A stretch of 64,000 nucleotides of DNA from Anthoceros angustus (Eukaryota; Plantae; Anthocerotophyta), in contig MU008166.1 of the NCBI GenBank assembly GCA_010909165.1, positions 1,612,001 to 1,676,000 of the forward strand, given 5' to 3'. Below, one piece after another: positions 1 through 64,000 of this stretch; position 1 is the first letter of the stretch; each line of letters opens with the position of its first letter. Both the position numbers and the translations under genes were made by a program. Below the pieces are notes generated by a model that did not search any database, was not told where the DNA came from, and saw only the letters and a list, made by a program, of their open reading frames with translations.

Positions 1-408
1 GCGGCACAAAGTCGAGCCTAATGAAATGGCCAATCCAGCGCCGATGGCGGCCTCGCCTGAGCTAATAATTTCTAATAGGCATAGGTATAGAGTTTCGATA
101 GGCCTTCACTTGCGATAATCTACATAGTATGCGATTGCTGAAAAACCAATCTACGGAGGGATTTCACGAAGCATGGTTGATATCCGAAATGTAGAGGCAT
201 GTTGAAATGTTGAAATGTCACCGCAGATCCGGAAGAGGTTGAAGGACTGTATGCGGGGCGAAATGTCATTAGTGTAATGGCGATTGAGGTGATTCCACCG
301 AAAAACACATAGGAGTATTTAGATCCTTAGTGCTAAGGTTGAAGGATCCTCTGGTGACCTTCGAGTGAAGAGGAGCTCACACTTTGACTCCTCACCTCAC
401 TTCCAATC

Positions 409-597
409 TTGATCTCACTTCCGAGCTCAAACACGATCCCAAACGCAAGCGGAAGGTTAGTAAGCAAGCTGGAGTATGTGCCTACACAAGAAAACCCTGC
501 AGATATATTAACGAAAGCTCTTTCAAAAGAGCACGAGAAGCATGTTCGAGGTCCGGGGTTAGGAGAGTCCGGAACTTTCCTATCTAACCCCAACTAG
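409..597 (+). mobile_element. Ty1/copia RNase H C-terminal remnant
   Basis: Translation KLEYVPTQENPADILTKAL matches the copia pol-terminal motif L.YVPT..Q.ADI.TKAL. No intact upstream frame. Confidence 0.55.
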
Positions 598-1650
598 CCT
601 ACATGCCCTGCTACCTAATCCCATCGGATTGGGCGGTCTGAGGACTCTTCCTTTGGATTCTCCGAGTCGGAGGGACTGGAGGCCTTCGTAGCATCGAGTC
701 CTCACCGCACATGTAATCTTGGAGGAACAGATCCTCCTCAATCCTCAAGAGATCCTGCGGTCAAGACACAAAGCAATTAGATAGCTTTAGAGCGAGTGGG
801 AGTAGGAGCGAGATGAAGCAAAACCCAGTCACTTGCATGGCGACTTACAACATGACCGAGGGCAGTGTAACTTCACTCGATCCGTTTCATGACCGGACCG
901 GTATGCTTGCATCGATACGAGATAGGAGAGCTGGTACATTGCTAGGCTCACAATCTTCACATCCTTATCGGGGTTACCTCGAGGGAAATTCGAGGCCGTG
1001 AGGGCCTCACCTCCCTCCGTCAGACATAGCCTCAGCCCACAGGTCAGAGGCCCCGAGCTCCCTCTTCTGCGGGTGGCGTAGGGGCACGCGTGGGAGAAAT
1101 TGTGGAAGCTAAGCGCGCAATGGAGGACCTCCCATGTCCTCCGATTATGGCCTCGCGCCTAGTCCTCGGCCAGCGTTGAGGCGCTCCGTTTCTTGGTCGG
1201 CTCGAGCTTCCGCGGTGTGTCTGGTCCCTTGCGCGGCAGAGGAGGGTTGTCCCGCCTTGCTTGCCGCTAGGGAGTCTCTTGGTGGCGGGGTTCGCATCCT
1301 TAGAGGCGACATCTCGACGAGTTCGCTCCACAACCCTTCTCCAATTGCACAGGCGTGAAGATGAAGAAGAGGAATATAACGCACTGGTGAGGATGGTTTC
1401 TCACCGCACGCTCGAATATATACCGGCGAGGAGGGCGTACGCAATGCATCTGCAGCTTTCACCCGACTCCATCCTACAAGGACCGGAGATGATCCGTTGT
1501 TGGAGCATCACTTTCCAAAATGATCAACAAGTGGGAGTGAAGAGGTATACCCAAACACACCTCTGTCCGATCGGTCACCTCCTCCCGCTTCTCTCCGACG
1601 GTCACCTCCTCCCGGCAAGACAAAGCATTCAATTGGGCTTTGCAGCGGAC

Positions 1651-2050
1651 CGTGTTTTACAACACGATCCATTGCAAAGCGCACTTGTATGTTGTAAAAT
1701 GTTTGAGACGGCCGATCGGGCCTCTCTCATGTTTTACAACATACGCAACCTAATCTAATTTACAACACGATCCATTGCAAACCTCACTGTACATTGTAAA
1801 AGCGTTTAAGAGAGGCCAAGATAGGCCTCCACAATTTTACAACATAGTCTAATTTACAACACGATCCATTGCAAAGCGCACTTGTATGTTGTAAAATGTA
1901 TGACAAGGCCGGATCAGCCTCTGCGTTTACACCAAATTCACAACGTAGTCTCATATACAAGGTCCATTGCAAAGCGATCTTGCACGTTGTATACGCCTCG
2001 ATCGGGCTTCGTGCCATTGACAAATTCACATTGTAAGCGTAGTGCCATTG
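1651..2050. repeat. Array of TTTACAACACGATCCATTGCAAAGC...GTTGTAAAA units, CACTA subterminal-like
   Basis: About 4-5 imperfect copies. The core TACAAC(A)..TCCATTGCAAAGC resembles the reverse complement of the 10.5-11.2 kb array core. Confidence 0.6.
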
Positions 2051-2299
2051 ACAAATTCACGAGCCACCGGCGTCGAGAGACACAAGCCACGGTTCCCCAA
2101 GTACCACTTGCTTTCGTGCTCTCACATAAATCATAGCAAGAGTTAGGAAGCACAGAAGCGGGCCGCAACCAAGACTCCACAACACCCTCGGGCAAGAGAG
2201 ATGCACCACCTTCAAGCAAGAGACATGCACCACCTTCGTGCAAGAGACATGCGTCCTCTTCATGTGTCATTAGGCATCAAACAACTTCCACCAAAAATT

Positions 2300-3480
2300 G
2301 GACATCAGAACTCGAACGTGATTTCTTGATGCGAGAAGCCATATGAACTAGCATCCATGAATACACTAAGGAGTACCGGAGCCATTAAATGTATTCTACC
2401 GATCTCGCTTCCATCGGCCCTCTTCTCCTCGCTCTTGTCGCTATCCGGGACGCCCTGTTGATGTTCTACGGCTTTCCCCCTGTTGCATCCATGTGAAATG
2501 TGAAAGAGATGTAGTGTGGCAATTATGCAGGATGGATGTTGAAGCCATGAGAAAATGCGAGTGGACAACAAAGTTGCAATCGACATCGCACGCTTTGCAA
2601 GACGAGAATGCTCAAGCATTGAAAAACTTGATGCGCATCTTCTACTTCGCCACACTTTGCCTACATGTCCACCGGCAAGTGCCCACAAGTGTGTTATCTA
2701 GTCCTCTCTCCACAATGCAGTGCGGTGCCTTCTCTGTAAGGCACTTGCGTTTGCAGCCTTGGAAGGCAAGCAAAGGTAACATGGTTGCCCACAATCGTGC
2801 CCTCCTTCTCCATTTGTCCATACAGAACAAGCGCCTCTTGGCCAAGCCCATGATTTGCATACCCAACTATCGTGGCCGTCCATGTCACGACATCCTTTCG
2901 CCTAACCTATCGAAAACCGTGTTTGCCTCTTCCGATTCACCACGGTTTGCGTACATGTCCACCGAGCAGTTGGCAATAAACAAGTTCGGTGGAATGTCAC
3001 TGCAACATATCATGCGCACTTTTACGCTAGATTCGTGTCCACAAAGAAATGCACAAGCTTGAAGGGCTGCTACAAAGATGTGGGCATCCGCCTTCACACC
3101 GAGCGACACATCGCATAGTAAAGTTGTATCGCCTCATTAGGCTCCCCATGTGTAGCATGTGCGGAGATTATTGAAAACCACATGAAGGGATTTGGTTTGC
3201 CCACCCTCCTGTAGCCTACCTCCAAATACATACATCTGCAAGATATGTTTCCCCATGTATGTGATTGACTCGTACCCAAGTTTGACAGTGAGATCATGAA
3301 CGCGTCATCCCACTACGATGTCCTTCTTATCAGCACAAAGTTTTAGTACGACATATAAGATGGACTGAGGAATAGAATAGTCTATCTACGCCAGATTTTA
3401 CAGAGCTCCAACAGCCTCAGTAAGCTTTCCCTACTCACATAACGTGCCGATGGTTACAGGTGTCACGACTCCCATATCCA
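2300..3480 (-). pseudogene. PLS-class pentatricopeptide repeat (PPR) pseudogene
   Basis: Frameshifted PPR motifs: VLKLCADKKDIVVG*RVHDLTVKLGYES, WFSIISAHATHGEPNEAIQLY, HIFVAALQAC, VDMYANRGESEEANTVFDRL, WTATIVGYANHGLGQEALVLYGQM. Stops and frameshifts throughout. Confidence 0.85.
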
Positions 3481-3799
3481 ATCCGCACACCTCCTGTGCT
3501 CAGCTTTGGGAGAGCTCGACTTGGAAGGAGAAGCACAATGACCCACTGCATATTCAAAGAAACAAGCTTCTCATCCAACAAGTGGCTTGAACATGTTGTT
3601 TAACCCGAGGACCTCACCGGACTCCTTGCACCGAATGTCGGTGAGCGAGAGCTCCTCTTACCTCGCCTAGTTTCCCACGCACAAGAGGGGAGTCCTAGGA
3701 AGTGGTGATGGGAGGAGACTTGGTGTGGTCACACCGAGAAGCGGTGGCCGCTCAAGTCCGCTACGAGTCCGGTAGTCCTATCTATTCAAATAGGTAGGA

Positions 3800-4058
3800 C
3801 TCAAGTCCTTGGTCTTTGGGGTTTGGGAAGAAAGACTCAAGTCCTTGGTCTTGGGTTTGAATGATGTTCCTTGGTCCTTGGGAAAAGTAGCAAGTAGATA
3901 GAAGCCTATTTCGAGTCCTTGGTCTTGGGTTCGGAAGGATGTTCCTTGGTCCTTGGGAAAATGGTATGTAGATAGAAACCTAGTCCTTGGTCTTGGGTTT
4001 CGGAAGGATGTTCCTTGGTCCTTGGGAAAAGTAGCATGTAGATAGAAACCTATTTCGA
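3800..4058. repeat. Tandem repeat, ~70-77 bp unit, 3 copies plus a partial
   Basis: Unit AGTCCTTGGTCTTGGGTT(T)CGGAAGGATGTTCCTTGGTCCTTGGGAAAAGTAGCATGTAGATAGAAACCT. Confidence 0.85.
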
Positions 4059-5109
4059 GGGCCGAGGAAGGCAACTTCCTTGAACCATGGGAATTCCGTT
4101 TTCTAGATATTGCATGTAGGGCTATATATGCATGTTAGGTAGATCATAGGGGTAAAATTGGCCGACTCATCAAGGGCCCGGTCGGGACATGTATAATCTC
4201 GCTACTCCATGGCTGGAGTAGTGAGTTCAACCTAGGCCGGGAGTATACGGTTGAAAATTTTATAGCAACTGCGAATCTAGGTAGGAATCCTAGTGTACTT
4301 CCTTTTGGATTGCGTTCCGCAATTCCAATGGAGATACACTAGGACAAGCTACTGATTAGCGACTACATATAAATCGGTCGGACAAACACAATCGGCTCAA
4401 AGTGTGTGCGACTCACTTTGAGCCGCATAACCGCTCGCACTTGGGAACGGATCAGCTATAAAACTATAGTGTATGCATCGAGTTCGCTACTGGAAACAGG
4501 AACAAAGTGAGGCCCCAAGGAGCCCCTTACTCTCAAACTCCATGGCGTCAAAGAAACCATATGTGGGTCTTTCAACCGCCTCGGCAGCATGAGAGTGGGT
4601 GTGGGCGGTGTGTCACGGAACCTCGAAATGCGTTACGGTGTGCGATCGGAGGATTGAACTCTCATTAGGTACCGCCTAGCCGCTTCTTTGTCTTGGCAAC
4701 ATCAACAAGCGGCATGATGATGAGTGCCAAGAAGACTTAAATTCTTTAGCAAAGACTGCTTAAGGAGGGGCGAATCGAGGTTTTAAGACTCGGGCTCAAG
4801 TGGATGGCCGAGGAAGCATTGCCTTTAGCCCTTATTCTATTCATTCCCGGATCTTTTACACATTAAAGGGGCACGAGTCCCAAGCAATAGCCTTGAAAGC
4901 ACCTAAGGGACAACATAGCTACGCTCCATACAATCCCTCTATCGCCATCAAAATATCTCCGAGGAGCACACTCGCTAAGCAGCCCTCGTGCTCAAGCACT
5001 CCGTTGTCATATCTTGCCATTTTCATGCCAATGGTTTCCCTCAAAAGGAAAGAAGCATTAAAGCTTTATTTGTAGGCTTGCATGGGTCACCATCAAAACC
5101 TCATCACTC

Positions 5110-5430
5110 ATATGCTTTCACCACATGTACCGCCTGGTAATTGTGAGTTGCGGCATGGGGACCTCTTCCACTCCTCCAATATTGTGTCCAGATTGAGTTT
5201 GATCGGGATGACGAGCTATTTGCCACCGGAGTATCAAGGAGGATAAAAGTGTTTGAGTTTGCAACGGTGGTCAATGACATGGCTGATGTGCATTGTCCCA
5301 TGGTAGAAATGTCTACCCGCTCCAAATTGAGTTGTCCGAGTTGGAACAAGTACATAAAGTCGCACATTGCGTGCGGTGATTATGAAGGAACAGATGGGAT
5401 GTGAATACGTGCGAGCATCACGGAGTATGT
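5110..5430 (+). pseudogene. COP1: COP1 WD40-region fragment, degraded, no introns
   Basis: Across small frameshifts it reads ELRHGDLFHSSNIVS-IEFDRDDELFATG-VSRRIKVFEFATVVNDMADVHCPMVEMSTRSKLSCPSWNKYIKSHIACGDYEG..WDV. This closely matches the plant COP1 WD40 start. Confidence 0.9.
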
Positions 5431-7099
5431 GTACGACAGCCCGCCTTAAACCTCACCCGAAGTTTATTACTTGGTTCTCGAGGCGGCGGATTCGCGTTAC
5501 CATGGCTCCACTCCACCGGCTTTTGCAATCTAGTTTTCTCAACTAAGCTGAAGTGTTCGCCACTAAGAAGCCGAGAACTTTTGCAAAGAACAGTGTGGAG
5601 CCGAGCATGCTTAACCCGAAGGCATGCCTTTTGCCCCATTTTGGCGTTTTTCTGTTATTATGAATTTCTAATTACAAGAAAATCGACGCAATGTTCTCAA
5701 CACCACAATTACCGTGATGACCTCCTCTTTCCAACCATATGTTCGAAAAAGCACCACCCCTCGGTGAACATGCACAAATTTCCATAGCCATTTCGATCCA
5801 CCTTGGGCACCAGTGAGGTGAGCATCTTTCTTTGCCTACCATGAACTAAGGTCAGAGATACGTATGTACACAAGAATGTAGGGGATCGGCGCATGACACG
5901 ATCCTAAGCGCCGTGGCCGACCTTTCTTGAGAACAAGAGCCGAGGCACATGTGAAGAGAGGGTCTCTTAGTTTCCTTTTGTGCGTTCCATATGTGTACCA
6001 CTTTTACCTACTAGAGATTTTAGAACGTAAAAGTGAACTGAGCGTTGTAAATAGTAATAGTTTCTAATTTTACAACGGTGTGTTGTAAATGGTAATCGTT
6101 TGACTTAACAACGGGCGTTGCAAATAGTAGTTTCAAAGTCGTTTCATACAAACTCACCAGCCGAGTGAGAGGTGGTGAGCAGTGCACATGGCGGTGAGGC
6201 GGGTGCAATGCATGCAAGATCTTGTCCAAGGCGGAATACGTTTCAGACACAAGGCCCGGCCGCACCTTGTTTGCTTAAGATTGTCCGACTTGGCTTTGCA
6301 GCCTTCCAAGGATTGCTTGATCGAGAGAGATTGCCCGACTTTGCTTAGCGGCGTCACATGTTGAGTCCCGCCTCCCTCTCACGCCGCCGAGATCTTGGTC
6401 GGCATGACACGCTGTATTGCTCGCACACAAGCTCTAACAACGGCACATGGTGTTTAGTTAGTGACTACACACAAGCTCGTGTTTAGTTAGTGACCATCGA
6501 CCTACAACACAATTAGGGCTTACAGTGAATTCCTTGGATCAAGAAGGTTTGTGTGCATCCCCAATCTCTTATGCTTGGTGCTTTTTAGGGCACGCACTTT
6601 CATGGGCAAAGGTTGCTAAGCGCCTTTCTACTAACCCCAACCACCTTTTAATGTAGATGGTGCGCACTTGCAAGTCCGTTGGGCATTGTCATGCGAGCGC
6701 GATAAGGAAACAAGACTTTTGGCCACAACAAGATTAGTGGTGGGGACGCAGCAGGGATGCCGTGGTGGAAGGATCGCCTCTAACGGCTGGTGGTTGGGTT
6801 TAGTAGACAGCGCAAGCCGAGCGCTTCCGCTTGTCGAAGCCTAGCGTGCGTAAAAAATGGGCCACCGTGAAGGCAAAGAAGCGGGAGGGCGTCTCAAAAG
6901 GAGTGCTGGCCCGTCACCTCGAAATGTGAGTTGTGCATCAACGGCTTTGTCCAAGCGCAATCGCACCGCAGCCTGTGTTTGAATCACCGCCTTCAACTAG
7001 TTACCGCGAGCTCTAGGGTCGGTGATGATAATGAGCTCTAAAGCGATGGCTTTTCTTTTCTCACTTGTGTGTGGTAGGAAAGCGAGCGATCCGCCGATG

Positions 7100-7300
7100 C
7101 GGTGGAGAACAAGCCTCCTCCGATGCCGTGGAGGAGGAGCAGCCTCCTCCGATGCCGTGGAGGAGGAGCAGCCTCCTCTAATGCCGTGGAGGAGGAGGCG
7201 CCGCCTCGATGCCGTGGAGGAGGCAGCCTCCTCCGATGCCGTGGAGGAGGCAGCCTCCTCCGATGCCGTGGAGGAGGCAGCCTCCTCCGATGCCGTGGAG
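7100..7300. repeat. 27-bp tandem repeat GCAGCCTCCTCCGATGCCGTGGAGGAG
   Basis: About 6 imperfect copies visible directly. Confidence 0.85.
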
Positions 7301-7759
7301 AAGCAACCGACTGCCTCAAGTCACCACCACCTCCTCTTAGGTCTTGCGGATGAGAGAACAAGGGCCACCGGTGGCTTATGTGCACACGCAGACCTTTTGA
7401 GAAAGATGATAGGAAGAAGACAAGCTGCCGCTTCCTCCCTTGTCCGTGACACTGGCTCAAAACTTACCGGACCTTCAATCCAGTGTCCAGACTCCCATGC
7501 CACCTCCAGCCACTCCTACTCCTAACCCTTCCGTCAATGTTGGTTCTCGGTTTGAAGAAGTGCGGATGGAGCAGCAAGAAGTGGAAAATCCAGTGGAGGA
7601 GGGAGATGGCGGAGATCCGCCGCAATTGCCAAGGAGAAATCGAATTAAAGGCGCCCAAATGCACGCACGTCATTCCACATCGGACATTCATCTAGAATCG
7701 GTGTTCTTGGTTTTAGTTGAAAACCGACTCCTTGCTTTTACTTTCATAAGCTTGTCCGT

Positions 7760-8150
7760 AGGTGTGTGGCCTTGACCGCCCAATGTTTCTTTTGGTCTCA
7801 AGCCTAAACATGCAGTGTGTGGCCTTGAGCCGATGTTTCTTTTGGTCTGTTGCCTAAAGCCACAAGTGTGTGGCCTTGAGCCGATGTTTCTCTTTTGGTC
7901 TCGCAAGCCTAAACATGTGTGTGTGGCCTTGAGCCGATGTTTCTTTTGGTCTCTCAAACAGTGTGTGGCCTTGATCGCCTGTTGCTTTTGGTCTCTCAAG
8001 TCTAAACTGGCGTGTGTGGCCTTGATCGCCCATGTTTCTCTTTTGGTCTCGCAAGCCTAAACATGCGTGTGTGGCCTTGACCCCATGTTTCTCCTTTGGT
8101 CTCTCAAGCCTAAACAGTGTGTTTCTCGTTTGTCATCAAGCTAAACATGC
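7760..8150. repeat. ~50-55 bp tandem repeat GTGTGTGGCCTTGAGCCGATGTTTCTTTTGGTCTC...AAGCCTAAAC
   Basis: About 7 imperfect copies. Confidence 0.85.
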
Positions 8151-8439
8151 AGTGTGTGCTTGGCTAACTGCAAGGATGTACATGCCACATGCATGTCAGA
8201 GGCATGTGCACAAGCATGTGGCCTATACATGCCACTTACAGCCACATGCTCGCACGGCATGTACAAGCATATTCGATGTTTTCCTTCTCATGTGTGTTGG
8301 ATTAAAGAAGATTCATACGATTATGAAGTGCTCCAATTTCGGTTGAGGTGGGTAATGCGGCACTTCATGGATCCATTGATTGGCAACCGGGAGAGAAACT
8401 AGAGACACAAGCAATTGTGGAGGCAGCCATTCAAGAGAT

Positions 8440-8812
8440 GTTGGTGGGATTTGGAGCATGGCTCATGTGTGTGACCAAATGTTCAACACCATGTTGCGCA
8501 ATTGGAAGAACAATCTTGCAAGATGCGCAAGACAATTTCTTGAGGGTAATCATCCACCTAAGTATAAGCCTCGTGATATCTCGGTGACCGTGGGATCGCA
8601 TTGTGGAGAATGAAAAGCCAAGGCCGGGATGGAGATGTCGCACAAAACGCATAGCAATGTTGAGGAAGTTGAACTCGGATGCCCAGTATGCCCACTTTGG
8701 TAATGGTGGGTTTGTGAAGTTTACAAATCGGTTTTACCAACTCTTTGGTAGACGCCCCACGGAGCAAGAGACAGAGGTGCAAGAAGGCCGGAAATTGGAT
8801 AATAAAACTTGA
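8440..8812 (+). pseudogene. CACTA ORF1/TnpA-like (Ptta/En/Spm-type) fragment
   Basis: MLRNWKNNLAR..PPKYKPRDIS..W and YAHFGNGGFVKFTNRFYQLFGRRPTEQE fit the H..G..GF...GR.P...E pattern of this family. Frameshifted. Confidence 0.5.
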
Positions 8813-9714
8813 AACATATTGACGCCAATCTTCCTCATCCGGCGTTTGGCTCCAACCCGAGAATAGGTGCCAAACAATTGTGGCGGGACCTCAAGGATGC
8901 TGGTTACAAAGATGATGATTTGGATGGTAAGATTTTGATTTGATGTCTTTGCAAGTTTTGATTGTCCTATTTTAACTCTGTTTTTTGGATTTGCCATAGG
9001 AGCCGTAATACGGGCATTGGAGCGCAAGTGGATGATGACGGCTGGTTTTTGGACAATTTGGTGCCTAGATTGAAGCCCGGGTTAAGTGAGGATCTTTCTC
9101 CTCTGTAGTTCTTATAGAAGATCTTTCAAGTCTTTGTTGTAACACGGCTTCTTGGTAACATATTCGATTCTTGCAGAATCGGGTGTGGCCTCCGCCCCTC
9201 GGGTGGGAAGCCTTAACCTCCCAAGTGTGGTCGACCGGTGTGGAGCAAGCCACGATGAAGTACTTGTTGAAGTTGAACCACTCCATCTCATGGAAGAGGT
9301 GGAAGAATTTGAAGAGGTTGAGGTATCCCTCTCTAAATGCAGGAAAAGTTTTTCAATCTCATGGCCTCTCATCGAATCGACGACAGAACTTGAAGCTCAA
9401 CGCCTTGTGTGAAGCTAGGTCCGGACTACGCCAAAGAGCTCAAGTCATCAAGGGTGAAGAGCATGAAGAGGAAGGAAATGAGGCTTCAACAAGTCCAATT
9501 TGAAGAGATCAAGGAGCGAGGAATTCTAGTTTGGTGCTTTCTTTTAGTTGCTCCTTAGAAACTCTTAGAAATTGATAATCGACATCGGCTTTTGTGGGAA
9601 TGTCCCTTTGTGTGTGTCTGGGGAATGGCCCCAATGTTTGTGAGTGTGTGTGTCTGGGGAATGGCCCCATGTTTGTTTGTGGGAGTCGTGGGAATGGCTT
9701 CTATGTTTGTGTGT

Positions 9715-9717
9715 TTA

Positions 9718-9753
<36 letters not shown>

Positions 9754-10160
9754 TGTGTGTGTGAGTTTTGTGCGAGCCTGCAAGAGTGTGTGCGAGCCTT
9801 GTGAGCCTATGAGCACTGTGAGAGCCTATGAGCACTGTGAGAGCTTGTGAGCCAGAGCTTGTGAGCCTTGAAAATTGAGCCTTGAGCTGAGAGGGAGAGT
9901 CTGAGCTGTGAAACTGTGAGAGGGAGAGTCTGAGCCTGTGAGCTGTGAGAGGCGAGAGCTTGTGAGCTGTGAGAGCCTGTGAGCTTGTGAGAGCTTGTGA
10001 GAGCTTGTGAGCCAGAGCTTGTGAGAGAGAGCTTGTGAGGCGAGAGCTTGTGAGAGCTTGTGAGGCGAGGCGAGAGCTTGTGAGCTTGTGAGCTGTGAGA
10101 GCCTGTGAGCTGTGAGCGGGCGAGCCTATGAGCGTGAGAGCTTGTGAGCCTGATTATGTG
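9715..10160. repeat. (GT)n microsatellite followed by a degenerate GAGCTTGT/GAGCCTGT low-complexity array
   Basis: Directly visible. Confidence 0.9.
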
Positions 10161-10476
10161 AGAGCCCGTGTGGGTTTGTGCGAGTTGTGTGGGCCGTTGT
10201 GAGTTTGTGTGAGTTGAATGTGTGGATTTGTGTGAGGATCTGTTCATTTTGGGGTTTAGAATCGCTTGCATTTGGTAGTAGCATTCCATTTCTCGTGTGT
10301 CCCACTAATGCACAACAAGGTGCGATACAAAATTTACAACAAAGGACGTTGTAAAACACTTGTTGTAAATATGCCCCATTTAAAGAAGCTGAAAATAGAT
10401 ATTTGTGTTATTAATAATATGTATTTTGTTTAAAGTCTTTATATATATATATAATACTTAAAAGGGCGTAATTTAA

Positions 10477-11182
10477 ATGTTGTAATTGCTTTGCAATTGG
10501 GATGTTGTAGATGGTTTTGTAAAAACAGTCGTTGTAAAGCGCTACCCACAGACGTCTCAAACTTAGATGTTGTAATTGCTTTTGCAATTGGGATGTTGTA
10601 GATGGTTTTGTAAAAACAGTCGTTGTAAAGCGCGTTGTACCCACAGACGTCTCAAACTTAGATGTTGTAATTGCTTTTGCAATTGGGATGTTGTAGATGG
10701 TTTTGTAAAGCAGTCGTTGTAAAGCGTTGTACCCACAGACGTCTCAAACTTAGATGTTGTAATTGCTTTTGCAATTGGGATGTTGTAGATGGTTTTGTAA
10801 AAACAGTCGTTGTAAAGCGTTGTACCCACACCGAGACGCCTCAAACTTAGATGTTGTAATTGCTTTGCAATTGGGATGTTGTAGATGGTTTTGTAAAGCA
10901 GTCGTTGTAAAGCGTTGTACCCACAGACGTCTCAAACTTAGATGTTGTAATTGCTTTGCAATTGGGATGTTGTAGATGGTTTTGTAAAACACTTGTTGTA
11001 AAGCGCGTTGTACCCACACCGAGACGTCTCAAACTTAGATGTTGTAATTGCTTTTGCAATTGGGATGTTGTAAAATGGTTTTGTAAAAGCAGTCGTTGTA
11101 AAGCGTTGTACCCACAAGACGTCTCAAACTTAGATGTTGTAATTGCTTTTGCAATTGGGATGTTGTAAAATGGTTTTGTAAA
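10477..11182. repeat. ~90-98 bp tandem array (about 7.5 copies), CACTA subterminal
   Basis: Unit ATGTTGTAATTGCTTTGCAATTGGGATGTTGTAGATGGTTTTGTAAAAACAGTCGTTGTAAAGCG...CCCACAGACGTCTCAAACTTAG, about 300 bp from the TIR. Confidence 0.9.
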
Positions 11183-11721
11183 ATGGCACCACGTCATCAC
11201 ATGGTGATGTGGCAATGAGGCCATGTCATCAAATTATGCCATGTCATCACCTGATGATGTGGCAATGAAGGGCCATGTGGCAACAACATGCCATGTCATC
11301 ACTTGGTGATGTGGCGATGATGTGGCGCCACATCACCACTTTAATGACATGGCACTGGAACTGGCCATGTCAGCAATTTTACAACGTCATGAAGCTCTCG
11401 GTTTACAACGGCGTTGTTGCGCCGTTTTACAACGCCACGTTGTAACACCCGTTGTAAAAACCGTTGTAAAAACCCTCATTTTCTTGTAGTGAACGTTTAA
11501 AGACTCGTTCTCGTCCCCGTCTCTTCTCTCGTCTGAGAGTGCTTCCTCCCGCTCCACTCTTGTCACTCTTGTCTGCACCCTACGGTGCCCGGTTTGGCAA
11601 TGTGTATTCTGGCAAAGGCCGGGCTGCAGCACCCCCACATCTACTTCCGCCGGTCCGACCAGTCCAGGCTCTACACGCTCTCCATGGTGACTGGCTTCTC
11701 GAGCTCGCGTCCGCTCCGGTC

Positions 11722-12780
11722 TGCTAGTCGCCTTCGTCCCGCCCTTGAAGAGCAAGGGTTGCGGCTCCTCCACACTTGCAATCACCTTCACACGTTAGGG
11801 GGTTCGTCACAAGAACCTGAATAGTCCTCTCTGGAGTAGTCCGCCCGCTCGGTGACTTGGGCCTCGCTCCAGCACTTGGCTTACAAGAGCCTGTATGCAC
11901 AACGCAGTATCAACCCCAAAAGGAAAATTTGCATTATGGGGACGTCAAACCCCTTCTGATATTGCTCTTAAGGCAGTGTCTTTATTACATCCGTAAAACT
12001 GGCCTTACCGCTAGCTACCTATACACGCGCAAGTGACGCCAGATCCTTGCGCGTGTCTGCCTACGTCTACGGCGATAAGGCTCTTGTTGGTGATTCCGAC
12101 TGCAATGCCAAACTACGCACCGAGGCGCCCGGTCGATTATTCTCGACCCTTGTAGTCCTGCAGAGGCCTGACCCCTACCTCGAATCCGGTTGGGCTATGC
12201 CTTTGAGGGCGGTGACAACCATTGTCCTAAATCCTCCTTTGGCTCGGTGGCGGCCGCTCGGCGTCGCTCCTCGCTAGTCGCCGTCCGCCCTTGAAGAGCA
12301 AGGGTTGCGGCTCCTCCACTTGCAATCACCTTCACACGTTGGGGGTTCGTCACAGGCACGAATAGTCCTCTCTGGAGTAGTCGCCCGCTCGGTGACTTGG
12401 GCCTCGCTCCGACTTGGCTTACAAGAGCTGTATACTGTGATATCAACCCCAAAAGGAAAATTTGCATTATGGGGACGTCAAACCCCTTGATATTGCTCTT
12501 AAGGCGGTGTCTTTATTACATCCGTAAAGCCGGCCTTACCGCTAGCTACCTATACGCGCAAGTGACGCGGATCCTTGCGGCGTGTCCTCGTCTACGGCGA
12601 TAAGGCTCTTGTTGGTGATTCCGACTGCAATGCCAAACTACGCACCGAGGCGCCCGGTCGATTATTCTCGACCCTTGTAGTCCTGCAGGCTGACCCCTAC
12701 CTCGAATCCGGTTGGGCTATGCCTTTGAGGGCGGTGACAACCATTGTCCACTAAATCCTCCTTTGGCTCGGTGGCGGCGC
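11722..12780. repeat. Imperfect tandem duplication, ~550 bp period, LTR-like sequence
   Basis: GCTAGTCGCC...CCCTTGAAGAGCAAGGGTTGCGG recurs at ~11722 and ~12271 and stays colinear to ~12780. Confidence 0.85.
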
Positions 12781-12879
12781 ACGGTCTCCACCGCCCTTGT
12801 GCCATGATGGGTCCCCTACCCCCTGGTCCGTCCGAGGTGCATTGCCAGTGCATCCCCAACCAAGTCCCCTTAACGCGTC

Positions 12880-14110
12880 GGACTTGAGTCAGTCCTCGCC
12901 TCGGTCCGGGACCCCGTCAGTCCTCGCCTCGGTCAGGACCCCGGGTCGTCCTCGCCTCGAGTCGGGACCCGGTCCGCCTCGCCTCAGGAGTCCGGACCCC
13001 CGGGTCCGTCCTCGCCTCAGGAGTCCGGACCCCCGGGTCCGTCCTCGCCTCAGGAGTCCGGACCCTCCGGGGAACGGACCTCGTTACTTCCCTACACCGG
13101 GCCATCTTCCATCTTCCCATCTCGGCCCTCCTTCCTTTGGAGCGTTTTCCCTTACACCCCCCAAACCGGGTGCTGGGTGCGGGAGACCTACTTCTTGGTC
13201 CGCCGGGGCTTCTCCACCCGGCTGGCGTCTTCTCTCCGAGGGGCCCTCCTTGTTGCTGCTCTCATCTCCAAACAGGGCACCCAGGCTCCCTGCAAGCGCG
13301 TTCTCTCCCAACCCTTCCTCCCTCCAGGCTTCCTCCGACTCCTCCGGTGGCCCTATGGCCTCGGTCGGCTGGTGAACCGCACCCACTGCCTTCAGGAGCT
13401 CCGCGTGGTAGTAGGCGAAGTCCGAGTCGACCTGCTGTATGGCCTCCTCCAAATGAGCCCTCATGACTCGGTACTCGCGCCTCCACAGGTGCTCGGGCAG
13501 TCGAGCGTGTTCCTCCGCACGCTGGGCCATCCCTTCTCCAAGGTCTTCTAGCCGGGCCTTGGCGGCATCTCCGTAGGCCATTAAAGAAGCCTCGGCAAGC
13601 TCTTGAAGCCGCTGCTTCTCGTTGGCGCACTCCATCTCCTGTTCCCTCCGGAGGGCGGCCAATTGGTCTATTAAGGCCCGGGATTCCCCCTCCACTCGGC
13701 GCAGATGGACCAGCAGCTCTTGTTCCTCCTGCTTCCACTGGTGCTAGTCCGTCACCTGCTGACTTAGGAGCCCCATCTCCCTCTGGAGCCGTTCCGAGAG
13801 TTATCAGGTGGGTGGCCTCGGCGAGCTCCTTCTTGAGCTCGTCGATGTCCAACTGCTTGCTCCTCCGGTGGTCTTCCTCCACCCTAAGCCAGAGTTGGAG
13901 CCGTTCCACCTCCCGCTCGTGGTCCTCAATCCGGCCCTGGAGGATCTCGTTCCTCTCCTCCACCTCTCGAAGCTGTAGCTCTAGGGTCTCCTTCTCGCCT
14001 TCCGTCTATTTTCGCGCCTTGTCAGCCCCCTGGAGCTTCGTCTGGAGGTCTTTCATCACCCCCAACCGCTCCTGCATCTCCACTCCATGGGCCGTGCGTG
14101 CTTGCTCCGA
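12880..14110 (-). mobile_element. Degenerate retroelement-like coiled-coil ORF with a 33-bp tandem repeat at its 3' end
   Basis: Frameshifted E/R/L-rich coiled-coil ORFs (13262-13963, 13084-13695) and CGTCCTCGCCTCAGGAGTCCGGACCCCCGGGTC repeats at 12880-13065. No catalytic motif, so the class is inferred from context. Confidence 0.35.
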
Positions 14111-14223
14111 TTACACCAAACTTAAATAAAACAAAAAAACTCCCATTAATCATTCCTAAGGGGGAGTCAAATGTCCTTTCCTTGTCCACAACTGCTCAGT
14201 TTTTGGGTCGTTATTTTAACTGT

Positions 14224-15260
14224 GGCCGCTTTGGCCATACGGCTTCTGTGTGTTGTAGTGTGCATGGACATGGACGGGGGCGCCGAGTGTGGGCGTCTTC
14301 ACCAGGCCGTGCTGGATGGACGCCCTCAGGATGAAGCAAGGCCTCCCGATCCATAAGTTCCCAAGCAAGTCCCGCCGGGGGTGCCATTGTTAAGGTTGCT
14401 CCTATCTTAACAGAAGGGTGCATACATTTGCATTGATGTATCTACAGGGTCGGTAACTACCTACAGGACGGTATGTATGGCATGTTAGGCTATACTCAAG
14501 ACTGGCAACAACAGACTGTACCAAACACTCATAAACATATATTCTTTATGCAGTGTATGTAGCATGCAGGCAACAATGCAGATGGACGGGCATACACATC
14601 TACACACAAGACATAGCACTCAATCAGTGCATAGGGTGCAAGGACACAGCTGTAACAACGTTAGTGACTGCTGAGCTTGCTTCTCGTCAGAGGAACACTA
14701 CTAATGGCTGGTTGTCTCCTTGTGATGGACTACCACACGATATACTTTTAAGCATGGCCGCTTTGGCCATACGGCTTCTATGTGTTGTAGTGTGCATGGA
14801 CATGGGCCAGGCGCCAGTGTGGGCGTCTTCACCGGTATCTTTGGATGGACGCCCTCAGGATGAAGCAAGGCCTCCCGATCCATAAGTTCCCAAGCAAGTC
14901 CCGCCGGGGGTGCCATTGTTAAGGTTGCTCCTATCTTAACAGAAGGGTGCATACATTTGCATTGATGTATCTACAGGGTCGGTAACTACCTACAGGACCG
15001 TATGTATGGCATGTTAGGCTATACTCAAGACCTGCAACAACAGATCGTACTCAAACACTCATAAACATATATTCTTTATGCAGGTATGTAGCATCACAGC
15101 AACAATGCGGATGGGCGGCATACACATCTACACAAGACATAGCACTCAATCGGTGCATAGGTGCAAGGACAGGTAACAACGTTAGTGAGCTTGCTTCTCG
15201 TCAGAGGAACACTACTAATGGCTGGTTGTCTCCTTGTGATGGACTACCACACGTATACAC
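14224..15260. repeat. Imperfect tandem duplication, ~533 bp period
   Basis: GGCCGCTTTGGCCATACGGCTTC starts at ~14224 and ~14756; the copies are colinear. Confidence 0.85.
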
Positions 15261-15825
15261 AGCTTAAGCTACTGTACGGTTAAATGAACAGAGACTCCAG
15301 CTCTAATGCCAGGGTTGTGGCCAATATACCAATGCAAGGGGCTAGGAAGGCAAGCCAAGGGCTTGCTCCTGTGTGATTGCCATAGAGTTCTGAATAGAAT
15401 ACCAATTTAAAGGGTGCCTTTAGGCACCCCTTCTAAGGCATCCTTTCACGCGCTTGTCTAATGACTACTTCCTCGCTGATTGTAAATGTACACACCTTTT
15501 TACAACACGCCCATAATTAATGCCCTAGATGCCCGGCCATACACTCACTGACATTCATAGCTACTCCTAACATCAAAGAAACGCTATAAAATCCTGGACC
15601 TAACAAGACCTTTTATTATCACCTGGGTAATATGGTAACCGATCTATCTATATCCCTCCCCCATCCATATCTTATTTCGATGCACTCTTCTACATACTCC
15701 CGTCCCATCTCTATGCTCTCCAAAAAAATGGAAGACTTGTAAGACATGTTCTACCCACAAAATTGGCAATCGAGCTTCCACCGCCCATGCCCACAACTCC
15801 AATAGCACTGCTGAGGATGATCACC

Positions 15826-15955
15826 ACCTTTTGCTGCTAAGATGATGATCACCACCTTTTGATGATCACCACCTTTTGCTGCTGAGATGATGATCACCAC
15901 CTTCTACTACTGAGATGATGATCACCACATTCTGCTACCGAGAATGATCACCATG
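15826..15955. repeat. Short tandem repeat GATGATCACCACCTTTTGCTGCT(G/A)A
   Basis: About 5-6 imperfect copies. Confidence 0.8.
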
Positions 15956-17402
15956 TATGTGGTTTGTGTGACTTGCGTTTGGAGATTGAGTGCCTCACTC
16001 TCATGGCAGACACCATGGGTGCACGTGATAACTTTGAGGGTCAAATTGACGGTGAGCTGGAACATGAGCTTCTTGAATCATTCCATTTTGATTGTCTATC
16101 AATGAAGCTTCCTAAAGTGCATTACTATGCTGCTGGTTGACTCTGTCAGCCTTTGTTGCTAATGTTGCGGGAAGCATTAGAGTTGAGGAGCGTTCACGAC
16201 TTTGGCCATTGTTGCAAATAGTACGGGAAGCATTAGAGTTGAGGACGATTATCACTGGCAGCTTGGAAAAATATGTTTTCTATAAGGGAAATCAACTCCA
16301 TTTTGGAAGACAAGCTTATGTGGAGCTCAACTCTTCATTGCGAAATGACAAGCATATGAAGCATTTGCCTACCTTAGGAAAACGACGACAAGCCCAGACA
16401 GGACTATAATTAAGGTATTCATGTCATGGGCACTTCAACCTTCATTTCAATTTTGAGAAGGGTATTGTCCCCTTTGCCTACCCTAAGAAAACAACGACAA
16501 GCGCATACAAGACAATAATTAAGGTATTCATGTCATGGCACTCCAACCTTCATTTCAATTTTGAGAAGGGTATTGTCCATGTTTATATGCAAAACAATAT
16601 AACTCACACAGGTGTGCACAACTTCACTTCTAAAATGATAATTATGATTTAGCATGAAAGCAATTCATTAGAGAAGAACAAAGAGCCTTATGAAAACACT
16701 TCTCTTTTTATCTATCCTTTTTGTTATTAATAGCCTTCAAATTTGTTGTGGGACGTTAGTCTTGGAGAACCTTGGGAGAATTGGGAAAAAACTTATGTAC
16801 GAAAAACTGGCATAACACGAAAGGTATCTCGTATGGCAATTACCAGTAATTCAAAGCTCAATTAGGTAGATTGAACCACTGGACTGGACTACTTGACTAT
16901 ACTTATGGTTGTTTGGTAACCCTGCTCTCCGGTTACGCACACCGCAGTTAGACTTTCCGGTGACTTCGGCGGAACAAGACGCCGAACCGGGCCAGGTGCT
17001 CTGTACCGGGAAAAGGCTCAAACGCGAAATCCGGCCCAGGAAAGCCCCCGGGCACCTGGCTGCCTGGCACTACAAAGGCAGAGTCCAAGTCAGCTGGTGT
17101 ACATCGAACCTCTCGTGAAGGCTCAGGTGAGGCGGTGACGTGCTTCAGGACATTGTGGCTGCGCCGGCGTCTTCGGCTGCGGCGGAGCGTTGTTTTTCTT
17201 TCTGCGCCGGCGCCGATTCCAGCGCTCGCAGGTGAGATTTCTGCAGACAAGCGGTGATTTGGAAATTTGGCAGAAGAAAGTTCCGAGGAATGAAATTTCC
17301 TTCTCAGTCTCCTGCTCTGGCTATGGTGTGTTTGTACGGGGAAGGCCTGGTGAGGTTTTGAGCGGGCTGGCTCCTGCTTTGTGGCTTTCAGAATCGGGAG
17401 CT

Positions 17403-19524
17403 ATGGCGGAGAACGGCGGGGCAAACGGGGAGCTTGGGAATGCACACACCGGCAGCTGCTGCCATGCCGGGCCCGGTTACGCAACTCCCTTGGACGCCAT
17501 GCGCGGGCCGCGGGAGACCATACTCTACGTCACGGCTGTGTACACCGGTGAGTGACTTGAGCCTGGGAGATGTTCGGGTTGGGAGCAAGTGTTGGACTGG
17601 CCGGGAAGATTTTTTTTATTTCCTATGCTTTTGTGGCTCTTTGTAGGGACGGGTATAGAGCAGCCGGATTATCTGGCGACGATAGATGCGGATCCCAAGT
17701 CGGCTACCTACTCGCAAGTTATTCATCGAACTCCGGTGAAGTACTTGAATGACGAGCTGCATCATACGGGGTGGAACGCATGCAGTTCTTGCTACGACGA
17801 CGCTTCTGCTCAGAGGCGGTTCTTGGTGCTGCCTAGCCTCGTGTACGTGGAAGGAAGCTCGTTGCTGGTTTTGCTACGAAGGTTGTTCTGTGGTGTGGTG
17901 TTGTGCGCGTACTGAGGCTAATGGAATGTTTTTTTAGCTCTTCGCGGATTTATGTTATTGACACGAAGGATCCCCGAGCGCCTGTCGTGCACAAGATAGT
18001 CGAACCGGAAGATATTGCAAGCAAGACAGGCCTGGCGTTTCCTCATACTTCCCATTGCTTGGGATCGGGGGATATTCTGGTCTCCTGCCTTGGAGATCCG
18101 GAGGGTAAGGCAGAAGGTGCAGGGTTTCTGCTTCTGGACTCTAAGTTCAACGTGAAAGGAAGGTAGGGTGCGTGCTTTTGCATGCATTGAGGAGGGTGAT
18201 GTGCTTCTGCTTGAACCCTATTCTTAATGTGAGGTGTCTTAATGTGTTTTTTGGCAGGTGGGAGAAGCCAGGCCACAGTCCAGCTTTTGGTTATGACTTC
18301 TGGTATCAGCCTCGTCACAAGACGATGATCAGCTCTTCCTGGGGCGCACCCTTAGCATTCACCAAGGGATTCAACCCTGCCCATGTTGCTGAAGGCCTTT
18401 ATGGGCGACATTTGTTTGTGTATGACTGGCCTGAAGGGACACTTAGGCAAACGTTGGATTTGGGGCTCCCTGGTCTCATACCATTGGAGGTATGTTGCTT
18501 CGATCTTCCTGAAAGCTAAGCACAAGTTTTCCTTCTTCCGTTGTTGGTTTCTTGAAGTCCTGAGCTATTCTATTGTAAATAGGTGCGTTTTCTGCATGAC
18601 CCGAGCAAAGATACGGGGTTTGTGGCGGGGGCATTGTGCGGTAACTTGATCAGGTTTTTCCACAAGGGTGATGGTGTTTGGGATCATGAGGTATGCAGCT
18701 GGCCAGAGGTTATAAAGGCTTGATTTTCTTTCCTGTCAAGATGGAGTTTGCAACTTCTAACTAGGCCAGCCACGGTTGTAGCATTGCAGAGACTTACACA
18801 CCTCATCCTGTCTTCTGCTACTGTTCATGAACAGGTTGTTCTGTCGATTCCCAACTTCAAAGTTACGAACTGGCTGCTACCGGAGATGCCTGCTCTCATC
18901 ACCGATTTTGTCATCTCATTGGATGACCGTTATTTGTATTTGGTTGACTGGCTTCATGGTGATATCCGGCAATATAACATTGAAAACCCATCCAAACCGT
19001 TCTTGGCCGGGCAGATCTGGGTTGGTGGGCTCCTGCAGAAGGGCGGCGATGTGTTTGTGGAGAAGGAAAACGGAGAACTCTGGCAGTCCACCGTCCCTGA
19101 GGTTCAGGTTAGTTTGGGAACCCTTTTTCAACTCGCAGTGGATGCCCTTCCATTTTTAACGAGGTCCCAAGTGATCATCAGATTCTTTGGCTTAAATTGC
19201 TGGTTTTTCTAACGTTCCATGGCTGAATGTGTTCGGTTGCAGGGACATAAGCTCCGAGGCGGACCTCAGATGATCCAGCTCAGTCTGGATGGCAAGCGGT
19301 TGTACGTGACAAACTCTTTGTTCAGTGCCTGGGACAATCAGTTTTACCCTAGCCTGGTGAAAGGTGGCTCCCACATGCTACAGCTGGATGTGGACACAGA
19401 GAAGGGTGGTCTTTCCATCAACCAGGACTTCTTTGTTGACTTCTCCAAGGAACCTCATGGTCCTTCTCTGGCTCACGAGGTTCGGTATCCAGGGGGCGAC
19501 TGCACGTCAGATATCTGGCTTTGA
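17403..19524 (+). CDS. SBP1: Selenium-binding protein (SBP56 / methanethiol oxidase family), 7 exons, ~486 aa
   Basis: Exons 17403-17547, 17647-17842, 17938-18162, 18258-18489, 18583-18690, 18835-19107 and 19243-19524, all with GT-AG borders and in frame. Motifs [66 protein letters not shown] and GGDCTSDIW. Confidence 0.96.
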
Positions 19525-20759
19525 GACGCAGCATGTAGAGAAAAATTTGCAGCGTTTGTATCTGGTTTGGCAGATGGTTCGCCGTAAGTATTCGTGTGAC
19601 TTGCTTTGATTATAGTCTCCCCCGGCCAGACCACCTTCATGCTAGTATGAAGAGGTTGGCTGCTATCCCAAGCCAGATGCCTGTGCTTAACTATTGTTAA
19701 ATTGCAGATGGTTTTATGATTTCCTTCTGTCCTAAACTATCTGCATACGAAGTACCTAGCATGATTCTGAATGAAGAGGACGGCTGCTATCCTTGTACAA
19801 ACTTCACATTCTTCTGTGCCTATTTGCTGCGCTAATAACCGGTTTTCTAGCAAAACTTTATGTCACTGTGGCAAGAGCCTTCTGAAGTCTTGCAGGTCGA
19901 TCTTCTGCAGGCTCGGACATTGAACTGCAGAAGACCCTTCCGAAAGCTTGGAGTTCGACCTTGTGAAAGCTCGGACATCGAACTCCACACGCATCTTAGC
20001 GACAGCTACGGTTTGCTACCACGTCAACCTGTTTTCAAAGCCTGCAATGTTCCATAAGGCTGCGTCGTCCACCAAGGCGACAGCTAGCTAGGGTTCGCTA
20101 CCACGTGGTTAACCTGTTTTCAAAACCCTTCAATGGAAAGCTTGCTCCCTCCATGGTCTTCCAGTTGGAACAACCTTATCGCAACACGTAGAACAGAACC
20201 TCGTCAGTCTACCAAGGAAGCGCGACGACAGGCAACCCAAACTTCCACCTTCATTCTATCACTGCTCTGTCCAGCCACACCGCAGATTCTGCATCGGATC
20301 CAACACGATTTCCATACATCATATAGTGAATTCCTCAGTCCAAGGCACATTCCAAGACGCTGTAGGACTCGCACAATGTACTGTAATGATATGAAATGAA
20401 ATGTGGAAGCGGCTTGAAATGTGGAACCCGCTGTGTGAATGTTGCTGAGAGGAGTGATGGAGGTGCATGGATGACTTGAGAGGCATGTAACAAACGAGAT
20501 TGTAGTGGATTCCGATTGAGCACTTCGGGATTCCAAGAGTTGTGCTCGAGGGCTGCAATTAGAAGCATCACACCGCTTGTTGTTTATCTTACAGTGTACG
20601 GTCTCTCAAAACAAAACCCTTCCCCTTCTTCATCTACATCGGGGTTACACTTGTTACATTTCAAGAACGCCAAAGGGGACTTCAGGCCCCCCATGTTCAG
20701 TCCAAATTTTCAGGAAGCTTCCACCTTCATCCGATTGAACCTCCGGGGCGCCGGGGCTC

Positions 20760-22267
20760 CTAGTAGCCTGTAGGATAGGCTTCAGGTATATCTTTCGGCT
20801 CGGGTTCCGCAGGTAGAGGCCCCAGAGCGACAGTCACATCCACAAACAGCATTGCATCGTATCTGTTGGCCAAGGATGTGGGCACATAATTGCCCCACCT
20901 CTCATGTACCGGGTTATACACCACACCGATGGCCCTATTGCCCCGCACCTCCGCCAACGGCCCTTTCTTGTGCTTGTTAGACTCAAACGAGAAGGCCACA
21001 CCCTCCGCCTCCATCTGCATCGCTACAGCATGAAACTTTGCTTCCCAGCTCCCAGGCCGACCCGGCGGCACAGGCAAGACCTCCGTCAGCCCTCCCCATT
21101 GGTGGGACGCAACCACAGTGCCCTCGTAAGTGCTGAACCCTACCAGCTTCACGGCCTCCTCTCCGAACTGCTCCCTGGCCAGTCCTCCTAAATTGACCTG
21201 CCCTTGCCGCTTCATGCTGGTTGCCCTATAATCTCCGATATGCGTGTTGTGAGCCCAGACAATGCCCTTGGACTCCGGCCCGTAGTGATCCAGCAGCAAT
21301 TTCAGCGTCTCCATCATATGCCGGTCGCGCACATTCCACGACTTGTCGTCAGCCTGAATCATGCACCGGTAATAGGTCTCCGCGTTCTTCACGATGCGAG
21401 CATTCTGTACGGCATCGAAGAAGGCGCCGTGCTTGGCAGGCTCGATGCTGTCGAGCCGCTTCTGCAGCAGCTCCTGCAACGTCCTCACCACTCCCTCCCT
21501 GCATCCCTCTGGAAAGAAAATCAACGACCTGGCGTACTCCTGCTCGTCCTCCAGAAAAGGATCGAAACAGTCGTATCGCAGCTTCGCCTTCCTGGCCAAG
21601 GCTGGATCCACCTTCTCCAGTTCCGTCAAAGCTTCCTTGATGGAATCGAACAGCGAATAGACATCCAAGCCGTAGAATCCCACCCGCTTCTCAGGAGTGT
21701 CTACCTTCAGATTGTGTATCCTCATCCACCTCACCAGCTCCTCCACCTCTACATTACACCACATCCATGTCGGCCATCTCCTGCAAATCCAAAACCAGCC
21801 TTCAAGTTGATGATCCTTCCAGAGACATCCCTTTTCCATCATGGAGCATCAACTGAAGCCCGTCCTTCTTTGCAAATTTCTAGGAGTCCAACAAAGGCAG
21901 AAACGGATGTACCTACAACCTACTTGAAACAACGAAGGACTTCGTGCACTCTGCGCTTAAAAAGCAGGTCCTTGTTATGGAGGTTGAGATCTTGATCCAG
22001 CTCCATGTGGATGAATCGGTTGATGCGTTGCGAGGGGGGCCAATCTCCTTCGATAGCGATGAAATTGAATCCGTGCTTTTCCATGAGCTCCTGCGAGATG
22101 AGACGCCGCCACTCGTAGAATTCGTGTGTGCCATGAGACGCCTCTCCCAGCATCACGACTTTGGCACTCTTCACCCTCTTCACCAGGTCGCTCAGGTCCG
22201 CCACGGACTTGAACGGCTTGCCAACGCTTGCCAATTCCCTCACCAAGGTGGAGGCCGGTCGAGTCAT
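20760..22267 (-). CDS. Erythromycin esterase (Ere)-family protein, bacterial type, 2 exons, ~454 aa
   Basis: Exon 22267-21924, GT-AG intron 21923-21781, exon 21780-20760; splicing restores CFK-RWPTWMWCN. Motifs VMLGEASHGTHEFY, FIAIEGDWP, FYGLDVYS, SWNVRDRHM, IVWAHNTHIGD and RAIGVVYNP...GNYVP...YDA. An in-frame upstream ATG at 22384 is an alternative start. Confidence 0.9.
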
Positions 22268-23229
22268 GATCGCAAGCGGAATTCCAACGCAACAGACAAT
22301 GTTTTCTGCACGATGGATTGTGTGCCCCCAGGAGTAACCAAAATTCAGCATGCAACCTGCAGCTCCCTTGTTCAGGTAGGACATGCGCCACCCAATCCTC
22401 GCCTATTCTGTCCCAAGGACAGCGTCACTCGCGACAGCATCTGCATCAGAGCTACAGGCCGCCGCCAGGGGAACTGAACCAACACTACGCTACGCGTGTC
22501 GCCTGCCGTCTCCAGTGTCCCTAGTTCGAACAGCGCCGCCTTTACGTACTTAAAAAGAAATAAAATGATAGCATATTCTAAGTTTTTATTTTTCTATACA
22601 GGTATAAGAGATGGGTATTAACTGAGCCATGAGTAGCCCACCTGAGGCTAGACATGATGCCCTCGTCTTCTAATGTGCGAGGTCGTGAGTTGTTAGTACC
22701 CTACGGATTACTATAGATTATGAGCTTTACGTACGTATGCTCGGAAAACTTCTCCACACGACCTTCACATGCTCTCCGTATGAGCTTTGCATCTCCTTCT
22801 TGGTGTCTTGCTGTGGTAGCTGCAAGCACTTGCGTCCCATCCAAAGCAACAAGGAGGCAGACCCGGATAGAGCCGAGCGATTCTCAGACCTGGGCATGCT
22901 CGACGACGTGTTTTGATTCCATTCAACCTGGATCGCGACAACTACGGGCATAGTGATGGCGTCAGCATGTGACGGTTAGTGCGCGCGTGCTGCACTGGCG
23001 AGTGTCGTCACTTCCATGTGACTGAAGTACCAGCTTCAGTTAGTCACGGTCCTGCTGTATGTCGCCTGTGACATGAAACCGATGGCGTGAACCAGCTGAT
23101 GAGAGCGTTACGGCTTCCTTGCACTGCTTAAGTAATCGCACACCCTGACGAGCACACCTGCTGCCAGGCAAAAGCCACAAGAAGCTCTTGCAATTGATAG
23201 GCTCGAACAAGACTTGTAGTCCCGCAACG

Positions 23230-24539
23230 ATGGCTGAAGAAAAGCCTGATGTCTCGATTGCGGGACAGGTCCGCCTTCTGGAGCTTACCTTCCAGTTTGT
23301 GCAGTCGACAGCACTGAAGGCTGCCACACTGCTGCGGATACCAGACATAATAGCTGAGGCTGATGGACCGCTGTCTTGCGACGAAATTCTGCACAGGATC
23401 ACAGTCGATGAGGTGAGGGACGGGAAGAAGCGGAGTGCGGACTTCTTAGGGCGGATTCTCCGAGTGCTGGTGTCAGCGGGAGTTTTTTCTGCTACGCCAG
23501 ATCCTGATGACCGTGTTTCCAGCGGAGGTGGTAGGCAGGCTTTGCGCTATGGTCTGAACAACGTGTCAGAGCTCCTCGTGACCAAGAGCAGCGCCAGCTT
23601 GTCTCCATTCATTATGATGCAGCTCGATTCTCATTTCCTGGCACCATGGCAGAATCTGCATCGAGCAGTCCAGACAGGCGAATACGCCTACAGTCTGACG
23701 CACGGCAAGAACATGTGGGAGCATTGGACCGAGGAGCCTGCGCACCAGAAACTGTTCGACCAGGCCATGCAGGCTAGTTCTCGGGTCTTCCTGTCTTCCA
23801 TACTGAACAAGTGCAATCTCTTGTTCAAGGACGTGAAGGGAGTTCTCATGGATGTTGGAGGCGGGTTAGGGACATCCCTGTCTGTCATTCTGCCACGGTA
23901 TCCTCACCTGCGTGGTATCAATTTCGATTTGCCTGTTGTGGTAGCTTCAGCACCAGAGATCCCTGGTACATATGCTCCTCAAACCTCCCTTCCCGTGCAG
24001 TGGTAAATCCCGCTCGCTGGCAAGCATAACAATCTTGAAGTGGCACAAGTTTTCTAACAATCGTAGTAAGTGCTGTGGTGTGCAGGAGTCCAACATGTCG
24101 GAGGGGATATGTTCCAAGGCGTTCCACATTCCGACGCCATTTTCATGAAGGTAGCTACCTCTTCACTGCCTTTCACAGCTTGCTATTCAATTTGCATAAC
24201 ACCTTATCCCGACACCGACACGGAGGTGCTCTGTGGTGTGTGCAGTGGATTCTGCACGACTGGGACGATGAGAAGTGCATCCATATCCTTAAGAACTGCC
24301 ACAAAGCTTTGCCAGACGACGGCAAGCTCGTTGTGGTGGAGTCTATATTGAAGCCAGGCAACAACGACGTTCAAGCCAAGCTGGCAGAAGAATTGGATCT
24401 CTTGATGATCGCACACACTGAGGGCGGCCGGGAGCGGGAAGAATGGCAGTGGCGGCACCTCTTCGCCGAAGCTGGCTTCACCAGAGTGGACATCCTGGAC
24501 ACTGGCCATGTCCTGCATGTCGTAGAATTGCGGAAATGA
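23230..24539 (+). CDS. Plant class II (COMT-like) SAM-dependent O-methyltransferase, 3 exons, ~364 aa
   Basis: Exons 23230-23965, 24086-24150 and 24246-24539. Motifs LKAATLLRIPDII (dimerisation), MDVGGGLG, GINFDLP, GGDMF, AIFMKWILHDWDD and GGREREE. Confidence 0.95.
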
Positions 24540-25104
24540 AATGAGGAAGATATCTCGTGTCTCCTTCAAGTTCATCGTCGGTGTAAAAGCAAGCAAAGGC
24601 AAAGAGGCCGTCGTGTAGGTCGACCAAAACCCTAGAAAAGGATTAAGCAAAACAAGTGTGTGCCGAAGCCCGCGATGTCTGGCCGGTGTGCTGCGTGTCC
24701 GCCATGTATTGAACACCGCACAAATGAAAGGCAGAGTGATGAGCATCCCTGGAGCTTGTCCGAGGCAAGCCCCAGAGGGCAGGCGAGCGGCAGGTGCATG
24801 CATGGAAGGCAGAGAGGCGAGGTGACACGAGGGGCAATGAGAGCCCGCCACGGCAACGAGGCACTTGTCCCCTCCCGACTTGGCTTTTCACTGCGACCCC
24901 GTTATCTGCTCTCGGGCGGAGTAGAAATACCGTTCCCGCGGCAGATCAGGCACCCAAGTTTCTTCTCGACTCGAACGTTCTTTCCCGTCTCTTAGAGAGC
25001 TTCCGCTTCACGACTCCTACACTCTCCTGTCCCTTTCAGCTTCCGCTCCAGCAATCATTCTCGCGACAAGGCAACCCGTCTCGTACAGTTCTTCACTTCC
25101 GGCA

Positions 25105-25908
25105 ATGGCAGCTACAAGTATGGCAGCTATGGCGTCCGCGGTCGCCGCCCCGTCCGCATTCTCGGTGCGGTCGCCGGCGGTGAGCGCCAGCAGGAGCGCG
25201 CGGCTGCAGAGCTCGAGCGCGAGTCTGGCGGGGCTGCGGTTGCGGCACCGGTCTGCTGCTCCGGCCGCCCGCCGGGCGCCGGCCGTGCTGGTCCGCTGCG
25301 AGGACGATCCCAGCGGCATTCTCGACAAGGCGCAGGAGGCGGCCGGAAACGTGAGCGACAAGGTGAAGGGAGCGGCGCAGCAGGCGAGCGATTTCGTGCA
25401 AGGCAAGTCGGGCGAGGCCAAGAACCAGGCGCAGGGCGCGGGGCAGGAGCTGCGCTCCCGCACCGACGACGCGCTTTCGCAGGGCCAGAGCCACGCCGAG
25501 GGCCTCAAGTCCGAGGCGCAGAGCAACGCGTCCGGGCTGGGCAAGCAGGCCGACGGCCTCAAGGACCAGGTGAGCGGCGCGGCGCAGCAGGCAAGCGATT
25601 TCGTGCAAGGCAAGTCGGGCGAGGCCAAGAACCAGGCGCAGGGCGCGGGGCAGGAGCTGCGCTCCCGCACCGACGACGCGCTGTCGCAGGGCCAGAGCCA
25701 CGCGTCTGGGCTGGGCAAGCAGGCCGAGGGCCTCAAGGACCAGGTGAAGGGCGGGCTGGACCAGGCCAAGAACAGCATCACCGGTGCGGGCCAGGAGGTG
25801 CAGAACAAGGCGTCCGAGGCCGGCTCCACTGTAAAGTCTAACCTGGACGACCTGTCCAGGAACGCGCAAAACACCGCCGAGGACGCCAAGCGCCGCATCC
25901 AGCAGTGA
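25105..25908 (+). CDS. LEA-like hydrophilic repeat protein with predicted plastid transit peptide, 267 aa, intronless
   Basis: Ser/Ala/Arg-rich N-terminus ending VLVRC, followed by A/Q/G/K/D-rich helical repeats without Trp or Cys. A 43-aa segment is duplicated. Confidence 0.75.
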   Translation: MAATSMAAMASAVAAPSAFSVRSPAVSASRSARLQSSSASLAGLRLRHRSAAPAARRAPAVLVRCEDDPSGILDKAQEAAGNVSDKVKGAAQQASDFVQGKSGEAKNQAQGAGQELRSRTDDALSQGQSHAEGLKSEAQSNASGLGKQADGLKDQVSGAAQQASDFVQGKSGEAKNQAQGAGQELRSRTDDALSQGQSHASGLGKQAEGLKDQVKGGLDQAKNSITGAGQEVQNKASEAGSTVKSNLDDLSRNAQNTAEDAKRRIQQ

Positions 25909-26149
25909 GGACTGGAGCAGTGAGCGCTCTCCTTCCAAGCTGTCGGCTGTTTTTGTGTGTACAGATGGAGATTGCGTGCGCAAGGGGCCTTGCCTTAGCC
26001 CCATTTTTCCTGCTAGGGGGACCTGGAACAGTTCTCAACTAGCAGGCACCAATTGCCGTGATGACTGATCTGCGAGACTTGCCCAAGATTCGCAGCTGGA
26101 TTCTTAACTGCTTTGTAAAGTGTGGCTGTGTATTTTGTTTCTTTGAAAC

Positions 26150-26660
26150 CTGTAAGATGTGAATAAAATCGCCCTTTTGTCTAGGCTTGTCCTCCTACTG
26201 TCTTCAAGCTGCAAGTCGTTTTGCTACACTTGTAAGCCTGTCTGCACTCGGTTGCATTTTGCTCACTCTGCAGGAGGTCTGCCGAGTGCAATTCCGCTTG
26301 AAGGCTTGTAAAATGTGAATAAAATCGCCAATTATCAAGGTAGGCTGTCCTTACTTTGAATGTCGTCCTACTTGTCTTCAAGCTGCAAGTCGTTTTGCTA
26401 CACTTGTAAGCCTGTCTGCACTCGGTTGTATTTTGCTCACTCTGCAGGAGGTCTGCCGAGTTCAATTCCGCTTGAAGGCTTGTAAGATGTGAATTAAATC
26501 GCCAATTATCAAAGTTAGGCTGTCCTTACTTTGAATGTCGTCCCACTTGTCTTCAAGCTGCAAGTCGTTTTGCTTTACTTGTAAGCCTGTCTGCACTCGG
26601 TTGCATGTTTCTCACTCTGCAGGAATTTTCCCGGTGAGGAGGGAGTGGAATTCCGCTTGA
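26150..26660. repeat. Tandem repeat, ~155-180 bp unit, about 3 copies
   Basis: TGTCTTCAAGCTGCAAGTCGTTTTGCTACACTTGTAAGCCTGTCTGCACTCGGTTG...GCTCACTCTGCAGGA recurs three times. Confidence 0.85.
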
Positions 26661-27017
26661 AAACAGGGCCGCCTGCGAATGAAATTTTTGGATATGTTTT
26701 CAGGAGCTACATACATGCTCTTGTATTTAGGCACCAAGCCAGCCGCGTCTTTGAGCCGTAACGACTTCCAGATACACCCTCTTGGTAACCAGGAGCCCAG
26801 CTCGGTAGTATTTGCGCCCCTCTTCGCTGAAGTTTTAGCTTTAGAAAGGCACCACCTGTTCCCAAGACTCTCTTTTGTCTCCACGTCAATTCTCTCTCCT
26901 TTGCGCAACTACCCTTAATAAATTACTCGCAATATATTCCTCTTTTATGTGAATTGATTTTAACTTTGCTTCACCTTGCATGGGATGCTTAGGATCGCTT
27001 ACTCTTTACAACCTTAT

Positions 27018-27153
27018 TAGCACCAACTAATTCCTTTGAGCGAGACATCCTAAAGCACCAACTAATTCCTTTGAGCGAGACATCCTGAAGCACCAACTAA
27101 TTCCTTTGAGCGAGACATCCTAAAGCACCAACTAATTCCTTCGAGCGAGACAT
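27018..27153. repeat. 35-bp minisatellite, 4 copies
   Basis: TAAAGCACCAACTAATTCCTTTGAGCGAGACATCC head-to-tail with no spacers. Confidence 0.9.
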
Positions 27154-29539
27154 TTTAGGATGTTATGATGTGCCTATTCTCATGGCAATCCCTTTAATCT
27201 GCTTGGCTTTTGAAATGATTTTTGTTGGCCAAGTGATACTTGGCTAATGTGTCGTACTGCCCAACTTCGACACAAGCACCGTCTAACAAACTTAGCTTGG
27301 CTACATATCATCCTCACCCACCAGAGAGTGAAAAGTCGTGGCAAGTCGTTGCCGGTAATGCTAATGAGCTGGTTGTGGCCGCCATTTGTACGTCAAGTGG
27401 TGGATACTGCTATAAACTGAAAGTTTTATCACATCTTTTTATCCAGAAAATCATATCTATATACTCAACTAGAAAGTTTTATCACTTTGTTTTCTACCAC
27501 GTTTGCACCCTATATCATAGAATTTTAAAAAATATTAGTAGTAAAGTTAGAATAAATAGAAAATTGAAGATATTAAAAAATAAAAGATATATATGATAAT
27601 ATTAACTTGAGGTACTTTAATTGAAGAATTATGATAGATATTTTTAAAAGTAAAAAATATTAATTATAAAGGGTTAACAATAGTATTAACTTCTATCAAC
27701 GATGGAAGTATGAGCCTTACAAGTGTTGTGTCCAATGATAGATTAAGTCCATGCATTTATATACAGAATGTTTATTAATAGATCTTTCTGTAATAACGAC
27801 TAGATTCTTAGTAATAAGAAATACTTCACAGCAACCAGATTAAGCTCCAATTTAAACGATAAAATAGTTTAAGTCATTTTCTCATCGCTGCATTATGCGA
27901 GGCTGCCAGTTGTTAGTGGTCTATGGGGTTACTCCAAATTAAACTCCAGTTGTTAGTGCCCTACGGGATTACTCCACATTAAACTCCAGCTGTTAGTGCC
28001 CTACGGGGTTACTCCACATTATACTCCCAATGCAGGACTTCCATGTATACTTTGAAATATGAAATCTTTGAATTCTCTAAAAAAATAAAATAGTTCAAGT
28101 TTTACTTGGATAAATAAAATGGTATATTGGTTCTCCTTGATAGTGAAGGCTTGTGTTTGAATACCGAGAAAAAAATAATTGATCAATTTTGATTGTTTAA
28201 TACAAATTTAGTAACTAAGTATATTTTCTATTACAATTTATTTGCATGTCAATAGATTTATTCTTTTTGTACATTTCAACCCAGAAGGAAGGGTTTTTTT
28301 CTCAACAAATGATGAAACAAGTGAAATTGATTGCGCAGCATTAGGCTCAAAAACTTATGTCATTTTGGCCTTGAATACTCTAAGAATTTGCTTCCTATTT
28401 GTCTCGCTTTATTGTGGTTATTTACCTCCTAACGTGATCTCATGGTTAGGCCTTCTGAGCTTTGATCAGTCCATCCAGGGAGCCTCTTTGGAGCAAAAGT
28501 AGAACGAGATAGACTTTGATGTACATGCGTAAAGGTCCAGTTTGAGTTTGTGGAACAATAAGAAATCTTGATCTACAAAATGAGTGATCATCTCTATAAC
28601 TTATTTTAGGTTTATATCAAAACTTTTTTTATAACTGAGTTTCTTTCATATTAGTATGTTCGTATTGCTTTAAGTTCCACATATTTGTAGCCTGTCCTTA
28701 TAAGACTTGACAAAATTCTTTCAACTTATTATCTTGTACATTAAAGACATAAAAATATATTTTGAGAAAATAAATTCCATAAGACAAGAAAATTATTTTC
28801 CTACTTAGTTATATCTGTTCTTATCAGTTTAATTAAAAGCAATATATCATAAATATTAATAAGATTAATAAATTATCATAAATAAAATAAATCTAGTTAT
28901 ATAATATTTATATTATTTGTATATAAATATATATACATATGGTGAGCACAGCAACGCAGCCTTAGTGAAATGGATGCGACGTGAACATTCGCATCACGGA
29001 ACACAAAGCGTGGCTGTTTTGGATTCAAAGGGAGCAATCGGAGGGGATCGGTGACGTTTTGGAATACAAAGCGAGGAGTCGGAGGAAGCGACCGGGCGTT
29101 GCTTGGCTGACTAGGGTTTGGGAGATGGAATCTGTTGAGTACATTGCTGGTATTTATTGGAGTGGAGCGTAGACATTGGTAGGCTCACTCTCTGCAGTGC
29201 AGTTTGCTGTTTCTCTTTCCCGCTCCTGCCAATCCACTTGTGGCCCGGGCCGTCTCTCTCCTGAAAGAAGGCTGGCTGGCAGCCAGCCTTCTTTCTGGCT
29301 CGCAGGTCAGGTGGTTGCTTCCGCAGGTGGATTCTTGGAGCTCCAGCGTCGCAGCAGAGGTGTCTGGTGGATCCGAGGGCCGGGCGGGCGCACCGGCCTC
29401 GCATCGGGAGCGGACGGGACATGGCTTCCGGGATGCCGCGAGGGAGATGAGGCAGCTGAGAGCCTGGTGAGGCCGGGAGGCCAGTCGTCGAACTTTGCAG
29501 CAGGCAGAGTCGCGCTCCGCCGTGCGGCTGCCAGATCAC

Positions 29540-31374
29540 ATGGAGCATTCCGCTGCAAACCCTGCCGGGCCCCGGCTCGGGGCCCTGGACCTGCTCTTCG
29601 CTAGCAATCTCTCCGGCATCCAGCTGCACGTGGATCTTGGCGTGGTGGACAACCAGTACCCGGACCCTAGCTGCTTCATTGCAATCAAGCGAGCGTGCGG
29701 CTCCGACGTGACTTTCGACAAATTCACGGCCGTTTTTCTTGATTTCGAGCGGGGAGTCAGGTCCCGGGAGCAGGCCATTGCGGACGCTTTCAAGCTCGTC
29801 ATGGAGCAGGGCCGATGCTCCCGGGTTAAGCATGACTTCCTCTACCACCTGCTGCTCCACTTCTTCTCGTCTCGTGCGGTAAGTACTACTACTAGTACTG
29901 CCATTGCCGAATGTTTCCGTCACTCTGACACATGGATAGATTTATGTACGTGTGTGTTTGTGTGTTTTCATGCCTCTTCCTGCCTTCCTTCCTTTCAATG
30001 CTCTCCTCTAGCAGTGGTAGCAGTACCTCTATTTTTTGTCCGAGCTCGTCTTCTTCATCTCGATGTCCATGGCGGATTGGAACTTCCTTTAATCCTGTCT
30101 AGACGTATATGTGCCTACATATATATAGAGCATCGAATTAAAGTCCTCTTGTTTTGAACAGCTTGAGTCGTCCCCCAGTGAGACTCTGTTTGCCACTAGT
30201 TCTGCCCGGGACTGATGCGAGTAACGCTTGCAATTCTAAAACTAGACAGATTAGGTAGGCTACTTTCCAGTGCTCTTGTGGCTCCTCTCTGCTTGTTTGC
30301 TTCTCGAGGGGAGGCTAATACTCGTGTATGTTAGTGCAGACTCGAGAATCTGCTCCGGACCAGTTCTGCGCGCCAGGTCGTCTCCAGCCCGCGGGTGCCT
30401 CCGAAGTCTCGGACATGGACGGACGTCCGACTACTTCAGATTCCACAGTCGCTCCTTCCTCCTGCTCGAATCTGACGGAGCTGAAGCGCAGCGCGCCGCG
30501 CTGTTTGTGTCGTGGTTGTCCAGGTTTCGGCGCAAGGGTGGCTGCATCGAGTGCACACGTTAGACTTGTGGAGCGAGAGATTGTGAAGGCGATTGTTGCA
30601 AGCACGCGTCCAGCGTGGAGGGAGAATGCCGTGAAGTTCCTCGCGGAGGCGGAGGCAGTGTTGCAGAGTGCAGGCTACCACACGTTTCTGGGAGTCTTGG
30701 ATGCCTTCCGCACGGGAGCCATTGCTGACGACTTCGAGCTGAAGGTTGTTGCTGACAGTTTGATAAGAGGAAAATTGAAGGCACCGGGGCCTCGGTTTGT
30801 GGTGCACGGGAACGGGTCCTTCAGTCGGTGCAAGGACTGTTCACAGGCTGGTGCTGGTGAAGAGGATCTTCCGTGCGGGAGCCAGGATTTCAGGGCACCG
30901 GCGGGCGAAGTTCCGGCGCGGAATGACGGCAACACAGGCCAAGCTGCTGAGAGGGATCGTCGGGAGGCAGAAACTTCGCGGCTGAATTCCACGAGGCTGT
31001 GTGACGAGATGGAGTTTGACCCTTGTGCTCCTCATGCCGTCGAGCGTAGCAGAGGTGGCCATCCAATTCACGGGGACTTGGAATTGCCGCGTGCTTCAGG
31101 GGACCGCATCTGTACGTTGTGTGATGGGGTATCGAGGGCTCCTCCTCTTTGCGACAGGCTCATGCGTAGATTGATATTGCTCTATTCGCCCCATGAGCCG
31201 GATTGTGATTGTGGTTCCGAGGAAAACTGGGCTTTGGGCAGCTATAAGACGTGCCCGGACCCGCCCAGGCAGCACGTTGACATAATGCAAAGCGGAGGCA
31301 GGAAACGAAATCCCCTGCGCAGCACGCGAGAACGGAAGCCCACATCCAAGCTTGTGGAAGAGTGCCAGTTTTGA
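29540..31374 (+). CDS. Uncharacterised protein with two PAH/harmonin-N-like helical repeats, 2 exons, ~457 aa
   Basis: Exon 29540-29878, phase-0 GTAAGT...GCAG intron, exon 30340-31374; the frames join. Repeats FIAIKRACGSDVTFDKFTAVFLDFERG and AVKFLAEAEAVLQSAGYHTFLGVLDAFRTG. The start codon and domain call are tentative. Confidence 0.55.
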
Positions 31375-31751
31375 TGTGTCAAGCTGGGACTTTGTATCAA
31401 AATTAAGCAAAGCTATTTAATTTGTGAACATATAGCATTCTGAATGATTTGTTTCAAGCGTCTGTCTCCTCTTTGGAGGGAAGCTGACCGTCTGGTGCGG
31501 GACGCTCATGGAGAAGTAGTGTCGGACCACTTATTACCACTTCCATCAAAACGCAAGTTTGCAACTTTGTGATAGAGATACGGAATCCCTGAAGAATCCT
31601 AATTTCCTCTTTTTAAGTCCAACCCAAAAATATATATGGTAGCATAGAGAGTTGCTCTATATGGTACATAATCAAATCGAGAAATATGGACCTAAAAGAC
31701 TATAGCTACTACAAACTCACGGCTCTGAGCAGTTGCAGTTAAGCCGAGAAG

Positions 31752-34599
31752 TTACTTCCTCACGTTCTTAGTGAGGAACCTCAAGACGAGGTAGAAAATG
31801 ATACGATATGCCACGAAGAAAGCAATCATGACAGCGACGTTGTTCCATATGTGCACCTTCCCGGCAGACAGGCTTCTCAGTATGTCACCCGTGGTAGTGT
31901 TGCCGTACCAAAATGATACGTGTATTCTGCTATATTCGTTGGAAATAAGAATCTCATACGGATACTTGAAGATGGACAGGTAATGCATCCAGATCCAGTA
32001 TTTTGGAATGCTACTCCTGATAGGAAACAGCACACGAACAATGAGTGTCAACAGCACTTCCCACCCCCCGATCAGGATTATGAAAACAGAACGAAGAAAA
32101 AGGAAATTGGAGAAAATGAAGTACCTGGGAATGAAGAAGCCGGAGAAGAGAAAAAAATAGGCAAATAGCGCTGAGACAAGCGAATTACCGACCAGGAAAT
32201 TAGGAACCAGGGCACCGATGACTGCCACAAATGCATTGGCGACGGCCAATGTGAGGAACAGCGTGAGAACCACAATGAAGAAAGCATTTGCGTTGTGCAC
32301 AAAGTCGACCATGAAGTAAGCTATACAGGTGTACAGCGCAGCCAGAAAGAACAAGAATGGTATAAAAACAATAGACTGTGCCAAAGTGTACGAAGACGCC
32401 CGGTATGCCCCACGAGAAACCTCTCTGATGAATATCTGACGCTCCTCCAGAAAAACCGGAAGCGCTTCCGTTGAAGTAAATATCATTAAAGCCAAGGTAA
32501 ATGCCACAAAAGATTGCCGCTGGCGAGATCCTTTCTCGCTGATGCCCACATTCAAGAAAATGGTTCCCAGAAGGAGGCCAGTTACCACCTGTAGACATTA
32601 GGCAAAGGTGTGAAAAGCTACTAACACTGTAAGCTCTCCCTAACTAATCTCTCTGCCTTTCCTCTCTACTCAGTATTAGAGCACTCTACTCAGTATTAGA
32701 GCACGCCACCCTTGCTCTACACAGACTAGTGATGGAAACGCAAAGACAAGCACGGACTAGTGATGGAAACGCAAAGACAAGCACAGACTAGTGGATGCGC
32801 GTCGTACCATGAGTCCAACCCGAGAGAAGAAAAGCTCTTTCGTCCGGAAGATGGTCTTCAAAGTCCGATCAGATAATATCCAAGTTTCAGTGAAAAAATT
32901 GTTTCCAAAACCGTGCAGTTCATTAGACGAGTCTGTATCCTTAGACACAGTGGCAAGGCCTTCCACGTCGTCCACCTTTTGCTTAGCTTTCTACGGGGCA
33001 CAAGAGCAACAGAACAGACAAATCAACTAAGGGTGGGGGAGGAGGGGGAAGAAACAAGTGAAAACAGGTGCCACAGTTCTGTTCAGGTCATGTACTAACC
33101 TGGTGAGCAATAAGCTTCTGGAAACCTTCTGGGTCTGATTGAAATTCTTCAACCGTGTCTAGGGCATATTCCACAATGTTGACCTGCCCAGCAGAGAGAT
33201 TGACCACAAAAGGTGAGTGGCAGGGGAATACAAGGCAAAGGAATACAAGCTTACAGGAAAGCAGAAAGGGATTCATCCTGGGAGAGCGAAGCCACAGCCT
33301 CACATGTTCTGGAAGGTTGCGGCCGATGTCCTTGAAGTACTTGGCCATATCTTGGAAACGGCCGTGATAAACAACATTGCCTTTTGCAAGAACAAGCATG
33401 CTGTTTATAAGGTCCAAAATCCGGTAGCTGGGCTGATGAATGGTCAATGCCACCGTGCGATTCCTTTCCACAGCGAGCATAGACAAGATTTCCATGACAT
33501 GTAATGCTGATGTACTATCCAACCCTGAGGTCGGCTCATCAAGAAATAGCACAGCTGGGTCGTGAATCAGCTCAACACCAATTGAGATACGTCTTTTTTC
33601 ACCCCCCGACACACCTTTGACCTGCAAATTACATAAAAGCAAATGAGCTCACACACTCCCACCAACGATCGAGACAGAGCAGGCGACAGACATCTGACAA
33701 ACAACGACGAAAGCTAGAGCGCCACTTACCAGGTCATTTCCAACATATGTATTGGCACAGGCAGTGAGACCGAGCTGCTGCAAAGTAGTCTCCACTCTGA
33801 CAAGCTTTTCAGCATGCGGAATGCTAGGAGGGAGTCGGAATCTCGCACTGAACAGCAGTGTCTCTCTGGTAGTAAGCATAGGATACAAAGCATCATCCTG
33901 CATAACATACTGCGATTTCTTCATAAAAGAGGTGCTCCATGGTTTTCCATTCACAAGCAACGACCCTTCCAAACTCTGCCGCTGAATTCTTCCGGCCAAC
34001 GCATCCAAGAAGGTCGTCTTAGACGACCCCGAAGGCCCGCAAATCGCCAAAATTTCTCCGTGCTTGGCACACGCAGTCACGTCATTGAGCAACACTTTCT
34101 CCACCTTCTCCTTATCCTTCATCTCAAACACCTGCTCCCAACACGCACACCCGAAAAGACATCAGAACAAGCTCACAACCTCCCAAACAACCACAGTCAA
34201 ACAACCACAATGCGGCTCAATCCCCAGTCCACAAGCCTCACTCACCCGATACGTCAAATGGATAACTGTCAAGTCGTAGAACCTATCCGCCCCCGTAGTC
34301 TTGACGGGATGCATGATAGGCTCCCAACTCGGCTCCCCGATCTCCAAATCCTCCGCCACCGGCACAGCATCCACACTCACCTCCCCCAAGTTGCTCCTCG
34401 CCCCGCCGTCCCTACCAAGGGCCGGCTGCCTCCCCTGCTCCGACAGGCTGCTGTTCCTGCTGTACACAGTCCTGCTCCCCTGGCGAGTGAAATTCTCCAG
34501 CCCCCTCTCCTGGTCCGCCAAGATGGAGCTCTGCTCCGAATCCACATCGCTCACGCTCGAAACCCTGCTGTGCCCCGCGGGGCCGAAGCGCTTGGACAT
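31752..34599 (-). CDS. ABCG half-size (WBC-type) transporter, 7 exons, ~689 aa
   Basis: Exons 34599-34246, 34131-33730, 33621-33304, 33183-33100, 32990-32808, 32588-32125 and 32016-31752. Walker A GPSGSSKT, signature VSGGEKRR, Walker B LFLDEPTSGLD, TIHQP, and a TMD with IPKYWIWMHYLSIFKYPYE. Confidence 0.95.
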
Positions 34600-37559
34600 G
34601 ATCAAGAATGCGCACCGGCAGCAGCAGCAACAGCAACACCACAGACAGCGGCGCAAAGCGGCTCACTCCCGCGCTCTTCCGCAGAACTGAGGCTGGAAGA
34701 ATGCAATCCCAACCGTCACGGCTGCAGCTCAAAGAGCGTCATCGCCAGCCATTTTGTGCGCGCTTTCGCGCCCGCTAAAGCAGGCACAACGCGCATGCAT
34801 GCACCAGCTGGGCAGGATTGAGCCGGATTCGCACGACACTGCAGCAGGCACTGAAAGCACCAGCTGCGGGCTGTCAGCTCGACACAGAGCTTGACCCCGC
34901 GATGGATCTCCACTGCGCAATGCGAAGATAGAGTGCGCGATTGGGAGTTGCTCTGTCTCGGCCTCCTCCACCAGCCCAGAAATGCAACTGCACTGATAAG
35001 TTATTCGGGCCCCGGATGTCGCGCCCCAGCGCTCTCCACGATCGCCTGGAAGCTTCACGGGCAAGGACGGATGTGACGACATGCCTGTCCACATCATCTC
35101 TCTACTCTTCTACAGCACCCGAACATCCTCTCCCATCGTCAACACTCCTTCCGCGAGACTTCCCGCCCTCCTTCCACCCCACCGGAATATTTAGGAATGT
35201 GGATGTACAAAGGCTGATTGGCCTCGTGAGGTGAAAGCGCTGTTGCAGTTTCCCGGAAGGAGGGCAGCCGTAACGAAACATGACGCCGGCGCCGTACGTA
35301 CAGCTCTGGCGTCAGGCTAGTTTATCCTGGTTTTTTAATTGCAAAATCGATAACTCCTCCCACCTTTGCCGTCCTATTTTATGCCTGTCCAGTTTGACTC
35401 GGGCTTTTGTGTGGCCAGGAAGTGTTTCAGTTTATTCTTTCAGTCGGCGAGGAGGTGAGAGATCTGATCGGATCGCATCGTCAGGCACTCTGATCTTCGC
35501 GGCAAGCGGGAGGGTTTCTTGGACTCTAGGCGCATGCCATGTATGTATGTACCCAGGTTGCATGTCAAATGTCAGTTGATTGTTCGTATACACATTTGCC
35601 GCCGTTTTGCACGCAACCCTCATCACCTGTGATCGTTGTTCACATCTGTTGTCGTGTGCACTGCAGTGTTGCAAACAACAGCACATTGACGCCTGTCAGA
35701 CAGTACGTATGGAGCTGGGGGTAGCCGGCAAAGAATGGATCCGCTTTCCAGAATTTCTGCTTACCAATGCAGAAACGCGTTGTCTCATGCTGCCATTGTA
35801 TGCCGGAAGATCGAGGGGCGGAGATAGCCTTTCATCATAACACATTTACGAGTGTACAACGGGATTGTTTCCCGCGACCGTTGTCTTGTCGATTTGCAAC
35901 TGCTATCCTCCGATTTCTCGGAGACGCACACCAGTGCCGTGTCCGGGCTTGCTGATTCTGAGGGGAGCAACAATTTCGCAACAGGCGAGGCATGACGGGC
36001 ATGCCGACTCTGAGGGGAGAACACTGCTTCAAAAGTCGGGAGCATCTTACGCATCATGGGAACGCTTCCATGTGCTTGTGTCTATGCCGGAAGCAGTGTC
36101 ACCCTCGGAAGGATGCAACCACGTCGCCTGCGAGATGTTCGATTTTGCTCGCAGTGAATATAACCGTCGGCCTGTGCTCTGCCCGAATGACAGGCCCGAA
36201 GGCCCTTGTTTGTTGCAGCCTAGCCCTAAAGGCTTGTTGGAGGGCAGCAGGCTTGGAACCCGTCTCTACTGTGCGCGCTTCGTACTGGTCGGGCAAAGGA
36301 GGGAGGGCGTTATGAAGTTCGGCACCTCCGTACATATGTACAACATACAATTGCATTGTGGAGATGGCACTGACAAGTGTAACGACCAGTGGGACCTTCT
36401 CTTTATGGTAGTGAATTCTGAACATAGAGGGCCCAGACTTTGTTGTCTTCGGAGAAGACTTTTGTACGGCAGAGCTGGTGGGGTGTGCGAGTTAGTGATA
36501 GACAGAATTGTGATCCTCTCGGGCACAAGAAATGTGACCTTGCTTCTACCACCTATTTTCAATCTTGCAGGGGGTACAGATTCCATGCTTGATAACATCA
36601 CACAGCTTGCTCCACACTATCAAGCATGGAATCTGTATCCCCTGCAGGATATTTTTCAGAGTGTTGCAAGCAAAATCGGCTTCAGAAGGCACGCAAAACT
36701 ACCGCGCGAAAGCTCGAAGTAAGCTGTGTGTGCGGGTGCGGAATGTTGACATCCAAATTTTTTCCAAGGGTGGCAAGCAAAAATGGATAGCCCAGGCTGG
36801 TGTTCTTATGGTAGGTTTGATACGGAGATTTCACCACGATCGGGATTTGCAAACACCACCCTCGCGATTTGCAGAAAGCGTTTCAAGTCCAACAATTTGC
36901 ACTCTACACCGCAAGGGGACCCGGATGGGGTAGCCTAGTTTACTGCAGGGAGCAAGTTGCCCGGAGAAAAAAAAGAAAAGTCTATTAGAATCCATTGAGC
37001 CCCATGGCGGAATGTCCGTCTTCAGCTTGGGTTTTGGTACTTAACCACTATCTTTCAAACCAAGCAAAAGAGTTTGTAGTCTAAGGGTAGGATATTGGCC
37101 TTAGCTCTTCTTTTCTATTTGCAGAGATGGTAATTCCCATCTACACCGAGGCGATGGGAACAACGCCCTAGAGGGCCAAGGGGAGCGATTGCATAAGCTA
37201 GGCGAGGGTGTGGGGCATGGCACTCACATCCATGCATGATTTAGCCCTCCGCTTGGTGCATCCCCTCGGTTGTGAGGTGTTGAGCGGGTGGCGCTGGGGC
37301 AAGACGGGCTTCTTGTGCTTCCTGGCCCATGCTAGATGGAAGAATGGAAGTATGTACATATCGGGCTCATACATATGTTTTTGAAGTTTCAATGGAGAAG
37401 TTATTAAAAAAAAAGAGATTGGAAAACGCATCTCCCCGAATCGAGGGGGACAACCTAATACAAGGCCAAGAGCCAGGGGGCTAGCCCCACGAATGCCAAC
37501 CCCATAGTTACCTACCGCCCCGATCTTGGGGTGGTCTGAGATGAGGAAAGGCCCACCTA

Positions 37560-38330
37560 CAACTGGTACCGATGACATCACATCTCCTGCGCTCGTCGCC
37601 ATCCTATAAATAGCGTTGGCCATCGCCTTGCAGATGGCGATGGATATCCGCTGTCGAAAGAAAGCCACCACCGAGAAAATGGCGATAGATACCCGCTGTT
37701 GAAAGAAAGCCACCACAGAGGAAAGAGGGAGACCCACCCCGTTCCGACAACTGTGATAGGCTTTAGCACAATTCCTAATGAGCCAGAAAAAATCCTTGTC
37801 CATAGCCCCGAGAGTCTCATTGGTGAGAGGATGAAGGCATGGCCGTCCTGCAAAGGTGTGTACTTGTGTACCTTGGCAGTCGCGCATCCCTCCACGCCTA
37901 GCCTGGAGGGTTGATAATGACATGCTCACAAATAGAGTTCTGGGTAGGATCCGTTACAACGACATCCGCAACAGAGATTTCGTCCCCCCGAATCAGAAAT
38001 AGATCCGCCCTGAGCGACACCCCATTGCACAGAGTATAGGGTCGCTTCCTGTATGGAAAATAACCACTCTCCTTCGCCATTGAGAACATGACGTCGTGAA
38101 CGAAGTCTTGCGTAGCGATATGTTGCCGGCCAATTGGACAACGAGCTGTAGGACCCTATGTACTGCTTAGAAAGGGTTTCTCCCGCTGGGTTTTGGAAAA
38201 ATCCCAACCCTATATCGGAACCGAAGTTGGTTTGGTATTTGTTGGTTTTGTAGGTGCTCATCCATCGGTTTCGGGCATTCTCGGCTCGGCACCACTTCTG
38301 TCGAGTCATTTACATGCTACCGGGCGCCTT
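37560..38330 (-). mobile_element. CRE-like non-LTR retrotransposon 3' fragment with zinc-knuckle remnant and restriction-like endonuclease
   Basis: PTARCPIGRQHIATQDFVHDVMFSMAKESG, then RADLFLIRGDEISVADVVVTDP (R.D...DV.V..P), KVHKY, and RQRISIAICKAMANAI (QRxSIA..+.NA). Frameshifted. Confidence 0.7.
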
Positions 38331-38759
38331 ATACTCAGTTCATGGCGATTTAGTCGGTGTGATGAAGGGCCGATGACCTCATTGTTCCATAATTTCCTCA
38401 TGTCCATAGTTTCGCATTTTGTGTGGTTTTGTATGTTTTTGTATACCAGGGGGGCCTAGGCACGCATAAGTGCGTGCCTAAACAACGCTATGTGCAAACT
38501 TGTGCATGCACTGTGCAAAAAGAACGCGAAAAATGATCTTCTAATGAGGAAGCATGTCCTTTTGGCGGTCTGAGGATGTGCCGGAATTCCCGACAAAATA
38601 ACAAGTAGCAGACATCGGCGGAGGTTCACCTAGACCACTCTTATATACCTATCCTATGCCCTAATGCGACGAAGAATACCCTATCCCCTTTTTATTCTTT
38701 ACGGTGTTTCCGTCTCTTTCGGTGGTGATCTAGTACCGGGTTATCATCAAACATGCCAG

Positions 38760-39500
38760 GGGGGCCCAAATGAGTGAACAAGTGCATGCACCAGGGGGCA
38801 AGGGGGCCCGGGTGTGCGCACAAGTGCGCGCACCACGGGGCAAGGGGGCCTGAGTGTGCACACCAGGGGGCAAGGAAGGCCGGTGCGCGCGTGCGCGCAC
38901 TGGGGCAAGGGGCCCCAGTGCGCGCGTGCGCGCGCACTGTGCAAGGATGCCCGGTGCGCGCACAGACTTGCGCCGCACTGGGGCAAGGGGCCCCAGTGCG
39001 CGCACAAGTGCGCGCGCACCAAAGGATGCCCGGTGCGCGCACTTGTGCGCCGCACTGGGGCAAGGATGCCAGTGCGCGCACTGGGGCAAGGATGCCCGGT
39101 GCGCGCGCACTGGGGCAAGGATGCCCGGGTGCGCGCACTTGTGCGCGCACCAGGGGGCAAGGATGCCCGGGTGCGCGCACTTGTGCGCGCACCAGGGGGC
39201 AAGGATGCCCAGGTGCGCGCACTACGGGGCAAGGGGGCCCGGGTGCGCGCACAAGTGTGTGCACCCGGGGGCAAGAAGGCCCAAGTGTGCACATAAGTGC
39301 GCGCACCCAAGGTCAAGAAGGGCCTGGGAGCATGAACCCAAATTGTTGAATGCCTCCTAGTGCATTCCCAGACGGTTCATCCAAAGAAAAAAAGAGCAAA
39401 AAGCCTAAAAAAATCCTAAATATCCCTTAAAAATTACAAAAAAGTCCAGTTTTTTGAGGCAAGTGCGCGCACAAGTGCGCGCACTTGCTCTAAAATTTTG
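38760..39500. repeat. GC-rich mosaic array of palindromic GTGCGCGCAC and GGGGCAAGG units
   Basis: About 20 palindrome cores interleaved with (C)AGGGGGCAAGG/GGATGCCC units. Confidence 0.9.
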
Positions 39501-40269
39501 ATAATTTTTTGGATTTTTTTGCATGTTTTTTGATATTTTTGTTGTTTTAAAGGGTTCCTTCCGACGTTTTCAACCTTTTTTGTGCGGCTCCCTAATGTGG
39601 ATATGTTCTTATCTTTACTTAACCCTCATCTTTTTCTAGTGGTTAAAATTTGAACTTAAACTTTGAACTAGTAGTGAGAACCTTTTGCATCTTTTGAATC
39701 TTAAGACGGTTGGCGTGGGCCCGACTCTAAGTGCGACCATGCCACTCTCATTCTCACACTAGACGTGGATCAAGAGCATCAGGCCAAAGAAGATATTATT
39801 GTCCCAATGTCTAAGGAACAAAGGCCTGTAAAATTTTCGGAGCGAGAGTATAGTCATAGGATTGACTAGTATGAATGAAAGGTAGGTGCGCAAACAAGTT
39901 TGCGCACCATAATTACAGCAAGCCCTAAAAACTCTAAATGTTTGTATACGTCCAACACCTGGCAATGATCGCCAGATGTTGGAGACTGTTTAGATGCAAG
40001 TGCGCGCATAAGTTTGCGCGAATTTTGTGTCCAGCTTGAAAAAGCCGAACGAGAATGGGACTTTAGGTTTTGCCACGTACTTGCAATCTACAATCTCAAA
40101 TAACGTGTATCAAAACAATTATTCAAAAGGTTGCGGGTAACATGTCTGTAGAGAAATATCAAAAAGCCTGATTATAGTGCGGATTTTTTCAAGTGCAAGA
40201 AGGGGTCCGGCCAAGTCCGTGTGCAAAAAGGGGTTTCAGGAGAAACCCCTTTCTAAACAGACGCTGTTC

Positions 40270-41950
40270 CCTGAGTTGTTGAGGGGCCCCACAGTTATAG
40301 GTTGAGAGAGAACAGGCCAGAGGCTGGACCAATCCTAGGCGGAACCTCATCGCAATAGAAAAAGAAGCTGGTGTGATTCAGAATGACTGGATGCAAGGCC
40401 GAGCCAGAAGCTAGGAACCTGCTCCGTTCCCCAAGCAAGAGCAAATGCGTGCACGAACAGGCTGGGGAATAGTAGAGTCTAGAAGCATTGCCCGTTTGCG
40501 CCTGCTCGTGCTACTTCTCCTAGAGAGAGAGGCCTCAAGGCCACCTGGCCCTTCCACAGAAAATGAGGAAAAGGTAAGCATGGCCGCCCTAGCCTCGGAG
40601 GAAAGGGAGAGGGAATCCTGCAAAGGGAAGGCCCCCTCCTTAGTGCTCGAAACGAAGGCCTCCAAGATGGGAACATCCCGGACTAAGAAACGAATGGTGA
40701 AACCGGAGGCAGAGAGGGCCCAGCTCTCAAGGAAGGTCGTCGATGTCGAGACCTCCATGGTTAGCAGACCTGTGCCCCCAAAAGCGATAGGAAGGGATGC
40801 CTGCCGCTGCGCAAAGCCCTTGCGGCACACTCAAAGGTCCTCGGCCCAATAATGTCTTCAAGTGCTTGCAAATTCTGTAAATCAAAATTTCGTAGGCTTA
40901 ATAAAAAAGCTAGGGAGGGGGCCACCGTCCTGGTGAGATAACCCAGCCAATGCGCGAAGCAGGATGAAAGGATGTCAAATGCCACTTGAGGTCCCCTAGT
41001 AGAGATAGGTCACCGACGCGAGCCAAGTCCTCTTTCAAAGCCTCATCCACAAAACCTCGAATAATTGTCGGAGGTACCACGAGGACCCCCAAGATGTGAA
41101 GTCCCTACGAGGACCCCAAGATGCGAAGTCCCTACGAGGACCCCCAAGATGCGAAGTCCCTACGAGGACCCCCAAGATGCGAAGTCCCTACGAGGACCCC
41201 CAAGATGCGAAGTCCCTACGAAAGAACAATGTCCACCCCAGGAAACTGAAGAGAAGGAGTAATGCCAGTCAGGACCAAACCTTGCACTTCAAAAGCTTGA
41301 CCCTCAAACCTAGGCGGGAGAGCTCTCCTTGATTTTACCCCTATGTCCTAAGGTATGAGTGTCTTTGTAAAAATTGCCATCCTACAAAACGTACCACGGG
41401 GACCCCCAAGATGCGAAGTCCATACGAAGGAACAATGTCCACCCTAGGAAACTGAAGAGAAGGAGTAATGCTAGACAGGGACCGAACCTTGCACTTCAAA
41501 AGCTTGACCCTCAAACCCAGGCGGGAGAGCTCTCCTGATTTTACCCGTGTGTCCTAAGGTATGCGTGTGTCCTAAGGTATGAGTGCCTTTGTAAAAATTG
41601 TCATCCTATAAAGCGTTCTCGACGTCCACCTCTAAGACAACCAATCTTGACAAATGATCGTAGTAAGACTGCCGTATCGAGATAAAAAAAGCTCGTCCAA
41701 CATGTAATCCAGAATATTTGTGGAATGAGGTCATATGAAGCCTAATGAAAGGCACGGAGCGCAGACATGGTGTCGTCGAAGACTAACGCCACTCCTCGGA
41801 GACCGGCGCCACTGGCTCCCAGCGTAGTGCCCGGGCAAGCTTGGCGTATGTATGTACATATGTAGTCCGCGGGACAGCCGCTCTTTGACCGAAGTGCCTT
41901 ACATAGGTATTGAACCATGTCTTCTGAAAGTCCCAAGACCCCCACATATG
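40270..41950 (-). mobile_element. Second CRE-like non-LTR retrotransposon fragment (RT and thumb region), internally deleted
   Basis: In order: VVLEVDVENA, *DD, GLRVKLLKCKVW, GLRILGVLVG, FVDEAL..D.QMAFDILSSC...YLTRTVAP, QASLPIAFGGTGL, RARICSCLGNGAGS*LLARP and FSIAMRFRLGL. Confidence 0.7.
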
Positions 41951-42166
41951 CCTACTCCGGGCGGTTTCAGGTTTTATTAACAGGTATCTACAGCTGCGTA
42001 GCCATTTGTCGACGCCAAACGATTATGCCAGCACAGACAAAATGACGAAACAATATGAACAGCCCGCTGGTGCTCCACCTCGCGGCACCTCCCTCCCTTT
42101 CTCCGCTCTGTAGAGATTCGGCCAAATCCGCCATTTGCTGCTCTTGCTGCTCTTCAGGAGATCCTC

Positions 42167-43585
42167 ATGGTATCGTGAGCTTGTTACTTGCTGCCAAGAT
42201 CTGCGGACAAATGTTATCCTGATTTTCTCAGAATTTTGCCTCGCCATTCCTTCGTTTTTCATTGTCTTTTGTAAGATTAACGGTCCTCTCCACATGGTGT
42301 CGGATGTCTTTAGGCGAACACTTTGAGACCGTACCTCACATGCATTCGCAACACACTCACTGCTGCACTGTGCCTGCAGGTTGCGTTCCATTATTAGGGC
42401 TCTCATTTCCAAATTATTATGCTGATGGTGCATGGCCTTAGGTCAAAGTGTCGTGTTTCTGCAGAGATCTTGCTGCAGGATGGTGTGGTAGACGGCTTAT
42501 TCGCACTCATCTGGTGTGTATTGGCAGAATTTTCCATGCCAGGAGGTTGAGAGGCACAACAAGCCGGAAGTTGAATTCAAGTAAGTCACTAGCTTTACCT
42601 CTTGGTTGTGACAGGTGGTAAGACTCCGTTATTGAAGGTGTCTCTGCGTGCAGGTTCCTTGGCAATTCACTGGTTTACTGTTTTTGTTGCAGGACAAGCT
42701 CAGAGCTGCTCCTCAATCCCGTATATCCTTGGCCTGACATGTTGCTGTCCACATGGAGACGTTGGTCTTCACTCTTCCATCGAATCCTGAACGAGCAGTA
42801 TACTCTTTCTTGTTAACTCCAGCTCCCTATGGACGGTGTGTAGGTCCTAATATGCAGGAATGAAGCCGAGAAGTGTTTAATTGAGACCTCGATCAACTCT
42901 TTGAGAATAAGTATAAAGGTATGTGGTTTTAAATGTCTGTTGTGTTGTGTTTGCAAGGGGGGAGCTAGGAATGCGAGTGTTGAGGTACGTTCGTGCTGTG
43001 TAATGAGCTCCAGGTTAAACAGGCAGACGAGTTGGAGAACATCCTTGCCCGGAAGTTTTTGCGCTTCTTATCAATGAGAGCCGAGTCATTTCAGGTTCTT
43101 CGGAGGAAGCCCGTCCAGGTAGTGAACGCAGCAACAACCTCGCTTTGAACTGGGTCGGTTTCTATGGATCAGTAACCACTTCTCCCACAGTTCTTACCAC
43201 TCTCCTTATTGGCATTTTGATGCGATACTTGATTGTTTATCAGGGTTATGACATCAGCTTTTTGATCACAAACTACCACTGCGAAGAGATGTACAAGCAC
43301 AAGTTGATAGACTTCATTGTCCAGTTCATGGAGGTTAGTTATCCCGCTTGTCTTGAGCAGTCACGTCAAGTGAGAAGTATTAGCCTGCGAACACTCCCAT
43401 GGGGCCAAGAGTCTTCATTCCCTGCTTCCTAGAGATGCGACCGCAAGAAAAAGGAGGCTAACACTAACCATTGGATCCTCTGTGGATGTGGCCAGGACAT
43501 TGATAAAGAGATAAGCGAGCTGAAGCTGTCTGTTAACACTAGAGGGCGATTGGTGGCAGCTGAATTTCTCAAACAGTTCACATAG
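42167..43585 (+). CDS. ARPC4: Actin-related protein 2/3 complex subunit 4, 8 exons
   Basis: ATG micro-exon at 42167-42169, then exons reading [93 protein letters not shown] and [29 protein letters not shown]. Confidence 0.97.
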
Positions 43586-44649
43586 TTCCCTTGAGCACCA
43601 GCAACCCAGGCCACCTGTGGGCACTCGTTTAGCATGTGCTTGCGGTTTTCCATCTCTTGAGAATTGAATTTCACATTATGTATGGCTTTATTTATTATAT
43701 CCCGTTTTTTCGACACCTACAGTGTAGGTAGCCTACTCGACTCTAGCTAGGTACCAAGTGAAAATAAGTGCCCTATTTGATTCAAAATCACGTTTCCCGC
43801 TCGTCCTGTTGTTGGCTCAAATATGCGAAGCTTAATGCTCTGCCATCGAGCATTTGGTGCTGCGGTCTCACCAATCCAAGCCTGGCATTGGAAGAATTGA
43901 AAGTAGGTTTGGAAGAATTGAATGGAGTTCTGACGCTGCGCAGTCTGTCCTGGGAAATTCGCGCTACTCCGAGCTGGGAATTGGAAGCCAAGTGCCTGCC
44001 TTGCTGTCGCCTTTTTTCTGCAGGAACGGTCTTTGTGGCAGGGCCGCAGCACATCTTTTCTTCCACTGGCATTGCGCTTGATTGGTGGGTGAACTTCGAC
44101 TCGCTGAATTCTGTAGCCGTTGTCTGAGCTCTCTTGCAATCTCAGTGTCTGCCCAAGACTTGGCGTCCTCTTCAGGATCCTTGCCTCACTCAGTCTTCTT
44201 ATGATGCACTAGTTGCCTGTGCAGGTTTTCCAATTTGATGTTGGAATAGTTCAATTGCATTAGTACCGGATGCTGAAGCTGGAATCGCCGCTTTGATATC
44301 ATAGACACCCGCTCTGCCCGTCATTGCTTTCCTTTCATTCCCTGGTGGTCCTGCGGAGGAACATGAGGGAGGAGTGCACCGACAGATCGTTATGTGCCGG
44401 TGGGAATCTCTGAGAGAAATTTTGCTCGTTTCGATCTAGAGGACAGGTCCTGATGGCTTTTGCTCGTTTAACCACACAGGTGACCAGCCTGCAGACTGTT
44501 CAGCATATAACGCACCTCGAGTGTTAGGAGTCGATCGTACATCTGAAGGTTCGCCTCTCAGTCTCCATGAACCATGAGCCTGCATCGGCGTGTCATTATT
44601 CCCAATTGGTTTAATCCACCATGATGTGTACCAGGCATTTTAGTCCAGA

Positions 44650-47600
44650 GTAAGATATCAGTGGTGGTTCTGAATCCCAGGAGCCTTGATGAACGAGGAA
44701 AGCGGCTTTTGCAGGTTTGAATCCTCGTGCGACCAGTTTTTAATCTCATTCACTTGTCTTCGGCCATGTTTTCTGCTCTGTGAACAGCAAATTACGCTCC
44801 AGCTGACCACATGTTGGACTTTAGGATGTGTTGAAACTGTACAACGAGGAGCTTCCTTCCATGAGTTATGCCGCAAACACTGGCAAGCAATCTAGGTTTC
44901 TTGAGAGAACAATCACAAGCGGGTATGTATTTGTAGGTCATGGCTGCTGTGTTGGTCTAGAGTGAAACTCTCATACAGTTTGTCCGGTATCTGTCAGGCG
45001 TCCCAACCTAAGTTGATTTCCATCATTGACCTTCTGTACTCTACGGCCTTGGCAGGAAGTATTGCACTCTTCTTCTCAAGCACAGTACTGCTGGTGTAAT
45101 AGACGATGTAAGTCCTGTCTCTCACAGTGTTGATGTTATTCCTGTCCTATATAATTGTCACTCACAGGTGCAACGGGCCTGTGTTTAGGTGGTCGCAGCT
45201 CTCACTTACCAGATTATACCCGCTGACACACAATATGCAGAAATCCCTCTGGCTGCAGTGCGTCGATGTCAACAGAGGAAGGTACCTGAACTCTCATTGT
45301 CTGCTCTACATCATGATACTCACATGACATTTTTTGCAGCACTGAAATGCATCATATGACGTGTCTGGCCCAATGTGAATCCAGGGTTTCGGTTCCTCGT
45401 TGTTTAAGGAGTTACAGGAAAGGCTAGAAGATGTTGGCGTGTTAACAGCTTTCTGTTGGGGGGATGACGAATCTGAAGCTTTCTGGGTTAAACAGGTGGT
45501 CGAATCTTTTCTATGGTTGGGCTAATGTGTTGCATTCTATATTTTGCAAAAGGTGACCCATTGTGTACTTCTGCAGGGCTTTGCAAAAATTGCTGAATCT
45601 GATGGCCGTGGAAGGCCACATAAGTTCCGTATGAAGGCTGACGTCCGAAGGGCAATGAGCTTGCCAGGAAGTGCTACACTCATGATATGTCATATTGGCG
45701 GCATTACACGTGAGAAGAATTTCTCTCATCGTTTGGCAGGCGCCTTAGGTTCCGAACGATCTCCTCTTGGAGATGCTCCTCGTTGCAAAGTAGCAATCAG
45801 AGGTTCCCCAATGTTCTCCATAGCCACTCCAGTGCTGGGAGATTCGAAGGCTGCCATTGCAGTGACCCCGTCAGACCCTACTGAAACCAGGAAGGTGTCT
45901 CCTGTAGCTGGGAAAGCTGGAGGTTCTAACTTGCTGCCATTGAACATAGCTGGAGCCTTTGCAAGAGTGGCTGGCAACATAACTTGTGCCGAGGGAGAGG
46001 ATGCTACTCGACAGCCTGAAGCTTCTGGGAGAAGCCCTTTCCTCAGAGACGTGACTAATCTGTTGCCAAAGTCTGGAAGTTGTGGTAACAACTATCTTGC
46101 AGCGTTATGTACTGTTGCTTCTAGCTTTTCTGAAGCTGAGTGTCAACGACACAGTGATTCCGGTAATTTTCGCATTTCAGCGTCCGAGTTGGTACTCGGG
46201 TTAGCCATGTGTGCGTTCCTGTCAGCTTGTTTCATCTAACTGGTTTCAATTTTGTGCAGAATTATCTCGAAAGGATCTGCCTGATGGATCTGAGAAGACT
46301 GGCCTCAAGCGAACGAGAAGAGTTGATAAAACATATAAAAGGAGAACTGGTGCTTCGAATGCAGATGCACGAGATCTGGATATCTCAAGTGCGACATCTC
46401 GATGTGAAGAGACGAGTACACAAACCAGAGCCAAGAAGCCTCGACGCCATGTAGATGATGCAGGTAGAAAAAAGTGTGTCCTTATGCCAGCTCCTACGGA
46501 TAATGTAGGACAAAGGTCACAATGCTCAAGCCACTTGTCAGATGTGGATGTAGATATAGCACGTTTGAACGTGGGAACTACGAACGACGGTGTTCCTCAG
46601 AGTGGGTCTTCCGCAGTAAGTCCATGTGTGGGAAAGGACGTGTCAATGGCTGAGGCACGTCCATTGGTTACAGCAGAATGGTGGGATCTTGGAAAACCTC
46701 CTACTGGTGGGTCTGATCTTGATCATAATGGACAAGAAGGTGACCCAGGTTGTGTGGGATCACATCATGCTCAAGAAGGTGACCCAGGTTGTGTGGGAGG
46801 TGATCCCAACCGTCACACAGTAACTTCTTCAATACCCACCAGTCCAGGTGATTCTGCTGGTGAGACAAGGCGGAGTTCACTTGATGGCCATGCTCATTCA
46901 GATCACGGTTCAAAGCAAGATACACCACATGCAGGACCGAATGCTGTACAAGTCAATTCGTCCGCGAGGGATGTTGAGAGATTGGACCTTCAGACTGTAA
47001 GCAAACCTCAGAATGGAGATGGGATGTCTACGAACAGCATCTGGGAGAACACAGAGTTGATTGCCTCTGAAGATCTGCTAGGAACAAGCATCGATGACGT
47101 TTCCAGACGAGGGGATCATGTTGTGATGTTCATGAACATGGCTAGTGAGACCAGGAGAAAACAGCTGACTATGGTACGTCGTTGTCCTTGTTCTTGTTAG
47201 TTTGGTTTCTGGCATTGCAAAACTCAAAAAGCTTTGTGTACTTGTTACATACACTTCCACCACAAAAGCTTGTGGAGAATTTAGGTGGGAAGGTTTCCTG
47301 TAAGGGTATCGAGTGCACCCACATTGTGACCGGCGAAGTGCGGACAACCCTTAATTTCTGTACGGCTCTTTGCTCCGGGTAAGCAATGACTGTAAAAAAG
47401 AATGTGATCATCGTTTGAAGATGTTTTTTACTCATCTCGCAAATCTCTTTTCGTGTCGGGTCGTTCATGCGCAGAGCTTGGATTGTATCCTCAGATTGGC
47501 TGAAAGACAGTGCTAGGCAAAACCGTTTTGTGGGTAAGACATTGCCTGCCCTTCCAAGTGTACGCACTTATGAACAGTGACAGTCTCTAATAGTCACCCC

Positions 47601-48080
47601 TATTTTGTTCGCAGATCCTACCTCCTACGTCTTGCATGACATGGCCTTCGCGATGAAATACGGGTCAACTCTTCAGGAGGTTGTTCTGAGAGCAAGGAAC
47701 AGGCCAAATGCCCTGCTCCAGGGCTTTTCCGTATACCCCGCGCCAAGCTCTCGTCTCGATTTTGATGCAGTTTCCCAGCTGATCATAGCAGCTGGCGGCA
47801 AAGTAAGATCCTCTTTCACCTTGCGACGTCGATGAAACAAGACGCCTGCACGCAAGTGACATTCATCTTTGGGATGCAGGTACTGCTAAGAGTCCAGGAA
47901 GTCCACGCATCACAAGTGCCATCGCACTGTATCATGCTGGCAAGCGAGGAACATACTGTGGAAGCTCTCGAGTTGGCTCGAAAGGGAGTCTGGGTTTTCG
48001 CCCTGGACTGGTTCATGTCTTGTATTGTTACGCAAGACTTGGATTTGTCTAAATCCCAGTTTGCGGAGTCCTTGAACTGA
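44650..48080 (+). CDS. GNAT acetyltransferase plus C-terminal tandem BRCT protein (like Arabidopsis At2g41450); multi-exon, 5' end unresolved
   Basis: Spliced exons read LYNEELPSMSYAANTGKQSRFLE, GKYCTLLLK, VVAALTYQIIPADTQYAEIPLAAV, FCWGDDESEAFWVKQGF, then a long linker and BRCT motifs LGGKV..CTHIVTGEVRTTLNFC, AWIVSSDWL, LIIAAGGKV and DWFMSCIVTQDLD. Confidence 0.85.
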
Positions 48081-48256
48081 TCTGGTTTAGATCTGGGCTG
48101 TCGAATGGGAATGCTACAGGGACTTAATCCTTGGCATTGCTCCCTCTAATTTTTCCGTCTCATGTCAACAGGCAAGGCAATACAGAATACAGAGCACTTC
48201 TAATGTGAGAGCAGTGAGCAGGCACATTGCAATAATATTGGAAGATACACATCTCA

Positions 48257-48580
48257 ACTTCGGGGCTCAACACTTTCGGGGCCTCCCTGGTCCCACCTGA
48301 TTTCGCCAGGGGCGGGCTGGCCCCGATTTACACGCACCGGCGCGCAACCGAGCTCCTTTGTGTGGTGGAAGGGACGCTGGAGGTGGGCTTCGTGTCCGCC
48401 GCCACCAACAAGAAGCTGTACAACGCGTTGCTGCACGCCGGAGATGCCTTCGTCTTCCCCCGCGGCCTCCTGCATTTCCAGAAGAACGTGGGGGCGACGG
48501 GCACGCCTGGGCGATCGTCGCCTGCGACAGCTCTTGGGGCCTGTCATCCTGGCGTCCGCCATGCCCTCCGATGTCCTGTA
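48257..48580 (+). pseudogene. Germin-like protein (cupin) fragment, 5'-truncated and frameshifted
   Basis: GLNTFGASL..DFARGGLAPIYTHRRATE..VVEGTLEVGFV...GDAFVFPRGLLHFQKNVG. The germin box HTHPRATE is altered and the frame is lost after NVG. Confidence 0.85.
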
Positions 48581-48741
48581 ACATAATTTCAACATCGCAA
48601 CACGGCGGAGCTTGTGCAGACTAAGACCCAGGCCATTCCAGCATCTTCCAAGTCGGATCAGTTCTTCTTCATCTGGATACGACGGTTATCTGCGTGCCGA
48701 TCTTCTTTAGCATATTCTGGAGTCCATAACTGTATTCTCCA

Positions 48742-48815
48742 TGGGCAGACGGGATTAGATCCCGCGACCTCGTAGCCCCGTGGAAGATGCTTCGCCAACC
48801 AACTGACTCGCTTGT
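48742..48815 (-). other. tRNA-like sequence (tRNA pseudogene or SINE head)
   Basis: The minus strand has A-box-like AGTCAGTTGGTTGGCG, then GAGGTC and a T-arm GCGGG-ATCTAAT-CCCGT. There is no complete acceptor stem. Confidence 0.45.
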
Positions 48816-50897
48816 GACACTTGCTATGTTTTCTGCAAATTAAATGGTCGCATTGGACCACTTGGCAAAGTGCAAGACCCGGCTTGACGACCAGTGGTGG
48901 CACATGTCCACCGTCAATAACCATCATTCTCGCCCGTCCAAACCGTCGACTCCGACGGCATGTTGTCCAAAGCGTTGTACAGCTTGTTGGTGCACGGACA
49001 GACTAGATTGCATTTTCTCGAATTTCTTTATACGGTCATGACGAAGTGTGCCGTCAAGAAGGACCTTTCTCTCGTTTTTTGCTGGCAGTGCTTGCCAGAC
49101 CAGATGCGATACTTCAGGAGGTGATCTTCATTTTTTTTTCGTTGGTAGGTTTTGTTATTGCTGCACTTCAGACAAGTTTGTGCAGAAGGATTGGACTGGG
49201 TAGGTGCATCCTCGCGTCCTGTGGGGTTGAGCTTGACCTGTTTGTCTGCAATCGATTGGAGGATAATGTACGCAATCTATGGCAGCAAACTTGGAGAATC
49301 TCGGATATTGTTTGACACACATATTGTTCGATCAAATGTGACTGGACTTTGGTAGATATTTGGAGGAAACTTCAAGGGGCAGGAACTTCAAGCCCTTCTT
49401 CCCTACAGTGCTATCGCAACTCTGTACACGTGTGACATTTGGGTGTCCCCAGCGGGCATATGCATTCTTGTCATGGCTGGAGGTGGAAGGCCTTAAATCT
49501 GTTCTGCAGTCATGATCATTTGCAGGAAGAAGGCATCACGGTATCTCGAATTCAGCATCAGATTCTTTGAAGCAGGGACGTGCATCGTCCTCATAGGCCC
49601 CAAGTATTTTAGTTTGAGAACGTGAGCGTCTACTGGTTCCAACCATCAAAACGTGTGAGAAAATAATTGAGACTGCTGTTGCTAGCTGGATCTCTTTTCA
49701 GGAGGTCGAGCTTGGAATGGCATGCATGGGCAGAGGGTTGGCTACTCGAAGTCTGGGCTGGGATGAGGGATGAACCTCACGGGCTTGCTTCCTCGCGCTG
49801 AAAGAGTGAAATCTCCCAATCATGGACCACAATTCATCTGCTAGGCTCAATTTATATATGCATATCAGACATCAATGATGGTTCCACTAAAAAACAAAGC
49901 CTCATGGATTCCATTGTCAGAGCCTGCATTTGCCAGTGCCGCAATTGGCTCTTTGTGGCATTGAAGCTCGGGCCCCTCGTGAAGAGAGATTCTAGAGGAA
50001 AACGAGACACATGCAAAGCCCTGCATGAATGGACGTCTGTCTATGTTGCGACTCGGAAGCTCGGAGTCGCAAACAGTTCGATCCAGAACGTGCGGACTTT
50101 TTGTATGACCGAGCTATCACACGAACATATATGCTGCGCTTCATCCTGGCTTGAAGAGCAGAGTTTGGATAGATGAAAAGCTTACTCTAGGCCATTGCAG
50201 CCCAGGCCTACATGGTGGCCTGCTGCAAAAAAGAATTGCTGCAATATGACTTTGACGTCATGCCCCTGTAGTACCCGCCACAGGTACCGCCAGGCAACAG
50301 CTCACCAGCTATGTACAGAAAGGAAAGCCTTGCTATGCTTCTGGCGGGCAGAGAACGCTCTTCTTCCTATTAGCTCAGGAACAACATGATTGCAAGTCCC
50401 GGACCCTAGAGTGCTACCATCCCCCTTCCAATCAAGCTATCCGGAGAAACTAGCTACAAATGCGCAGACAGGACAGCAAACTTGGAGGAGTCTATGCTTC
50501 TCAGCTGCAAAAGGCCGCCTCACACCCGCTTCGCATACTACTGCTCATCATCTTGCCTGCAGGCAAAATTGAAAGCTCGCACTACAATGTCCCTCCAAGA
50601 CTTCCCCTCAGGCAATGTACATACATGTCTGGTTGTTGACAGCAGAAAACGCCGCTTCTTCTTCCTATTACCTCTAACACACTACGTTTCAGCCGCAGCC
50701 CCGGCTCCTACAGTATTAGCGCATGATCCCGCTCTCAATCGACCTCTCCCGTGACATCGGCTGAAACAGCCCGCGGGAGAGCATCAAAGACGAGAGCCGA
50801 GACAGATAATTACAAATCACCTGCTCCTCCCGGCTTCAGGCTTCAGCGTCACCAAATCCCGCAACTAACATCGATATCGGGCAGGCACTCACTCTAC

Positions 50898-51593
50898 CTA
50901 GTAAGCGTAGAAATCCGCAAGGTCGTCCGTGTCCGGATCATACCAGCTCCCTACCTCGTCCGCGTTCTTGAGCAGCCACAGCAGATGCTCAAACAGGACA
51001 ACCTCGCAGGCAACAGATATGCGCTCCGTGTCCTTTCCATCGCATCCTTCCGTCTGCTTAGACTTCTCAATCAAGCGCTTGATCACCTCCCGCTCCAGGT
51101 ACTCCGCACTGATGACATACCTCCGCTTCTCCCTGCCGACAAAAATCTCCACACATCCCTCCGGAATGTGCCTGCTGGCCATGGCCTCCTGCGCGGCGGC
51201 CCCCGCATCCAGGTTGGAGTAGGAGCGCTCCGGCTTGCTGGACTTCTGCCACTTTTTCACGATCCTGGAGATCTTCCTTGTCGACATCTTGTAGGAGTCG
51301 GCCACTTTGCCGAAAACCTTCCTGAGGCTCGCCTGCCGCGCTCCGGATCCCTCTCTTCCCTCCCTCCCCTGCCTTCCCTCCCTCCCGCCGCTGCCTATCA
51401 GCGCCGCGTAATCCCCCGCCAAGTCCTCCGATCCCACGCGGCTGCTCGGATTGAGGAGCACATCGAAGATGGACAATCCGATCATAAAACGGCGGCCAAT
51501 TCTTGAGCGCGCGCAGCGCAATGTCGGGCTTGGCGGCCTGGAGCTCGGCCGGCAGGCGCGCAGCGAGTGAAGCAGGTGGCTTCTCACGCGCAT
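50898..51593 (-). CDS. SAUR (small auxin-up RNA) family protein, intronless; the true start may be 51287
   Basis: IVKKWQK, IPEGCVEIFVGREKRRYVISAEYL and ISVACEVVLFEHLLWLL match the auxin-inducible domain. Confidence 0.85.
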   Translation of the reverse strand: MRVRSHLLHSLRACRPSSRPPSPTLRCARSRIGRRFMIGLSIFDVLLNPSSRVGSEDLAGDYAALIGSGGREGRQGREGREGSGARQASLRKVFGKVADSYKMSTRKISRIVKKWQKSSKPERSYSNLDAGAAAQEAMASRHIPEGCVEIFVGREKRRYVISAEYLEREVIKRLIEKSKQTEGCDGKDTERISVACEVVLFEHLLWLLKNADEVGSWYDPDTDDLADFYAY

Positions 51594-52260
51594 CCGCTCA
51601 TGGGGCGTCGTAATACATACAGTGTATGCGCAGCTGGAAGGCGCCCGACAGTTATGCAGTGCCCCGCGCCAGAGCAGATGTGGCTGTTTTTTCGTGTCTC
51701 TGAAACTTGAGGCGGAGGGCCCCGGGGGCCACTGTGCTCTGGACGCCAGGTGGTGTACGACCGCAACTACGCCGCACCTGCCCCGGGCGCCGACCGTGGG
51801 GCCTCAGATCAGCACTCACCCTTGTCCTCTTCTGCCCAAAAGCGGAGCACATGGCCACTCGCTTCACCTACAGTATCTGCCTCCCAGATTTTACTTCCCT
51901 CCATCCGATCACACCTGTGTCCTGTTCCCCCGATCCTCCTCCACCAACACCGCCGAGGCATCTGCCTTGGCCCTCGCTACACACATGTAGTCTAGCTGCG
52001 CTCTAGCCTCCACCACTTCACAATCAATTCAAGGCATGGTGTGCCTTTCGAATGGACTAGCTACAACCCATCTCCACTTGTGTTCACTCCGTTCTGCGAA
52101 ACGAACAGTGGATAACCTCTTGGCATCCATGCAGTGGATAGCTTCATCACATTGCTCATGCACGGAACAAGGGAAAAAACAAAACCTTCCGTGTGTCGTG
52201 GAAACAACGTTATCAACCGCAACCCAACGAATTGCGTTTTCATTCTCAACGAATTGCGTT

Positions 52261-52357
52261 TTCATTCTCATTTTCGTTCTCATTTTCAATTCTCATTTCC
52301 ATTCTCATTTCGTTCTCATTTCCATTCTCATTTCCATTCTCATTTCCATTTCCATTC
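52261..52357. repeat. (TTCTCATTTCCA)-type microsatellite
   Basis: Directly visible. Confidence 0.85.
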
Positions 52358-53299
52358 AAGATAGAAAGAGTGGAAGAAAGAAGTACGTTACGAGGAGGTA
52401 GAGAGCGTGATCCGCCCGGGGTGCGCGGCTGGCAGTGCGGGGAGCGGTTTGCGGGGCGTGGCAAATGTGATGATGGGTTTTTGCATGGCGATGACGATGA
52501 CGAAGGGGGCGATGAGGGGATAAAAGCAACGGAATTAACCGGGGGCAGTTTATACTGTTATCCTGTCAGGGGGCAGGGGCAGGGGCAGGGCCAGCCAGGG
52601 GGAGGGACAGGGGCAGGGCCAGGGCCAGGGCCAGGGGCGGAGTAGGATACAACTGCCAATGGGCGCCCACCAGTGGCAGCAGGGGAGGAAGTGTACAAAT
52701 GTACCAGGACATTGGGCGAGTGTGTGGAGCTAATGAGCGGAGGAAGGCACTGGCCAGGAGGAGACAGCTACCACCTACCAGCTACCGGTCCCGCCTGTCA
52801 CACAACCGAGGCCGGTCCGTGGGGATATTTGCTGTGGCAGGCGGCGGGGGAGTGGTCGCAGCCAGCGAGGTGGTGCAGGCGAATTGGTGGCCGAGGCTGG
52901 GCCTGCCGGTGCCGGACCCCGGTAGCGTCACGACATCGGATGCTGCAATGCTGCAATGCTGCAATGCCGCATTGCTGTGGATAGTCCGGCACTCGGAAAC
53001 CCTAATTAGCGCTTTCCTGTCAGCTCCAGGCAGGCGCGCGTGCGCAACCGCTGGCCCCGGGCCCCGCCCGCGCTCGTCTCTTCTGCCTCGGACAGATGGC
53101 CGTGTCAGACCCAGCCTGTGCTTGTCCACGACACGCATCTTGCCTTCGCAAACTCCTTTGTATGGAGTACAATCCTCCGAGGCTCCAGCCAGCCTCGCTA
53201 TTACATACTTTTCATGTTGTTACATCGTAGGTACCAGTATACAATGTAGTGCGAATGAAAGTGGATGCGGGGGTTTGAAGCATTCGAGAAGGTCCAAGG

Positions 53300-55260
53300 A
53301 TGACTTTTCGATACCGAGGAATGTTGTGGGGCCTGGCTGTACACCCTCCTCCGGCTGCATCCTATCGGACAAGTCAAAGACAACTTCACTCTCGCCTTCA
53401 CGGGCTTATCCCACAACCAAGGCACGCCATGCCACGAAATCCCTAGTAGGGAAGGCTTCAACCAGCTGCCATGCATTCACCATGCTCGAACATTCAGCTT
53501 GAAGCTGCCCTTCCCGATGTCGGTGTGAATCTCTCTCACAGTGTCCGAGTACTGTTCCTTGGCAGGTGTTTTAATACTACTAGCTGTGTCGCCCGACTCT
53601 GAAATGGCACTGCAAGCCTTAAGTACAGCAACATTTGTTCGATCGTTGGGGACAAGACGAAACCTGTTGCGTCAATGAGTACGGTTGCGAAGCCTGTTCA
53701 CCTCTCCATGTCTGGGCAACACACCTATGTAGGCTTTCTCTTCCTGCGCGTCAGCCCACTGCCTGAGCTTTCAGAACAAGACCCACTTCCTGAAAGATCA
53801 GGACAGCGCAGGCTATCTCTTCATGCGCGTCGGTCTAGTGCCTGAGCTTTCAGAAGCAGACCGTCTTCCAGAATGATCAGGATAGCCCATGTCAACACTG
53901 CTGGGAGGCGACGGAGTAAACAAACTCATCGGTATGACCTGACCTTTCTTCCGTCCCCAATTCCCTATCTACGAAACCATTCCCAGGATCCACCAGCAGA
54001 GGCGGCAGGAGGTTCATGATGAGCACATTCACCAGAAACTGATGAGGTTGCAGAGGTTGCAGCACCCGAAGGGGGCTCATTTTCATAGACATGACCCGAA
54101 TCCATTCCAGACGAAACACCCACAACTAAAAGCATAGGAGTTGGAAGAGGACTTCGGGCTCTCCAAGAACAACCCTTGGCACCAAAAGTCTTTCCAGGCT
54201 GCATGGTCTTGAACACTTGCAGGGAGACTGCCAACGTGCAGAACACTTTGCCCTGCTTGCACGACCAAATCTAACTGGACCACATTGCTGCAACACCAGA
54301 ACATCAGCGAAATCAGGCAAGTAAACGGACCGCAAGCGAAGGCAGACTTTCATACCACCGGACGGCAGAGCACCCAGTACAAGTTGTGACACACACCTAA
54401 GCCTTATCGTACAGTTCAAACAAAGGAACTGCTAGCAGCTTCAAGTTTTGGGGCAGGACGACGACAAGCAAACTTTTTGCATTCCTGAACATCACCAAGC
54501 AGAGTGAGTTCAAACTGGATGGCTCCACCTCTTGGAGAAAAAAAAAGAAAAAAAGATGAAAGGATGGCTTGGACCTGAGGCTTGGTGATTTGGGGAGGGC
54601 ACTATGTATACATAAAGATCTCAAAGAGTCGCACTATTTTCCACGGACAATTTCACCAGGCTTCAGGCCACTACCAGGGAGTTTGACGAGGGTATTCCCA
54701 ATTTGCAGCAGCAGAATATGAGAATGGTTCTGTTCCTAAACCTGCCACATTCCGCCACTCCAGTTGCGTAGACTCTGTGTTCACGCACTGTCCAAAGGTG
54801 TATGCACATGAACTAGAAAGGCATCCCTTTCCATTGCCTCCCCTCCTACCCCGACGTTCCATGGAGTCAGCAGCGAAATCCCATCCACACTCGTCCGCAT
54901 GCCCTCCTTCATGCAGCTGCAAAGCACAGCCAAACTCATGAACACACATTACAACGCTGCCCGAGGACAATTTGCTGGTATCAGGACCCACAGCAAATAT
55001 CTCGGGTCACTTCATCTATGTCTGACGATCTCTGTCAACAACATGGCGCCCAGTCTATCAGAAACTTCCTCACTACTGTGAACAAGAAAGCATCAAACAC
55101 CGATGTGCTCTGCCTGAAAGCCCTAACTCGCAGCATCGTCCAGGAAAAGCAAGAAGAACAGATAGGAAGTAATCAGAATACCAAAGAGAGGACGGCCTAG
55201 GTATGTAAACCTCTAAACCAGGTATCTAAACCATAAAAAGCTGTTCATGCCACTTCTTCG
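53300..55260 (-). pseudogene. Left arm of an inverted repeat: degraded PPR-containing sequence
   Basis: The minus strand aligns block by block to 58320-60190. PPR remnants VAVLKACSAISES...VREIHTDIGK and RDFVAWRALVVG*AREGESEVVFDLSDRMQPEEGVQP. Confidence 0.8.
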
Positions 55261-55326
55261 TTTAGCGCCGGCATAGTGGCCGAAGAGGCCAAGCTCTTGA
55301 GAAGGTTTAGCGAGTGCTCCAGCACG

Positions 55327-58110
55327 ATGTACCTGGAGAAGCCTCACTGGATACGACATGCGGGGCTTCAGATTTTCTCTTTGGATATCCAGCCAACGGG
55401 GCCTCGCGTTGCCACAGCAGGAGGCGACCATAAGGTCCGGATATGGAGCATGAAGAAGCTGACAAGTTTGTTAGATGATCAACCTAAGCTGCTTGCTACT
55501 TTGCACGATCACTTTGGGTCCGTCAATTGTGTCCGGTGGGCTAAGTCTGGGCGATTTTTGGCGTCTGGGTCCGATGATCACAATGTTATCATCCACGAGC
55601 GGAGGGCTGGTACTGTCACTGCAGAATTTGGGAGTGGGGAGCCCCCGGATGTTGAGAACTGGAAAGTTGTTATGACATTTCGAGGGCACACATCTGATGT
55701 GGTGGATTTGCAGTGGTCTCCGGATGACTCCATGCTTGCCAGCTGCAGTTTAGACAACACGGTGCGAGTTTGGGACACTAGCACCGGGACACCGGTAGCG
55801 GTGTTGAAAGACCATGGAAGTTTGGTGAAAGGTGTGGCTTGGGATCCAATTGGATCTTTCTTGGCCAGTCAGTCAGACGACAGGTGTGTTATTATATGGC
55901 GGACAAGCAGCTGGACAATGGCTCACAAGGCGGAAGGGTCCTGGGAGAAGGCTGTAGGGTCTACGTTTTTTATGAGGCTGGATTGGTCACCGTGTGGCCA
56001 TCATCTTACCACCACCAATGGCTTTCAAAAGCCTAGCCACACAGCCCCAGTGTTGAAACGAGCAGAGTGGGCTGCCTATCTCCACTTTGTAGGTCACAAT
56101 GCACCTGTGATTGCTGTCCGGTTCAATCATGCCATGTTCAAGAAGCCCCCTCTGCCCAACGGTACAGAGCATGCAGATGGTGTGGTGAGCAGGGACTCTT
56201 CAAAGGAGAAACCCTTCAATGTTATAGCAATGGGAAGTCGAGATTGCAGTGTATCAGTGTGGAGCACAGCATCCCCAAGGCCTGTGTGTGTAGCAAAGCA
56301 TTTCTTTGACCAGAGTGTGGTTGACTTAGCTTGGAGTGCAGATGGATACACCCTGCTCTGCTGCTCTTTGGATGGGACAGTTGCAGCCCTTGAATTCGGT
56401 GTAAATGAATTAGGACACAGAATAGGCGATGAGGAGATGGACGAAATCAAAAGGAAGGTGTATGGTGACGTGCGTGTAAAGCAACTGGCACTGGCAGAAA
56501 GCCCTGCTCAGCTGCTGCTCGAAGGAAAGACTGCGGGAGGTCTGGCACCAGTGCAATTGGTGGTGACACAGCCTTCTCAGGAAGCAAATGGACATGTGGT
56601 ACCAGCTGCTGTTTCCTCACCTCCAAAAGTTAGGGAGGTGATTTCATACAGTGATCAAGATCCCATTGCAGATGCGAGACCTTCGGCTGCTAAACTTCAG
56701 CAACCCCCATCGACAGTAAGGCAGACGGAGTACCGCCGGCCAGATGGGCGGAAGAGAATCATCCCAGAGTCACTAGGCTTGCCGTCTGGGCTTGAAAATG
56801 CTGAGGCCTTCGAAAGGCCTGAGCTCCAAAGCAAAATTAGCAGGTTAGGAACGGGAGACTTAGGGGATGCCAGAAGGTCATTCATAAATGCGATGAATGG
56901 TAATTTGTCTGTTGCTGCATTGGAAGGTGTTACAACGAGAACAAGCTTTTCGAATGGTGTGCCAGTGGATCCCAGACTGGCATCTACTAATCCTAGTGGT
57001 CTACCAGAGGGCTTGATCAAAGTACCCACAGAAGAGAACCCTCTCGGTGTTCTATCAATCATTGGGCAACCGATTTTGGGTTTGGGAGTGACAGTGTGCT
57101 TGGAGGCCAAGCCTGTGAGGGTGGCAAGGTTTGGCAACACAGATGGATTAGGAGGACTTGATGCGTATGAAACCCATGTGACCTGCTCACGAGGAGGTGA
57201 GGTGTTGTGGCAGGATCGATTGATGGGCAGGCCAACAGCATTGGCTGGGAATGCCGTATTCTGGGCTGTTGCATTGGAAGGTGGGCTGGTGCAGATTTAT
57301 ACGCAGGCAGGCAGGAGAGCCCTCCCAGGCATGATGGTTGGTTCAGCAGCGGCATTCATGGACTGTGGGGAAGGGTGGAACTTGCTGTTGCTTACATGTC
57401 AGGGTTCTGTGCACCTGTGGGATGTGAAGGAGGCAACATGTGTGCTACATGAGTCTTTGGCACCTTTGTTCACGACATACTTTAGCAGCTCTGTGAACAA
57501 GGACGTCCAGTCCTTGAGTGTAGTTTCAGCAAGATTATCCAAGGCAGGAGTACCGTTGGTGGTGCTCGCAAACCGGCATACATTCATGTACCATGTGGGC
57601 ATGAAGTGCTGGTTACGGATAGCTGACGATACATTTCCAGCATCTGATTACATCAGCAAGGGATGCGGGAAAGATGGGGAGCTTGCTGCAATCCACGCAC
57701 AGGATGAGAAATCCCTGTGGAAGAAGTTTGTGTGGAGTGCTGCTGCAGGCAATGAGAAGTCTGTGACTCGGGCCAACCTGGAGGTTCAAATGGGGGCGGC
57801 GTTGGCCCTGAAGGCAGCAGATGACTACCGCCAATGTCTGCTTGCCTATGTCCGCTGCCTGACAAGAGATTTAGATGAAGGGCGTCTGCGAGAACTGTGT
57901 GAGGAGTTTTTGGGGCCAGTAGGTGCATGCGACGCAAGCTTACCGAGCCTATCTACTGGGCAGTGGGAATCTCAGGTTCTGGGCTTCAGCAAACGGGAGT
58001 TGCTCCGTAGTCATATCCTACCGGCCATGGCTGCTAACCGGTCTGTCCAGAGGTTGACACAAGAAATCGGAGACCTTTTATCTGAGGTTGAAGTTAGAGA
58101 AGCAAGCTAA
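55327..58110 (+). CDS. HIRA: Histone H3.3 chaperone HIRA, 927 aa, single exon
   Basis: MYLEKPHWIRHAGLQIFSLDIQP start, WD40 repeats (HFGSVNCVRW, GHTSDVVDLQWSPDD, LVKGVAWDPIGSFLASQSDD), B-domain RQTEYRRPDGRKRIIP, and C-terminal Hira domain (WLRIADD, LEVQMGAAL, YRQCLLAYVRCL). The ORF is uninterrupted. Confidence 0.96.
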   Translation: MYLEKPHWIRHAGLQIFSLDIQPTGPRVATAGGDHKVRIWSMKKLTSLLDDQPKLLATLHDHFGSVNCVRWAKSGRFLASGSDDHNVIIHERRAGTVTAEFGSGEPPDVENWKVVMTFRGHTSDVVDLQWSPDDSMLASCSLDNTVRVWDTSTGTPVAVLKDHGSLVKGVAWDPIGSFLASQSDDRCVIIWRTSSWTMAHKAEGSWEKAVGSTFFMRLDWSPCGHHLTTTNGFQKPSHTAPVLKRAEWAAYLHFVGHNAPVIAVRFNHAMFKKPPLPNGTEHADGVVSRDSSKEKPFNVIAMGSRDCSVSVWSTASPRPVCVAKHFFDQSVVDLAWSADGYTLLCCSLDGTVAALEFGVNELGHRIGDEEMDEIKRKVYGDVRVKQLALAESPAQLLLEGKTAGGLAPVQLVVTQPSQEANGHVVPAAVSSPPKVREVISYSDQDPIADARPSAAKLQQPPSTVRQTEYRRPDGRKRIIPESLGLPSGLENAEAFERPELQSKISRLGTGDLGDARRSFINAMNGNLSVAALEGVTTRTSFSNGVPVDPRLASTNPSGLPEGLIKVPTEENPLGVLSIIGQPILGLGVTVCLEAKPVRVARFGNTDGLGGLDAYETHVTCSRGGEVLWQDRLMGRPTALAGNAVFWAVALEGGLVQIYTQAGRRALPGMMVGSAAAFMDCGEGWNLLLLTCQGSVHLWDVKEATCVLHESLAPLFTTYFSSSVNKDVQSLSVVSARLSKAGVPLVVLANRHTFMYHVGMKCWLRIADDTFPASDYISKGCGKDGELAAIHAQDEKSLWKKFVWSAAAGNEKSVTRANLEVQMGAALALKAADDYRQCLLAYVRCLTRDLDEGRLRELCEEFLGPVGACDASLPSLSTGQWESQVLGFSKRELLRSHILPAMAANRSVQRLTQEIGDLLSEVEVREAS

Positions 58111-58319
58111 ACCTCGGAAATCAGGGTCAACCGACTCGTTTCACTGCGGATAGTGGATTTTGTACATTGGTTAGAATTCTTTTTTGTAAAGAGAGAAAAT
58201 TGCTGCGTTGTCTAGGTGCCGTGATCGTAAGTCATTTCTTGCGAGTACAGGTGTGTAAAACTGCCAAACTTCTATTATCCACTGGGTGTCTCAGGCACCT
58301 TCCTTGTGCTGGTAGAGTG

Positions 58320-60190
58320 AGCAAGAAGTGTATGTTGATTTGCTAATTTTGAGTAGCATGAAAAGCTTTTATGGTCTAGATACTTAGGTACTGTTCTCTC
58401 TTTGGTATGCTGATTCCTTCCTGTCTGCTCTTCGTGTTTTTCCTGGCCGATGCTGCGAAATAGGGTTTTCAGGCAGAGGACATCGGTGTGACACTATCTT
58501 CGTCACAGTGATGACGAAGTTGGCAATTGACTGGGCTCATGTTGCTGACAGAGATGGTCAGATTTAGATACCATGACCCGAGGTATCTGCTGTCGGTTCT
58601 GGTTCCAGGGAATCCTGCTGCTCAGACAGCGTTACTGTGAGTTCATGAGTTTGGCTGTGCTTTGCAGCTACATGAAGGAGAATATGCGGACAAGTGTGCA
58701 TGGGATTTTGCTGGTGAGTCCATGTAAGGTCGGGGTTGGAGGGGAGGCAATTGAAAGGGATGCCTTCCTCGATACACACGACTTTGGACAGCGCATGAAC
58801 ATGGATTGTAAGGAAGTGGAGTGGAGGAATGTGGCAGGTTCAGGAATACCATCCTTATACACTTCTGCTGCAAACCTTCTTCAAACTTCCTGGTGATCAT
58901 CTGAAGCTTGGTGAAGATGATCCGTGAAAAGAGCACTAGTATTTGAGACCTTGACGTTTCCAAACTTCCCTCCCCGTCTCACCTAGCCTCAGGTACAGGT
59001 CAACCTGTCGTCTTTTTTTCCCCTTCAAGAGGTAGAGCCATCCATTCTGCAACTCACTCTGCTTGATGATGCGCAGGAGTGCAAAATGCCTTTCGTTGTA
59101 CTGCTGTCTGGAAAGGCAATATTTTCCATGCTCAACAACTTGAAGCTGCTAACAGTCCTTTGTTTGAACTGCACCACAACACTCAGGTATGTGTCACAAC
59201 CAGGACTCGGTGCTCTGCTGTCCCTTGATATGACAGACTCCCTTCGCCTGCGGTCCATTTACTTGCCTGATATCCCTGATGTTCTGGTCTTGCAGAGATA
59301 TAGTCCAGTCATATGATTCAGTTGTGCAAGGAGGCCAAAGTATTCTGCACGTTGGCAGCCTCCCTGTAGGTGGTCAAGACTGCAGTCTGGAAAGATTGTT
59401 CAAGGGTTGTTCTATGAGAGCACGGCCTCTTCTTTCAACTCCTATGCTTTAGTTGCAGTTGCTTTGACTGAAAGGGATTCAGGTCATGTGTATTCGAATT
59501 AGGCCCCTTGGGGTGCTGCAACCTCTGCAATATCATCAGCTTCTGGTGAAGGTGCTCATCGTGGACCTTCCGCGGCCTCGGCTGGTGGGTCCTGGGAATG
59601 GTTTCGTAGATTGAAATTGGAGACGGAAAACAGGGCAGGTCATACTGAGTTGCCTACTCCATCGTCTTCCAGCAGTGTTAATATGTGCTATCCTCATAGC
59701 ACATGTTAACACTGCTGGAGAAGTGGGTCTTCTGAAAGCTCAGGCAGTGGGTTGAGGGAAGGAAGAGAAAGGCTGCATAGGTATGTTGCCCAGATGGAGA
59801 GCGGCGAACAGGATTTCTGTACTCATTGATGCAACAGGAAGGTGTTTTCCCCATTGATCAAACAAATGTTGTTGTACTTAAGGCTTGGATGCCATTGCAG
59901 AGTTGGGGGACACAACTGGTAGTACTACACCACTTCCTAGACACAGTGCTTGGAGACTGTGAGAGGGAATTCACACCCCGACATCTGGAAGAGCAGCTTC
60001 AATCAGGATTTATTTGTAAGCACCATGCTGGTGGACGCCTATGCGAAATGTGGAACCCTAGAGGTTGTTCGACAGGTATTTAAAGAAATGCGGCATCGTG
60101 ACATCGTTTCCTGGAACGCCAAGTTGTCTTGTTCGACAGGATGCAGGTAGAGGGTGTATAGCCAGGCCCATATCCTCGTATCGGAAAGAC
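58320..60190 (+). pseudogene. Right arm of the inverted repeat: degraded PPR-containing sequence
   Basis: Inverted homolog of 53300-55260. PPR remnants MQQEGVFPIDQTNVVVLKA and DLFVSTMLVDAYAKCGTLEVVRQVFKEMRHRDIVSWNA. Confidence 0.8.
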
Positions 60191-60899
60191 GCAGACGCAT
60201 GCGATACTATCATATCCGGATTAAGTGGAATGTAAATATGCGATCTTTTTATTACCATACTCCGCGCGTTTTTATTTTCTACACTTGGGAGTAGGAACCA
60301 CAAGTTAGAAACCAAAACCAAGTCTAATCTCCCTCTATAAAAAGTGTATGGCAAGCATGTCTGCAGACAAAGAAAGGTCCCGGCCTCCGGAAGGGAAAAA
60401 CGAATTGCTAGATTTGTGGCCTGGATATTGTTGGTGGGTCAGCCGCGACCGGGTGCACTGGTGGCAGTCACTACCGGTAGTCAGTCTCAGTCGGCCGAAT
60501 TCTTAATGGTTTGGTACAGTGCTTGATGCTGATGCTCCACCTGGAGAATGCAGGTTAGAATGCTGAGTTCTTGTCGATTTGGGCTGACGCTCACTGGAGT
60601 CCTGGACAATCCATGGCACACGGTCACATCTAGTCAGTGCTTGTTGCACGGCCCTAGCCTGTTGCAAGTATTGTGTTCTAAACTTCTAGGGAGGTATTGG
60701 ATCAATGCTTGTGGCACCAGGCTTCAGACCTGGATCTCTCCTCCCGTTTGCAAAGTCTTCAGGCGATGAGGTTGGTGTGATTGTTGTCCGTGATTGCTCA
60801 AGGCATCTGGTTTTTGATTTTTTTTTAATTTGGTATTTTGAAAATAAATCAAAACAACCCCGAGGGAGAAATCTTCAGCAAGGGTTCTGATTCCCCTAT

Positions 60900-63800
60900 G
60901 TTACACATCGTATCATCCCAACAGGAAGAGACTATACTCTTCCCGAGGTCGTTTGAGTATGTGCCTAGATACCATCGCAGGTTATGTGGGACTTGGGAAA
61001 AACTCCCTCACCCACTAAAACTCCCCACCTTTACCCTTGCCCGAGAATAAGGGCTGCCATACATTGCTGCATCGGCTCCAATATCTGGTTTTTGATCCAC
61101 AGAATAGAGAAGGGTGAAGACTGGGCTATGTGTGGAGAATCTGAACTATCTGGCCTGAGACCGAGTTCATAGAGCAGTTTGTAAACAAGTTTATGACCCT
61201 CAAGGACTCTGTCGAATTGGCGAGCACCACCGTGTCCGACCATGACGCTTCCGTGCAGCTGTTGCAATCCATGCCACCATCATGGTCTGCTTTGGTTATG
61301 ACTCAGAGAGCCAACCCCATAACACTTGACAAGACGATCTCTCTTCTCTGCGAGGAAGAGCAGCGCCGAAAGGCCGGCGAGACCTCCACACCGAAGGGTA
61401 TCGCACTCTTTGCTTGTGGGAGATTGCGCAGGAACCGGGGGCGCCCTTCATGCGGACCCCTTGGCCACAAGGATTCCCCGGCAAGGGCAACCCCCAGCCT
61501 GGCCCCTCCAACGATAAGCGGAAGCTTGGGGCATGCTTTTACTGCAAGCTGCCTGGACACCACCAGCGGGATTGCCAGAGGCGTATCGCCGATCACCGCG
61601 CTCAACCCTCCGTCGGCAGCGCCATGCACGGCGCACGCCTATTCGTCGTCTACTTGTACGTCACCCTTGACTCTCACATGTGGTTTGTGGATTTAGGGGC
61701 CACCCATCACATGACCGGCTGGCGCGAGTGGTTCACTTCCTTTGAGCAGAACACCGTCGAGAGCTTTGTTTACCTCGGCGATGATACCCGCCGCGCGATT
61801 CGTGGCTCCGGCATTGTGGCTATCCTCATGCCCAACTCTCAAGTGCGGGAGCTCCATGACGAGCTCTATGTGCCTCACCTAAGTAAGAACCTTGTTTCAG
61901 TTGGGCAGGCGCTCGGAACTGGCTATACTTTCAACTTTGCCCCTACGAAGTGCTCCATCTTCGATGCCTCTCGCCAACTCATCACCGACTGCCAACAGAT
62001 TGGGCAGGTCTTTGTTCTAGGCACCAGCCCCACCTATACGGCACATGAGGTTCTCTCCAGGCCTGAGAGGGAGAGTCTGTCTCACCCCGACAGCTCTCTT
62101 AGCTCCCATGTGTCCTCTCCCTTGGCAAATCTTTGGCATCTTAGGCTGGGTCACAAAGGGACACAACGGATGAAGGCTTTGGCTCAACACGGCTATGTCT
62201 TGGGCCTCCCTATTAAATCCGTTGCTAACCTCTCTTTTTGCCGCAGCTGTGCCTTCGGCAAACAGTAGCGTAAGGCCTTCCCTGTCGGCTCCCATAGGAG
62301 TCCTCATCCCCTTGGTCTTGTCCATACTGACAATATGCAGACACCTTCTCTTCAGGGGTCCCTGTATCAAGTCAGCTTTATCGACGACTATACCCACTTC
62401 GGTTGGGTATATTTTCTCGCAGCCAAGTCCGATACCTTCTCCACCTTTGTCACTTGGCAATCTGAGGTGGAGAATCAACTTGGCAGCAAGCTCAAGATCC
62501 TTCAGAGCGACGGCGGGGGGGGAGTTCGACTCCACTTGCGTTCCGCGACCATTGCCGACAACACGGTATTATCTGCCAAACCATAGTGCCTTACACTCCC
62601 GAGCAGAACGAGGTTGCCGAGCGCCGTCACCGAACTCAGGTGGAGATGGGCCGATCTATGCTGCACCATGCTTCCTTCTCTAACCGCTTTTGGGCTGAAC
62701 TTTGAATACAGCCAATTACCTTATCAATCGCCTCCCCACAAAGGCGGTCGATGGTACAACTCCTTACGAAGCATGGACCGGCCGCAAGCCCGACCTTGGC
62801 TATCTCCGCATCTTTGGTTGCCAGGCATTCGTCCATGTTCCCAAGGCCATGCGGCGGAAGTTAGATTCAAAGTCTAAAGAAGGTATCCTCCTCGGCTACG
62901 GCGAAACCGTCAAGGCCTACCGGATATACTTGAAGGACTCTCGGCGCCTTATCTTCGTCCGTCACTTTATCTTCAACGAGGAATCCCTTCTTCTCTCCCT
63001 CGATGCTGGGGGAGACATTGACGTACCTCTGCTTTTCCCCTCCCCTCTTGTCCCTACCTTGGATGTTTCTATTGACGTTGGTGCAGGGGGGAAGGATGAA
63101 TGGGAGCCCGCACCACCGCCAGCCACACACGCTCCCCGCGCTCCTCAAGCTGCTATCCGTCCACCGGTGTTTGCGCTCGTGCCCTTTGCACCAGCGTTGG
63201 CTCCTCCCGCCTCTCTTGCTTCTCCTGCAACTCCATCCACTCTTGAGCTCCTTTCACTCCCCTGCCATCTAGCAGTGGAGACTCAGACCTTGACCTTGGT
63301 GCCTTCTCCCTCGTCCCCGCAGAAGAGGTATCTCACCCCCCTAACATACCTCCTCCTGTAGATGGACCTCTTGCCCTTCGGCGTTCGACGAGGGAGCGGA
63401 CACTTAGTAGGAAAGTGCTTGAGAACCTTGAGCAAACTCAAGGAACCTCCAACACGCAGGCCACCAATATGGCCACATTTACTCTCGTTCAAGTCTTGCT
63501 TTCCACTTCGGAAGTCTCGGAGCCTACCACACTTACCGCCGCCCTCTCCGGGCCACAAGCAACAGAGTGGAAGACAGCCGTTGATGATGAGTTCCAGTCA
63601 CTAAGGGCCAACAATGCATGGCGCCTTTTCGATCTACCACCTGGCAGGTCTGTGGTCGGCAGCAAGTGGACATTCAAGATTAAGTACACCGCCGATGGCG
63701 CCATAGACCGCTATAAGGCAAGGCTCGTGGCACAAGGTTACACTCAACGGGCAGGAGACGACTACGATGCAGATAATCTCTTCTCCCCGGTCGTCCACAC

Positions 63801-63905
63801 TACCTCATTGCATGTTATTCTTGCCTGTGCTACCTATCATGATTGGGAGGTGGTACAGGTTGATGTCAAAACGGCATTTCTTTACGGCAAGCTGCATGAG
63901 GAGAT
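60900..63905 (+). mobile_element. Ty1/copia LTR retrotransposon, degenerate gag-pol truncated within RT
   Basis: Zinc knuckle CFYCKLPGHHQRDC, protease WFVDLGATHHMTG, LWHLRLGH, integrase LVHTDI..SFIDDYT and KLDSKSKEGILLGY, and RT YKARLVAQGYTQ and VDVKTAFLYG. Order is PR-INT-RT, with frameshifts. Confidence 0.93.
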
Positions 63906-64000
63906 CGGGTTCACCGTACGCTTCTGTGAATCATGGATTCTTGCCACCTTGCACTTCATTCTCACCAGGGGCAGCACTACCTCTTGTGGCAGCATCTTTT

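Follow-up and report, generated by a model that had tools for sequence, protein, structure and literature searches.

The macrolide esterases EreA, EreB, EreC and EreD are encoded by plasmid- or integron-borne resistance genes. The roles of the catalytic residues of EreC (E47, H50, E78, R261 and H289) have been described (PMC7979712). A gene of the hornwort Anthoceros angustus has in common with these enzymes the Pfam family PF05139, the predicted fold and the five residues of the EreC mechanism; however, the identity to EreC in a structural alignment is 16%, the gene is far under the cut-off for EreB, and a macrolide-binding pocket is not evidenced. The best solved relatives of the hornwort gene by both sequence and fold are BcR135 and BcR136 of Bacillus cereus (PDB 2RAD, 3B55 and 2QGM), for which esterase activity towards p-nitrophenyl butyrate has been reported (PMC7979712). 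Both lobes and the motifs GExxHG, E and AHNxH are shared; however, the identity is only 18–20%, and what the BcR proteins do biologically is itself uncertain. The BcR proteins have been deposited as succinoglycan biosynthesis proteins.

Gene transfers from bacteria to bryophytes are said to have been catalogued by, among others, Yue et al. in 2012. The catalogued cases follow the same pattern as the hornwort gene: a bacterial-type metabolic enzyme with few introns and a GC content above that of other genes, plant genes on both sides, and presence in several bryophyte lineages. They differ in that neither the Ere family nor a donor from the Bdellovibrionota is named in the papers searched. The literature contains many such transfers (Zhang et al. 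2020, PMC7027989; Dong et al. 2025, PMC12513842), and the present case is one more example of a known phenomenon, which neither opens nor settles a major question. The genome paper of A. angustus lists 14 transferred families from other donors, and erythromycin-esterase terms are absent from the parts searched; the genome paper of Anthoceros agrestis and Anthoceros punctatus contains no transfer analysis. No prior description of erythromycin esterase or PF05139 in mosses, bryophytes or land plants was found in the papers searched. To the bacterial genes adopted by bryophytes the gene adds a case that is well supported and has a rather unusual donor group, the predatory Bdellovibrionota, and it gives conserved plant members to a family of enzymes known almost exclusively for antibiotic resistance.

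Gene model and genomic setting

The erythromycin-esterase-family gene has two exons on the minus strand of the window, which is the whole 64-kb stretch of A. angustus DNA that was analysed. The product is 454 residues long, or 493 residues if translation starts at an upstream ATG. The gene and its neighbours are organized as follows.

17190..19212, plus strand: gene for a selenium-binding protein (SBP56, PF05694) with several exons, downstream neighbour
20760..21780, minus strand: exon 2, encoding residues 115–454, with the stop codon TAG at 20762–20760
21781..21923, minus strand: predicted spliceosomal intron of 143 nt in phase 2, GTAGGT...TTTGCAG, the excision of which restores FK-RWPTWMW
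21924..22267, minus strand: coding part of exon 1, from the methionine codon at 22267–22265 (probable start) to the splice donor
22268..22384, minus strand: possible N-terminal extension of 39 codons from the in-frame upstream ATG at 22384, otherwise 5' UTR
23188..24006, plus strand: first exon of a plant-type O-methyltransferase gene with Dimerisation and Methyltransf_2 domains, upstream and divergent

Exon 1 encodes residues 1–114 and two bases of codon 115, ending at 21924 with ...CGT TGT TTC AA, and carries the motifs GEASHG (residues 41–46, with E42 and H45) and AIE (71–73, with E73). Exon 2 begins at 21780 with G AGA TGG CCG ACA TGG ATG TGG and carries WNVRDRH (with R266) and WAHNTH (290–295, with H292 and H295). 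The intron is predicted from its GT–AG signals, from the stop codon (TAG at 21922–21920) that would be read immediately if it were retained, and from the restored FK-RWPTWMW motif, which is invariant among the relatives aligned. The spliced product would read ...RCFK-RWPTWMW..., and its counterpart in Sphagnum and in the transcript P0002 is SFKRWPTWMW. The GC content of the intron is 45.5%, versus 55.8% for the exons.

In the alignment, the Sphagnum protein starts at the position of the ATG at 22267, and a length of 454 residues fits the 430–460 residues of the relatives. The reading frame of the upstream ATG at 22384 is preceded by an in-frame TAG at 22405–22403, and the 39-codon extension was found in none of the homologues aligned. 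A transit peptide in the extension was considered and rejected, because the extension is not rich in Ser, Thr or Arg and no homologue has it. In a collection of ~5.8 billion proteins, no protein at least 90% identical to the hornwort gene product was found, and the 360-residue open reading frame of exon 2 was not on record. The collection is judged to be free of hornwort sequences, because the best match in it to the neighbouring O-methyltransferase is only 41% identical.

The O-methyltransferase exon begins ~800 bp from the upstream ATG of the esterase-family gene, and its named relatives are nearly all from land plants, the nearest being lycophyte, conifer and Ginkgo O-methyltransferases (35–41% identity). 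The SBP56 gene is ~1.5 kb away in the same sequence, with profile positions 1–30 and 279–360 of PF05694 in separate open reading frames. The GC content at third codon positions (GC3) is 0.71 in the hornwort gene, 0.57–0.59 in the neighbouring exons and 0.34–0.63 in the nearest bacterial genes. Neither the phosphoribosyltransferase nor the dienelactone-hydrolase part that accompany bacterial relatives had a tblastn match in the window. The hornwort gene is a real nuclear gene. An earlier note on this DNA had described an intact frame of ~454 residues with the motifs GEASHG, AIE and WAHNTH, split by a 143-bp GT–AG intron and flanked by intron-rich plant genes. The motifs are all present in the translated product, the features of the putative intron are seen in the sequence and its translations, and the SBP56 and O-methyltransferase genes are the plant genes on either side. 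Agreement to this extent goes well beyond what chance would give.

Family, fold and proposed catalysis

The PF05139 profile matches exon 2 with 340.2 bits (E = 2.9e-101) and exon 1 with 27.8 bits, compared with a gathering cut-off of 26.4 bits, and the two exons together cover profile positions 2–30 and 42–358 of 358. This near-complete coverage bears out the membership of the Ere family proposed in the earlier note. The catalytic residues E47, H50, E78, R261 and H289 of EreC align with E42, H45, E73, R266 and H295 of the hornwort protein; the column of H289 shows an asparagine because chain 6XCQ is the H289N mutant. For the fold, the Sphagnum orthologue, which is 75% identical, stood in for the hornwort protein, and its AF2 model (pLDDT 88, pTM 0.90) was tested. 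The two-lobed Ere/BcR135 fold is found in this predicted structure, with Foldseek E-values of 8e-22 to 2QGM and 5e-16 to 6XCQ, and TM-scores of 0.72–0.83 to BcR136 and BcR135 and 0.64–0.70 to EreC. Sequence searches gave E-values of 1e-16 to 1e-27 for BcR135 and BcR136 (profile E = 3e-27) and of 0.02 for EreC (phmmer). By both sequence and fold, the hornwort protein is closer to the B. cereus BcR135 and BcR136 esterases than to EreA–D. With the NCBIfam model of EreB (NF000209), for which the cut-off is 750 bits, the score was 25.6 bits, which places the protein outside that group.

The product is proposed to be a two-lobed hydrolase of the Ere/BcR135–136 family that stands alone, is probably located in the cytosol and would act on esters. 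By analogy with EreC, catalysis would be metal-free: E73 and H295 would position a water molecule, H45, itself kept in place by E42, would take a proton from it, and the activated water would attack the carbonyl of an ester or lactone, with R266 stabilizing the oxyanion. A stand-alone function is an assumption, because in prokaryotes the working unit is often a cassette of three genes (phosphoribosyltransferase, dienelactone hydrolase and esterase) that is absent from the plant.

Relatives and probable bacterial donor

The closest relative of the hornwort gene is a Sphagnum gene with 74–75% identity, which is its sister in the tree (support 100/94) and is likewise a nuclear gene among plant genes. 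The orthologue of Sphagnum magellanicum (KAH9537736.1) is on the 18-Mb chromosome CM038922.1 and has a 458-residue product (P0121); Sphagnum jensenii has an orthologue too, as does Sphagnum DNA recovered from metagenomes of peat. The gene is therefore not specific to hornworts, and its occurrence in related taxa excludes a one-off contamination. The neighbours in Sphagnum, a DUF1218 gene and a 2OG-Fe(II) oxygenase gene, are unlike those in the hornwort, and the homologous frame of 458 codons is uninterrupted, without an intron at the hornwort position. In the deposited Sphagnum gene model, codon 424 is followed by a splice to an unrelated tail, for which a metatranscriptome contig provides support. 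Sphagnum also contains pseudogene copies.

The next relatives are the eukaryote-like transcripts P0002 (Logan ERR10032594) and P0003 (JGI 3300013895). Their contigs resemble eukaryotic mRNAs, as each holds one gene with UTR-like flanks of ~100–260 nt on each side. The nearest relative of P0003 is at most 57% identical to it.

In the maximum-likelihood tree from a careful IQ-TREE run, the hornwort, Sphagnum, P0002 and P0003 sequences form a clade (98/95) with the inner topology (P0002,(Anthoceros,Sphagnum)). Through nodes with supports of 99/95, 96/77, 95/76 and 94/89, the eukaryote clade is nested in a 100/99 clade, the named members of which are all Bdellovibrionota except one labelled only as "uncultured proteobacterium". 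Most of these taxonomic labels derive from metagenome bins; isolates account for only two of the named members. A tree placing the eukaryotes outside the clade labelled as Bdellovibrionota was marginally rejected (AU test, p = 0.036), for a group that was defined after the tree had been seen. Two unnamed neighbours in the tree are on contigs with dense bacterial operons. The best matches of the hornwort gene after Sphagnum are Bdellovibrionota proteins at 55–59% identity. Family members of this group, such as those of Bdellovibrio bacteriovorus s4 (L007) and Bacteriovorax sp. LF-bin-345 (L010/P0119), share with the hornwort protein 53–59% identity over the whole length, a size of 430–460 residues and all invariant motifs. 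The prokaryotic genes are uninterrupted, and in many cases a phosphoribosyltransferase and a dienelactone-hydrolase-type domain precede them or are fused to them. By contrast, the hornwort gene contains a predicted intron, stands alone and has a host-like composition. A plasmid source was rejected, because the relatives on plasmids or megaplasmids of Rhizobium, Sinorhizobium and haloarchaea are at most 49% identical.

Predatory soil bacteria of the Bdellovibrionota are the most likely source of the hornwort gene, which would have been acquired long ago. The comparison with Sphagnum gives a dN of 0.197, a saturated dS of ~3 and a dN/dS ratio of 0.066, which indicates that the protein has been maintained under selection. 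The horizontal acquisition, intron gain and domestication suggested in the earlier note are supported by the nesting of the gene inside a bacterial clade in a maximum-likelihood phylogeny, as that note had called for, by the uninterrupted sequence at the intron position in Sphagnum and in every prokaryotic relative, and by the low dN/dS ratio, intact catalytic residues and host-like composition, respectively.

Evaluation of alternative origins and functions

The ancestral source was probably a bacterial gene of the type now present in Bdellovibrionota, transferred before the lineages of Anthoceros and Sphagnum split or passed later between plants. The hornwort lineage probably then gained the 143-nt phase-2 intron and a host-like composition, with strong purifying selection since. 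The whole account, comprising bacterial origin, intron gain in the hornwort, host-like composition, strong purifying selection and an Ere/BcR135–136 hydrolase, is considered highly likely. One gene displays the steps of adoption: one lineage gained an intron, another did not, and a third shows decay into pseudogenes.

Hornworts have many associated bacteria, and a gene from one of them might have been joined to plant DNA during assembly as a contaminant or in a chimeric contig. However, a canonical GT–AG intron interrupts the frame, which would stop immediately if unspliced, intron-bearing plant genes flank it at distances of ~1.5 kb and ~0.8 kb, the closest relative is on a Sphagnum chromosome, and the GC3 differs from that of the nearest bacterial genes; such an artefact is extremely improbable. 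At least two separate acquisitions from related unsampled bacteria, by Anthoceros, Sphagnum and the sources of P0002 and P0003, or a passage from plant to plant, would be in keeping with the very patchy distribution of the gene, which is joined among ~5.8 billion proteins only by Sphagnum and the two unnamed transcripts. Anthoceros and Sphagnum also have neither synteny nor an intron in common, and the inner topology cannot be checked against the species tree, because the sources of P0002 and P0003 are unnamed. By contrast, no bacterial sequence breaks the eukaryote clade despite dense sampling of its relatives, and the saturated dS together with 74% identity is consistent with a divergence that took place hundreds of millions of years ago. 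The pseudogenes in Sphagnum indicate ongoing loss, which accounts for the patchiness, and separate acquisitions are regarded as rather unlikely. It is very unlikely that the gene is a decaying relic, intact by chance, whose expression or use has been lost. No transcript of it was seen in the collections searched, and pseudogene copies are present in Sphagnum; however, the collections apparently hold no hornwort data, which explains the absent transcripts, the 454-codon frame is open with intact splice signals, and all catalytic residues and 100+ family-invariant positions are retained under the low dN/dS ratio.

The earlier note had offered a microbial macrolide as one possible substrate. A true macrolide esterase, shielding the plant or its cyanobacterial symbionts from the macrolides of soil actinomycetes by opening the lactone ring, would fit the Pfam family shared with EreA–D and the retention of all five EreC catalytic residues. 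However, the label of macrolide esterase is unsupported, because the protein is on the side of BcR135 and BcR136 and misses the EreB cut-off by a wide interval, and its similarity to EreC is far weaker in both identity and E-value. Morar et al. reportedly found in 2012 that BcR136 does not inactivate macrolides. For BcR135 and BcR136 only generic esterase activity has been reported (PMC7979712), and the prokaryotic relatives adjoin a phosphoribosyltransferase and a dienelactone-hydrolase-like gene rather than resistance genes. The protein may hydrolyse macrolides, although this is not the favoured activity, and a dedicated protective role against macrolides is quite unlikely. A wider proposal, which is speculative and unlikely to be correct in full, is that a single transfer from Bdellovibrionota reached an early land plant or streptophyte ancestor and has mostly been lost since, with hornworts and peat mosses keeping a lactone- or ester-opening enzyme that, in these plants living close to bacteria, would disarm microbial metabolites such as macrolides, other lactones and signalling esters. 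If true, this would be an enzyme of defence or symbiosis of a type undescribed in plants. The three-gene cassette of which the prokaryotic relatives form part is widespread, no functional description of it was found in the literature searched, and a substrate established in either the plant or the cassette system would inform the other.

Gene structure and active site

The hornwort esterase-family gene (20760-22384, minus strand) is predicted to be composed of two exons:

22384-21924, minus strand: exon 1, with two possible ATG start codons in the same frame, at 22384 and at 22267, and ending ...TTC AA
21923-21781, minus strand: intron of exactly 143 nucleotides, with the donor GTAGGT directly after 21924 and the acceptor end TTTGCAG at 21781
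21780-20760, minus strand: exon 2, opening G AGA TGG CCG ACA TGG ATG TGG and closing with TAG at 20762-20760

Unspliced read-through leads to an immediate TAG at 21922-21920. The joining of 21924 to 21780 results in a continuous frame, which is 1482 nucleotides (493 codons) long if the first ATG is used and 1365 nucleotides (454 codons) long if the second is used. The junction codon, AA plus G, encodes the lysine of ...RCFK-RWPTWMW...; the equivalent site reads SFKRWPTWMW in the alignment of the Sphagnum orthologue and the eukaryote-like transcript relative P0002, and RWPTWMW is invariant across the relatives aligned. The GC content of the intron is 45.5%, compared with 55.8% in the coding exons. 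The earlier note had described the same coordinates, 143-nucleotide intron, junction, and motifs, all of which are correct according to sequence, translation, and alignment. Because the methionine at 22267 (MTRPASTLVRELASVGKPFKSVADL) lines up with the residue at which the Sphagnum protein begins (MSREATSLVKEISGAAKSFQSIADL), and because relatives are 430-460 residues long, the product is likely to be the 454-residue protein, with the 39 upstream codons forming a probable leader.

Exon 2 alone matches the erythromycin esterase family PF05139 with 340 bits (E 2.9e-101, profile positions 42-358 of 358), and exon 1 covers profile positions 2-30. With the NCBIfam EreB model, for which the cut-off is 750, the gene reaches only 25.6 bits. 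In sequence searches, the nearest solved structures are the Bacillus cereus esterases BcR135 and BcR136, with E values of 1.5e-16 and 2.4e-09 in phmmer with the Sphagnum orthologue as the query, and 8e-27 and 3e-27 with a profile of 20 relatives. The macrolide-resistance esterase EreC is far weaker (0.02 and 2e-05, respectively). For the Sphagnum orthologue, which is 75% identical to the hornwort protein and to which the fold results refer, AlphaFold2 yielded a model with a mean pLDDT of 88 and a pTM of 0.90. This model superimposes on BcR136 and BcR135 with TM scores of 0.72-0.83 and on EreC with 0.64-0.70; the next structure match is the one-lobed ChaN. Thus, the orthologue is closer in both sequence and fold to BcR135 and BcR136 than to EreC, and the hornwort gene belongs with the BcR135/136-like members of the family rather than with the macrolide-resistance enzymes.

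Catalysis by EreC has been assigned to five residues: H50 is the base, E47 holds H50, E78 and H289 position water, and R261 stabilizes the transition state (PMC7979712). With the alignment read to account for the 20-residue offset and the H289N mutation of the deposited EreC chain, their counterparts in the hornwort protein are E42, H45, E73, R266, and H295. The PF05139 match, the fold, and the five aligned residues indicate that the gene belongs fully to the family and that its active site is intact. Judging from the conserved residues and fold, its product should be a stand-alone hydrolase employing a metal-independent mechanism such as that proposed for EreC (PMC7979712).

Relatives, probable donor, and plant context

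Exon 2 was searched against 5.8 billion proteins. The top match, with 75% identity, is a Sphagnum cluster that includes S. magellanicum KAH9537736.1, S. jensenii entries, and Sphagnum DNA from peat metagenomes. The second rank is formed by P0002 (Logan run ERR10032594, 63%) and the other eukaryote-like transcript relative, P0003 (JGI sample 3300013895, 60%), from mRNA-like contigs of 1.7 kb with a single gene each. Hundreds of proteins with 52-59% identity follow, and those with names belong to Bdellovibrionia, Bdellovibrionota, Bdellovibrionales, and Bacteriovorax. Within what this collection contains, annotated mosses other than Sphagnum, liverworts, lycophytes, ferns, and seed plants are absent from the 120 best matches, and a scan of JGI metagenomes added only further Sphagnum copies to the close relatives. 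A prokaryotic scan with one genome per species provided 80 named loci, the closest from Bdellovibrio, Bacteriovoracaceae, and Oligoflexia; Gemmatimonadota, Bacteroidota, Actinomycetota, Planctomycetota, Myxococcota, and archaea appear at 41-53%.

Trees calculated using FastTree (197 sequences) and IQ-TREE (LG+C20+F+G4, 98 sequences) agree. In the IQ-TREE phylogeny, Anthoceros groups with Sphagnum (100/94), then with P0002 (100/100) and P0003 (98/95). This eukaryote clade is nested in a clade of 76 sequences (100/99), in which 15 of the 16 named rows are Bdellovibrionota and one is an "uncultured proteobacterium". The nodes between the base of the larger clade and the eukaryotes have supports of 99/95, 96/77, 95/76, and 94/89, and the immediate sister is a Bacteriovoracaceae-containing group with weak support (75/42). 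Forcing the eukaryotes outside costs 25.7 log-likelihood units, with a marginal AU p of 0.036 for a group defined post hoc from the tree. Two unnamed tree neighbours are on contigs with dense bacterial operons. The nesting, the AU test, and these operons give good support to a transfer in the direction from bacteria to plant, with Bdellovibrionota as the most likely donor group. The horizontal acquisition proposed in the earlier note is thereby supported.

The genes flanking the hornwort gene are:

about 1.5 kb downstream: SBP56 (selenium-binding protein) gene, with Pfam matches over separate ORFs
about 0.8 kb upstream, opposite orientation: O-methyltransferase gene with a plant-type dimerisation domain (Pfam)

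The distribution of its matches over separate ORFs indicates that the SBP56 gene is split by introns. In the protein collection, the named relatives closest to the O-methyltransferase belong to a lycophyte, conifers, and Ginkgo. Therefore, the context of the gene is that of a plant. Since these relatives are only 35-41% identical, the collection lacks close kin of the hornwort genome, in keeping with an unsampled lineage such as the hornworts. The approximately 800 bp between the divergent esterase-family and O-methyltransferase genes (22385-23187) could serve both as a bidirectional promoter region. Two 2-kb blocks, 12001-14000 and 24001-26000, have a GC content of about 61% against a background of 50% and contain long ORFs that overlap one another on both strands, such as 25017-25898, 25093-26004, and 25105-25908, without a Pfam match.

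The hornwort gene has a GC3 of 0.71, compared with 0.57-0.59 in neighbouring exons and 0.34-0.63 in the nearest bacterial genes. Transferred genes of A. angustus are reported to be richer in GC than its other genes (PMC7027989). Gene transfer from bacteria into bryophytes is well established, with 14 transferred families described for A. angustus (PMC7027989) and 1,809 across 49 streptophytes (PMC12513842), and the hornwort gene is a further case. The main texts of these two papers mention neither the esterase family nor a Bdellovibrionota donor. None of the papers searched links erythromycin esterase or PF05139 with bryophytes. The extensive supplementary tables of Ma et al. 2022 and Dong et al. 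2025 may already include the Sphagnum gene.

The prokaryotic gene cassette

In prokaryotes, the esterase-family gene often occupies the final position of a three-gene cassette, after the genes for a phosphoribosyltransferase (PF00156) and a dienelactone-hydrolase-type hydrolase:

L017, L024, L025:1396-3978, L027, L049, L077, L084: loci with the three-gene cassette
L087:5351-7326 and proteins P0135, P0141, P0142, P0150: further cassette entries

Among 82 prokaryotic loci (the 80 from the species-genome scan, L087, and L088), the phosphoribosyltransferase is less than 3 kb from the esterase-family gene in 25 and the hydrolase in 16, the latter in several phyla and haloarchaea. The cassette ranges across Bdellovibrionota, Actinomycetota, Armatimonadota, Myxococcota, Gemmatimonadota, and haloarchaea. 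Either partner also occurs fused to the esterase-family domain, and annotation under a match suggests that some Rhizobium plasmid genes are fusions with protein-isoaspartate methyltransferase. Neither partner was found within the 64-kb window. We know of no described function of the cassette. This gene context does not look like that of antibiotic resistance, and it is improbable that the hornwort protein hydrolyses macrolides.

Selection, intron gain, and decay

Between the hornwort and Sphagnum genes, dN is 0.197 and dS is approximately 3, which is saturated; the ratio is 0.066. These values point to an old split and to purifying selection on the protein over the whole time since then. The homologous 458-codon frame of Sphagnum is uninterrupted (L005, L006, L089-L092), which identifies the hornwort intron as an apparent lineage-specific gain. 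Domestication and intron gain, as put forward in the earlier note, are both supported; its observation is confirmed, and its overall interpretation is supported with corrections.

The Sphagnum sequences compared are:

L003:8001-9802, S. magellanicum CM038922.1: locus with an unspliced frame encoding the conserved 458-residue protein
L093:1302-2687, L094:892-2274, L096:834-2199, peat-moss metagenome contigs: decayed copies

The deposited S. magellanicum model KAH9537736.1 (462 residues) splices out 9273-9685 of L003 after codon 424 and ends with a 38-residue tail unrelated to the esterase family. Because the metatranscriptome contig L004 contains this splice and continues into the region of the neighbouring DUF1218 gene, the spliced form may be an alternative or read-through isoform.

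At the DNA level, the decayed copies and their flanks share about 95% identity with the S. magellanicum locus. These copies contain several in-frame stops, frameshifts, and a His-to-Asn change at the second catalytic histidine, and the RWPTWMW motif is lost in L096. Judged from these lesions, loss by decay is visible in Sphagnum, which makes the patchy distribution of the gene easier to accept.
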